DNA of 64,000 nucleotides from assembly GCA_951406725.2 (NCBI GenBank), contig OX597817.1:91264001-91328000 (forward strand). Direction: 5' to 3'. The notes under the pieces were generated by a model. It searched no databases. It saw only the letters and a list, made by a program, of their open reading frames with translations, and was not told the origin of the DNA. This DNA comes from Octopus vulgaris. Its lineage: Eukaryota. The first letter of the stretch is position 1. Every line of letters begins with the position of its first letter. Below, piece after piece: positions 1 through 64,000 of the stretch. The position numbers and the translations under genes are program-made.

Positions 1-95
1 TTAAAATAAGTGTATTTGTACCCCAATGTCACTTTAATGATGACATGCATTGTCCTCTCACTCAGCAGGAATATAATAATAATAATAATGATAAA

Positions 96-423
96 ACTTT
101 CAAAAAGAAAGACCTGGAAATAGAGGTAACTCGAATGTGGAATCTAAAAACAGAAACAATTCCTATCATAGTAGGTGCATTAGGCATGATAAAAAATATT
201 CAGACAAATACATAACAAAAACACCAGAACTTACAAACACATATAACATACAGAAAATTGCACTACTAGGCACTGCACACATCCTACGCAGAACACTTTC
301 AATACAGTAACCATCAGAGCATCACAACAAATCACAGCACATACCCGAGGCACACAGAGCTGTGCTCAGTAGTGAAGTGAAAGCACGTTATAAAAATAAA
401 ACTACTGAATAATAATAATAATG

Positions 424-481
<58 letters not shown>

Positions 482-511
482 TAATAATAATAATGATAAT
501 AATAATAATAA
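96..511 (+). mobile_element. R4/Dong-clade (RLE) non-LTR retrotransposon, 5'-truncated 3' end with (AAT)n tail
   Basis: Translates to KDLEIEVTRMWNLKTETIPIIVGALG...QKIALLGTAHILRRTLSIQ* (frameshifted), a typical C-terminus of RLE elements; preceded and followed by (AAT)n. Confidence 0.8.
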
Positions 512-721
512 ATTCTTTTATTGGCCACAAGGGCTGACAAAAATTAATTATAACATAAAAGGGAAAAAACAGGCGAAAGGTTACAAAGGGTTTTGTCCGT
601 TTGTGAAAAATCCGAGTAAAAAAGCAATGTAACAACGTAAATATAACAACGAAAAACTCCCAATAGGGAGAGGCATTACGAAAGGTTCCTGGTGGAAAAA
701 ACTCATAAAAACCATAATAAT

Positions 722-1345
722 AAAGGAATATATTCACAGACACGACAGAGTTGGGACCTACATACACTGGAAGCTATGCCAACTTTATGGAATAACAACA
801 GAAAAAAGATGGTATAGGCACACACCAGAAAAGGTCACAGAAAATGAGAAAGCATCACTACTATGGGATATGCCAATACACACAGATAGAGAAATTAAGG
901 CCAACAGACCAGATATAGTTGTCAGAGATCATGAAGAAAAAAAAATGCTTTCTAACTGACGTATCAATACCAACAGATAACAACGTTTCTCTAAAAGAAA
1001 TGGAGAAACTTTTAAAATACAAAGACCTGGAAATAGAGGAAACTTGATTGTGGAGTCAAAACCAGAAACAATTTCTAACATAATTAGTGCATTCGGCATG
1101 ATAAAAAAATATTCAGACAAATACATAACAAATACACCAGGACTATCAAATATATATAACATACAGAAAATAGCACTACTAGGCACTGCACACATCCTAT
1201 GCAAAACACTTTCAATACAGTAACCATAAGAACATCACCGCAAACCACACCACATACCCAAGGCACACAGAGCTGCGCTCAGTAGTGCAGTGAATGCATG
1301 TTATAAAAATAAGACTAGTAAATAATAATAATAATAATAATAATA
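722..1345 (+). mobile_element. R4/Dong-clade RLE LINE, second and longer 3' fragment
   Basis: YIHRHDRVGTYIHWKLCQ...LLWDMPIHTDREIKANRPDIVV...DVSIP...KLLKYKDL contains the RHD and RPD..D..K..KY restriction-like endonuclease motifs; same 3' UTR as 96-403; (AAT)n tail. Confidence 0.85.
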
Positions 1346-1750
1346 ATTCTTTCTACTGTAGGTACATGGTTTAAAATTTTAGGAGAATGAACTAGTTGAC
1401 TACACTGATCTCAGTGCCTGACTGGGACTCATTTTATGAATCCTGGAAGGATGGAAAGTCTTGTGGGGTTCTTACTTAGGCACAGGATGAGTAATGAATA
1501 AGTATGAATATAGAGTTATTATCCTTTAAACATTGGGATATGATTGTGTACATGCTTATAGATATGCTAGGAGAGGAATTTAATCGATTACATTGACTCC
1601 AGTACTTAACTGGTACTATATTTTATTAAGTCAGGAGGGATGAAAATCAAAGATGGACTCAGTACAATTTGAAATCCTAAGGTAAGACACCAGAACAAAT
1701 ATAGCACAACATTTTTCCTAATCCTCTAATGTTTCTAACAATCCAACAGA
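1345..1750 (-). mobile_element. Degenerate tRNA-derived SINE fragments (family also at 12355-12540 and 53985-54130)
   Basis: Shared motif ggtact..ttt..gaaggatgaaa.gcaaagt..acc..gaa.ttgaactc with the other copies. Confidence 0.5.
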
Positions 1751-1954
1751 TATCAATTAATTTTGATGAATATTGAATGCCTAAAAGAATAAAACTGTTA
1801 AAATATAAAGAGTAAGTTTATTTAGTTGATTCTGGGATTCTGTAAAGAAATATAAACATGTTTCCAATAACAACAATCTATTTTCAAACAACTTACTTTT
1901 TCACAAAAACTAGATTTCTTCCATAACATTCTTAACATAGTTTTTAAAGGAAAA

Positions 1955-2420
1955 CATAAATACATACATGCATGCATGTGTATGTATGTATGCATGTATG
2001 TATGTATGTATGTATGTATGTATGTATGTATGTATGTATGTATGTTTGCAAGTGTGTATGTGTGTGTATCTCTCTTTACCCTCTCTCTCTCTCTCTCTCA
2101 CTATATATATATATATATATATATACATATACACATATATTATATATACATATATATTATATATATGTGTGTGTATGAAATTGTGCATATATATATATAT
2201 GCAAGTACATATAGATATAACATATATAACATGTATATACATATATATACATACATACACATATATACACATATGTGCGTGTGTGTGTGTGTGTGTACAT
2301 GTACATTTATTGTATGTATATATCTGTATATGAGTATATGGTTAGCATGTGTGTATGTACATATAAACACTCACTCGTGCACACATGCATCTACACACAT
2401 GTATGCACACACACAATAAG
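1955..2420. repeat. Compound microsatellite (TATG/CT/TA/TG); similar tracts occur throughout the window
   Basis: Directly visible; source of the spurious MYVC/HTYI ORFs. Confidence 0.95.
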
Positions 2421-2941
2421 TTAAGTAACACAAATACAGGATGGGTTATGAATAAGTATGAATATAGAGTTATTATCCATTAAACATTGGGATATGATTG
2501 TGTACATGCTTATACAACCTTTGTGCTTAAGTATATCTTAACAAACATACACACATATATGTATATACTTATATACATATAATATTAAAATCCAAATGAG
2601 CATAAATCATTAAAAAAAATAACAATATACATTCTTGAAACTGCAAAGTGAATTAACTTTCAAAAAATCTTTCCAGGATCTTAAGATTTAACCACTCTGT
2701 GTACAACTTTATAATATCTAAATGGCAGAAGAACTAGAAGAACAATAACTGTCATTCTGTTCTACAAAGAACTACCAAAATTTATACATTGAAAATCTTT
2801 AAACAAAGTATGAAACATATGTGTATATATATATATATGCACATACATATTCATATACATGTGCATGTGTGTATACATACATACAAACATACATACATAC
2901 ATACATACACACATACATACATACATACATACATACATACA

Positions 2942-3001
<60 letters not shown>

Positions 3002-3608
3002 TATCATAATTCCTCAAACAATAACTAGAATGTATTTACCTCGTATTTAGGAATATATTTTTATAAACATGAAAAATAGAATTTCACTTGAAAATTCCAT
3101 TACAGATAAACTTTAATGATATTTTAAACTTCTGATAATAAATCATTTTGTGTAATGTAAGATGGCTGTGGTGTTAGTGGAGTTAGCGATGGTGATAGTG
3201 ATAGTGATAGTTATGGTGAAAGTGCTGGTGGTGGTAGTGATGGAGGAGTAGGAGATAATTATGATGGAGATGGAGGTAGTTATATGATGATGGCAGTGCT
3301 TTTGTTTTTGTTGGTGGTGGTGGTTATGATGGTAGTCGTCATGGTGGTGTTGTTGATTTGAGTGAACTGGTTCAAATTGTAGATTATTGCAGTATTTAAT
3401 GGAACATTTACATTCTAAGTTCAAATCTTGCAGGCATAGACTTTACTCTTTATTCCTCTGGAATGTGTTAAGTTCCAGTAACATAATTGAACTGATTAAC
3501 TCAGTTAGACTGTCTTACCTAAAAATATGAGACCTGTACCAGAGTTAGGAATTATCTAGCAATATCTGTAGGTGTATGTGGTTCAGGAAACTGGTCATTA
3601 CAGAACAT

Positions 3609-3639
<31 letters not shown>

Positions 3640-3712
3640 ACGCATATACATATATACACACACAAACACACACACATACACACACACACACACACATATA
3701 TATATCTTTATA

Positions 3713-3782
<70 letters not shown>

Positions 3783-3814
3783 TATATATACGGGTGTGTG
3801 TGATTGTGTATAGA

Positions 3815-4258
3815 AGGAATTCCAACCTTGTCTGATTTTCACGTTTTATTTACAATCTTATAATGATATAATATAATATAATATAATAAAATAAAATAAG
3901 ATAATAGAATGTTAAATGTTCATTCTGATTGAACTAGTACTTTCATGCATTAAATTCTGCAATCTTCAGGTTCATGAAGTAGTGGTGACAGTCATGCTTC
4001 ACAATTTTTGACTGTAGCGAGATGATTGAATCTGTGCCTTAAATACAGCTGTGTGGGCTCCAGATTGCTAGGTTTTGCAAACTGTATTCTGACCAATCAG
4101 TGTGTAGTATCACTCAATTACTTAAGCTGATTAGTTGGTTGAGCTGATTGGTTTAGGCGTCACACTTTGTTGGACATGTCAAGAGTCCTGTATCTTAACC
4201 CTGGCCGAGGCAGCAATTGTTGGGCTATTTTTAGAAAATCAGACAAGGTTGGAGTTCT
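3815..4258 (-). mobile_element. Penelope-like non-autonomous element with ~25-bp terminal inverted repeats and an internal hammerhead
   Basis: ggaattccaaccttgtctgattttc ... gaaaatcagacaaggttggagttc; HHR at 3931-3973. Confidence 0.55.
3931..3973 (-). ncRNA. Type I minimal hammerhead ribozyme
   Basis: Minus strand GAAC-CUGAAGA-UUGCA gaauuuaa UGCAU-GAAA-GUAC-UA-GUUC: stem I GAAC/GUUC, intact core, palindromic stem III, CUA cleavage triplet. Confidence 0.75.
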
Positions 4259-4288
4259 TTTTATTAATACATATATATATATATATAT

Positions 4289-4437
4289 TAAAATGGGGAA
4301 GGGCATTTAATAGCATCATCTTAGGTTTTCCAACCATAAAGGGTTTAGCTTTATGGGGTATCCATAAAGCCATATAGCTAAACCTTTTATGGATAGGAAA
4401 CCTAAGGCAATCCATAAACTAGCCTTCCCCATTTTTA
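4289..4437. repeat. ~150-bp foldback/MITE-like palindrome
   Basis: aaaatggggaagg..ttaggttttcc..ccataaagggtttagct / agctaaaccttttatgg..ggaaacctaag..ccttccccatttt. Confidence 0.7.
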
Positions 4438-4499
4438 AAATATACTGCTCTACAACTTAGAGTGTGCTTCTTCTTTCAGACTTATGTTTTCTACAAATT

Positions 4500-4596
<97 letters not shown>

Positions 4597-5071
4597 GAGT
4601 AACTATTGATTTTTCACCTATAAAGCACTTCGCTGTATAAGTGACTTGTCAGACTGAAATGGCCAGAGGCACATAACCTCTCTACAACTGGAAGGAGAAA
4701 AATGTAATCGTCAGTTAATTTTGTAAACAAAATATTATGGAATGAAACTCTCCTGGCAAAACATTGGGCAAAGTGGACTTATCCCTCTTAAATTAGTTTC
4801 AGTTATGTCAAAGATAGCTGATGACAGCAGTATTTCTCTAGTTGGTAAACAGGAAGTTCCATGAATCCAGAATAAATTTACTCTGATGAGAGCGTTAGCT
4901 AAAAATCTTTGTTTTGAAGTTTTAAAAAGTTCTTAGGTCAAGTGAGATTTTCAAGATTCTTGCATTTTCAGTCAAGCAATGCTTTATTCATTTGCTCTGG
5001 TTGATGTGCAGCCCTAGTTGCATTCTCTCTCTCTCTCTGTATATATATTTACAATTATGTATGTGTGCGTG

Positions 5072-5102
<31 letters not shown>

Positions 5103-5157
5103 ATACATACATACATACATACATACATACATACATACATGCATACATACATATGCA

Positions 5158-5440
5158 TATATTAATAGTTATCGCCAAGCTAACATGGCAGTCCAGGAAA
5201 ATAGGACGACTGCTGCCATTGATTAGCTCCAAAAGGCCATTGCCTCTTGCTAGCTATGTGACACACGAACCTGTGTCCATTATAACCTTCGCACAGGAGA
5301 AATTAGATGCTTCCCCTTGCTGGTCTGGCATCTACAGACTAGTTTCAGAGTATTTGCCCATTATCAATGTAGAGCAGCTGAACTGAGCAGGTATCACTAC
5401 TGACCGTCTGTTCGAAGGATTATTTACCTAAATTCATTGG
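5158..5440 (-). mobile_element. One-armed copy of the HHR-bearing foldback family at 14946-15355
   Basis: Aligns by eye to the reverse complement of ~15075-15355. Confidence 0.7.
5333..5371 (-). ncRNA. Type I hammerhead ribozyme, U3-A8 core variant
   Basis: Minus strand UACA-UUGAUAA-UGGG caaaua CUCU-GAAA-CUAG-UC-UGUA; GUC cleavage triplet. Confidence 0.6.
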
Positions 5441-5509
5441 AATACATCCGCTGCTTTTCAAAAATAGAAATATTAGTATTTCTACATATACATACACACA
5501 CACACACAC

Positions 5510-5569
<60 letters not shown>

Positions 5570-5870
5570 TTATATATATATATTGAGAAAAAAGTCGTCA
5601 GAATTTTTTTTAAAAATCTTTTTATTTCATCGTTATTAGCACTTTTGTTCCTTCCTTGAACTTGTCAAATAAAATTTTGTGAATGTACAAACAGCTTGTT
5701 TATTTATATAAAACTGTTTGGGGGTGGGGCTGTTTAGAAGAGAACATTGCTTTTGTTTTTTTTGGGTGAGGTTCCAAGATAATGGAGATGGATAGATGGA
5801 AATATAGGTAGGTATATAGATAGATGGATAGATGGATAGTTAGCTAGCTAGCTAGCTAGCTAGATAGATG

Positions 5871-5950
<80 letters not shown>

Positions 5951-5969
5951 CTCTGTGTGTGTGTGTGTG

Positions 5970-6990
5970 TGTTTGGGAGTGTGTCCATGTTTATATTGCA
6001 TAACTTCTATCATGCCTCTTTCATTTTCATGTTTCTGCATTAGAGAACATTAGTATAACACTTACAAAGTGTACTGTCTCTGCTTTTCTTTCAAACATTG
6101 AATTTTGGAGATAAGTTTTTGATGAAATGTAGTTCCATTGCTTTTCAGTATTGTCGATCATCCCATGCACATTTTTAAAAGTGAAAATTTTGAATTTTCT
6201 GTCACTGCTTATTTCCAGATGCTTACTTAATGGAATCTTGCACAAAAGTTAATGAAAACACGATTCCGCTCACTGATGCACACAGTCCTGGAATAACCAA
6301 CGTCTTTCACACCATAAAATCAAACTTACCTATACTCTTACAAAGCCCCAAAATGAAAAGTCTGATTGATAAAAACACCTTACAGAATAGCAGATGCCAA
6401 CCAAAACGTCTTAAAAAACACCTCACAATGGCAGAATTCAAATTGGAGAATGAATCAGAATTCTTAGTAAAAGAATGTGGAGATAGGAGATGCGGAACAT
6501 GTAACAACATCAACAACTTCAAATACTTGGAAAGTGGTTCCCACATAAAATTCAACAGCGGATCCCTTTTCAAAATAAATGCAGATATGAACTGCAAAAT
6601 TCAAAACATCATATACTGCATTACCGGCCCAAACTGCAAAGAAAATTACATTGGCAAAACAAATAATTCCCTTTGCCAACATCCACAGGCAACATATCCG
6701 TCAAGAGGAATTATGCAAGATTCCATTAAGTAAGCATCTGGGAATGTGCAGCAACTGAAAATTCAAAATTTTCCCTTTTACAAATGTGCATGGGATGATC
6801 TGCAATACCGAAAAGCAATAGAACTACATTTCATCAAAAAATTATCTCCAAAATTCAATGTTTGAAAGAAAAGTAGAGACAGAACATTTTCTAAGTGTTA
6901 TACTAATGTTCCCTAATGCAGAAACATGAAAATGAAAGAGGCATGATAGAAGTTACACAGTATAAACATGGACATGTACCCAAACACACA
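5970..6990 (+). mobile_element. Penelope-like element 3' fragment (GIY-YIG endonuclease pseudogene) with an inverted copy of its 3' end upstream
   Basis: ORF 6230-6733 has CGDRRCGTC and NIIYCITGPNCKENYIGKT (IY..YIG); ~5970-6243 is the reverse complement of ~6713-6990, the inverted pseudo-LTR arrangement typical of PLEs. Confidence 0.85.
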
Positions 6991-7184
6991 CACACACACA
7001 CACACTTCATCGAGGGATTCTCTCTAAATTTGAATGTTTGAAGGTAAAGTGAAGAATTTGCATTTTTTATTCTAAATGTGGCTCATCTCTACAAATGTTC
7101 AGGTATGTATATGTGTAACATTGGGATGTTCTAGCTTTACGTATATATCGAAATCGATCAATGGAAATCGATCAATGGAAATTG

Positions 7185-7548
7185 CAGATGTGTTACCAGT
7201 GCCGGTGACATGTAAGAGAACCTTCCATTTCGCGACCGTTGCCAGCACTGCCCCGTTTCGTGTCCGTTGCCAGCCTCGCCTGGCCCTCGTGCCGGTGGCA
7301 CATAAAAAGCACCATCCGTTCGTGGCCACTTGCCAGCTCTGTCTGGCACCTGTGTGGGTGGCATGTAAAAAGCACCCACTACACTCACGGAGTGGTTGGC
7401 GTTAGGAAGGGCATCCAGCCGTAGAAACACTGCCAGATTTGACTGGGCCTGATGAAGCCTTCTGGCTTCACAGACCCCAGTAGAACCGTCCAACCCATGC
7501 TAGCATGGAAAACGGACGCTAAACGATGATGATGATGATGATGATGAT
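7185..7548 (+). mobile_element. RTE-family 3' UTR/SINE-like fragment with (GAT)n tail
   Basis: gtaaaaagcacccactacactcacggagtggttggcgttaggaagggcatccagc...gacgctaaacgatgatgat matches the 3' end of the LINE at 60591-64000; further copies at about 13375-13670, 38745-38868, 42951-43420 and 58080-58440. Confidence 0.8.
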
Positions 7549-7714
7549 ATATATATATATATCAATAGAAAAGGCAAGACAACAAAAAAAGGAAAGAGAC
7601 CTCGATATTATGTAAATAGAGGAATTTATAATATTTACAGATATATATATATTCATTTAATTTCATTTATTTTTAAAATTGTTAATTTGCAAATATTATA
7701 CTAATATTTTTTTT

Positions 7715-8145
7715 ATGCAGAACTACATTTCCTCAAAATATTTCCTCCAAAATTGAATGGAAACAGTACATTTTGTATTCTAAATATAACTCAAAGAGGA
7801 GAAAAAGAAAGAAAGAAGGAAAAAGAAGGAAAGGGGAAGAGAGAAAGAAAGCAAAAATGATTTTCTGTGATGACCAAACTGCACTGTTTAATATTTTTTT
7901 TTGTTTTTGAAGAGGTCATCATCCTTAAACCCATTCCAATACAATGGTAAAGGGATAAATACAAAAACAATGTTCTCTTCTAAACAAAAACCTCCCCAAA
8001 ATATCTTTTTTATATAAATGAACAAGCTGTATGTACATTCACAAAATTTTTATTTGTCAAGTTCCAGAAAGGAATGAAAGTGCTAATAATGAAGAAATAA
8101 AAAGATTTTTTTTCAAAATTCTGGCAACATTCTTTCCCTCAATAT
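7715..8145 (+). mobile_element. Penelope-like 3' end remnant; inverted partial copy at ~5585-5765
   Basis: Begins with ELHFLKIFPPKLN, like the C-terminus at 6820-6860; 7960-8145 is reverse-complementary to 5585-5765. Confidence 0.5.
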
Positions 8146-8317
8146 TCAATTTCTGTACATCATACTCTATACATTGAACTCGACTGAGGAAAGAAAACTC
8201 CGAATGACCCTTCCTTGTTTTCTTTGTATCGTCTGTCTGGATGTTTTGTGCTCTTGTCCCATTTTTGTATTTATATATATATATGTATATACATATATAT
8301 ATACATATATATACATA

Positions 8318-8876
8318 CATGGTGGCTGCCCCCTCTTTATCGAGTATGGCTATTGCACAAAGCTTAATCAATGTTGTTATCATGCAATGTCTGCGCAAGA
8401 AGATTTTTTTTAAAGTGAGGAAAGGCTGTGCACTGAGTCAATCCCACTCACTAAGCAACAGCAGCCATAATCCGAAAAGAAGAACAAGTCAACATCATTG
8501 GTAACCACTAAACCGCAGGTTTTATGTTGGAGTTATCCCAGTTACCTGAGTTAACTTCTCCTAGAAGGATGCCCTAACAAAGGCTAGGAGTCCTTCACTC
8601 CCAATGGTTTAACTGCGTGATCGGGTATTCAGTTCGATTATTTCTATGTCCCCGCGCATGATACAACCTTAAGATATTTATTGGATGGCCGTTGACTCTC
8701 AAGAATTCCTCCGCCCATTGACGGATTTTGTTTTTCATCCTGCAGGGTGTCCAATAAATACCCTCCTCACCAATCAAGCTTGGTGGGGTTGCCGGTTTAG
8801 TCGTTGACGACCCGACCATGCAACAGGTTGTACTGGGTTACATGTTACCAGTAGCACTCGAAAGTGACCTGACATG
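8318..8876 (-). mobile_element. Non-autonomous RTE-derived (5'UTR+3'end) retroposon, ~555 bp
   Basis: Near-identical inverted copy at 36080-36640; 3' end atggccatactcgat..gaggggcagccacc(atgt)n resembles the RTE 3' end at 17676. Confidence 0.65.
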
Positions 8877-8911
8877 AATATATATACATACATGCATACA
8901 TACATACATAC

Positions 8912-9016
<105 letters not shown>

Positions 9017-9035
9017 CATGTAAATAATGTATATA

Positions 9036-9246
9036 CAGTGTGTGGCAGAAATACCTCTCACATTTTAAACTTTCACCTATGTGTTGCTAATGAACTTATG
9101 CAAGTGCCAATGATATTTACATTTAGCTAAGGAACAAAGGCAGTAAGGCTTTGTTTAAACAACAGTAAAATTAATTTTTCATAAATGTTGTTTCTTTTTC
9201 CTTTTGTCAACCTTTCAAATGTGGGAGGTATTTCTGCTGCATGTAT
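9036..9246. mobile_element. Tc1/mariner-type MITE
   Basis: TA-cagtg start; inverted repeat gcagaaatacctctcacattttaaa / tttcaaatgtgggaggtatttctgc. Confidence 0.6.
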
Positions 9247-9828
9247 ATGAATATACTTACACGTATATGAATATACATATGCATATGCAGACACAGGACA
9301 TCACAAACATAGACAACAAAAAATACGAAGTACGAAGACGTGGAATAGGAACATTTTTTGTGAACAATGAAAGAAACAAAGGCACAGCTGTTGAAACCAT
9401 ACCAAAGCAGACACTGGACACATCAAATACTTGTCAAGCTGTCTAATCCATGCCTATATATAGGGAGAATTCACAAAAAAACAAAAGAAGAAGACAGGTG
9501 GTGTAGACAACAAACAGATGTATTAGTTTAATGTTTGGGAAGTGAAAAAGTCTACTGTTTCAAGCCTACACTCTCAGCTGTTGAAACCATGCCAAAGCAG
9601 ACACTGGACACATCAAATACTTGTCAAGCTGTCTAACCCATGCCTATATATATATATAGAGAGAGAGGTTATGAGAGGTAATGGTGTCAATAAGACCCAA
9701 AGGTGTCAGGTAATGCTGAACAAGTGCTATGGACAGACTATAGTTAAGCTCTAGGTTCGGTGATTATGCAAATAAGGAGTCCAACATAGGTCATATATCA
9801 GCATGTGTGTATATAACAAAAAATTTCT

Positions 9829-10387
9829 GAATGAGATAAAAATCGAAGGCTGTGAAAGATTTTAGAACATTTATAAATGGAAGGTCTTACAGCTGTTTCT
9901 GGGATATTTTATATATCCCTTCATTAGAGACAGTGTGAGAAAATGGTTAAGCAATAGTTATTTTAGGTAAGTTATGAAATAGAGAGTGAAGTGGAGGAAT
10001 GAAAATAGACGTGAGATATGCAGGGATATTGCATCTGTAGATCCATTATTTAGGCAGAATGGTATACATATAAGATTCCAATACCGTGTAAGTTCCAGTA
10101 GTATTTAAATACTATTGAAACTTACTCACAAGATATTGGAATCTTATATGTATACCATTCTGCCTAAATAATGGATCTACAGATGCAATATCCCTGCATA
10201 TCTCACGTCTATTTTCATTCCTCCACTTCACTCTCTATTTCATATCTTACCTAAAATAACTATTGCTTAACCATTTTCTCACACTGTCTCTAATGAAGGG
10301 TATATAAAATATCCCAGAAACAGCTGTAAGACCTTCCATTTATAAATGTTCTAAAATCTTTCACAGCCTTCGATTTTTATCTCATTC
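9829..10387. repeat. ~560-bp near-perfect palindrome (foldback) with a hammerhead motif in each arm
   Basis: Arms are reverse-complementary up to the centre tagtattt|aaatacta at 10106/10107. Confidence 0.9.
10286..10332 (+). ncRNA. Type I hammerhead motif with G5A core change (mirror copy 9884-9931 on minus strand)
   Basis: GUCU-CUAAUGA-A-GGGuauau aaa auauCCC-A-GAAA-CAGCUG-UA-AGAC. Confidence 0.6.
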
Positions 10388-10413
10388 TGAAAATTATATA
10401 TATATATATATAT

Positions 10414-10579
10414 AGGTGCAGGAGTGGCTGTGTGGTAAGTAGCTTGCTTACCAACCACATGGTTCCGGGTTCACTCTTACTGCATGGCACCTTGGGCAAG
10501 TGTCTTCTGCTATAGCCCCGGGCTGACCAATGCCTTGTGAGTGGATTTGGTAGACGGAAACTGAAAGAAGCCTGTCGTA

Positions 10580-10635
<56 letters not shown>

Positions 10636-10835
10636 TGTGTTTGTCCTCCTAGCATTGCTTGACAACCGATGCTGGTGTGTTTATATCCCCGTCACTTAGC
10701 GGTTCAGCATAAGAGACTGATAGACTGAGTACTGGGCTTACAAAGAATAAGTCCTGGGGTCAATTTGCTCGACTAAAGGCGGTGCTCCAGTATGGCCACA
10801 GTCAAATGACTGAAACAAGTAAAAGAGTAAAGAGT
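10414..10835 (+). mobile_element. tRNA-derived CORE-type SINE with internal microsatellite
   Basis: A box tggctgtgtgg, B box ggttccgggttc, cttgggcaagtgtcttc core; partial or complete copies at about 10990-11135, 11790-11942, 16540-16730, 23270-23410, 23975-24290(-), 34928-35340, 43445-43560(-) and 59775-59900. Confidence 0.8.
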
Positions 10836-12121
10836 ATATAATATCAGCTGTTGAAACCATGCTAAAGCAGACACTGGACACATCAAATACTTGTCAAGCT
10901 GTTTAACCCATGCCAGAATGAAACATGGACATTAATTGATTATGTCGATGATGATGAGAGGCATGCATACATACATTTTTATACATATAGATGGCTGTAT
11001 GCTGTAAAAAGTTCATTTCTATACTACATGGTTTTGCATTCAGTTCCCACTGTGTGGCACATTGAACAAGTGTCTTCTACTATGTTTCTGGACCAACCAA
11101 GATCATATGAGTGTATTTTGTGAATGAAAACTGATATTATGTACCTGTGTAAATGCATCTGGGTGTATGTGTGAGTTTGTGGGTTGCCCTCGTTGTTTGC
11201 TGGTTTACAAATAAAGAATAATCTGGTTTCTTGATATACAACTTGTTATTTGTAAACTAAATGCTTTTTGAACAGTGTTTCCAGATTCCTACGTAAAACC
11301 TTTCCAAGCAGTCTTGTTCAATAGACTAGGAAACAGCCAAGGCTGGGGCAAGCAACAGAAAGGGCATCTATCCATAGAAAACTCTGGCTCCATGAATTAT
11401 CATCAGCGCCATGCAAGTATGGATACACAGACACTAATACAATAATAATGGTGATGATGATGATGTTTGTGAAATCTCTGGAATAAAAAAATCTGTTACT
11501 TGTGAGCTGGAAAGTGCTGACATGAGTAAGTGCAGCCAGCCATAAAAGTCCTGTCCATGAATAATCTTTCATTCAATATGCATGCAAAGAAAAAAATGTG
11601 CATTACACACAAATGAACAAAATAAATCTTCACATCTATGCATAGGTGTATAGCAATATGTATATGTGTGTACGTACATATACATGTATGTGTATATATG
11701 TGTGTGTGTATGTATATATATATATATATAAAACTATATATATATATATAAGCATATACTTATGCATGTGTGTGTGAGTGTGTGCATGCAATGTGGCTGT
11801 GTGGTAAGAAGTTTACTTCCCAACCACATGGTTCTGGGTTCAGTCCCACTGTGTGACAATTTGGTTAAGTGTCTTCTACTACAGCTTCAATCCAGCTGAA
11901 GTTTTGTGAGTGGATTTGGTAGACAGAAACTGAAGGAAGCCTATATATATATATATATGTATATATATATACACATATATATGCATACAAATAAATAAAT
12001 AAATAAATATATATATATATATATATATACACATACGTACGTACGTACGTACGTACATACATACGTACATACATACATACATACATACATACATACATAC
12101 ATACATACATACATACATACA

Positions 12122-12154
<33 letters not shown>

Positions 12155-12354
12155 GGGTGAAGGACGTCACAAAACGTAAACAACATAAAATACAAATTTG
12201 GGTGTACAAACAATGAGAAAAGCAAATGGAAAAGAAGACAAGTAAATAAAGAATGAACCTTCATCAGTTGTCGGCTGTCAATCTACTTCTCATTTTGAGC
12301 CTCAATACATATCTCTATAATTTGTTTTGAATTTTAGTACCAGACCAACAGGTT

Positions 12355-12540
12355 AAGGGTAAAGGGAGGTTAAATACATCGACCCCAGGGTTCACCTGGT
12401 AATTATTTTATCAACCCGGAAAGGATGAAAGGCAAAGTCAACCTTAGTGGAAATTGAACTCAGAACATAAAGATGAATGAAATACTGCTAAGAATTTTTG
12501 CCCAGCATGTTAATGATTCTGCCAGTTCACTACCTTATAT
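12355..12540 (-). mobile_element. tRNA-derived SINE (second family)
   Basis: B box on minus strand (gagttcaatt); ggaaaggatgaaaggcaaagtcaacc central domain. Confidence 0.6.
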
Positions 12541-13689
12541 GTACGTCTTTAATTACAGCAGGTAGAACTTGTGGAAGTGGAGGCCAAAGAAAATATGTGG
12601 TGAAGTATTGAAAACCAATCTCAAGATGCAGTGCCTTATGAATTAGATGACAAAGGACGAAGATATCTGGTGCCTTGCTGCACTCAAGAAGACTTGTCCA
12701 CCAGCATAGAATTTATATCTTAAAACTACCTTGGTAAGATTTACCTCCATCCTCTCTGTCCCTCAACCTTCTCCCTCCACCCACATTTCATTCCTCAACA
12801 CCCATCACTTCCTTTATCACCTGAGAGCTGAATATGCACATACTACACCCCTTTGCTTATCAGTTAACTTTCCTCCTCTCCCAGCCCCGTTATCTTTCTA
12901 CCCCCACCTACTGTCTTAGAGTTAGAGAGTAAGATGGTAAATCACCTCCTTTCTGCACCCTCTCTCTCCTTGCAATGCTGCTGTCCATCATCAACAACTC
13001 AATTACTTGCTATCACCATAAATGCTTTCTCATATCTACTGCAATCCTTTCCCACAAGTCTCTCTGGCATTTCTCTTCATCATTTGCAACAGTCACCTCA
13101 TCCTGCCCATCACTCAGCTCAAGCCTCTATATCACCTCACCTATTCTCACTACCTCTAATGTCCCTTGAGGGTATGTTCCTACACATTTTGCCAACACTT
13201 CTTTACTATCACTCTCTTCATCTTACTCTCTAACTCACTCTCCTTTATTTTTCAACTGGGTTATCCATGTATCTATTCTACAGCAAGTCACCTATATCTG
13301 TCCCATCTGTATCTTAATTCTCTCAATTGGCACACTGCCACACACCCTCAATAAAACTCTTCTTGTCCCAGTTGAAAAGATTTTGTCTTGCGAGGTACTT
13401 GGTGACCTTGTCAGAGCTGGTGCCATGTAAAAAGCATGGTGCTGGTGTCACGTAAAAAGAACAGTTGATGGTGTCCTGTAAAATGCATCGAGTACACTCT
13501 GTAAAGTGGTTGGCATTAGGAAGGGCATCCAGCTGTAGAAAACAAGCCAAAACAGATTATGGAACCCAGTGCAGCTACTGGCCCTGCTGTTCATGTCAAG
13601 ACATCCAACCCATGCCAGCATGGAAAACGGACGTTAAATGCTGCTGCTGCTGCTGACGATGATGATGATATATATGTATAATACATGTA

Positions 13690-14290
13690 TATCTCTCTCT
13701 TTCCCTCTCACTGTCTTTCTCTGTTACCCTCCTCCCACTATCATGTGACCTGTGAGGACCTAAGGCAGTGTTGTTCTTTTTCACATTGCCTTCGACTGCA
13801 CTAGTCGCGATTTTCTGAGCTCCTCTATCCCTTCCATGTCTATAGTCCTTTAGGACAGTTTACATTTCTCCTTCGTGTTACCCAGTTTTGTCTTGTCTTG
13901 CAGCCCAAAGGCTATTTTGTTGTTGTATATGTATCATCATTAATTGTTGTCTTTGTGTGGACCTAAGCCTTTATTCCGTTTATTTTTTTGTCCTTCATCC
14001 ATCTACTAACGGTCTTGTCTTGAGCCGATCTTGTTTTGTTATGCTTTGGTCCCATTCCCAGCAAGTTTCTTGCCAGTGCCTCCAGAGTAGAAGCAATATT
14101 ATTTATAATGGCTGAAATTACATTTGACCCTCTAGCCGATAACTGATGAAGAGTTGGTGACCTTCTGTGTTTTCTGTTTGCCTGTGTATTTAGCATATGT
14201 TCGTTTGTTTATTTACTACACATTTTTTGGAATTATATATATAGGTATGTTATATTTTCCATTTGTTGTCTTTTTAAAAATCCTGAATAT
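13690..14290 (+). repeat. Pyrimidine-rich dispersed repeat with an AACTGATGA motif (related to 45050-45750, 56915-57680, 23615-23800, 12155-12300)
   Basis: Shared segments such as ctttaggaca.ttt, caaaggc.ttttgt and gataactgatga between copies. Confidence 0.5.
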
Positions 14291-14465
14291 GTATATATAT
14301 ATTTAAACACTCTATTCATACATACATACATACATACATACATACACATCGTGGAGCTGTTAGGCAGGTAATTTAAGCTGGTCTTGTACATACGTGCATA
14401 TATATGTATGTATGAGCATTTGAATATGTAAGTATAAGGTATATATATCTGTATTTATGTGCTTA

Positions 14466-14540
14466 TCTGGTATATTCAACTGACGAAGGCAGAGCTTCTC
14501 TTATGCAAAGCCAGAAATCCAGGATCTTGAATTATCCAGA
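14466..14540 (+). ncRNA. Type I hammerhead ribozyme with extended stem I
   Basis: UCUGG uau AUUCAA-CUGACGA-A-GGC (19-nt loop) GCC-A-GAAA-UCC a GGA-UC-UUGAAU uau CCAGA; intact core, AUC cleavage triplet. Confidence 0.75.
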
Positions 14541-14829
14541 AAAAACTTTTTTGCTAGTTTATTTTGTCTCTCTGTCTTCTCTCCTAGCACTATATGAACA
14601 TTTAAGGTGGCTTTAGGGTCAGGGTTTTGACTGCTATTTCAGCATGGTGGTATCTCTCAGATACCCTAATTTATAGTTTTAAATAATTATTACCTTTGTA
14701 TGGTATTTATTCCCATGCTGGCCACTTGATCAGATCGATATTTAAATATCGATATTATCCTTATTTATAAATTTATATATGTACACATGTATATATATAT
14801 ATAAATATATGTATATATGTGTGTGTGTG

Positions 14830-14892
<63 letters not shown>

Positions 14893-14945
14893 GAAATATT
14901 AAAATTACTAAGTCTCTCTAAAGGAGATTACGGCAGCGTTACTGG

Positions 14946-15348
14946 ATATTAATAGTTATCGCCATACTAATATGGCAGTCTATAAATATAAGACTAAAGC
15001 TGTCACTGATTAGCTCCAAGAGGCCATCGCCTCTAGCTAGCTATATGACACACGAACCTGCGTCCAATACAACCTTCGAAACTAGGTAAATAAAATCTTC
15101 GAACAGATGGTCAGTAGCGACACCTGCTGGGTCTGACTACGCAGCATTGATAAAGAGCAACAACCCTGAAACATGTCTGCAGATGTCTGACTAGCAAGGT
15201 GAAGTGGCTGACCTCCCCTGTTCGAAGGTTGTAATGGACGCAGGTTCGTGTGTCATATAGCTAGCTAGAGGCGATGGCCTCTTGGAGCTAATCAGCGACA
15301 GCTTTAGTCTTATATTTATAGACTGCCATATTAGTATGGAGATAACTA

Positions 15349-15355
<7 letters not shown>
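14946..15355. mobile_element. Foldback element: ~135-bp inverted arms around a ~140-bp spacer containing a hammerhead
   Basis: atattaatagttatc...aaccttcgaa / ttcgaaggtt...gataactattaatat, in (TA)n context. Confidence 0.85.
15144..15180 (+). ncRNA. Type I hammerhead ribozyme, U3-A8 core variant
   Basis: GCA-UUGAUAA-AGAG caacaa CCCU-GAAA-CAUG-UC-UGC. Confidence 0.6.
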
Positions 15356-15387
<32 letters not shown>

Positions 15388-15389
<2 letters not shown>

Positions 15390-16145
15390 TAGCAGTATTG
15401 CCTGGCTTTGTTTTTAAAATCAAGCATTTAATGCCCTCTATTTTTGCGCTTATGTGTTCCATTTCCTCAATAGGACGTACGTAGAAGCATTTCATAAATT
15501 TTTGTTGATCAAATAATTGCATTGTTGAATTATTCTTTTAGATCAATATTTCTCAACAGGGATTTCAGAGGAGAGTTTCAGGGAGTCGTTGGCAATGTAT
15601 CGTGATGATCAAAAATCCGGCCTGCTAAAATTTGGTTAAAGTGATTCAAACTGCAGACTCAACGCAAAATGGTCACATTTAATTCAAAGCATTAAAAATG
15701 TTATGAAAACAATTGGTATGTGTTCACAAAGTCCAAACGATTAGTACAAAAAAACCCTCCAGGCTACATCCCGAAAATTCATTTCTTTGCCGAATTTCTA
15801 CAATGTTTACAACGATTCATTTTTATATCTTGATTTTTTATTTTTGATGCAATTTACGCATGCTTGCACGCATGGTGAACACAGTTCACGTCAAACAGCT
15901 GACTGAGTAAAGTTCACTATTCAATGCATGGGATAAGGCCCAAACAAACACATTATCGATTTTTGCACTTGCGAGATCAATTTCGGAACAGAAATAGCAC
16001 AGTTCAATTTTCATTCGCCTAAACTTTAAGTGACCCATTTTTGGTGGTTCTACGATTTGTTGGCTAGGAGGAGATGTGCCGGGAAGTTAAACACACAGAC
16101 ACACACACAGATACACACACAGACACACAAGTTGAGTTTTATATA
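15388..16145 (-). mobile_element. Non-autonomous Helitron-like element
   Basis: Minus-strand 3' end ...gccaggcaatactgCTAGt; opposite end has an (ACAG/AC)n tract followed by gagttttatatata, the usual layout of small Helitrons. Confidence 0.55.
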
Positions 16146-16155
16146 TATATATATA

Positions 16156-16509
16156 CAGAGTGTGACGAGTAAATTTTATATTCATAATTTAGGACATGCA
16201 CATTATTTTTGATTTTGTCAACCACACAGTATAGTAAGGTTCAGTTGTGCACCATCTGTGAGAAAAACAGTACCATGATACAATTCACTCTGTCAACTTA
16301 AAAGAAGACCATCCAGAAGAGTTGCAGGGGATTCTGAATTTGTCTAAAGGCTTTGGTTGAAGCCAATGGCGATTTTATTGAATAAATTTACTGTTTAGTA
16401 TTTCAAGGTATTTTTATGTAATGTTGGTAAATATAACTGTTAAAATGAGATGTCAGTGTTATTTTTCATTTTTGCATAATTTAGACAACAATATATTCAC
16501 CGCACCCTG
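16156..16509 (+). mobile_element. Internally deleted Tc1/mariner element (same family as 58483-59773)
   Basis: TA-cagagtgtga...ttcaccgcaccctg-TA; ends align to the longer copies. Confidence 0.8.
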
Positions 16510-17408
16510 TATGTGTGTGTGTGTGTGCTTGTGTGTCTATGTGTGTGTGTGTGTTTGTCTCCAATCACCTCTTGATAACGTGTTGTGACTTGGTAGTTTG
16601 ACAAAAGAGACTTCTAGAATAAGTACTGGGCTTAAGAAATAAATCCTGGGTTGATTTGTTCAACTAAAACCCTCCAAAGGCAATGCTCCAGCATGGTAAC
16701 AGTCAAATGGCAGAAGCAAGTATAAGAATATAATCATATACAATACATACATTCATGCACACACACTCACATACACACACATGTTTGAGTTAGCAAATAA
16801 GAGGAAAAGGTACTCAATATAGAAGCAAAGTGTTGTAATTTATTGGTGTATTTTCAGTGTTGTTTCCCACCTATTACCTGACTGAGTATTTGCCAAATGA
16901 GGCCATAGAAGAAAATATGTATTAGTCGGAAACAATTGGAAACTTGATGGTTTATACTGGCTTTGTAAATATAACCACTAAATTCCTTGTGGCATTTTCC
17001 TGTAATTAGTTTCTAAAGATAACTTTTTCTATATTCAGTTTTCATACAGTTCAATCCAACTTTTACTATGTCCAAAGATATGGTGCTCCTTTAGGCAAGA
17101 ATGACTTTTTCTAACAAATCTGCATAGATGCATATAGAGGGGGGGGTGCATGTGTGTGTGTGTGGAGAGAAAAGGGAGAGAGAATGAGAGAGGTTCATAT
17201 ATTTCTAACCATAAAATTGGCCTGCTATCCAAATTTCAAAGTTTCTTTCTCTCTTTCTTTCCTGACAAACACACACACTTCTGAAAATATTTATGGATAT
17301 GTATGCATACACATATGTAAATATGTGTGTGTACATTATATATATATATATACATATACACATATTAACATACATTAAAAGTTATAATTGATACACATAC
17401 ATACATAT

Positions 17409-17468
<60 letters not shown>

Positions 17469-17675
17469 GTCATGATTAATAAATTCTCGTATATTCCATC
17501 TTTTATCTTTCATTTGCCATACACATAACGGTTACTGTGAAAGTGACCATACTTTACTAGTAAGCTACCAGGTGTAAACCATTTGTTTTATTCTCCAACA
17601 CATACATACATACATAAATACATACATACATAAATAGATACATACATACATACATACATGCATATATATATATAT

Positions 17676-18620
17676 GATGGCTGTCCACTCATGTCCGAGG
17701 AAGACCATTACTGACCTTCAGGAACAGTGTGCGCTATAGGAATAAATTATATTTTGCATTTTCGACTCTGTTGGTGGCTAATGACCCCTGCTCTTGACAA
17801 GCATACATGACTGCACACATTGCAGACCAAGCTTACCCTATTCACTACACCAGCAGTGTACTTTTGAACAGCACACTTAAGTACTTCATGCAGAATACAT
17901 GCTCTCTCAAAGATGTTGACCCCCTCCTTAACCTGCTTCCTCCATCTGTGGTGGTGACAGGCATTGCTCTCTGAGTCAGTTTCCTGCATAGCACAGGCCT
18001 TTAATGAAGACTTGATACCGTCCTTAAATCGCAGCTTTGGTTTCTGTCGAGGTCTTTTTCCATTCACAAGTTCCCCATATAGCAACTGCTTAGAGATCCT
18101 GTTATCCTTCATTCTAATAAGGTGTCCAGTCCAATATAACTGGTGCCTGAGCACCATCATTTCAATACTCAAGATATCAAACTGTCCACAGGACCTTTGT
18201 GTCTGGAGTTTTTAAGGTCCAGCCAACATTCAGAATGTGTCTGAAACATCTCTGATGAAAGCATTCAAGGACCCTTACATGATGTTTATAAAGGGTCCAT
18301 GTCTCACATGAGTAAAGGAGTGATGTCAGTACACAGAAATTTTTGTTTGCCTTGTGATACCATGCTGGGACCAGACGTGAGACTGAGGAGACCGGTAGGA
18401 ATCAGTTGCTCTCTGCAGCCTGAAAGATATTTCATCATCCAGGGAGTAAGAATGACTGAGTGTGCTGCCCAGGTAGACAAACGTGTCTACCACTTTCAGT
18501 ATTGTTCCTTCTACCAAGATAGCTGGTTCCACATATGGATTTTCTGGTGCAGGCTGGAATATTACAACAGTCTTGTCCAGGCTAATGCTGAGTCCAAATG
18601 CCTTGCAACAATCACACTCA
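17676..18620 (-). mobile_element. RTE (BovB-like) LINE 3' fragment, degenerate
   Basis: VVDTFVYLGSTLS; QLYWTGHLIRMKDNRISKQLLYGEL..GKRPR.KPKLRFKD; terminal C2H2-like CNVCSHVC..RAG..SH. Confidence 0.85.
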
Positions 18621-20282
18621 AACGGTACTTTTAACGTGCTACTGGGATGGGTGCCAATCAGGTGGTGCTGTCATCGGCCACGACAATGATTTCCCTTGCC
18701 TCAACATGTCTTCGCAAGCATAGTTTATTGTCAATGATTGAAGGGTACTCTTAAATGGGCTGGTTATACAGCACTGGCATAGGCCATGTTTATGGTCTCA
18801 CTTGCCTTTCCAGGTCTTCTCAAGCACAGCATATCTCCAAAGGACTCGGTCACTTGTCATTGCCTCGATGAAGCCCAATTTTCAAAGGTCATGCTTCACC
18901 ACCTCATCCCAGATCTTCCTGGGTCTACCTCTTCCACAGGTTCCCTCAACTACTAGGGTGTGACACTTTTCACACAGCTGTCCTCATCCACTCACAACAC
19001 ATGACCATACCAGTGCAGTCATCTCTCTTGCACACCATATATGATGCTTCTTAAGTTTAACTTTTCTGACATTATACATCCATTATACTGGCTTCATTAC
19101 TTGCAAACTTATGCATGTCCTCAACAGTCATGGCCCATGTTTTACTGCTGTGTAGCATGGCTATTCATACACATGCATCATAGTATCTACCTTTTACTCT
19201 GAGTGAGAGGCCCTTTGTCACCAGCAGAGGTAGGAGCTCTCTCAACTTTGCCCAGGCTATTCTTATTCTAGAAGCTACACTTTCAGAGCATCCACCCTCG
19301 CTACTGATTTGGTCACCTAGGTAATGGAAGCTATCAACTACTAGTTTTTCCCCCTGGAATGTGACAGAAGCTGTTCTCTGCGCATTTTCTGTGTTTATTG
19401 CTCCTGAGCATTTGCCACATACAAAAACTATTTTTTTAGTTAGCCTTCCTTTGATATTGCTGCACCTCTTATGTTTCCATAGCTTACACTGGGTACATCT
19501 TATGGAGTTTCTACCTATGCCTTTTCTACAGATCGAACAGGGCCATCTACCTGAAGGGATTTGTGGTTTGTCTGCCTTCCTATTTATTAAGACTTTGGTT
19601 TTTGCTAGGTTAACTCTAAGGCCCTTTGATTCTAATCCTTGCGTCCACACCTGAAGCTTCTACTCTAGTTCTGATAGTGACTCAGTAATTAGAGCAAGGT
19701 CATCAGCATAGAGGAGCTCCCAGGGGCATCCTGTCTTGAATTTCTCTGTTTTTGACTGGAGGACCATGATGAATAAGAGGGGGTTGAGGACTGATCCTTG
19801 GTAGACCCCCACTCCTACCTGGAATTCTTCACTGTACTCATTGCCAACCCTCACCTTACTGACAGCATCTCTGTACATGGCTTGTACAGCTCTCACTAAC
19901 TATTTATCTATCCTTAGTTTCCTCATTGACCACCAGATAAGAGACTGGTGGACCTTGTCAAAGGCTTTCTCCATGTCAACGGAACCCAGGTACACAGGTT
20001 TATCTTTGGCTAGATATTTCTCCTGCAGCTGTCTTACCAGAAATGTAGCATCAGTGGTGCTTTTCCCTGGCACAAACCCAAACTGCATCTCATCTAGACT
20101 GACTCTCTCCCTAGTCAGTTGGATTATGACCCTCTCCGTAACTTTCATTACCTGATCCAACAACTTAATACCTCTGTAATTATTTGTATCTAATGCATCA
20201 CCTTTACCTTTGTAGCAGTTGACTATGGTGCTGCTACACCAGTCATTGGGTATGACTCCTCCATGTATCACCTGGTTGACTC
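18621..20282 (-). mobile_element. RTE LINE reverse transcriptase, degenerate copy of the 60591-64000 family
   Basis: NYRGIKLL, QFGFVPGKSTTDA, DMEKAFD, QGSVLNPLLF, YADD, FHYLG, with stop codons. Confidence 0.9.
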
Positions 20283-20289
20283 TATATAT

Positions 20290-20480
20290 ATAAACTTAGA
20301 TAAACTTAGATCTGTTTCGACCAAAGATTGGTCCAGGCCATGTCTAACTTAATAGCAACACCTGATAGGATTATCTAAATCCTGTTTAAGTCAAGTTTTG
20401 TTTATGGTCCATTCAAGTAGTGAGTTTTTGTTGGGTGAGTTGTATCCAATTATGGGTGGCTTATCTGGTATTTCTTGTAT
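20290..20480 (-). mobile_element. CR1-like LINE 3' terminus with (AAGTTTATCT)n tail
   Basis: Stem-loop gacc..ggtc plus tandem tail taaacttagataaacttaga, shared with 21063. Confidence 0.5.
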
Positions 20481-21062
20481 GTGTGTAAGTATATGTACAC
20501 AAACATACACATACTCATACATACACATATATTCACTTGTACACTAAAACCCATAACTATCTATCAATCTTTTTGTCTGTCTGTCTAGCTATCAATTTAT
20601 TTATCTACTATCTAGTTATCAAAATGTCTTCACATATACATATATAAAGATCATATATGCAACACATAAACACTCGATCATAACACCCCCCCCACACACA
20701 CATAACTTGTCCTATAACTGCACATAAATCATTTTTCATGTTTTCCTCTGACGAATGGTTTTATCTATATGTATGCTAATATAAATAAATGCAACTATAC
20801 CTGCATTTATATATGCCTGCATCTGCATAACTTCTTATATTCATATGTCTGCATATGCTTAGAAATGCATGATTGCATTTAAATATATGTAAGTATATGT
20901 ATATTTGCACTTGCACATAAACATGTGTATGTGTATATGTATTTACATATGTTTTTGTATGTGTATAAGTATGCATAAGTGTAATTAGATATGCATGTAT
21001 CTCAATGTCTGTGGGTGTGAGTGTGTGTGTGGGTGGACATACACACCAACATGTATATTGTT

Positions 21063-22240
21063 CATAAACTTAGATAAACTTAGCTAAGTTACTGCTAAGC
21101 TATGCCAAGGCCATGTCAATAACACCAACTGGTGAAGTTCCTTGAGTCATGTTTAGGTCATATTTCATGTAACCTCTCAAATAAGGAATTGGTATAAACT
21201 GAAATGTATTAAGTTACTGGCAGGTAACTATTCCTTGGAGAAATCCCTTCATTTACCGTTTGAAAATTATTAGGCCTATTTCTTCCCTAATTTCTTTCAG
21301 GATAGCGTTCAATAAAGGCAGGTTTGCTTGAAGCAAAATTGTTGTTTTGCAATGTGGTTATTTAAAGTGAGTCATTTATGTTAATGGCATTTCAAACTTG
21401 ATGTTGAGATCATTTGGCTGATACTCATAGTGCATTTTCCAGATAAGGCAGCATTCACAGTGGTACTGGAGGAGTTTGGGTCTGAGTGTTTGTATTTTTT
21501 GTAATTACCTTCCCGAGCATGTCAGTTCTCATAATGGTCTGTTTAATATGGGAAAACCACAAGAGCTACAACAATCTACTTGTAGTTGTACAAATGAAGA
21601 AGAAAAGGGCATGGTGACATCTAGGCCTCTGCAATACCATTTCAACATAATTGTTGAAGTGGACACTCCAATTGAGGTTCCCACCTACAATTTCTATTAA
21701 GTTTCTGAATGATTCTCTGGAGGGAGGAGAACACTGTTGTCTAAACATATCATTTTTTCTGAGCTAACAACATGTAGATAAGACCAAAATTTTATTCAGT
21801 TACTTTTTCCTGTTACTAACTTTCTGAACATTTTTATTCTGTTGTATATGAGGGCAGTTATCATGTCACTTATGTATAGAATGAAAAGCAGTGAGCTTAA
21901 CACAGTCTCTGGGAACAGTATTAGCGACCTTCCCTGGGTCTGAGTGGATTCTCTCAAACAAAATCTGCTTGCCAGTGCTCCTCAATGCATCTTATGAACA
22001 TTCTGAACAGTACCATGAGCTTCAATCTTATTATATCTAACTGAAGTGATGGTAAGTCACATAGGGGGATCTGTTTGAAGTGCCATTCTAAACTATCTCT
22101 GCACTTCAACTATGATAGTAAACCTTCTGTAGACCTTTAGGATAACTTTCCATCGTTCAAAGCTCAGTCTAGTTCTCACCATTATTTTTGATGGGTTAAA
22201 TCTAATAAGAAATTAATTTTAAGTAAGTTATCATCTGTTA
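21063..22240 (-). mobile_element. CR1-like LINE RT remnant
   Basis: Minus-strand frames give ETVLSSLLFILYISDM (QGSVLGPLLF-like) and related RT pieces; same 3' tail as 20290. Confidence 0.55.
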
Positions 22241-22264
22241 AATTGTGTATACATTTTTGGAGAC

Positions 22265-22342
<78 letters not shown>

Positions 22343-22493
22343 TACATACATATATACATACATATATATATATGTATGTATGTAATGTATATATTTATCT
22401 ACATATATAAGTATGTGAGTGTGTATTGAATCGCTAGCTTCTGCACGCATTTTTTTTCTCTCCTTGTTTCTCTCCGTGTTTCTTTTCTGTGTA

Positions 22494-22531
22494 TCTTTCT
22501 GTTGAAGAGCGTAGGCTCGAAACGTAAAAGA
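22494..22531 (+). ncRNA. Minimal hammerhead-like motif with variant core (CUGUUGA)
   Basis: UCUUU-CUGUUGA-A-GAGC guag GCUC-GAAA-CG-UA-AAAGA; perfect stems I and II; truncated related copy at ~9465-9575 (-). Confidence 0.5.
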
Positions 22532-23415
22532 CTTGTTTTATTTATATTCCTGAGCGCCATACTAATACAATTGTTTGTTTCTACTCCACCTGCCTTCGTC
22601 TTTTGTTTATTTTCATAAAGCTTCCCATTATATATATATATATGCATGTGAGGTGGTGAGGTGTAATTGTGTCTATATTACTTTTATACTTTTACATAAT
22701 ATCATTACAAATATATATGCACACACTCCAGAGCTTATGTACTTGTTTATTCAGTCATATTGCCTCTGTAACTGCTATCTTGAACTGTTTATTCAGTTTT
22801 TACATTTTATTATTTATTTATCTTTTATATTTCATGCTTTTATTCTTCGTTTTCCATCCATTATTTACTTCCCTTTTATAATTTTCAAATATTTGTTTAT
22901 GCATGTTTATAATTTTTCTACTTATTTCTTCATTTACATCCATATCACACAACTAGTATTTGTTAGTTATCTCTCAATATTTTTCACTCTTTTCACTGTT
23001 CAAATATAAAAGCTTAACAATTGACTTCTGAAGCCCAAAATTGCTAACTTCATAATTTTATACACAGCATATTAAATTAGCTTAATGTACTTTCTCACAT
23101 TTGTTTTACACATTAAATCATATCAGATAACCCCACAACCAATATTTCATTTGATTTACACATACATTTAAGCTTAAAACTAAGGCAGTTTGTGTCTTTT
23201 CCTACACAACTTTCTTATTTACATATGTACATCTCGATCAACCCTTTAGATTTTAATAACCTAATAGATGCAGGCATGGCTGTGTGGCAAGAACCACGTG
23301 GTTCTGAGATCACTGTGTGGCACCACAAGCAAAGGTATTCTACTAAAACCCAGGACTGACCAAATTCTTGCAGGTGGATTTGGTAGATGAAAACTGAAAG
23401 AAGCCTGTTGTATAC

Positions 23416-23612
23416 ACAAGGTGCGATGACTAAATTGTCTAATTTACGCAAAAATGAAAATAGCGCTGACATCTCATTTTAACAGATATATTTACCAAAA
23501 TTACATAAAAATATTTTGAAAAACTAAAGAGTAAGTTTATTCAATAAAATCACCATTGGCTTCAACTATATCCTCCAGACGACTTCAGAAACTCCTACAG
23601 CTCTTCTAGACA
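23416..23612 (-). mobile_element. 3' end of the Tc1/mariner family seen at 58483-59773
   Basis: Reverse complement matches ~59575-59770, including the TIR. Confidence 0.7.
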
Positions 23613-25534
23613 ATCTCCTTACCTTTGAAACATGGAGTAGATGAAACAAGGACAACTGATGAAGGAGAATATTCTTTATGCTGCATGTCTCGTTTCTCTG
23701 TTTGTTTTTTCCGTTGTTTGAAATAAAGTTCGTTTTCTATGTTTTTGTTTTTATGTTTTCGTTTCTCATTGTGTTCAACGTTATTTTTATGTCCTATACC
23801 CATATATGCATGTATATATACATATATATGTAGGTAAGTACATATATGTATGTATATATGCATATATTTATATATTATTTATATTATTATTATTATATAT
23901 ATATATATATATGTTTGACACATGCTAGCATGGAACACTGACCTTAAACGATGATGATGATGATTGTATATGTATCTTTTACTTGTTTCAGTCATCAGAC
24001 AGTGGCCATGCTGGGGTACCACCTTGAGGGATTTTAGTTGAATGAATCGACCTCAGTACTTATTTTTTAAATCTTTTTATTGGTCTCTTGCTGAACCGGA
24101 CAAGCACAGACACACGCACACACACACATACAACAGGCTTCTTTCGGTTTCTATCTACCAAATCCACTCAAAAGGTTTGGTCAACCTGAGAGTATGGTAG
24201 AAGACACTTGCCCAAGGTGTCAGGTGCCAAGTTGCAGAACTAAACCCAAAACCATGTATTTGGAAAGTAAGCTTCTTACCACACAGACACAGCACAGACA
24301 CACACATATGCACACACACACACTTAATTATATGTCATCTAGGTGTGAGTGTCTTTGTGATTGCATTTGTCCCTCACCCACCACTTGACAGCAGTGATTA
24401 GCAGTTCAGCAAAGATAGGGGACCAATGAAATAAGTACCAGGATTTTAAGAAAATAAGAACTAGGGGTCTATTTGTTTGCTAAAACCTTTCAAAGAAATG
24501 CCTCAATATGGCCATTATCAAAACAATTAAAAAGTAAAACATAATAAATAAGAAATCTTTACTTTTCCCGTACATATTAGACATTTTACAGCTTAGTATA
24601 TAAATTACTACTCCTAAGGTTTTTTAAAAAAATCACTCCATAAAGAAAAACACATCTTTCTTCTGATAACTGTTATTTAAAAATTAGCATGGTATACTTA
24701 TTTCCTTGTTATAACTAATTGAATGAATGATTTATTTTTTAAACATTGCAACAGTAATTACATTGTTTATCTTTATCCCAAAAGAGAGTTCAATAATTTT
24801 CTACTAATAACTCTCCCATTAGACCATTACACTCTACTCTATGCACTGCATCATTCCCCCACCTTCATTGTTCTCCTTTCTTTTCCAATTTTACATATAT
24901 ATATATATTCACACTCATATATATGCACATAGGGATATATACATACATATATATTATATATGTACACACACATATATTATACATAGAAAGATAGAGAGAC
25001 AGTTTGATAGATGTACATGAAAAATTTCTAATACTCAGCTAATACTATGAAAAATTCCCTTGAGGAATGAAACAATTTGTACAACTGAGAGCCTAATTAA
25101 ATAAAAAAAATTACTCATGCTGCATCAGAACATTGTGTTCTTTTATTTATTTGGTTTGTGGTATTTATTGTCCTAACAAATAGGTACATTCTAACACACT
25201 CCCACATACACACACATACATGCATCTATGTATACATACACTTATGTACATACATATCCACACATACACATTTGAGTTGTATTAGTCGAAGCAAAGAAAG
25301 AGGGAAAGAGAGAAGAAAGAGAAGAGAGAGAGAGGGATGAGAGAGGGTGTGAGAAAGAGGGATGTAAACCATATATTCCCCTATGAAAATTCAATTGTTA
25401 AAAAAAGTCTTTCCTGTAATGTAAAACAACAATAACAAATAAAAAGCTAAACTAAAGATATAAGAAGATCAACAAGGAAATAACACAAAAGACACTAAAT
25501 AAATTGATGCTGATTACCACACATGTACTCACAC

Positions 25535-26026
25535 ACACGGTCTGATCAAAAAATTTTGGAACTGGTGTCATAAAAAGAAGACAACAACAGATAACAATTT
25601 GGCTTGTAATCTCCTTCAAAGCAGTCCCCTTTTGAAGCCACACACTTTATTCAGTATCATTTCCATTGATAGGAACATTCCTTGAACTCCTTTTTTGGTA
25701 TAGTAACCAAGTTTCGCATTGCATTCTTTTGGATTTCCTCAACGTCTTAAAATCTCTTTTCACATATGCATTCACACACGCAAATTCATATTTTCTCTGT
25801 CGTGGTCACTGATGGAACCACTGTAGTATGGTGACTGAGTCAACCACACCTCTACACACTTTACTTCCAGGCACTGCTATAAGCAATGGAAGTGAATGAG
25901 AATGTTATAACTTAGTGTGCTTGTGCAACAGAGTTCACGATCAATTTGTGCCAAGTGGCTTAACTCTGTATACTTAACCCCCGTTACTATAGCAACAGTC
26001 TTAGTACTTTTTGATCAGATCTTGTG
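25535..26026. mobile_element. Mariner-type non-autonomous remnant
   Basis: TIR cacggtctgatcaaaaa / tttttgatcagatcttgtg. Confidence 0.5.
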
Positions 26027-26033
26027 CACACAA

Positions 26034-26092
<59 letters not shown>

Positions 26093-26097
26093 CACAT

Positions 26098-26354
26098 ACA
26101 GAGGTCATCAGTTTCAATCCAGTCTTTTCACTGACTTAACTAATCTGTTAGGTATGGAATGAGCTCATACTGCAGTTTTCCAGGTTTCCAGGAATAACAG
26201 AATGCTTTCACCACTAGCTTAAAGCAGCTTTACAAGCAGATACCAATTTGAATAGATGGTTGAAAGCCCTGTCAAGTGTGTTACTAGGCTTATGTACCAT
26301 TATTAACGAAGACATAGATTACTCCCTGGCAGACGTACTATATGGATCAGCACT

Positions 26355-26360
<6 letters not shown>
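26098..26360. repeat. ~260-bp unclassified repeat, direct copy at 28476-28742
   Basis: acagaggtcat..gtttcaatccagtc...gagcacttacac present twice. Confidence 0.8.
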
Positions 26361-26388
<28 letters not shown>

Positions 26389-29300
26389 ACATTCTAGAAT
26401 CCTGTAATCATTCTACTATTTTATATTTGGAAGGACACACTGGAAATGCAGCCCTTGATACACTAGGCCTGTAAAAGGAACTGTATAGTTACAAATGGAA
26501 CACTTTTGATAATAGGTGTGCAGGATCAGGGCTGACCTGGAGTTAAATATTAACAACAAAGGAGAGCACGTTGGATATACACAGTTTATGAATAAAATAT
26601 GGATGGCCACAACTGGAACCTCTTTGCTCATAAGTCTATTAAGTCAAGGTTGATTTGGGCTTAACAACAACAATAACAAGGAATATTAGATTAGCTAATG
26701 CATTATGTCTGAATGAGGAAAAGATAGGATAGTCACTGCTGGAACATCTTTAACCTTAAGTCTGTTAGATAATGGCTGATCGGATTTAAACCATTGTATC
26801 TGGCCCAAAATATTCTACCTGTTTTCTGTTCAAATTGGCCAGATCCAACCTCTCACATCTATCCTACAATGTCATTCTAAAAGTATACAACCATGTCATC
26901 AACATCTCAAAACTATGAGATAATGCATGATTAACGAATGCAATGTGATTAAATAACCATTGCATTTGACAGAGCAATCTGAATGTCAAAGGATTAAGCA
27001 AACAACAATGTCAACCTATGAGTGTTTGATTTTTTTCTTTTCTTTTTGTGTTATTTGTTGATTTCCAATACCATCAGTAGCATTTCCAAAAACATCAGTA
27101 ACATATGGTGGTTGCTGTATTGGGTATGCTGCCACCCACAATGCCACCAAATTTCAAGCAGGGGTATAACAAACGTTTTCCATTAACATTTAGGATTAAA
27201 TTAATGAATAAAGTTAATATTTATAATGACTTTGCCATTTTCGTGGATGTGCAGTGCACACCTAGATCAACCAGAATATACACCCCTGGATGCCATTAAT
27301 ATTCCTTTTGAAATTTTGGTAGTCAACATCTGCAGGAAAAATATGAGCAGAGAGGGAAATTACAAGAGCCAAAATTCTGGGGAGAAAAAAGAGACTAGTT
27401 AGCAGTGATTAGCACAAAGTTAGAGGGAAGACACATCAGGGGTGATGGGAGGGAAGGAGATGTTTGAGCCAGGAGTGTTGGAATGAAAGTGGTGTGAGCG
27501 CAGTCATCTACAAGAAACAAAGGCTATTATAGCAGTGATAGAAAAGGCAGTGAGAAGAGTCACTGTGCTTGTGTGCTGAATTAATAGTCAAATCTCCTTC
27601 ATATAACAGTGAACAAGGAAGAGTACATTGCACAATGTAGCCTAATCTGAAAGAAATATGATGGGATGGTAATGGCTGGTATTACTTTGATTAAAGGTCT
27701 GCTGGATAAAGTTTGACTTGAGGTTAAGCAACATTCCCTCTACACACAAATTCCAAAGGCTAAAAATATCAGCCCAGTATCCACAAATCAAATGTCACTA
27801 TCTTCCCAAATATGGTGTAATTTTCTACTGGATTTTCTAGACCTTATGTCTTGGAAAACCATACAGAAAGTTTTTCAGCCTTTCATAATTTATTTATCTT
27901 GGTATTTCAGCAACAGGGAAACTGATTTCAACCCACTTTTACTTTTACCATGCCTTCAGAAGGATATTCATAATTGGGTATGACATTGTATATCCTGCCA
28001 AAAAGCTTAAGTTCACTGCCACATCAAGGCACTGTTGGGCACATTTACTACTTGTGACATTTGTTTTAACTCTTTGCAGACAAATTTAGTACTGACAGTC
28101 TATACTGTGTACCAATAATACGCTGTTTAGTAACTAGATAATTTTTCATACTATGAATTTTAGTGTATTTACAGATCCTTCTCAGTGTGGTATATTTGAA
28201 AACATGTTGCTGCACAAAGTGAGACATCACACTGCTCACACAGTGTTTCAATGCAGTCAGTACCACTTTTCAGCGCAATGGGTTAAATATATTCACATAA
28301 ATATTGTTGATTCTTTAACCCCTGTACAGGATTAAATATCTCTTGAACTGTATAGACTGTTTTTCCAAATGGCCTGATGCTTTTCCTATCAAGAATACTT
28401 CATCCTTTATTGTCACAAAGGCTCTAATCGCCAAATTGATTTCATGCTTCAGTACACCTACTACAATAACGACCCACAGAGGTCATTAGTTTGAATCCAG
28501 TCTTTCCACTGACTTAGCTAATCTGTTGGGTATGGAATGAGCTCATACTGCAGTCTATCACCTCAGGTTTCAAAGAATGACAGAACGTTTCCCTCACCAG
28601 CTTAAAGCAGCTTTACAAGCATATACCAATTTGGATAGATGGCTGAAAGCCCTGTCGAGTGTGTTACTAAGTTTATGAACCATTATTAACGAAGACCTAG
28701 GTTACTCCTTGGCAGAATTACCATATGGTTGAGCACTTACACTACCTAGTCAAATAGTAGTTGCAACAACTAATCAACAGCATGATCCTGCCAGCTATAT
28801 TCAATGATTGCAAGGTTCCATAGCAAAGTTACCTCCATCTCTTGCAAGACCACAGTCAATTAAAACTTTTGTTCTGTATGACATATATATCTGAACTAAT
28901 GTCTTCGTGTGGAAAGATAAAGTAAAGCATTCTTTTCACATAGTTTATTCCAGTATAGCATTCCCAAAGTTAATCAAAAATATATGGTCCTAGACATACA
29001 AGAAAGACAGAAGACTGTCAATATTGATAAACTCAAGAAAGTCTTTGTTGAATTAATACCCCTCCACAACAATCTTCTTCATCACCTGCCTCACCTGAAC
29101 AACCTAAACAAGAAAATGATACATTTACTAACAACACTGTTGCACCTCAAACAGACAGAGTGAACAAAAGTGGTAGAAAATTCATTGGCCAATTAAATAT
29201 ACTGACGTACGTTTTTTAACAAAAAGAAAATTTTTTATGGTTGTAAAACAAAGAACTTCAAAACTATTTGTGTATATAACAAAATTATTGCTATAATCAT

Positions 29301-31332
29301 TATTACAGATAATGAAATTTATCTCATCATTTATGCTTTATTCTATTCATGTTTTTGTACTTGTGTTGCCATTTTGTACTTGTATGTAATTTTGCCATTT
29401 TGTTACTCCATTTTTTCTTTTCTCGCTTTCTCTTCTCCATTGTAAATCACTTGGAGAAGACTGTTGGCTTCATCTGCGATTTTATTAGTTTGTAATCATG
29501 AGAATCAACCAATCAGTGTGAAGGTGTGGTGTAGATGGCTTCTTGAATATTCCAGAATTTCATGCTTTTTAGTCCTAGTTAAGCAGAGTTTAGGGCCTGA
29601 ATCATGGTAGATCACAGCTAGCCTTCAAGCAAGACAAATCACAACAGACCTCAGCTAGTCTTTGAACAAGACACATCATGGTACTCTTCTCTAAGCTTCA
29701 ACAATGTATGGTGGTTATTGTATCTGCAGTTTTCTCTTCCAGATAACTAATGTCTAAGTCAACATATAAATCTATTCCTATTTGCTATTCTGATAACCAG
29801 TGAATCTGTGATAATTTGTATATTTAAATGCACAGTTTCATATCAATAAAATATGGTTGAAAGTTCACAATTTTGCCTTATTTATGTTACATGCAGCTAG
29901 CTTGATCTTCCATTCAATTAAAGGATACAGTATCATTTTCTCATGGCCAACCATGCAATGATGATCTTCAGCAAATGCACAGATACCCACAACTGCAAAC
30001 ATGGTGACCACAAATATACAAGCTAGGTGATAAATTAGGTGAAATTCAATAATCAAATTGATTTTTATGTCTAACCTTATCAGAGGCTTTTAATTGGCAT
30101 CCATGAGCCTCAGTAGAACTAAACAAACTTAATCTAACTAGTCTGAGGCAGAGAACACTTTTTTGATAAGCTGAAGTCCTTGGATGAGTTATCAGCAAAT
30201 ACCCATAAACCAATGATTTTTCTGAATAGAATTTACATCATGTGTTTCAGATCAGTTGCTTTCTTAATGCACCTGTATTTAGCTACAGCTGTGGACAGGT
30301 TTGTATGCAAAGCATTCCAATATGTTTCCTCTTTATAAGATTCTGTACAGATTTTTGCTTTAATGTTCATTACTTCAATGCTCAAGTCAGAGATCAATTG
30401 TCAAATTTCCCCAACTTTACTATGGATCACTGGGTTTTATTTGACAGTTCAGGTCAAACAGGCCAGACATTGAATGAACCAATTTAATAGAGGGACCATT
30501 TCCTAAACCTTATCCATTGTAGAATTGCAGTGTGCTTTTTTCTTTTGTTCTTGACCTAGGATCATTAGGAAGTCAGTAGTGAGTTGAAAGTAAATAGAAA
30601 CATGATATTTACCGTATTCAACTCATTCATTTCAAAGAAAGTTATAAAGTTTTGTACAAATATGGCAAATATGATTCTTAGAGTATTGTTTTTATATTAG
30701 ATCAGCAACAAATTTCATTGCATAATTCACCCATATATAAAGCCATAGCAATTTTGTTTCATCTATCCATCCATACAATTAAAAAATGTCCAATTACAGA
30801 ACACTTATTAAATAGATTAGATATCAGGAAATGGTTTTCTGAGTAATGCATATGTGCAAACATACAAACAAATCTGTATACATACGTATATTTGTTATAT
30901 ATTTCTTATGAAGAAATGGGGTATATACTTGAATTGAAGTATATTTATGGAATATATGCAGTTCATTACGTGTAAATGAATTTTGTGGTATCTCAGACAA
31001 GACATATATTTATCAATATGGATGCCATTTTATTTGTTTTACATTTTTCTCTCTGACCATGTCTTTTTCCTATCTAATTCTTGCCTCATTATGCTGCATT
31101 AGCAGATTCAGTCAAACACACATTATTTACTCATATATCTTCCTTAGTTATGCTGTTCTATTTAATCTCTTTACCAGTAACCATAAGGTAACTGTATCTC
31201 TCTCTCTCTCTCTCTCTTACCATTTCATTCCTTTCCTTCATGATAGCCTCTTTGTTACCCAGGTACCCTGCTTCACTCTCTTCTATCATTTTCTGTAATG
31301 TTGCTGCTTACCAACAATGATTATGTAGTTGT

Positions 31333-31373
<41 letters not shown>

Positions 31374-31872
31374 TTCCCTCTGGATCTTTTCCATTCCTCC
31401 ACTATTATCCTCCAACTGTGAATCTTTTCACACCCAACAATATGGGAAAGAAAGGAATAAAGAAATGAGTAGAACATAGTGAAGATGGTCCTTCTTGAGT
31501 TTACTAAGACAAACAAAACAACCTCTCCAGTGCTTGTGCAACCATAAAATGCACCCCACAGATTTCATATGTGACTGGTGTTAGGAAGGGCATTTCGCCA
31601 TAGAAAAACATGTCAAAAATTTAAAGTGCAAGAGAAATGTGGTCATCTGACTGACCTAGGTGGGCAGTGACTTCAAATAAGACCTGACTTGGACCATAAC
31701 TATCTGTGTAGGCCATGTCAACATGGGATGATGGAAGTCAAATGATGATGAGGGTGATGGGGGTGGCGGCAATAATGTGATAATGACAGCATTCTTTTCA
31801 TTTGATATATGTATGTGAAAATTTTTGCTGCCGTCGTATTTTGTCATCCTAGTTGTTATTGTTGTTGTCATT

Positions 31873-31935
<63 letters not shown>

Positions 31936-32439
31936 TAAGGAAAGTAATTTATTATTTTAACATACACACAAATAATTGTATGCCAACAGATACACATAGA
32001 TATGTACAGACACACACACACACACTAATATATTCCTATAAAATATATATTAAGAAATTTGATTAAAAATGTATATGTAAATGACATTGGTAAACAAAAA
32101 AATGGTAATTGCTTCTAGTTTCAATGTGTGTGTCTGTGTGCATGCATGTGTTCATGTATATGAATACATAACATATACAATACATTATAATATAAAATAT
32201 ATAGTATGTATGCATATAAAAGTATATATATATATATATATATAAGTATATATATACATATATATATATATATTTGTATATATATTCATAATGTATGCAT
32301 ATATAAGCATATATATATGTACATTCATATATATATATATATACATATACATATGAGTAAATATATATACATGTGTATATAAATATATATATGTGTGTGT
32401 GTGTATGTATGCATATATAAATACTTATATATGTATGTG

Positions 32440-32478
<39 letters not shown>

Positions 32479-32546
32479 TCATGCATATACACATATGAGC
32501 ATATATATATTTGTATGTGTTTACAATAGGAACATGCACACACATG

Positions 32547-32607
<61 letters not shown>

Positions 32608-33999
32608 CACTTATTTTCAACCACATTTACGTTGGTACTTCAGTACATACCAAGCTTCTCTTTTATTTTATACGTTTTTCATTTTGTGGCAAATGACAAG
32701 TAATGAAGATTAACGCACACATGTGTATGTATGTTTACATGTCTGCATATGTGTATGTCTACATATGTTTATGTGTGTGCGTGTAAAAACACACACACAC
32801 ATATATATATATGCATATATGTTTACATGTATGTTTTTATGGATGTGTGTACACATTCACACACAGTCATATACACACACATATTATATATGTATATGTG
32901 TGTGTATATTCAACAGAGAGAGAGAGAGGGAAGAAGGAGAGAGGGGAGAGAAAAGAAAGGTAAAGGAGAGATATATGTATATGTATATATGAGAGTATAT
33001 AGAGAGAAAATAGATAAGTATCATTTAACAATTACATAGGAAACTAATGGTAGTGGAGAATCACAAACTCTAAACACTAACCACAACTACATCAGACTCT
33101 GAACCTACTCTGTACACTTCTTTCATAAGCAATTTATCGAAGTTGCTTTATTTTACTGAGGAAGGAGGTGGTAGGAGATTTATTTATGTATATCTTTATT
33201 TTTATTGCTTTTCATGTTGTTTCTGTTTTCTATATATCTATAACATATGTTTGTCTTTGTCAGTAGATATGTATGTACATATCTATCTACCTATCTATCT
33301 TTCTACTTATCTATCAATCTATCTTCCTGTGTGGCTGTCTGTGCACACACACATGCACACACACATACACACACATGCACATAATCATTGAGTTGTGTTG
33401 AACAAATAAAACGGGAGTGCTCAATGTATGTTGTAGAGTACATGGTTTAAAGGCACTGAATATTCATCTTACATATTGAATTGAGTTTCATCTTAATGAT
33501 AATTGACGTCATTGTTTTACATCTGCTTTCCACACTTGCATGGGTTGGATGGGTCACTGCAGTGTGAATCAATATTTATCCAAGGGAATTGCTCACCTAC
33601 ATAGGGTGGAGGACTTCATCACACTCACATTCCATTTTTGATTTGATTTTTATAGCTGAATATTCTATTTCTAATATCAGTCTCTTCACTGAGAGTACTA
33701 CATCCTTTTTTCATGGCTCCCAGCTCTGCAAAAGTGTCTTGTCCTTTATAAAAGTCTTAATAAACTTACACGTTAATTATTTTGATACCAATACATCTGA
33801 GACCACCTCAGGTTCTATGACAAACTTACTGTTTTAAATTGTCTAAATTATAATCTTCCATGAAAACTTTATGCTAATTTGTTCTGGACCCCAGTTTAAT
33901 AATGAGGTAATTATTTTATTAAATTCTTCATCGTCTTAAAAATTAATTGAAACAATGGCAATATATGTCAACAGAAATATGGTAACAAAAGGGTTAAAG

Positions 34000-34329
34000 C
34001 AGGGGTTTCTCAGCCATTTTTTATCTGTAGATCTCTTTGATTGTTAGTTTCTTCTGGTGTACCTTCATAGCCATTTGATGTTTAAACACTAGTTTCATAG
34101 TAACTTCTTACAAAATTCCTATTTTGTTTTCCACACATTAAGTTGTGTAGGTTGAACTATGTAAAATGTCAGAGAAAGACACCTAGCTGTTTCTTGCAAT
34201 ACATACCAATGCATACATCTAAAGTAAAATTTTTTTAGGGGCCCTCAAAATACTGTTGTGGATCCCCAATTTACTATTTTGTTGTATGGACTCCTCAGGG
34301 ACCATATGGATTCTGGCTGAGAACTACTG
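34000..34329. mobile_element. hAT-like MITE
   Basis: caggggtttctcagcc / ggctgagaactactg termini; flanking 8-mers match only partly. Confidence 0.5.
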
Positions 34330-34649
34330 CTTCAAAGTGTGTGCTGGGTGTATTTTTCATGACAACAGCAGACTCTACATCTCTGCTTGCTCACCCAGGC
34401 CCCTTTTCAGAATGAGAAGCAAGAGTGATAGCAGCATGAACGATGGAAAAGAGAAGTATGAAGAATAGTGATAAGTTGGATGTATGATAGGAATATTCAG
34501 TATTCTAAGGTAGGTATACATGAAAGCAATGTAAATGACTTGAGAGGGCAAAGTACATCTATATATATATATACTTATATATACAAACTTATACATACAT
34601 ATATACACACACATACATACATACATACATACATACATACATACATACA

Positions 34650-34679
<30 letters not shown>

Positions 34680-34681
<2 letters not shown>

Positions 34682-34920
34682 GGTGCAGGTATGAAGGCAC
34701 ATGGCTGAGTGGTTAGGTTATACTTGAGCAAGACACTTTATTTCACATTGTTCCAGCCCACTCAGCTAGCAAAAATGAGTAGTATCTGTATTTCAAAGAG
34801 ACAGTCTTGTCACATTCTGTGTCATGCTAAATCTACCTGAGAACTACGTTAAGAGTATGTGTTTGTGGTGTGCTCAGCCACTTACACCTTAATTTCAAGA
34901 GCAGGCTGTTCCATTGACCC
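34680..34920 (+). mobile_element. tRNA-derived SINE (third family)
   Basis: ggcacatggctgagtggttag A box, cttgagcaagacactttatttcac core; copies at about 35395-35565(-), 37495-37810(-), 51393-51680 and 51725-51960. Confidence 0.75.
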
Positions 34921-35563
34921 TCATCATCATAAGAAGTTTGCTTCCCAAGCACTGGGCTTCAAGTTCAGTCTCACTGCATGGTACCTTGGGTGAGTGTCTT
35001 CTACTATAGTACCAGGCTGACCAAAGCCTTGTGAGTGGATTTGATAGATAGAAAGCAAAAGAAGGCTATTGGGTGTGTGTGTGTGTGTGTGTATGTGTGT
35101 GTGTGCGTGTGTGTGTGTGTGTGTGCGTGCGTGTGTGCTTGTCCCACACCACTGCTTGACAACTGGTGTTGCTGTGTTTACATCCTCATAAAATAGTGGT
35201 TTGGCAAAAGAGATCAAGAGAATAATTACCAAGCTTAAAAAAGAAAAACATTACTGGCATCAGTTCATATGACTAAAAGTTTTCAAGGCAGTGTCCCAGT
35301 ATGGCCACAGTTTAATGACTGGAACAAGTAAAAGGCAAAATATACATATATATATATATATATATACATAACTAAGGGTCTAAAGTTTCCAGAGACATTT
35401 GAATACAGATACTACTCATTTTTGCCAGCTGAGTGGGCTGGAATAATGTGAAATAAAGTGTCTTGCTCAAGTATACAACATACTGCCAGGTATTGAACTC
35501 ACAACCTCACGACTGTGGGCTGAATAACCTAACCACTCAGCCATGTGCCTTCATACCTGCACC

Positions 35564-35596
<33 letters not shown>

Positions 35597-36079
35597 CACA
35601 TCTTGTTGGTGGATCCATGTATTGGTGGAGGCAGCTCTTCTTCAGTTGCATCCTTTTATACTAACTTGGTATGTTTGAGCAAAGTACGCTTAGATTTCTT
35701 TAAAAAGTCTCTGGGTGAAAACTTTAATTAAATTTTGTAATTTTTTTAGGAGGCGGATGTACAACCAAGGACCTTTAAATGCCAAACTTTTGTTGTATAG
35801 GTTACGTAGCCATGAGTTTAAGAAAAGGGGATGTTGGAATCTGATAATGCCTTCCATTCCTTTTGGTTTTTATCTCTTGTATGTCAAAGTTTGGAATAAG
35901 AAATGAGAAAGAAACAAACCCTTAATAAATTAGAAACAACAAAATATCCAAACATATGCTGTTTACTTCTAGCATAAGTAATATATGGAGATTTCCCTTT
36001 TATGTATGTATGTATGTAAGTATATATGTATGTATGTATGTATGTTATGTATGTATGTTATGTATGTATGTATGTATGT

Positions 36080-36640
36080 TATGTCAGGTCACTTTCGAGT
36101 GCTACTCGTAACATGTAACCCAGTACAACCTGTTGCATGGTCGGGTCGTTGGCGACTAAACTGGCAACCCCACCAAGCTTGATTGGTGAGGAGGGTGTTT
36201 ATTGGACACCCTGCGGGATGAAAAACAAAACCCGTCAAAGGGCAGAGGAACTCTTGAGATTCAACGGCCATCCAATAAATGCCTTAAGGCTGTATCATGC
36301 GCGGAGACATAGAAATAATCGGACTGAATACCCGATCGCGCGGTTAAACCATTGGGAGTGAAGGGCTCTTAGCCTTTGTTAGGGCATCCTTCTAGGAGAA
36401 GGTAACTCAAGAAACTGGGATGACTCCAACATAAAACCTGCGGCTCAGTGGTTACCGATGATGTTGACTTGTTCTTCTTTTCAGATTATGGCTGCTGTTG
36501 CTTAGTGAGTTGGATTGACTCAGTGCACAGTCTTCCCTCACTATAAAAAAAAATCTTCTTGCACAGGCATTGCATGATAACAACATTCATTAAGCTTCGG
36601 GCAATGGCCATACTCGATAACGAGGGGGCAGCCACCATGT
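36080..36640 (+). mobile_element. Non-autonomous RTE-derived retroposon within (ATGT)n; partial copy at 48632-48820
   Basis: Reverse complement of 8318-8876. Confidence 0.65.
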
Positions 36641-36837
36641 ATGTATGTATGTATGTATGTATGTATGTATGTATGTATGTATGGATGGATGGATGGATGG
36701 ATGGATGGATGGATGGATGGGTGTGTGTATGTATGTATGTATGTATGTATGTATGTATGGATGGATGGATGGATGGATGGATGGATGGATGGATGTACAT
36801 ATGTATATATATACAGTCATGCATGCACACACATGCA

Positions 36838-38285
36838 CAATGTGTGTCCAAAAATAGATGGAACTTTTAAACTGCATACTAGCCAGTTGATGCAATGTAT
36901 TTACAGCAGTAATGCAATGTACAAGAGAACTTGGCCTTCAGTCTAATAATAGCCCATGAAGTCATGTCCATTGGTTATTGATCCACATGCACTAGAATGA
37001 ATGTATCTAGTGCACTTGACAATTTTGTCACAAACTGTACAATGAGGGATCTAGAAAGCAATATTTTTATATGAAATTCTGTTTTGAATTGGGAAAAACT
37101 TTTAGAAGGACTTTTCTAATGTTATAGCTGGGCAAAGTAAAGAATTGTTTCAGTTATGGACAATGTCACAAGTGGTCCTGTGTTTCAAATGAGAAATAAC
37201 ATCCCTGGAGACAATTCTAAATCTGGATGTGATCTTCCATGACAATGGATTAGGATAGCATAAAAGTGCACATTGAGATATGTGACACCCAGCACCAGAC
37301 ATTGAAGGCATCAATAAAAAATCTCTGCCATATGATTTTATAACACTTCTGTGTGGAGTTGCTATATTATTTGTGCTGCATCTTCTGATAGATGAACAAA
37401 AAGATAAGTGAGTCATAGTCAGCTAGGAGATGTGTGATTACTGAAAAGTCCACTCAAATATAAAGGTGATATTAATCTTAAAACTGGCATTCTATTGGTT
37501 ATGAGGATAAGGATTCCAGTTGATACAATCGACAGAACAGCCTACTCATGAAATTAATTTGCAAGTGACTGAGCACTTCCCAGACACATGTACCCTTAAA
37601 GTAGTTCTCATGGAGATTCAGCATGACACAGAATGTGACAAGGATGGCCCTTTGAAATACAGGTACTATTCATTTTTGCCGGCTGAGTGAACTGAAGCAA
37701 CACAAAATAAAGTGTCTTGCTCATGGACACAATGCACTGCCAGTGATAGATCTCTTGACCTTAAGATCATGACCTGAATACCCATAACCACTAAGCCATG
37801 TGCCTTCACCTCATATTAATCACTTTTCTCTTATTGGTAGGTAAATCCTTCATCATCAGTTTGTTCCATGTCAGACAATACAGAGGTTTACTTGGTTGTC
37901 TTGAAATGATTCAGAGAGTTCAAATGAAGAGCCCTGAGGTACGAACTAACAAAGTATAGATGCTGCACCATGACAACACATCTATTCACACACCCCTTTT
38001 GACAAATCCTGAGGCAAATCTCCTCTCATTTAAGCACCCCTTCTCTCCAGATTTTTTCCCCAGCAGACATTTTTTCCCCCTAATTTCAAGTCCATGTAGA
38101 AAGGCTGCAAGTTTCAGTTGATCAAATATGCTTCCACAAATTGCTCTTCTCTAGAAAGTGTTTTCTGACACACAAATTAGACAAGTCATTTCAGTTGGTT
38201 TGTGTATAATTTAAATAGTAATTGCTATCAAGTTCACTTCATTGAATAAGAATGATAAGTACTTTGTTTTTTGAAGTGTGACAAA
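36838..38285 (+). mobile_element. Highly degenerate mariner transposon interrupted by a SINE (37495-37810)
   Basis: LHHDNTSIH (LHHDNAPAH-like) and HP.FSPDF.P.DIF (PYSPDLAP.DF-like) remnants at ~37960-38080. Confidence 0.55.
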
Positions 38286-38642
38286 CAAGTCATGGAACAT
38301 GGCAGGATAAGCTTATTGTGTACAAAGAGCAATAATAAAATGTATTTACATTTGTTTATTTTTCACAGCTGAAGTGTTATAAACTATAGCTGGGGTGTGT
38401 GTGTGTATGCATGCGTGCATGTGGATGCATGTGTTGTGTGTGTACATGTATATGTGTAAGTATGTATATGTAAGTATTTGTGTGAGTTTGCCTATGTAAA
38501 TTTTTTTGAGATTTATGATATAAATTCTGTAATCATCACGATCATGATCATTGCCATCATCATCATCGTCATTGTAATTATCATCGTCTTCTTCTTCCCC
38601 TTCTTCTTCTTCTTCATATAGATGGAGTTGCATTTATATACA

Positions 38643-39700
38643 TACTAATTGAATGACCCGGCATTGCCTTGGTTACTGCTGTTCTTATTTAGATTAACAA
38701 ACAATAAATATAAAGACATATTCTCGTAATTATTTCAAAATATCATCATCATCATCATCATCATCATCATTTAGCGTCCGTTCTCCATGCTAGCATGGGT
38801 TGGACGGTTCAACTGGGGTCTGTGAAGCTGGAAGGCTTCATCAGGCCCAGTCAGATCTGGCAGTGTTCTATATTTTATTAAAAATATCCAAATTGCAATG
38901 ATAGAATTTCGAACTGAAAATCTGTCAATGTTGAAGAACCTTGGGGTAAACTATATTCATTGTGTATTTTTTTTGTTGGTGTCAAAATGAATAAATTGTT
39001 GCTGCTTCCAACTCACAAGCAAGCAACATAATGCGTGTTCAGAAATTCAACAGGGTATTGAACAACCTGATCATAATCAACCATTGTCAATTGATTGAAA
39101 AGTAATTTCTGATGTATCTGTTAACTTTTAAAGAAGTTCCTGATTGAGTTTATCAACCATTTCATTAGAGGGACCTAGTATAGCTCTTTCATATAGCCAG
39201 TTTACATCGGTGTAATTGACAGATAAATTAGGAAATACTTTATCCATAAGATCCCTAAGAGAAAGTATCATTTGACCCCATGTAATTACATGTAGCTGAA
39301 GCCTTGAGTTAAATGCTAATATCCCATTACCAATCTTAAGAAACTTGTATGATCACCTTGTAGAAGTATTTTGATGTTGCTTGTAAGATGAAGTTTTTTT
39401 CACATGTCTTCAAAGGTATGATTTTTTGAAACATGCATTGACCTCATCAGCTTTTGATCCTTTGGGTATAACTGGCAACACTTGATGAAAATCTCCTGCA
39501 AGAAGAAATGTTACTCCTCCCATGAGCGTGCTATTGGCTTTTATGTCTTGGAGGGTATGGTCAAGTACCTCTGGAACTCCACAGTGTAACAGTGCACTCA
39601 TCCCAAACAATAAGGCAAATTTGTTGGAGAACCATTGCCATTGCAGAGTTTTCGGAAATGTTGCACATTTAAGATTCTTTCATTGCAAAGCTTATTATTT
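38643..39700 (-). mobile_element. Helitron RepHel (PIF1-like helicase) remnant with 3' hairpin end; RTE tail inserted at 38745-38868
   Basis: LMGGVTFLLAGDFHQVLPVIPKGSKADEVNAC.K.SYL; LKIGNG; WLYERAILGPSNE.VD.LN; terminal ccaaggcaatgccggg..ttag. Confidence 0.85.
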
Positions 39701-40279
39701 ATACCCTCCTCCTCCTCCCACCACTGCTTCTGCCACTACCACCACCACTACTACTGCTACTCCCCCCGCCTCATTTATTAAATATTAACTCAAGCATTTC
39801 CCCAATGTAATTATTTAATAAATATTAATTTAAGAACGTGCTCACGTATTACCTTCAGAATTTTTTTCGCCCTGGTTGTTATTCTTTATTCATTATCTTC
39901 CTTAATATTATTAACAATCTTTAATTAGTTCAGCATTATTACTTCAACGTTAGATGATATTTTTAAAATCCAGAATTCTAGCTATAATTCTTTCCTCATT
40001 CACTACATGTTAATTTAAGAAATTCCCTGATTTAATTCTTCTTCATATTAACTTAAAGACATTTTACTGGTTGTTCTTCTTTTAGTGTATTTCTTAATAA
40101 TTAATTTGTCATTGGTACATCAGAGTATTAAGTAGGCTGCATGTGAAGGTGAGAATGACCAAACTAATATTCATATGAGTTTTCAAATATTTTCATTCTC
40201 CCAGAATGTTTATATTTATGTAAGCAAATATTTGATTTACTGGTACAAGAGCAACATTCATAAGACAATAAGGTAAAGT

Positions 40280-40795
40280 AAAGGTAAAGCTTTCCTTCAT
40301 GAGTCATACTGACTCATAAGGACCAGTTTTCCAGTTTCCACAGCATATAAATTCTCCACCTGGATGAAATGCTGGTCCATTTCAAGATTACTCATTTTTG
40401 CCAGCTGAATGGGCTGGGGCAACGTGAAATGAAGTGCTTTGCTCAACAATACAATGCATTGCCCAGCCCAGGAATCCAAACCACAACCTTACAATCATGA
40501 GTCCAACATCTTAACCACTAAGTTACATGCTTCCACTAAAAGATGAAGTTACGTTCTTGAGTCATACTGACTCATTAGGGCCAGTGTCCTACTTTCCATG
40601 GCATATAAATTCCCCACCTGGATGGGATGCCTGTCCATCGCAGGATCACTCATTTTTTCCAGCTTAGTGGACTGGAGCAACATGGAATGAAGTGTTTTGC
40701 TCAAGAACACAATGCATTGCCAGGTTCAGGAATTGAAACCATGGTCTTATGATCATGAGTCCAACACCCTAACCAATAAGCCATGTGCCACCTCA
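40280..40795 (-). mobile_element. Two tandem tRNA-derived SINE copies
   Basis: Units of ~255 bp (40280-40535, 40555-40795) sharing gagtcatactgactcat...aaccactaag. Confidence 0.75.
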
Positions 40796-41107
40796 TGAGA
40801 CTATGAAAGGAGTAGCTAAGTTTTCTGTGATACAATACATCATATAACTATATGAAAGTATTTCATAATTATTGAAGACAGAGTAAATAGAAAGAGTTAA
40901 AACTACTGCATGTAAATTATTTGTGCATAATTTGGAATTATGACACAATGTCTGTATTTTCTGTCAAAACTTACACAAGGATTCTTTTATTCTTTTACTT
41001 GTTTCATCTATTTCACTGCAGCCATGCTGGAACACCACCTTGAAAGGTTTCTTTTAGCCAAACAAATCGACCCAAGGAATTATTTCTTAAGCCTGGTACT
41101 TATTCTA

Positions 41108-41804
41108 CAGGGTGGCCATAAAGCCACACACCATCCTGCAATATGTGAAATTGCTAATATTCTCTTTTTTATTTCTTTTCACAACTGCTGATATTACTCA
41201 TAAACCAATCCTCATTGGATGGAGGCAGATAATCAATAAGGTGGGGGCAAGTTAATGGTGTGGTGTGGGATTTGTCACAATCAAGTAATTGGACCATTTT
41301 ATTTTGAGAGCTCTGTGACAGGTGATTCGTATTTGGACATGCTTGGCAACAATATGATGCCTTACGTGCATTCGCTTGGAAGGGGAAATCTTGTCTGGTT
41401 TCAGCAGGATGGAGCTCCACCCAGCTATGCATTACAAGCTTGTGATTTTCTGAATGAATATTTTCTAGGGAGATGACTTAGGTGTCACAGGCCCAACTGA
41501 GTGGGCACCATAGTCACCAGATTTAACTGCCCTGGACTTTCTCTTCTAGGGCTACATTAAATCCCTTGTGCATTCTGAAAAGATTCGTGACCAAGAACAT
41601 CTTCAAAAAATTGTTGAAGCATGTGAACTAATCAATGGCAATGAAGAGCTATTTGAGAAAGTTCATCACAATTTCAAATTCCATATAAACACTTGTTTAG
41701 AGATACATAACTAACACTTTGAACATTTGTAATGGATCACCTACTCCATTGCTAATGAAGCATACTTGATATCTCCCATGGTGCATGACTTTGTGGCCAC
41801 CCTG
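41108..41804 (+). mobile_element. Internally deleted Tc1-like transposon nested in a SINE
   Basis: TA-cagggtggcca.aaag...ctttgtggccaccctg-TA; MVWCGI..IGPFYFE..VTG..YL.ML..WFQQDGAP, SPDL..LDF; SINE halves at 40985-41107 and 41805-41890 rejoin. Confidence 0.9.
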
Positions 41805-41901
41805 TATTGGTCTCTTTTGCTGAACCATTTACTTATGGGGCCGTAAACACACCAACACCAGTTGTCAAGCAGTAATTAGGGGACAAACACAAATACAAAG
41901 G

Positions 41902-41934
<33 letters not shown>

Positions 41935-42003
41935 CTGTATACATACATACATACATACATACATACATACATACATACATACATACATACATACATACAT
42001 ACA

Positions 42004-42039
<36 letters not shown>

Positions 42040-42049
42040 TACATACATA

Positions 42050-42950
42050 CAGGGTGTGATGGGTAAATTGTCGCTATTTTATATTTTTAATTTCATGCAT
42101 GTGCATTGTTTGAGTTTGATTTTGTTGACTACACAATGCAGTAGGGTCAATTGGGCACCATCTGTGAGAAAAACAGCACCACGATACAATTCACTCTGCC
42201 AGAAATTTGGGAACAACATACTGTACTGCTTGGCATTTGGCCCACAAGCTCTGATACAAACACCTCAGAGTGTTTAGGTGTGAATCTAAGGACAGTGAAA
42301 TCTGAGGACATGTACTGAGAGTGATAAAAATCAAACATCCAGTCAACATATTCGTGTTTGGAGTGATCACTCATGATGGCGATGTTATGCCTCCATTCAT
42401 CTTGCCACACAGCCTCAGACTCAACACAGAAGCCTATACCAAGTGCCTGGAGGAGGTAGTGTTGCTCTGGGTCAAGAGGGTGGCTGTTGGAAGACTCTAT
42501 GTCTGGCAAAAGGACTCTGTGCAATGCCACACAAGCAAGTGAACCTGGTCAAGGTTGTCAGACAATTTCTGTGACCTAACATCTGGCCACCTAACTTCTC
42601 AGACTGCAACTTTGTTCATTATTATGTCTGACGTGCAGTTGAGTAAGAAACCAACAAAACTCTTTGTATCTCCAAAGATAAACTGAAGGCAAGGATTAGG
42701 GCTGCATTCACCAACTTAAACAAGACCATCAAGAAGAGTTGCAGGAGATTCCGAAGTCGTCTGGAGGCCATAGTTGAATCCAATGGCGATTTTATTGAAT
42801 TAATTTACTGTTCAGTACTTCAAGATATTTTTCTGTAATTTGATAAATATATCTGTTAAAATGAGATGTCAGTGTTATTTTCCTTTTTGTGTAATTTAGA
42901 CAATAATTTATTCACTGTAATTTAGACAACAATTTATTCACTGCACCCTG
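42050..42950 (+). mobile_element. Internally deleted Tc1/mariner (maT/DD37D-like) element
   Basis: cagggtgtga..ctgcaccctg TIRs; KHPVNIFVFGVITHDGDVMPPFI..YVWQKDSVQCHTSK. Confidence 0.85.
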
Positions 42951-44451
42951 CATCATCATCATCATCATCATCATCATCATTTAATGTCCATCATTCATGC
43001 TGGCATGGGTTGGACAGTTTGACTGGGCTGGCATGCTGGAAAGCTGCACCAGACTCCAGTCTGATTTGGCATGGTTTTCTACAGCTGGATGTCCACCCTA
43101 CATCAACCACTCTGAGAGTGTAATTTTACATGACACCAGTACGTGTGCCATTTGTATGAGACCAGGGTTCGTTTACATGCCACCAGCATTGGTGCCAATT
43201 TGCATGACACCGGTATCTGCCACGACTACTATTTTGTTCAACTTCTCAAGTACAACATAATGCCAAAGGTTTTGGTCATTACCTCCGTGAGGTCCAACAC
43301 TCAAAAAGAACTCAGCCACTTAGCCTCTGTGAGGCCCAATGCTTGAAAAGAACTCAGCTACTTTGCCTCTGTGAGGCCCAACATTCAAAAGATATTCCTT
43401 ATGTGCCACCAGCACAATATATATATATATATATGACAAACTTTAAGTTTCCATCTACCAAATCTACTCACAAGGCTTTGGTCAGCCTGAGGCTATAGCA
43501 GAAGACACCTGTTCAAGGTGTCATACAGTGGAAATGAACCTGGAACCATGAGGTTGGGAAGAAGGTGAGAGACCATCTCACAGAGCAAAGTGACATGGCT
43601 TTCTATGGACTGTTGGATGACTCTAGTATAGTGTTGAGTTCACTAACTTTTTATAAACATAAGCAAATTTTCTAGAACTGATGGGAAAACTTACATACTT
43701 CCTTTGAAGTTCACCACATCAACCATAACAAGTTAGCTAATGCTAATTAGTTGAGTCATATTTATGCAGTCATTAATGCCTTTAATGGTGATGGAATTAA
43801 TTTTTCCAATTAGGCCCTTGCCTTCGTTTTAGCTTTGTAGCCTGTAGTCCTGAACTGGGGAACCTGAACACAATGGTTCAAAACTCAGGAACGGCTTTGC
43901 CACATTTGTTTTCATTAAATTAAAAATATACTTGTTCAATCTAGAATTTAAGTCCCTGGTTATAACTCTTTATACAAACTAACTAACCTCTACTTTGTCA
44001 ACAAAATTTTGTTTTAATCTTTCTTCTCCTTTATTTTTGTGCATTCCCCTTTTTTAGCATCCTCTAAATATAAAAATGTTATTTATTCATAAGCTTGAAA
44101 AAAGTATACCTCAATCTAAATCCACAATTAAAATTTTTTTCACATTTCTCTATTTAATTAAACATGTTATTACTGATTTAATTACTTAGTAATTATTAAC
44201 TTAAGATTGTTATTTCTGATTTAATAGCATAATTGTTTTGTAGTCATTACCTGAAGAAAGATTTCCCTGATTTAATAATTAAATACTTTTTATTTATTCA
44301 TTAACTTAAAAATCTAAAAGTTTCTTTGTGACTTAATGGTTCAACAATAATTAACTTTTGAATGTTCTTATTTATTTATACATTAACTTGAAAGTATGTT
44401 TAATATCTAATAAAATCTAAAACTCTTTCCTTATTTCTGTTACACACACAC

Positions 44452-44502
<51 letters not shown>

Positions 44503-45319
44503 ATATTTTCGAGCATACAAGTGAAATTTTGGGGACTAAAATTGACAGCCAAAAAAGGAAGGTTGACTTATATACCAAGACAGCTTTGGAAGACCAAATA
44601 TTCCATGTCAGATGCAGCAAGCTTTGTAAAGATAGTGATAATATTTGACTGAATGTTTACACTACATGTTTACAATATATATACTACATAAGAACTATAT
44701 GTCAGAAAATATGGTATTTATCATAGACAGTCCTTTTTTTTCAATTTCTCAGCATAGGTACTAATACATCAATATATCTCATCCTTTTTTCTCCCGCTTC
44801 CACTGCATTTCCACTTATAGCACTTATAATTATTATTATTATTATTATTAGCTGATAGACCATGTCAATGAATGACTAATCCCCAGTCCTACCCAAAACT
44901 ACCCTGCTTGATATAAGTCCTGAACTTTTCCAGATTTAACCAGACTTTGAAAAATTCTTTACAGAAGGAAACAAGACTAGTTTATAAGAGTTATTGTGTT
45001 TTTATTAAATAATATAAATATATCATTTCTGCATCTAATTATTGAATAGTTCCTCTCTCTCTCTCTTTGCTTCCCTCTTCATTGCTCTCTGTTTCCCTTT
45101 GCCCTCTACCATTTTTTCTCCCTCCTCCCACTGCCACATGACTTGTGGTCATACTCATCTCTCTTCTCCATTTCCTTTTTATGCCTGATTGCCAAGGCAA
45201 TCAGTCACATTTCTCTTGTCTTCCACTTTCAACATGGTTTGTTGTCTCACCACTGTTCTTTCCATTTCCAATCCTTTAGGACACTTTTCCTGGTGTTACC
45301 CATATATTTATCTTGTGTT

Positions 45320-45555
45320 TGAGCTACAAAGCCTTATTTTGTTTGTATAATGTATATCATCTTATTTCATTTTGTTTGTATGTTCACATTCTGTCATGTT
45401 TGTTTCTGTCTCTGTCCCTTGTCCATTTGTTATTAATTTCATCTTGAGCCACAAGGCCTTATTTTATATCATTTTGTTTCTATAATCTAAATTCGTTTCA
45501 TTTTGTTTGTATGTTCACATTCTGTCATGTTTGTCTCCATTTCTGTCCCTTGTTT
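45320..45555. repeat. ~130-bp tandem duplication within a pyrimidine-rich repeat
   Basis: ttcattttgtttgtatgttcacattctgtcatgtttgt occurs twice. Confidence 0.75.
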
Positions 45556-47668
45556 GTTAACTATTTCCCAGCAGCTTTTTGTTGCTAACGTCAACAGAGT
45601 AAACAATATTATCATTAAAGGCATGAAATTGTTATGATCCTTTGGATGATAACTGATGAGCATTTAGGAACATCATAAGCATGTATCTTCCATTTGTTCC
45701 ATTTGTTGTGCTTCTATATAATTCTTGGCATATTTAATGTAACACCACACACGTTCTTATTTTGTATCTTTTTAGTGTAATCAACACTATGGGCAGCAAC
45801 AACATGCCAAGTAAAACTCAATATATGTAGTAATGTGTCTTTGATGGATGCAACACAACTAGATGTACTATATCCCACTCATAAGGCACGGATGCAAGAT
45901 GGGTCAAAACGATCATTGTGCTGAATAAAGATTCTTGCTACATCCATCTTCTCTTTCCCTCATTCATTTTATGCACACACACACACACACAAACACAAAC
46001 ACACACACATGTGCACATACACATGATATAAACTTATATCCACACAAATATATATATGCTTTTGTGAATGTGTGTATGTGTGTGTGTGTTTATGTCTGTA
46101 AAAATATGTTTATAGCTTCCACTGTCACACATACAGATTGAGACTGTCTACTAATTTGTGTAAGTCAAAATTCTTTGCAATGGTATCTGTTAACTCCTTT
46201 CTAAGTTTACATTTTGATTTAGTGACAGTATCGCAGCATGATGAGAACATTGAAACTGAGAGATATCAAGCCTAACACTTAGGCACATAATGATAAATGT
46301 CTCGAAAATTATTATTGCTGTTGTTGTTGTTATTTAAAGAAACAAGAAATGAGTAACAAATTCAATACAAATTTAGAATTAAATATTTATACTGCCTGGA
46401 AATTTTGTAAAGTTACTTGAAGTTTCTGCCTTATGCGTTTTCATTTTTTTTTTTTTTTATTGTTCGAAGAATTTTGAAAACATTTCCAGATATTTTCTAG
46501 TAAGAACTGGGTAGAGGATAGTATGAAAGTGGAAGAAAAAAATGAGAAAAGCAGAAAAAAAAATTTACAGAAAGTGGATACTAAACAAAAATGGACAATT
46601 TGGATGGTTTTGTAGGTGTGAAGATGGTAGGGTGGGGAAGACAAGATATTTATTAGAACACAATAAATCGATCATAATGTTCTATAATTAATAATTTAAA
46701 CATTTTCAAACAAGAACTATAGAGAAATTATTGGTGATTTTAAATAGAAAATCAATCGATGTGTAATGTATTTGGTCAATGGTCAAAGGGACAGATTTAA
46801 TTTATTTATGATCTGTAGGCAGATGTCTATTTTGATTTTTGAAGAAACAAACTGAATAAAGGGTTTGAGACCTCAGAGACAAAGAAAGTTTGAAGAAAAT
46901 TAAAAAAAGCAATGAAAATCGTAGCACATATGGATGTATGGATCAGAAAGGTAATTAAGTTATTTATAGAAAATAGATAATATTTTTGATTTGATGAAAA
47001 GAAAATAGAGACCTATCAATGAGATTATCGTGCGATTGTGTAAAATAAATTTATCTGTAAGTTGTAGTGCTAAAATATTCTATAGTGTATAATAGTCCAT
47101 ATTTCAAAAGAAAAATAATTAAATAAAAACGAACTGCAAACAAACCTGATTTAATAAAAAATTTTCAAATAATTTGCTCAAAGACTGCAGAGTAATTATT
47201 TGTTGGGTTAATAGGTGTACATTCATGAGAATTTTAGACATGGTTTGTGAATGAAATCACTAAAAAGCAAAAAAATATACGTGTGTGTGTGTGCACGCGC
47301 ACGCGTGTGCATGTGGTAGGGGTTAAGTACTTAATACAAAAGTAGATTGTAAATATATATATTCTTGTTACATGACCAGTGATATTCAGGAAACTTTTAG
47401 TAGTAACAGAGAGTAATCAAAGTAGAACAGTTTATATATATATTTATTATTTATCATTTAAACAGTTTGATTCAGTTCCAAGTGACTTAAAGTTTTGCAG
47501 GTCTTTAACAGAAGCCTGTCTCTTTCAGGATACACTCATTTGTTTTAAGAAAAGTACTTAATACCATGACTGAATGAAGTAACTTATTTTGGTTGATCCA
47601 GTAGCCTGTTACTCCAAGGTTTATTTAATGTATAGTCAGCTCCTCAAATTGATAAAGCAGCTACTTAC

Positions 47669-47701
47669 CATTGAAAAATCTTTTGCTGCAATGGCAGATG
47701 G
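47669..47701 (-). other. Candidate 33-nt microexon of an unidentified host gene
   Basis: Minus strand ...ctcatatgttttcag|CCATCTGCCATTGCAGCAAAAGATTTTTCAATG|gtaagtag; canonical splice sites, length divisible by 3, open in all frames. Confidence 0.35.
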
Positions 47702-48516
47702 CTGAAAACATATGAGTGGTTGGACAGTAAGAAGATAAAGGCTAATAATTATTTGATCTTCAGTTGTACAAACAAGCACATCTATGCACAAACACAAGCC
47801 TTTAGCCACGGTCAGCAGAAAAGCATAAGATGAATACACAGAAAAGTTGAAAGGGAGAATTTGTAAATAGTTGTTTGTACATCACACATTCATACATATG
47901 TGTACACAAAGGCCTCTAGTAAATAGAGATGATAGAAAGAAAAAACTAGGGAGAAGAGAGAGGAAGGCTTAGATATCATTGATCAACCCTTAAACAAATG
48001 CACACACATATATTAGTCTTAAGACAGCTGAGAATTTGAAGAATAGAAAAAATATAAAGAAAAATTAAAAGACAGAAAAGAGTACACATGAAGTGTGGAA
48101 TTATAAAATGATGCCAAATCCATTAGATTTGATATTCTTTGGAATATTTGTACCAATGACTTTAAGATGCATTTCTCAGTATATAAACCATCGTTTCGAA
48201 AAATGTAGGTACCCTATGACTATAGCTGAGACCACTCACACTCACCCCCCATGATGTCAACCACACTCCACTGTCTCATCAGTACCTGCCCCACTACTAA
48301 CCATCTTCCTTTCTTTACCCACTTACCATTCCTCCATGTTGCTTTTCCAGGGAACAATTCTACAACACTCCTCTCAATCTGGCACCATCATTTCCTATCT
48401 CTTATCAACCTCTACCCTCCTTTAAATGTATCTGCAATCTGCATAACTTACCAGCCCATAGCTTCACTCTAACCCTCCCGTACACATCTATCCAGGATAC
48501 ATATGCATGAATGTAC

Positions 48517-48547
<31 letters not shown>

Positions 48548-49054
48548 TGTATGTATGTATGTATGTATGTATGTATGTGTGTATGTATGTATGAATGTAT
48601 GTATGTGTGCATGTATGTGTGCACATATATATGTCAGATCACTCTTGATGCTTATGGTAACATGTAAATCCATTACAACCTGTTGCATGGTTGGGTTGTT
48701 GGCAACTAAACTGGCAACCCTGCTAAGCTTGTTAAGGTGGGTGGTTTTCATTGGATACCTTGCAGGCAAAAAGAACAAAAAGTCTTGCCTTGTCTTTGCT
48801 TTGACATCTTTCTAGTAGGAAATTCTGAAATAACACCCACCTCATTGTGAAGCTGAAGATCATACATTTGCTCCTTTCTGAACTATTTGAGCTTCGTAGG
48901 TAAGAGTCTTAGTGATGTTGTACAAGCTGTTATTGACTTCAAATTTCAAGACAATATTCAACACCATGGCTGTCAAGTAGCCATTGTCGTTAATGTTTAG
49001 TATAAGGTAATTTGTCAGTGACAATCATACTCATCTAAAAGTTGGCAATCACCA

Positions 49055-49108
<54 letters not shown>

Positions 49109-49179
49109 TGTGTGTGTGTCCATATAGATAGAGATAATGAGAAAGAGAGGGATATGTATATTCTTTTTTTCCTTTATGC

Positions 49180-50035
49180 CTTTCAGCCCAAAAGTTGTGG
49201 CCATGCTGGCATACCACCAGTATTATCACCAATCAATGGCCATTCTTCTGTGACTAGCTTTTGGTAAAGGAGGGAGTTTGATATTACCTTCCTTTGAGTT
49301 TCTTGCCATGATGTTGGTTCATCTGGGACCTTGGATAGCAGGAGGCCAAGCTGTTTCTTGAAAATATCTACTTCTATTCCACATAGATTTCTCAGAAGTC
49401 TTGACAAAATATTAAATTACTGTGGGCCTTTGAATTTCAAGTTATTGCAGTACATGGTCCTCATTCTGGACAGGATGGGTTGGACCTTTGGAACAGTGCA
49501 ATGATGTGCAGTTCAAGGGCTGGTATATTTCTTGATGTCAAACTTTAGTGCTAACTCCTCGAGGATCTTCCATACATATATCACTGCATATCTCTCTCAA
49601 GATCACTCTAAGAAGTAGAATCATACCATTTGCCTGCCCATTGTCATCATCTGCGTGATATGTGAAATTAGGTGTTGTTGCTCAGATCAATACCTAGATC
49701 ATGCACTGTGCTTGACTCTGGGATTGCTGCTCCTTTTGATCCAAAGTATCTTAATTGTAGCATGTTAGCTCAAGTGGGATGATAGTGGGGTGCTATTACT
49801 GCCTCATTGGTTGTCATAACTTGGCTTCTGACTTTTCAGTAGTCATGTAACCACTCTCCCAGTTTTCTTACTATGCTGAGTCTCTTTAACTTGTAACATA
49901 ACATCCCATGACGAACCTTATCAAATGCCTTTGCAAAATTGGGATATATCACATCTACATTTGAGCAATTCATTAGTTGTTTCAACACCCAGTCATAATG
50001 CTGTAGAATTTGTTTGAGATCTTTTCTTGTCATCT
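49180..50035 (-). mobile_element. CR1-like LINE RT/3' remnant
   Basis: DVIYPNFAKAFDKVRHGML..KL...I...L.EWL; LRNLCGIEVDIFKKQL.LLLSKVPDEP. Confidence 0.75.
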
Positions 50036-52834
50036 CCTTATCCCTGAGAATTATGTTTTTTCTGTTGGTTCAACATTCTATCTGGAGCAAACTTACTGCA
50101 AATTTTGTTCTGTGACCTCTTTCTGATTACATTTCCAATTAGCTTTATAAAAACTGAGGCAGAAAAAGAGTTGGGTGCTTCTGGTAACCTGAAGATATGC
50201 AGGCTACTAGAAGTATACATTGTTAATTGTACTAAGTTATGGTCCTAGAAAATGGTCGATGTTACCTTAACATTATGGATGAGCTCCATGTTATTTATGA
50301 AGCAGAGGTCCAAAACATTTTTCACCCTTTGTTAGTAGAGCACTATTTTCTCCATTGTTATGTCCCCCATTATAATAATGTATTTTGTTGTCTCTGTGGA
50401 GCTGCATACCTCGCTGACTATATTTCTTTATTGGCCACCGGAGCCCTAAACAGAAGGGACAAATAAGGACAGACAACATAAATACAAAGTGGGGACATAA
50501 ACCACAGACATGAATGAAAATGGAAATATAATATAATGAAGATGCAATGGCTACTCGAGCCCCACTCTCAAGTAGTATCATTTAACTGGGCATTTTTTCC
50601 CAATGTTTATCGGTTTTAAAATCAAATGAAAACACTTACATTACCACTGGGTGGTATATTACTTTTCACCATGTGTGGTTCAATTCTATGTTAACGTTTT
50701 TTTTTCTCTTCAGAATCTTTTTTTGCTTTATATATTTTTCACTGTGTGTATATTACTTTTTACTGTGTGAAGTTCAATTCTGTGTTAGAGTTCGAATCCT
50801 TCAAACTTTCCTTCATTGTTCTTGAATGTAGGTCTTCCATTTCAACATTCCTACAATCGTTCATAAACTGGTTACCACTGTTATAACAACATTGTTATAC
50901 AGTGGGAGGCATCCTTATCACCACTGTTATGTCCCGTTACTACACATCAGTGGCTGGTGGGCTATGAATCCTCATCGCCACTGTTATGTCCTGCATTATG
51001 ACAATGTATTTCATCATCTCTGTGGGACTGGCCTGAACAGTGTATCTCACTGAATGACATTACTGACTGTGTCAGTCCACTATTTATTAGTAGTGGACCA
51101 GCCTACTTCTCACTTGGGGGCGTCCAACATAACATCCATGAAGAGCATGTTTGTGAGGTCAAATTCTGTTTGCTTCTGCTTATGCAGTAACATACCTGAG
51201 AGAAGGTGGTCCTCAGGTCATTCAACATTAGGGAGATTTTAAGTCTCCTAGAAGAAGTAGTTAAAAGTTATCACTGAAGCTGGTTAATACTTCCATATTT
51301 CTGAGGCTCTCTTCGAATGATTTGGAGCATTTCGTGGGTGGTAAGTAGTGCATATTACCATTTTGATCTGTTTAATATCTAAGGGGGTGGGGAGGCACAT
51401 GGCTTAGTGGTTAGAGTATTTGGCTTATGAACTAACCTTCATGACTCTGATTGCTGACTTGCACATTGTGTCCTTCAGCAAGGCCCTTTATATCATGTTG
51501 CTCCAATCCACTTAGATTGCCAAAATGAGTAGTACCTGTAATTCAAAATGCCAGCCTTGTCAAATTCTGTGTCGCACTGAATCTCCCAGAGAGCTACATT
51601 AGAGGTACACGTGTCTGTGGAGTTCTCAGCCACTTGCATCTTTATTTCATGAGCAGGCTGTTCCATTGTAACTGACAGAGTACCAGTTTTATACATTCAT
51701 ATTTATGTGTGTGTGTGTGTGTGTGTGTGTGAGGCTCACAATCATAAGGAAGTGAGTTCAATTTTTGAAACGAGCTATGTATTGTGTTCTTGAGAAAGAC
51801 GCTTTACTTAAGTTTGCTCCAGTTCACTCAGCTGTAGGAAATTAGTTGCAACATCACTGACGCCAAGCTGTATCAGCCTTTACTTTTTCTTCGGATAACA
51901 ATGGTGGTGGAAAGGGGAGGCTGGTTGAGGGTAACTTTCAAGGTGCAACCCATGGTTATTCATGACTAGAGGAAGTCTTTACTATTTTTACCCCTTATAG
52001 TTAGGTAGATAGATGTAAATACACACACACACACATGTACATGTATGTATGCATATGTGTGTTTGTCTGAGTGTGTGTGTGTTTGTTTGCATTTCTTGCT
52101 TCTATGACAGTAGTGACATTTAAGAATGTTGTTGCTATCAATCATTTTCTCAACAAATTGTTCGTTTACTTATGCCTACAAAGCCATGTGGAATAATAGA
52201 TTTGTTGCTTGAAAAATAGGTAGGAAGGGTATCTTGTTGTAAAACAATACCTGAAATAAATATTCATCTAACTCATTCTAGCATGAGAAAAAAAAGTTGA
52301 TGTAAAAATAAACAAAATTTAGTTTGTATTTATATTACTTTTTATATCTGTGTGTCTTTCCAACTGGCCATCTTTCTGTCTACATTGTCTAGTTAGCCAA
52401 TTCCCACCCTTTCTTTCACCTTTATTTCTCCAAAGCCACCACCACCACCATCAACAACAACAACAACAACTCAACCACAACCCCACCACCACCACCATCA
52501 GTACCAACACAAAAGAAAAAATAAATACAAAATACATAAAGCAAAATTTAATTAACTGCAAATTCTTCAAAAGAATATTTCCAGACGCTGTTCCCTTCTT
52601 TTGGTTTATTTTGGTGATACTTCAAAAGTTTTTTCCAGGGGTGGATAGGGAAGGGGATGGAGGGCTTACTTCTTATTGTTGTTCAAGTTTTCTTGTCTTT
52701 TCAACATTGTTTCCAATTTGTTTCAAAATCTTATTTAAACCAAACTTAAAATGTCACCACTCTCTTCAAATAAAGAATTTGTGAAGAAAATATCTCCACC
52801 CTCCTACACCAAGAATGGCTTTCTGCTGTGCTTG

Positions 52835-53013
<179 letters not shown>

Positions 53014-54148
53014 AAATGATCTTTAACTATGAAGTGATGCAGTAAAAACATAGTCCCTGCTTTTAAGTCCAAGGAAATGACAACCAATTACTGAGACTTT
53101 ACAACGTTGATCAACCTGCTGGAAATAGCTGACAAAACTCCCTCAATCACATCTGCACTGCTCTAAATAAAGTACTGCATACATTAGATAATGTAGTTCC
53201 CCACATACCACTGAAAAGCGACTGGTTGGTCATGGTAGGAATGCCTTTCATCATAGTTCTGTGACATTGGGACTAACCTAGTACTAAACAATATCACCAT
53301 TGTTAAGATGTCACATTGTGATTTAAGGGAGATTTAGTTGCCGTTTCTAGCAGGCTCAGCAACTGCATAAATGTTATCTTTGTCTTGAAAACAGGAAAGA
53401 CTCAGTGGATAAAGTAATCCAAGGTATGCAAAAGAATGGTCATGGGTGAGATACTTCTAGCTACTTGCCTGCTAGATGAGAACTGGACCAAAGGCTGGAA
53501 CACCAAAGCATTGCAATCATGAAAGACTGAAGCCTTTGTCAAATTCACAAACTGTATTCTTACTCTTTACACCTATGTGATCTGTAGAGTGCACATGAAT
53601 TTACAGACACACACATGCACACACACACACATTCTCTACATTTTCCATCTAGCAATACTATTCACAATGCATTGCTTCGCCTTGGGCTATAGTAGAAGGT
53701 ATTTGCTCACACAACTGTGCAATATATATGCAAATGTGTGTGTGTATGTGCATACTCACATATGTGCACAGAAACACACACAGAGATATTTATGTATACC
53801 CTATATTATATAAACTCTTATTAAAAATTTTGAGAAACTTGAAACAATTTATTTTATTCTTTTTAATAGTGGAACTCAAAGTAGACATTTGGATGGAAAG
53901 TAGTAACATTTGACTTTTCCCATCCAAGAGGTTTTTTAATCCAATTTCTTAACTCTATTATTTAAAGATTTATCTAAAGTGGACAAGCTGGTAGAACTGT
54001 AGGTAAATGCTGAGTGGCATTTTGTCCATCTTTAAGTTCTGAGTTCAAATTCTGCTGAGGTCAACTTTGGCTTTCATGCTGTTGGAGTTGATATAAGTTC
54101 CAGCTGGGCACTGAGGTTGATGTAATCAACTAACTTTATAAATATATA

Positions 54149-54187
<39 letters not shown>

Positions 54188-54348
54188 TGGTTGTATACTG
54201 TCAACATAACGTGACAGTCCCTTAAGGGAATTACACCACCGCTGTTTAGCCCTAGGAAGCATCGACGCTTCCTTTCGGCTTTGACACAATTCCTGTGTCC
54301 TTATATTTGTGAAGGGGAGGCAAGCACCCCCACCAGCTAGGATTAACA

Positions 54349-54395
54349 CCTGAGAACATGCATGTTTCGGGGTCTTAACCCGTCATCAGCCCAGG
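54349..54395 (-). ncRNA. Type I minimal hammerhead ribozyme
   Basis: CCUGGG-CUGAUGA-C-GGGU uaag ACCC-C-GAAA-CAUGCAUG-UU-CUCAGG; palindromic stem III ACAUGCAUGU; GUU cleavage triplet. Confidence 0.75.
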
Positions 54396-54598
54396 ACAGT
54401 GAGATCTGCTGATTGAAATCTTTATTATAGGCACAATGGCCCGAATGAAGAGGGGACATAACAATACAATACAGGACATGGGGTACATATAACAAAAATA
54501 CAGAAAGGATGATATGAAATGAAATATTAATAATGAATTAAATGAAATGGCTTACGAGCCCCCCAAAGCTCGCAGTTACATTTACAATTACAATTGTA

Positions 54599-55607
54599 CT
54601 ATCTGGGGCGTTCGTCAGTAATGTAAGTGAGTAATTCATCCTGTTCTATAACGCCAGGCAAACTGTCATATTGAACGTAGTGCGCTATGCACACAGCTAT
54701 ATTTGAAAACAAATTTATTAATTTATTTACCATATCTTTATCCACAATTGCAGCCCATATTTGGTTATCGTATATCTTCGGGTTCAATTTCACTCTCGTT
54801 AGATTTTTCATTATCGCTAATTTTTTCTCAATTTCTTTATCCTTTTTGTACAACATTACAGCTCTGAGATTCTTTCCTTTTGGTCTTCCTCCTTCCTTGC
54901 ATGTTTTCAGACATTCTTCCACTTTTGTTGACCATTTATTCGTTTCCTCACACGTTGAACCTTCACTCACTTTCGTTGCTGTATCTCTCCCTTCGTGTGT
55001 TCGATCCTCTGTCTTGTCGGCAGACTTCTTTTTAGTTTTTTTCTTTTTTTGGTCTTTGGGTGGTGATTCCACCCATGTTTGCTTTCTATCCTCTTTTTCT
55101 TCTGTTCTTTCCTTTTCTTTCTCCTTCACCAACTCGTCGCCACTTTCCACATTATCTGTTATCACGATTTCCTCTTCCGCTTGCAATTCCACATTCTCCT
55201 TTTCTAACTCCTCTGTCAAAGCCTCCATTCCTTCCTCCAGTGTTATCATCTTCTCTTGTATTTCTCTTTGAGGACACACATCCTTCATGTGCCCTCTGCT
55301 CCTACATTTATAACACACTGGAGGTTTCCCCTCCACCACGACTCTCAGTCGTGTCTCATCGGGGAACACCAACTCCTCCAAGATGTTATACAAATCTGGC
55401 ATGGTTATGTGGACTGAAGCTTGCACCGCATAACCCCACCAGTTTATTTCTTTCGACTTTTACACCTTAAGAATGTCCATGCTCTCTTTACAGTTGTAGA
55501 TTATTGCAGCTACTATTCTTTCGGTATCAAGTTCCGGTGGGATTTTGCTTATCCGTATTCTCACAGCTCTTTTTCCACAATAACTAGGAAGTAAACCCAT
55601 TTTTCCG
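54599..55607 (-). pseudogene. L1/Tx1-type ORF1 (gag-like, single CCHC zinc knuckle), 5'-truncated, one in-frame stop at 55460-55462
   Basis: LPSYCGKRAVRIRISKIPPE...LRVVVEGKPPVCYKCRSRGHMKDVC (CX2CX4HX4C) followed by a charged tail; stop, then ~180-nt 3' UTR with AATAAA and no ORF2. Confidence 0.75.
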
Positions 55608-55894
55608 AGTGAGATCTGCTGATTGAAATCTTTATTATAGGCACAATGGTCCGAATGAAGAGGGGACATAACAATACAATACAGGACATGGGGTACATAT
55701 AACAAAACTACAGAAAGGATGGTATGAAGTGAAATATTAATAATGAATTAAATGAAATGGCTTACAAGCCCCCCAAAGCTTGCAGTTTCATTTACAATTA
55801 CAATTGTACTATCTGGGGCGTTCGTCAGTAATGTGAGTAATTCATCCTGTTCTATAACGCTGGGCAAACTGTCATATTGAACGTAGGATTCACA

Positions 55895-55941
55895 CTTGAG
55901 AACATGCATGTTTCTGGGTCTTAACCCATCATCAGCCCAGG
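55895..55941 (-). ncRNA. Type I minimal hammerhead ribozyme, second copy
   Basis: CCUGGG-CUGAUGA-UGGGU uaag ACCCA-GAAA-CAUGCAUG-UU-CUCAAG. Confidence 0.75.
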
Positions 55942-56260
55942 ATAGTGAGATCTGCTGATTGAGATGTATGTTCTCAGGTGTGAATCCTAGCTGGTGGAGG
56001 TGCTTGCCTCCCTTTCGCAAATATAAGGACACAGGAAATGTGTCAAAGCCGACAGGAAGCGTCGATGCTTCATAGGGCTAAACAGCGGTGGTGTAATTCC
56101 CTTACGGGACTGTCATGTTATGTTGACAGTATACAACCACTCTATCGCTCCACCACCACTCATGTCTCTTTGAGACATTTAGAAATTTTATATTTCTAAT
56201 TATAGTGACCAGTGAATAGATTTCACAGTAGATATATATATTTGCAAAGGCTAGACAGGC

Positions 56261-56360
56261 AATGACTAAGGAAAATAGTCTAATAAGCCCTCGACAAAAA
56301 AAAGCGGGCTTTCTGTCGAGGCTTACTAGCTCCATTATTATGCTATTTTCCTTAGTCATT
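56261..56360. repeat. 100-bp hairpin
   Basis: aatgactaaggaaaatag / ctattttccttagtcatt, with inner taagccctcgaca / tgtcgaggctta. Confidence 0.75.
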
Positions 56361-56505
56361 TCATGGTGATCACTGTTAGTTTTAAGCTTATAAAATACTA
56401 CATATATATATATATACGACAATTTTTTTATAATTATGAGTATAATTTAAAAAAACGCGGGAACATATTTACCAACCTAATATATATGTGTGCGTGTGTG
56501 TGTGT

Positions 56506-56539
<34 letters not shown>

Positions 56540-56547
<8 letters not shown>

Positions 56548-57677
56548 AAACAATACTGGGAGGATAAGAGATGGAACGAAGCGAAAATTCGAAAATTCGA
56601 ACGAACCCGATGCGAAGCGCTGTCAGACAATAGTGTAATAAATATATGCATTCATACAAACATATATGTACGTACCGACATCTACATGTATATATACATG
56701 CATATATAAATATATATATGTACAGGACACCACAAAAAGACATAAAACTCAATAGAAACGAAAACGGAAAAGCCATTTTGTTACAACAGAAAGACAGAGA
56801 CGTGGAACAGGACGAGAACGAAAATGGGCTGACAGCACTTCGCGTCGGGTTCGTTCGAATTTTCGAATTTTCGCTTTGTTCCGTCTCTTATCCTCCAGTA
56901 TTGTTTTATAATATAATTATGACACGAAATTCTCTCCCTTTGCTTTACCTTCCCCTCTCTCTCTCCCTCTTCCTCATCCTTCTCTCAGCTGCGTGTCTTC
57001 CTCTATCTATCTCTCTCTCTCTCCCTCACTCCTCCTCACTTTCGTCATTGCTAATCCTTTTGCACGTTGCTTTCAGGCCGTAAGGTCATGTTTCCCTGTG
57101 CTCACCAGTACCTCTTCCGTCCCAGCCAGAACAAAGGCCTTTCGTTTGTTTTCTTGTTTATTTTGATTTGTCGTATTGTATTTTATTTCTCGTTTTGTAT
57201 TTTCTTGTACCTGTATTTTTAATTTTGTATTTTTATCTTGTATTTTATTGTGCAGTTCTTTTGTTACGTCCTGTTTGTGTTACATTTTTTTCGTGCTTGT
57301 TTTTACCCCTCTGCGAGGTTATTTTATTTTAATTCTCTTGCAGGAAGGCCTAGTATTGACGAGTCGTGTCCTGTCTTGTCTTTGAAACATGCTAAGTCTA
57401 CTAGTGACAGCTGATGAAGGGGATTTTTCCTTGTGTAGCATGTCCTGTACCTTGCTTTTCTGTTGTAAATAATGTTTTTCCCGTTTTCGTTCTCGTCCTG
57501 TTCCACGTCTCTGTCTTTCTGTTGTAACAAAATGGCTTTTCTGTTTTCATTTCTGTTGAGTTTTACGTCTTTTTGTGGTGTCCTGTACGTATATATATTT
57601 ATATATGCATGTATATATACATGTAGATGTCGGTACGTACATATATGTTTGTATGTATGCATATATTTTATTTATTA

Positions 57678-57680
<3 letters not shown>
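56540..57680. mobile_element. Interleaved inverted-repeat element (Penelope-like non-autonomous)
   Basis: 56540-56626 is the inverse of 56829-56914; 56628-56826 is the inverse of 57484-57680; ACAG-CTGATGA-AGGGG motif at ~57407. Confidence 0.65.
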
Positions 57681-57717
<37 letters not shown>

Positions 57718-57982
57718 TTTGAGTGTATGTTATCTGGGAGATTCTCTTATGGTAGAGAAATAGCTAGATGTTTGGCTGCTATTTCTGAATTTTCAGTATG
57801 TGGTGAAGCAAATTTTTTGCTGAACCCTAATTATAATTATATTCATAATTATAAAAAAAATTGTTGTTTAAGTTTATCGATAATGGTTCTTTTAACATGC
57901 CAAAACTGCTTAGTAAAATGAGTAATAATTAATGATTAATAATTATTTATTAAATCAATTTTACCCTTTATTATTATTGTTT

Positions 57983-58021
<39 letters not shown>

Positions 58022-58482
58022 ATAGATACACACACACCTATATATGTATACGTATATGGCCAGTGTCGTGTGAACAGCATTTGTGAAATCGTAATTGTGG
58101 CCATTGCTGGTGAAGTGATCTTTGAATGTCAGATCACACAGAGGTGATGTCAAGTGACTGAGACCTTTTGTGATATGGTGTGCTTGATAAGACTCATCAA
58201 GCCAAGTGAGATCATAGCCGTGGCTGTTGCTGGTGTCACGTAAATGGCATCCATACCGGTGGCATGTAAAAAGCACCTATTATACTCTCAAAGTGGTTGG
58301 CATTAGGAAGTGAATCCAGTCATAGAAACCATACCAAATCAGACTGGAACCTGGACAGCCCTCTGGCTTACAAGTTCCAGTCAAACTGTCTAACTCATGC
58401 TAGCATGGAAAGCAGACATTCCATGATGTTGATGATGATGTATATATGTATATACACACACACATATATATATACTCATATA

Positions 58483-59773
58483 CTGGGTGAGATAGGTAAA
58501 TTGTCACTATTTTATATTTCTAATTTCGCACATGCACATTGTTTGTTTTTGATTTTGTCGAGTACACAGTATAGTAGGGTCAGTTGGGCACTGTCTGTGA
58601 GAAAAACAGCACCATGGTGTAATTCACTCAGCCAGAAATTTGGAAATGACATGCTGTACTGATTGGCATTCATGCCAGAAATTCCAATACGAACATTTCC
58701 CAGCATTTGTATATCAAGCTGAGGACAGTACAGAGGATTTGGAAACAGATGGATGAGTCTAATGGTGATTACGAAGGTATGCCAGCTCGGAAAACTCACT
58801 CTGATCATTCTGATAAGAAAAGAACTGAATTTGTTGGAGAGATCCAGGCCATGATTGACAATGATCCCTCCAAGTCAATCAAGTTCTTCGCCAGGGACAT
58901 GGTAGTGTCTGAGTTTCTTATCGGGCAGGTAGTGCATGAAGACATTCAGTATTCCACATACAAGATGAGAAAGGGCTAATTTTTATCCCAAGCCATCAAG
59001 GACAAGAGGAAATACCATGCTACACAGCTTTTGAACAAACTCAAGCATCCCCTCCAACCAAACATGCTTTGGTTTTTCTCAGACGAGAAAAACTTCTACC
59101 AGGATCAGATGGTGAACATACAGAACAACTGTTGGCATGCCATGTCCCCAAAACATGTACTGTGAGTGATAAAAATCAAGCATCCAGTCAACATCATGGT
59201 GTTTGGAGTGATCATATGGTGTTTGGTGACATTATGCATTCATTCATCTTCCCACATGGCCTCAAAATCAACATAGAGGCCTATATCAACCTGGAGTAGG
59301 TAGTGCTGCCTTGAGTTAAGAGGGTGGCTGCTGGAAGACCCTATGTCTGGCAACAGGACTCTGCACCATGCCACACAAGCAGGAGAACACAGTCATGGCT
59401 GTCAGACAATTTCTGTGACCACATCTCCCCTAACATCTGGTCACCTCACTCCTCAGGCTGCAACTCCCTTGTGTGGGGCACAGTTGAGTGACAGACCAAC
59501 GAAACTCCTTGTAACACCAAAGATAAACTGAAGGCAACGATTATGGCAGTATTCACCAACTGAAACATGGAGACCATCCAGAAGAGTTGCAAGAGATTCC
59601 AAAGTCGTCTGGAGGCCATGGTTGAAGCGAATGGTGGTTTTATTGAATAAATCTACTCTTTACTACTTCAAGATATTTTTATATAATTTTGGTAAATATA
59701 TCTTTTAAAATGAGATGTCAGTGCTGTTTTCATTTTTGCATAATTTAGATGACAGTTTATTCACCACACCCTT
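58483..59773 (+). mobile_element. Full-length but inactivated Tc1/mariner (maT/DD37D-like) transposon
   Basis: ~1.29 kb with TIRs; HTH region RTVQRIWKQ..IDNDPSKSI, WFFSDEKNFYQD, YVWQQDSAPCHTSRRTQSWL; stops and frameshifts. Confidence 0.88.
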
Positions 59774-60590
59774 GTGAGTCAATTTCGTAAACTGAAACTG
59801 AAAGAAGCCTGCCATATACATGTCTGTGTGTGTGTCTTTGAGTATGTGTTTGGCAACCACCACCACTTGACAACCAATATTGGTATGTTTACATCCCTAT
59901 AATTCAGGAAGTGGTACATAGTGTTGTTTCTTCGACTGTTTTTTTTAAATACTTAATTTGTGTATATTCACATGATGAAAACAGTTTTTTTTTCTTTCGC
60001 ATGCTGAAATAACTCTATTCATCAATACAAAATAACTCATTTGAAACAGCTGTAGTAAATGAACCAATATCCACCGGTTGCTATTTGTTTATTACTCACC
60101 TTACTCAGAACCTGCAATTAGTGTGGATCTGAAGTCTTTTAAGTGCAGTACAATTGGTGTAGTATGCACTCCTAGATACAGCCTTGAGACTCATGGTATA
60201 TATACAGTCAGGCACTTGTGATCTTATATGCAACTAGAATATTAATCTGTCTGTACATTGGTATGTACATATACTCTGCTTCAATTTTTGTTTCATACAT
60301 GATTGCTATTTCTTTGAGCCAGTGTTGGTGCTTTAGTATTTAGGTACCCGATTCACTTGAATCCTGAACTTTTATACATACACAAACATTTATGGGAAAT
60401 GGACACTAAATGATGACGACGATGATGATTTTAGTCTTTAAACATATATCCGGGCTGTTTCCACCTTTACTTTTTGCTTATAACCATTGATTTCTATGGA
60501 TTCTTAACCCCTTTTCAACTATACATACATACATACATACATACATACATACATACATACATACATGCATGCATGCATGCATACATAGAT

Positions 60591-63500
60591 ATCATCATCA
60601 TCATCGTTTAACGTCCGTTCTCCATGCTAGCATGGGTTGGACGGTTCGACCAGGGTTCTGGGAAGCCAGAAGGCTGCACCAGGCTCCAGTCTAATCTGGC
60701 AATGTTTCTACAGCTGGATGCCCTTCCTAACGCCAACCACTCCGTGAGTGTAGTGGGTGCTTTTTACGTGCCACCTGCACAGGTGCCAGGCGGGGCTGGC
60801 AACGGCCACGGTCAGATTGGTGTATTTTATGTGCCACCGGCACGGAAGCCAGTCGAGGCGGTGCTGGCATCGCCCACGAGTCGGATAGTGCTTTTTACGT
60901 ACCACCAGACCAGGGATCCTGGCTGGTTCAATTCGATTTCGATTCCGATTTCGCTTGCCCCAACATGTCTTCACAAGCAAAGGGGGTTGGCATGGGTGCC
61001 TGTCGTACGGTCGCATTGGAGTATTTTACGTGCCACGGCCGCGAGTCGGATAGTGCTTTTACGTACCACCAGACCAGGGATCCTGGCTGGTTCAATTCGA
61101 TTTTGATTTCGCTTGCCTCAACATGTCTTCACAAGCAAAGGGGGGTTGGCATGGGTGCCTGTCGTACGGTCGCATTGGAGTATTTTACATGCCACGGCCA
61201 CGAGTCGGATAGTACTTTTTACGTACCACCAGGCCAGGGATCCTGGCTGGTTCAATTCGGTTTCGATTTCGATTGCCCCAACATGTCTTCGCAAGCATGG
61301 GGGGTTGGCATGGGTGTCTGTCGTTGGGTGAGGTTCTATATCGACTTCGCTTGCCTCAACCGGTCTTTGTGTCCAAGGGAGGAAAGGCATTCATAAGTGG
61401 GCTGGGCTCACTTGTCCTGCCTGGTCTTCTCACGTACAGAATATTTCCAAAGGTCTCGGTCACTGGTCATTTCCTCAGTGAGGCCTAAAGTTCGAAGGTT
61501 GTGCTTCACCACCTCGTCCCAGGTTTTCCTGGGTCTACCTCTTCCACGGGTTCCCTCAACTGCTAGGGATTGGCACTTTCTCACACACCCATCTTCATCC
61601 ATTCTCGCCACATGGCCATACCAGCGCAATCGTCTCTCTCTTGCACACCACAACTGATGCTTCTTAGGTACAACATTTCTCTTAAGGTGCTAACGCTCTG
61701 TCGAGTATGTACACTGACATTACACATCCATCGGAGCATACTGGCTTCATTCCTCACGAGCTTACGCATGTCCTCAGCAGTCACGGCCCATGTTTCGCTG
61801 CCATGTAGCATGGCTGTTCGTACACACGCATGATACAGTCTGCCTTTTACTCTGAGCGAGAGGCCTTTAGTCACCAGCAGAGGTAAGAGCTCCCTAAACT
61901 TTGCCCAGGCTATTCTTATTCTAGCAGTTACACTTTCAGCGCACCCACCCCCACTACTGACTTGGTCACCTAGATAACGGAAGCTATCAACTACTTCTAG
62001 TTTTTCCCCCTGGAAAGTGACGGAAGTTGTTTTCTGCAGATTTTCGGAGGTTAATGCTCCCGAGCATCTGCCACATACAAAAACTATCTTCCCAGTTAGC
62101 CTACCTTTGACATTGCTGCACCTCTTATGTGTCCATAGCTTACACTGGGTACATCTTATAGAGTTTCTACCTACACCTTTTCTACAGATCGAGCAGGGCC
62201 ATCTTCCTGAAGATATTTGTGGATTGTCTACCTTTCTACTTATTAGTACTTTGGTTTTAGCTAGGTTGACTCTAAGGCCCCTTGATTCTAAACCCTCCTT
62301 CCACACCTGGAACTTCTCCTCCAGTTCTGATAGTGACTCAGCAATAAGAGCAAGGTCGTCAGCGTAGAGGAGCTCCGAGGGACAGCCTGTCTTGAATTCC
62401 TCCGTAATTGCCTGGAGTACTATGATAAATAGGAGGGGGCTGAGTACTGAACCCTGGTGGACCCCAACCTCTACTTTGAATTCTTCTGTGTACATGTTGC
62501 CAACCCTAACCTTACTTACGGCATCTCTGTACATGGCTTGCACAGTCCTCACCAGCCATTCATCTATCCCTAGTTTCCTCATTGACCACCAGATAAGGGA
62601 TCGGGGGACCCTATCAAAAGCTTTCTCCATGTCAACGAAAGCCAGGTACAGGGGCTTATCTTTGGCTAGGTATTTCTCCTGCAGCTGCCTTACCAGGAAT
62701 ATAGCATCAGTGGTACTTTTCCCTGGCACGAACCCAAACTGCATCTCATCTAAACTAACTCTCTCTAATTAGTTGGGCTATGACCCTCTCCGTAACCTTC
62801 ATTACTTGATCCAACAGCTTGATACCTCTGTAATTATTTGTATCTAGGGCATCACCTTTACCTTTGTAGCAGTTGACTAGTATGCTGCTGCACCAGTCAT
62901 TGGGTATGACTCCTTCGTGTATCACCTGGTTGACTATACGGGTGACTAGGTTATAGCCGACACTGCCAGATATTTTGAGCATCTCTGCAGTAATTCCTGA
63001 TGGGCCTGGGGCTTTCCCTGTCTTCATGCTTCTAATTGCCTTAGCTACCACGGAACTATCAACTCGGATAGCTGGTCCCTCTGTAGGGTCAACATTCGGC
63101 AGACTCTCTTTATCCCATTCATTTTCCTCATTCAGCAACCTTTCATAGTGGCGTCTCCAAGCTTCTCTCTTTGCATCCTCATTTAGCGCAAGTGAACCAT
63201 CCTCCATGCGAACACATTTCTCTCCTACCACATCACGATTCTCTCTCACACACTGTCTTGCAACACGAAATACCTCAAGTCTTTCACCCTCATGGCGCAG
63301 GACATTGGCAAATTTTCTCTTATCTGCTTCCCCTCTGGCTAGATAGACCTGTCTCCTAGCTTCCCTTCTGGCAGTCTGATACCCTTCCCTGCTACCACCG
63401 TTCTTCCAGGCCTTCCAAGCCTGTTTCTTTTGTCTAATAGCCCTGTCAACAATATTGTTCCACCACCACGTTATTTTGGGTCTTAAGGGGACTTTGCACC

Positions 63501-64000
63501 AGCCACAGATCTGGTCAGCGGCTTTCAGCAGGTTGTCCCTCAGAAACGTCCAGTTGTCTTCTACCCCATGTGTAGCTATACCCCCTTCCACTTCGTCAAA
63601 GGCTTCAAGTAACATATCTCTAAATCTCTGTCCATTCGCAGGGTCTTTAAGCTTCCAGACCCTTCTTCTCCATGTTGGTCGTCTTCTAGTCGCCCTCTTA
63701 GTCCTGATCCTAAAGTCACTAACTACCAGTCTATGTTGTGGGGTGCATTCTTCGCCTGGGAAGGTTTTGGCATTTATAAGCAGCCATCTTTCCCTTTTTC
63801 TGGCAAGGATGTAGTCGATTTGGCTAGTATGCCGGCCCGATCGGTAGGTGACCAGGTGGCTTGTTGGTTTCCTGAAGTTAGTGTTGCAGACCATAAGACT
63901 ATTCGCATCGCAGAACTCCAGCAGCCTGGTTCCCCCTCGTTGCGGGAACCATAACCGTAGCCTCCATGTACGCCATGGAAGCCCCCAGCATGTCGTCCAA
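60591..64000 (-). mobile_element. Young RTE-clade LINE (APE endonuclease + RT), running off the window; (GAT)n tail
   Basis: ORFs 62755-63894 (SQIDYIL, QHRLV, KAPGPSGI, NYRGIKLL), 61581-62744 (QGSVLSPLLF, YADD, FRYLG) and 61408-61653 (RLRWYGHV, GRPRKTW), joined by two 2-nt frameshifts. Confidence 0.95.
60877..61324. repeat. Tandem ~160-bp repeats (about 2.7 units) in the RTE 3' UTR
   Basis: cgagtcggatagt starts units at 60877, 61042 and 61201. Confidence 0.9.

Follow-up and report, generated by a model that had tools for sequence, protein, structure and literature searches.

A hammerhead-bearing retrozyme as the probable preferred insertion site of ORF1-only and L1/Tx1-like LINEs in Octopus vulgaris

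The stretch of DNA analysed here, hereafter the window, comprises 64,000 nucleotides of the 2.8-Gb Octopus vulgaris assembly (contig positions 91,264,001-91,328,000) and contains two broken ORF1-only LINE derivatives at one site of a hammerhead-bearing repeat of the retrozyme type. They were probably placed there by TPRT with ORF2 protein from L1/Tx1-like partners, at a site likely chosen as a TATA-driven transcription start. Comparison with other copies in the same genome makes us highly confident that the insertion of these elements is site-preferring.

Read on the minus strand, the locus consists of an inverted arm, a 19-mer (S), a hammerhead, the short copy, S, the long copy, S, a further hammerhead and a tail. 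S is present in three identical copies on this strand, of which 54398-54416 was recognised by sequence comparison as the 3' copy of the target duplication of the long element, 55608-55626 acts both as its 5' copy and as the 3' flank of the short element, and 55944-55962 marks the start of the forward arm. The bounds given in the preliminary description for the two copies (55607 to 54417 and 55886 to 55627) were confirmed, as were the identity of the 19-mers on both sides of the long copy and that of the two 3' junctions, which agree across the 39 nt compared. The long copy (54417-55607, minus strand) is a 5'-truncated element corresponding to bases 489-1679 of a full copy of 1,679 nt (L019), and has therefore neither the 5' UTR nor the start of ORF1; it ends in a small stem-loop followed by AATAAAGATT. 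Its ORF1 remnant (54599-55607, minus strand) encodes one CCHC zinc knuckle (zf-CCHC, E 0.0013, below the curated cut-off) and contains a stop at 55460-55462. The short copy (55627-55886, minus strand) is the last 260 nt of a second element, and is joined to the upstream ribozyme by a 3-nt microhomology, CTA. Both copies are regarded as dead, given the missing 5' part and the internal stop of the long one, and no ORF2 match was found in the region that they occupy.

The remainder of the locus belongs to the repeat. On the minus strand, a type I hammerhead motif with a palindromic loop III, a C-C mismatch at the base of stem II and a GUU triplet lies at 54349-54395, with a predicted cut after 54355, and is followed by the 3' part of the ~350-bp repeat unit (54177-54337), whose end, like that of most copies, is a (CT)n/(TA)n microsatellite. 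The second hammerhead motif (55895-55941, minus strand), identified by motif and comparison, probably comes from an upstream repeat unit. An inverted 5' arm on the plus strand (55964-56261) represents nearly a whole unit reversed; it extends beyond the 187-nt match first found and stops just before the 19-mer position. Within it, the TATA-like word TATATATATTTGC (56233-56245, plus strand) is a candidate promoter element of the repeat, located ~25-31 nt before the target site where units are intact, and the first bases of the duplication at 54398-54416 (TCAATC) resemble the initiator consensus. The locus had been thought to reduce to a simple foldback element once both copies are removed; this does not hold, because the inversion breakpoints of the repeat vary from copy to copy and the arm runs to 56261, and the arm is a 5' inversion of the Penelope type. 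The duplication of about 78 bp reported around the short copy is real (54338-54416 and 55884-55962, 79 nt with five mismatches and the whole hammerhead motif inside) but is probably not a target duplication. That reading was rejected because the other 67 duplications listed measure 11-30 nt and because there are repeats of two units in which the second carries an insertion, and the 79-bp stretch is probably two repeat units joined by a deletion. A two-unit repeat would have received two insertions in its second unit, would have lost ~1.7 kb between CTA microhomologies, and would have been laid down with a 5' inversion.

A search for the target repeat returned 1,853 candidates, 40 of which were scored, and the ~350-bp unit occurs in partial tandems that are often 5'-truncated or 5'-inverted. 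This matches the layout of non-LTR retrozymes, namely a short tandem or partial-tandem unit with no ORF and a type I hammerhead motif, and we refer to it as a hammerhead-bearing retrozyme whose self-cleavage is a prediction from sequence. Among 32 distinct motifs, both sides of stems I and II vary and 21 motifs have a self-complementary loop III, the stems having been part of the motif filter and loop III not. Rfam reported no ribozyme in the window and none in five loci at E up to 1, and in free folding the window motifs were no more stable than shuffles and did not form the full hammerhead, which leaves motif and covariation as the basis of the call. Homology links retrozyme families A, B and D; families C and F have little or no detectable similarity to them. 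No autonomous Penelope homologous to the repeat was found among the 30 of 150 GIY-YIG loci that were scored, the one strong hit being an inverted nested copy. Two Penelope-type elements with 781-aa frames (L313 and L318) have long 3' regions in which TGACGTC and ATTGG words are repeated many times before a TATA box.

The inserted element is, as originally proposed, an ORF1-only one, and shares with HAL1-like elements a single ORF homologous to the ORF1 of an autonomous LINE and the lack of an ORF2. Full-length copies are ~1.65 kb long and consist of a short 5' UTR, one ORF of ~460 aa and a 3' UTR that ends in a small stem-loop, AATAAAGA and a few variable bases, with no poly(A); copies display target duplications and 5' truncation. 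The predicted protein has one CCHC knuckle (a match just under the curated cut-off), is 26-30% identical to the ORF1 of intact LINEs in the same genome (E 1e-29 to 1e-34), and falls into Atlas clusters of the ZCCHC3-type RNA-binding/CCHC kind (0.91-0.92). In seven copies picked for open frames, the N-terminal half of ORF1 gave dN/dS values of 0.07-0.36 in 21 of 21 pairs and is under purifying selection, with values of 0.24-1.81 for the C-terminal half. The 115 distinct 3' ends compared fall into four families (of 47, 21, 16 and 13) and 18 singletons, five of which are a SINE. Distant relatives in metagenomes (33 of 57 loci) showed no convincing hammerhead; as their flanks are mostly missing and they are only ~29% identical, they are uninformative about the target.

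Tabulation of the 3' flanks bore out the expectation that the hammerhead repeat follows most copies. The word CTGATGA stands 12-40 nt downstream of 52 of 158 exact 3' ends, against none in a reversed-pattern control, and the association is thus not due to chance. The first 100 of these 158 ends yielded 99 distinct contexts, five of them SINEs. Of the remaining 94 ends, 70 are located in hammerhead repeats, 62 directly (46 before an intact core and 16 before a hammerhead repeat recognised by homology) and eight in tandem, where the target 20-mer is followed by another element; 24 lie elsewhere. For a control SINE with a similar end there was one regex hit in 30, which by eye was not a retrozyme. 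Empty sites are likewise present, at 26 of 30 target-repeat loci and with 26 exact empty junctions.

Further evidence comes from the duplications, 68 of which are listed; about seven rows look spurious by eye, and many loci are too short to include the 5' end. Leaving aside one row mislabelled by the regex (L261), 31 non-tandem insertions in retrozymes show 12-21-nt duplications in agreement with the local repeat variant, among them two truncated copies of 657 and ~114 nt (L013 and L115), each with its own duplication. If reverse transcriptase instead reached the 5' end of a retrozyme RNA and jumped to the 3' end of an element RNA, with no targeting of DNA, the junction would also fall at the start site, and a junction without duplication, such as the one at U1 described below, would fit. 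We nevertheless consider such template switching scarcely credible, and it is already disfavoured by the two-sided duplications, since filled sites keep the upstream part of the repeat together with a 5' duplication as long as those at single-copy sites.

Across about six repeat families, the site is used by four ORF1-only families as well as by intact L1/Tx1-like families of the APE-RT type, and in one case (L061) three different ORF1-only families stand in tandem ahead of a single ribozyme. A tree of 47 3' ends, in which nine of 44 branches have good support, requires 18 changes of target label, compared with a minimum of seven and 28.3 when labels are shuffled, which indicates repeated target switching with persistence. 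The clustering of labels and the weak support of the tree also mean that much of the count may reflect the copying of filled repeats, and such repeats are probably copied whole, given that the inverted arms of four loci (L032, L048, L138 and L260) repeat the element end together with its ribozyme. Taken to its limit, this would mean that composites of element and retrozyme, stemming from a few founder insertions, were multiplied by Penelope-type copying and that the association is mostly hitch-hiking, an account with which the near-identical composites at several loci also agree. As an explanation of the pattern we think it improbable: whole copying raises the counts, but it accounts neither for truncated copies that have duplications of their own nor for tandems of mixed families, there are many different junctions, and at least four ORF1-only and several autonomous families occur at the site.

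Site-preferring insertion extends to autonomous elements. Many open ORF2 frames of 1,130-1,148 aa came up in a search with zf-RVT, and at least three of 30 ORF2 loci (L190, L192 and L198) end at the retrozyme site, other L1-group families among the 30 showing no such preference. These partners have the traits of the L1 group, an ORF2 with APE, RT and a C-terminal zinc finger and an ORF1 with a CCHC knuckle, and the best solved relative of their ORF2 is human L1 ORF2p (E 1.6e-66). One young family, with an intact ORF1 of 512 aa and an ORF2 of 1,140 aa bearing APE, RT and zf-RVT, sits in another retrozyme with a 17-nt duplication and forms arrays. When the first 30 of 118 autonomous-group ends were judged by eye, 21 were in hammerhead repeats (five of them from one array), six in the 5' monomer of an RTE-type LINE, two in a third repeat and one elsewhere. 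Both this fraction and the 70 of 94 above exceed the value of >20% of flanks in one repeat that the available text of PMC4494074 uses as a criterion. The search for an autonomous partner also spoke for the proposal, in that APE-RT elements with a related 3' end occur at the same site. None of the autonomous loci examined has precisely the 3' end of the ORF1-only families; the layout of a stem-loop and AATAAAGA is common to both, the letters differ, and the folds are weak (-1 to -7 kcal/mol). Protein searches and the Atlas gave no named Tx1 relative, the Atlas returning generic clusters for ORF2. At L203-L205 (C2:73.04-73.07 Mb) and L251-L258, young LINE copies of 5.3 kb form head-to-tail arrays of two to five, with nothing but the target duplication between them.

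As to what defines the site, in most retrozyme rows the duplication starts 14-34 nt before the hammerhead core and 22-35 nt after a TATA-like word, words that fill 0.4% of 8-nt windows in the background, and the distance from site to core varies with the repeat family. A similar spacing recurs in two targets in which no hammerhead was seen, where insertions lie 26-30 nt behind a canonical TATAAA. One is a solo LTR with CCAAT boxes, which has TATAAAA ~30 nt ahead of the insertion base and received two different elements at the identical base (two of 17 exact sites, with none at a control site 30 nt further on). The other is the 520-bp 5' monomer of the RTE-type LINE, with TATAAA at -28 to -30; in L270-L289 this monomer is found in tandems of up to ~16 units (C5:94.29 Mb), each with a TATA box. 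The hammerhead repeats first suggested as the target hold 70 of 94 ends, but the target is wider and includes TATA-bearing repeats with no ribozyme. The TATA words of families A, B and D count as one case, these families being homologous. A third recurrent target, the repeat of L337-L348 with ~1,450 candidates, has no TATA box, and a TATA-like word stands upstream of only one of 11 single-copy-site insertions judged real; the spacing to a promoter element is seen in retrozymes, LTR and RTE monomer but not in the third repeat or at most single-copy sites. The L337-L348 repeat holds the 5' end of an old L1/Tx1-like element. Judged by these spacings, the target site is likely to be the predicted TATA-driven transcription start of the repeat, and the chances that start sites are the rule for these elements appear evenly balanced.

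Copies outside the recurrent targets bear on how the site is found. Of 25 off-target ends, 22 share at least 5 nt, and up to 21 nt, with a retrozyme junction behind AATAAAGA, although the end of the element itself may supply the first 2-4 of these nt, for which the control does not correct. Off-target copies thus carry bases of a former target, which suggests that read-through RNA primes by pairing. The ribozyme core or its cut site is never among the bases carried, the longest stretch being 21 nt, and the ribozyme is accordingly an unlikely maker of 3' ends, contrary to the earlier suggestion that it processes the transcript. It could still be supposed that the hammerhead cuts the element RNA and that the cut end or the fold guides insertion, as most ends lie close ahead of the core, the stems show covariation between families and most motifs have a palindromic loop III. 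This we also judge unlikely, in view of the bare off-target copies and the varying distance to the core, and the ribozyme is probably not the targeting signal because the same elements use TATA-bearing LTR and RTE repeats.

A different possibility is that a loose preference of the endonuclease, combined with pairing of the read-through tail, suffices with no promoter factor, the TATA spacing being a by-product of open, AT-rich DNA. The donor bases on off-target copies, which overlap the site by 1-7 nt at most resolved sites, agree with this, as do the fidelity of element subfamilies to target families, the one recurrent target that lacks a TATA box, and the many nick sites that read TC or AT by eye. 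It accounts less well for a spacing that is kept across the C, F, LTR and RTE targets, which have little or no sequence in common with A, B and D, or for two different elements at the same LTR base. We consider this account quite possible, though short of probable.

At L249 (C18:49051783-49051960), an autonomous element, 5'-truncated, stops precisely at +1 of a full U1 snRNA (Rfam, 125 bits) with no upstream duplication, and the 5' end of one ORF1-only copy (L020) carries the identical 20-nt U1 head; beyond these two, the 20-mer has no exact match in the assembly. One junction without duplication and one U1-headed copy give only a weak hint, and U1 was not accepted as a regular target.

The start-site reading suggests the following course of events. 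The element would be transcribed from the promoter of the repeat, with the RNA running on into the target; ORF1p would pack this RNA, and ORF2p would bind the stem-loop before AATAAAGA. The DNA would then be nicked ~22-35 nt behind the TATA-like word, and the read-through bases would pair with the nicked strand and prime synthesis, which would favour a return to the same repeat family. Filled repeats may finally be copied whole by the repeat's own Penelope-type route. More broadly, we tentatively propose that a lineage of animal L1/Tx1 elements is guided to Pol II start sites driven by a TATA box, plausibly through contact between ORF1p and TBP, and parasitises the promoters of retrozymes, LTRs and RTE 5' repeats; the ORF1-only families would have kept ORF1 as the address, and would gain a promoter and a ride on the retrozyme.

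Several known systems resemble this one in part. Target-specific Tx1 elements include Tx1L in Tx1D, Keno in U2, Kibi/Koshi, the crocodilian Tx1-Mar and Tx1-8_Crp in LTR elements; like the partners described here they are APE-RT LINEs that insert into another repeat and move non-autonomous partners there, with U1 heads possible, and their choice of target is ascribed mainly to the endonuclease (PMC4494074, available text). The octopus elements differ in using a hammerhead repeat and, at a fixed distance behind TATA, unrelated repeats. HAL1 (half-L1) elements are also non-autonomous, encode ORF1p only and form several separate families (PMC5753468, available text), whereas here the ORF1 is of the invertebrate L1/Tx1 type, no poly(A) tail was seen and there is a target preference. 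Position-specific insertion near a start site is found in Dictyostelium TRE5-A/NLTR-A and yeast Ty3, and TRE5-A, an L1-clade element, has an ORF1p that binds TBP, Brf1 and Bdp1 (PMC5911963, available text). TRE5-A may by analogy serve as a mechanistic precedent for promoter-guided insertion, although TRE5-A and Ty3 target Pol III genes while the octopus sites look like TATA/initiator promoters of mobile elements used in the same orientation. Animal non-LTR retrozymes and Penelope pLTRs have the short tandem units, type I hammerheads, partial tandems and inverted 5' arms of the target repeat, but are not described as LINE targets in the available text of PMC7229834, PMC3846280 and bioRxiv 10.64898/2026.07.22.740005, and here no autonomous Penelope partner was found among the 30 loci covered; the Penelope pLTR has TATATATA about 20 bp before an initiator-like word (PMC3846280, available text).

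There is thus precedent both for ORF1-only derivatives and for Tx1 elements whose targets are other transposons, LTR elements among them (PMC4494074 and PMC5753468, available text), and a 2026 repeat annotation of octopus reports active L1-Tx1 and Penelope families, with no targets given in the available part of its main text (PMC13282606). Full-text searches of the literature yielded no report of LINEs that target retrozymes or TATA start sites, though Repbase notes, supplements and subscription papers may hold one. A LINE lineage with young intact copies at predicted retrozyme start sites would be a new target class, and would form a three-level chain of parasites made up of an ORF1-only element, its LINE and a Penelope-type repeat. 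Site-specific LINEs are models of target choice and tools for gene insertion; if TATA spacing is the rule, these LINEs would be inserting position-specifically at animal Pol II promoters, and there would be a testable reason for the retention of ORF1 in HAL1-type elements.

Elsewhere in the window, a neighbouring nested inverted-repeat element (56559-57668) includes a hammerhead-like motif on the plus strand at ~57350-57405, and similar motifs occur at 5373 (minus strand, resembling another retrozyme family), 3975 (minus strand) and 2783 (plus strand); a weak RT match at 62199-62729 (minus strand, E 9e-7) marks another LINE fragment. A SINE that shares the GGCC-TTGT-GCC stem-loop (4,494 exact hits) was considered as a sign of a non-L1 partner and then set aside, the six flanks consisting of microsatellites or another SINE. 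Two SINE ends are abundant (L163-L168 with 4,494 exact hits and L349-L378 with 22,623), and their 3' stem-loop tails are common to ORF1-only elements and an L1-group family, suggesting SINE-LINE pairs.
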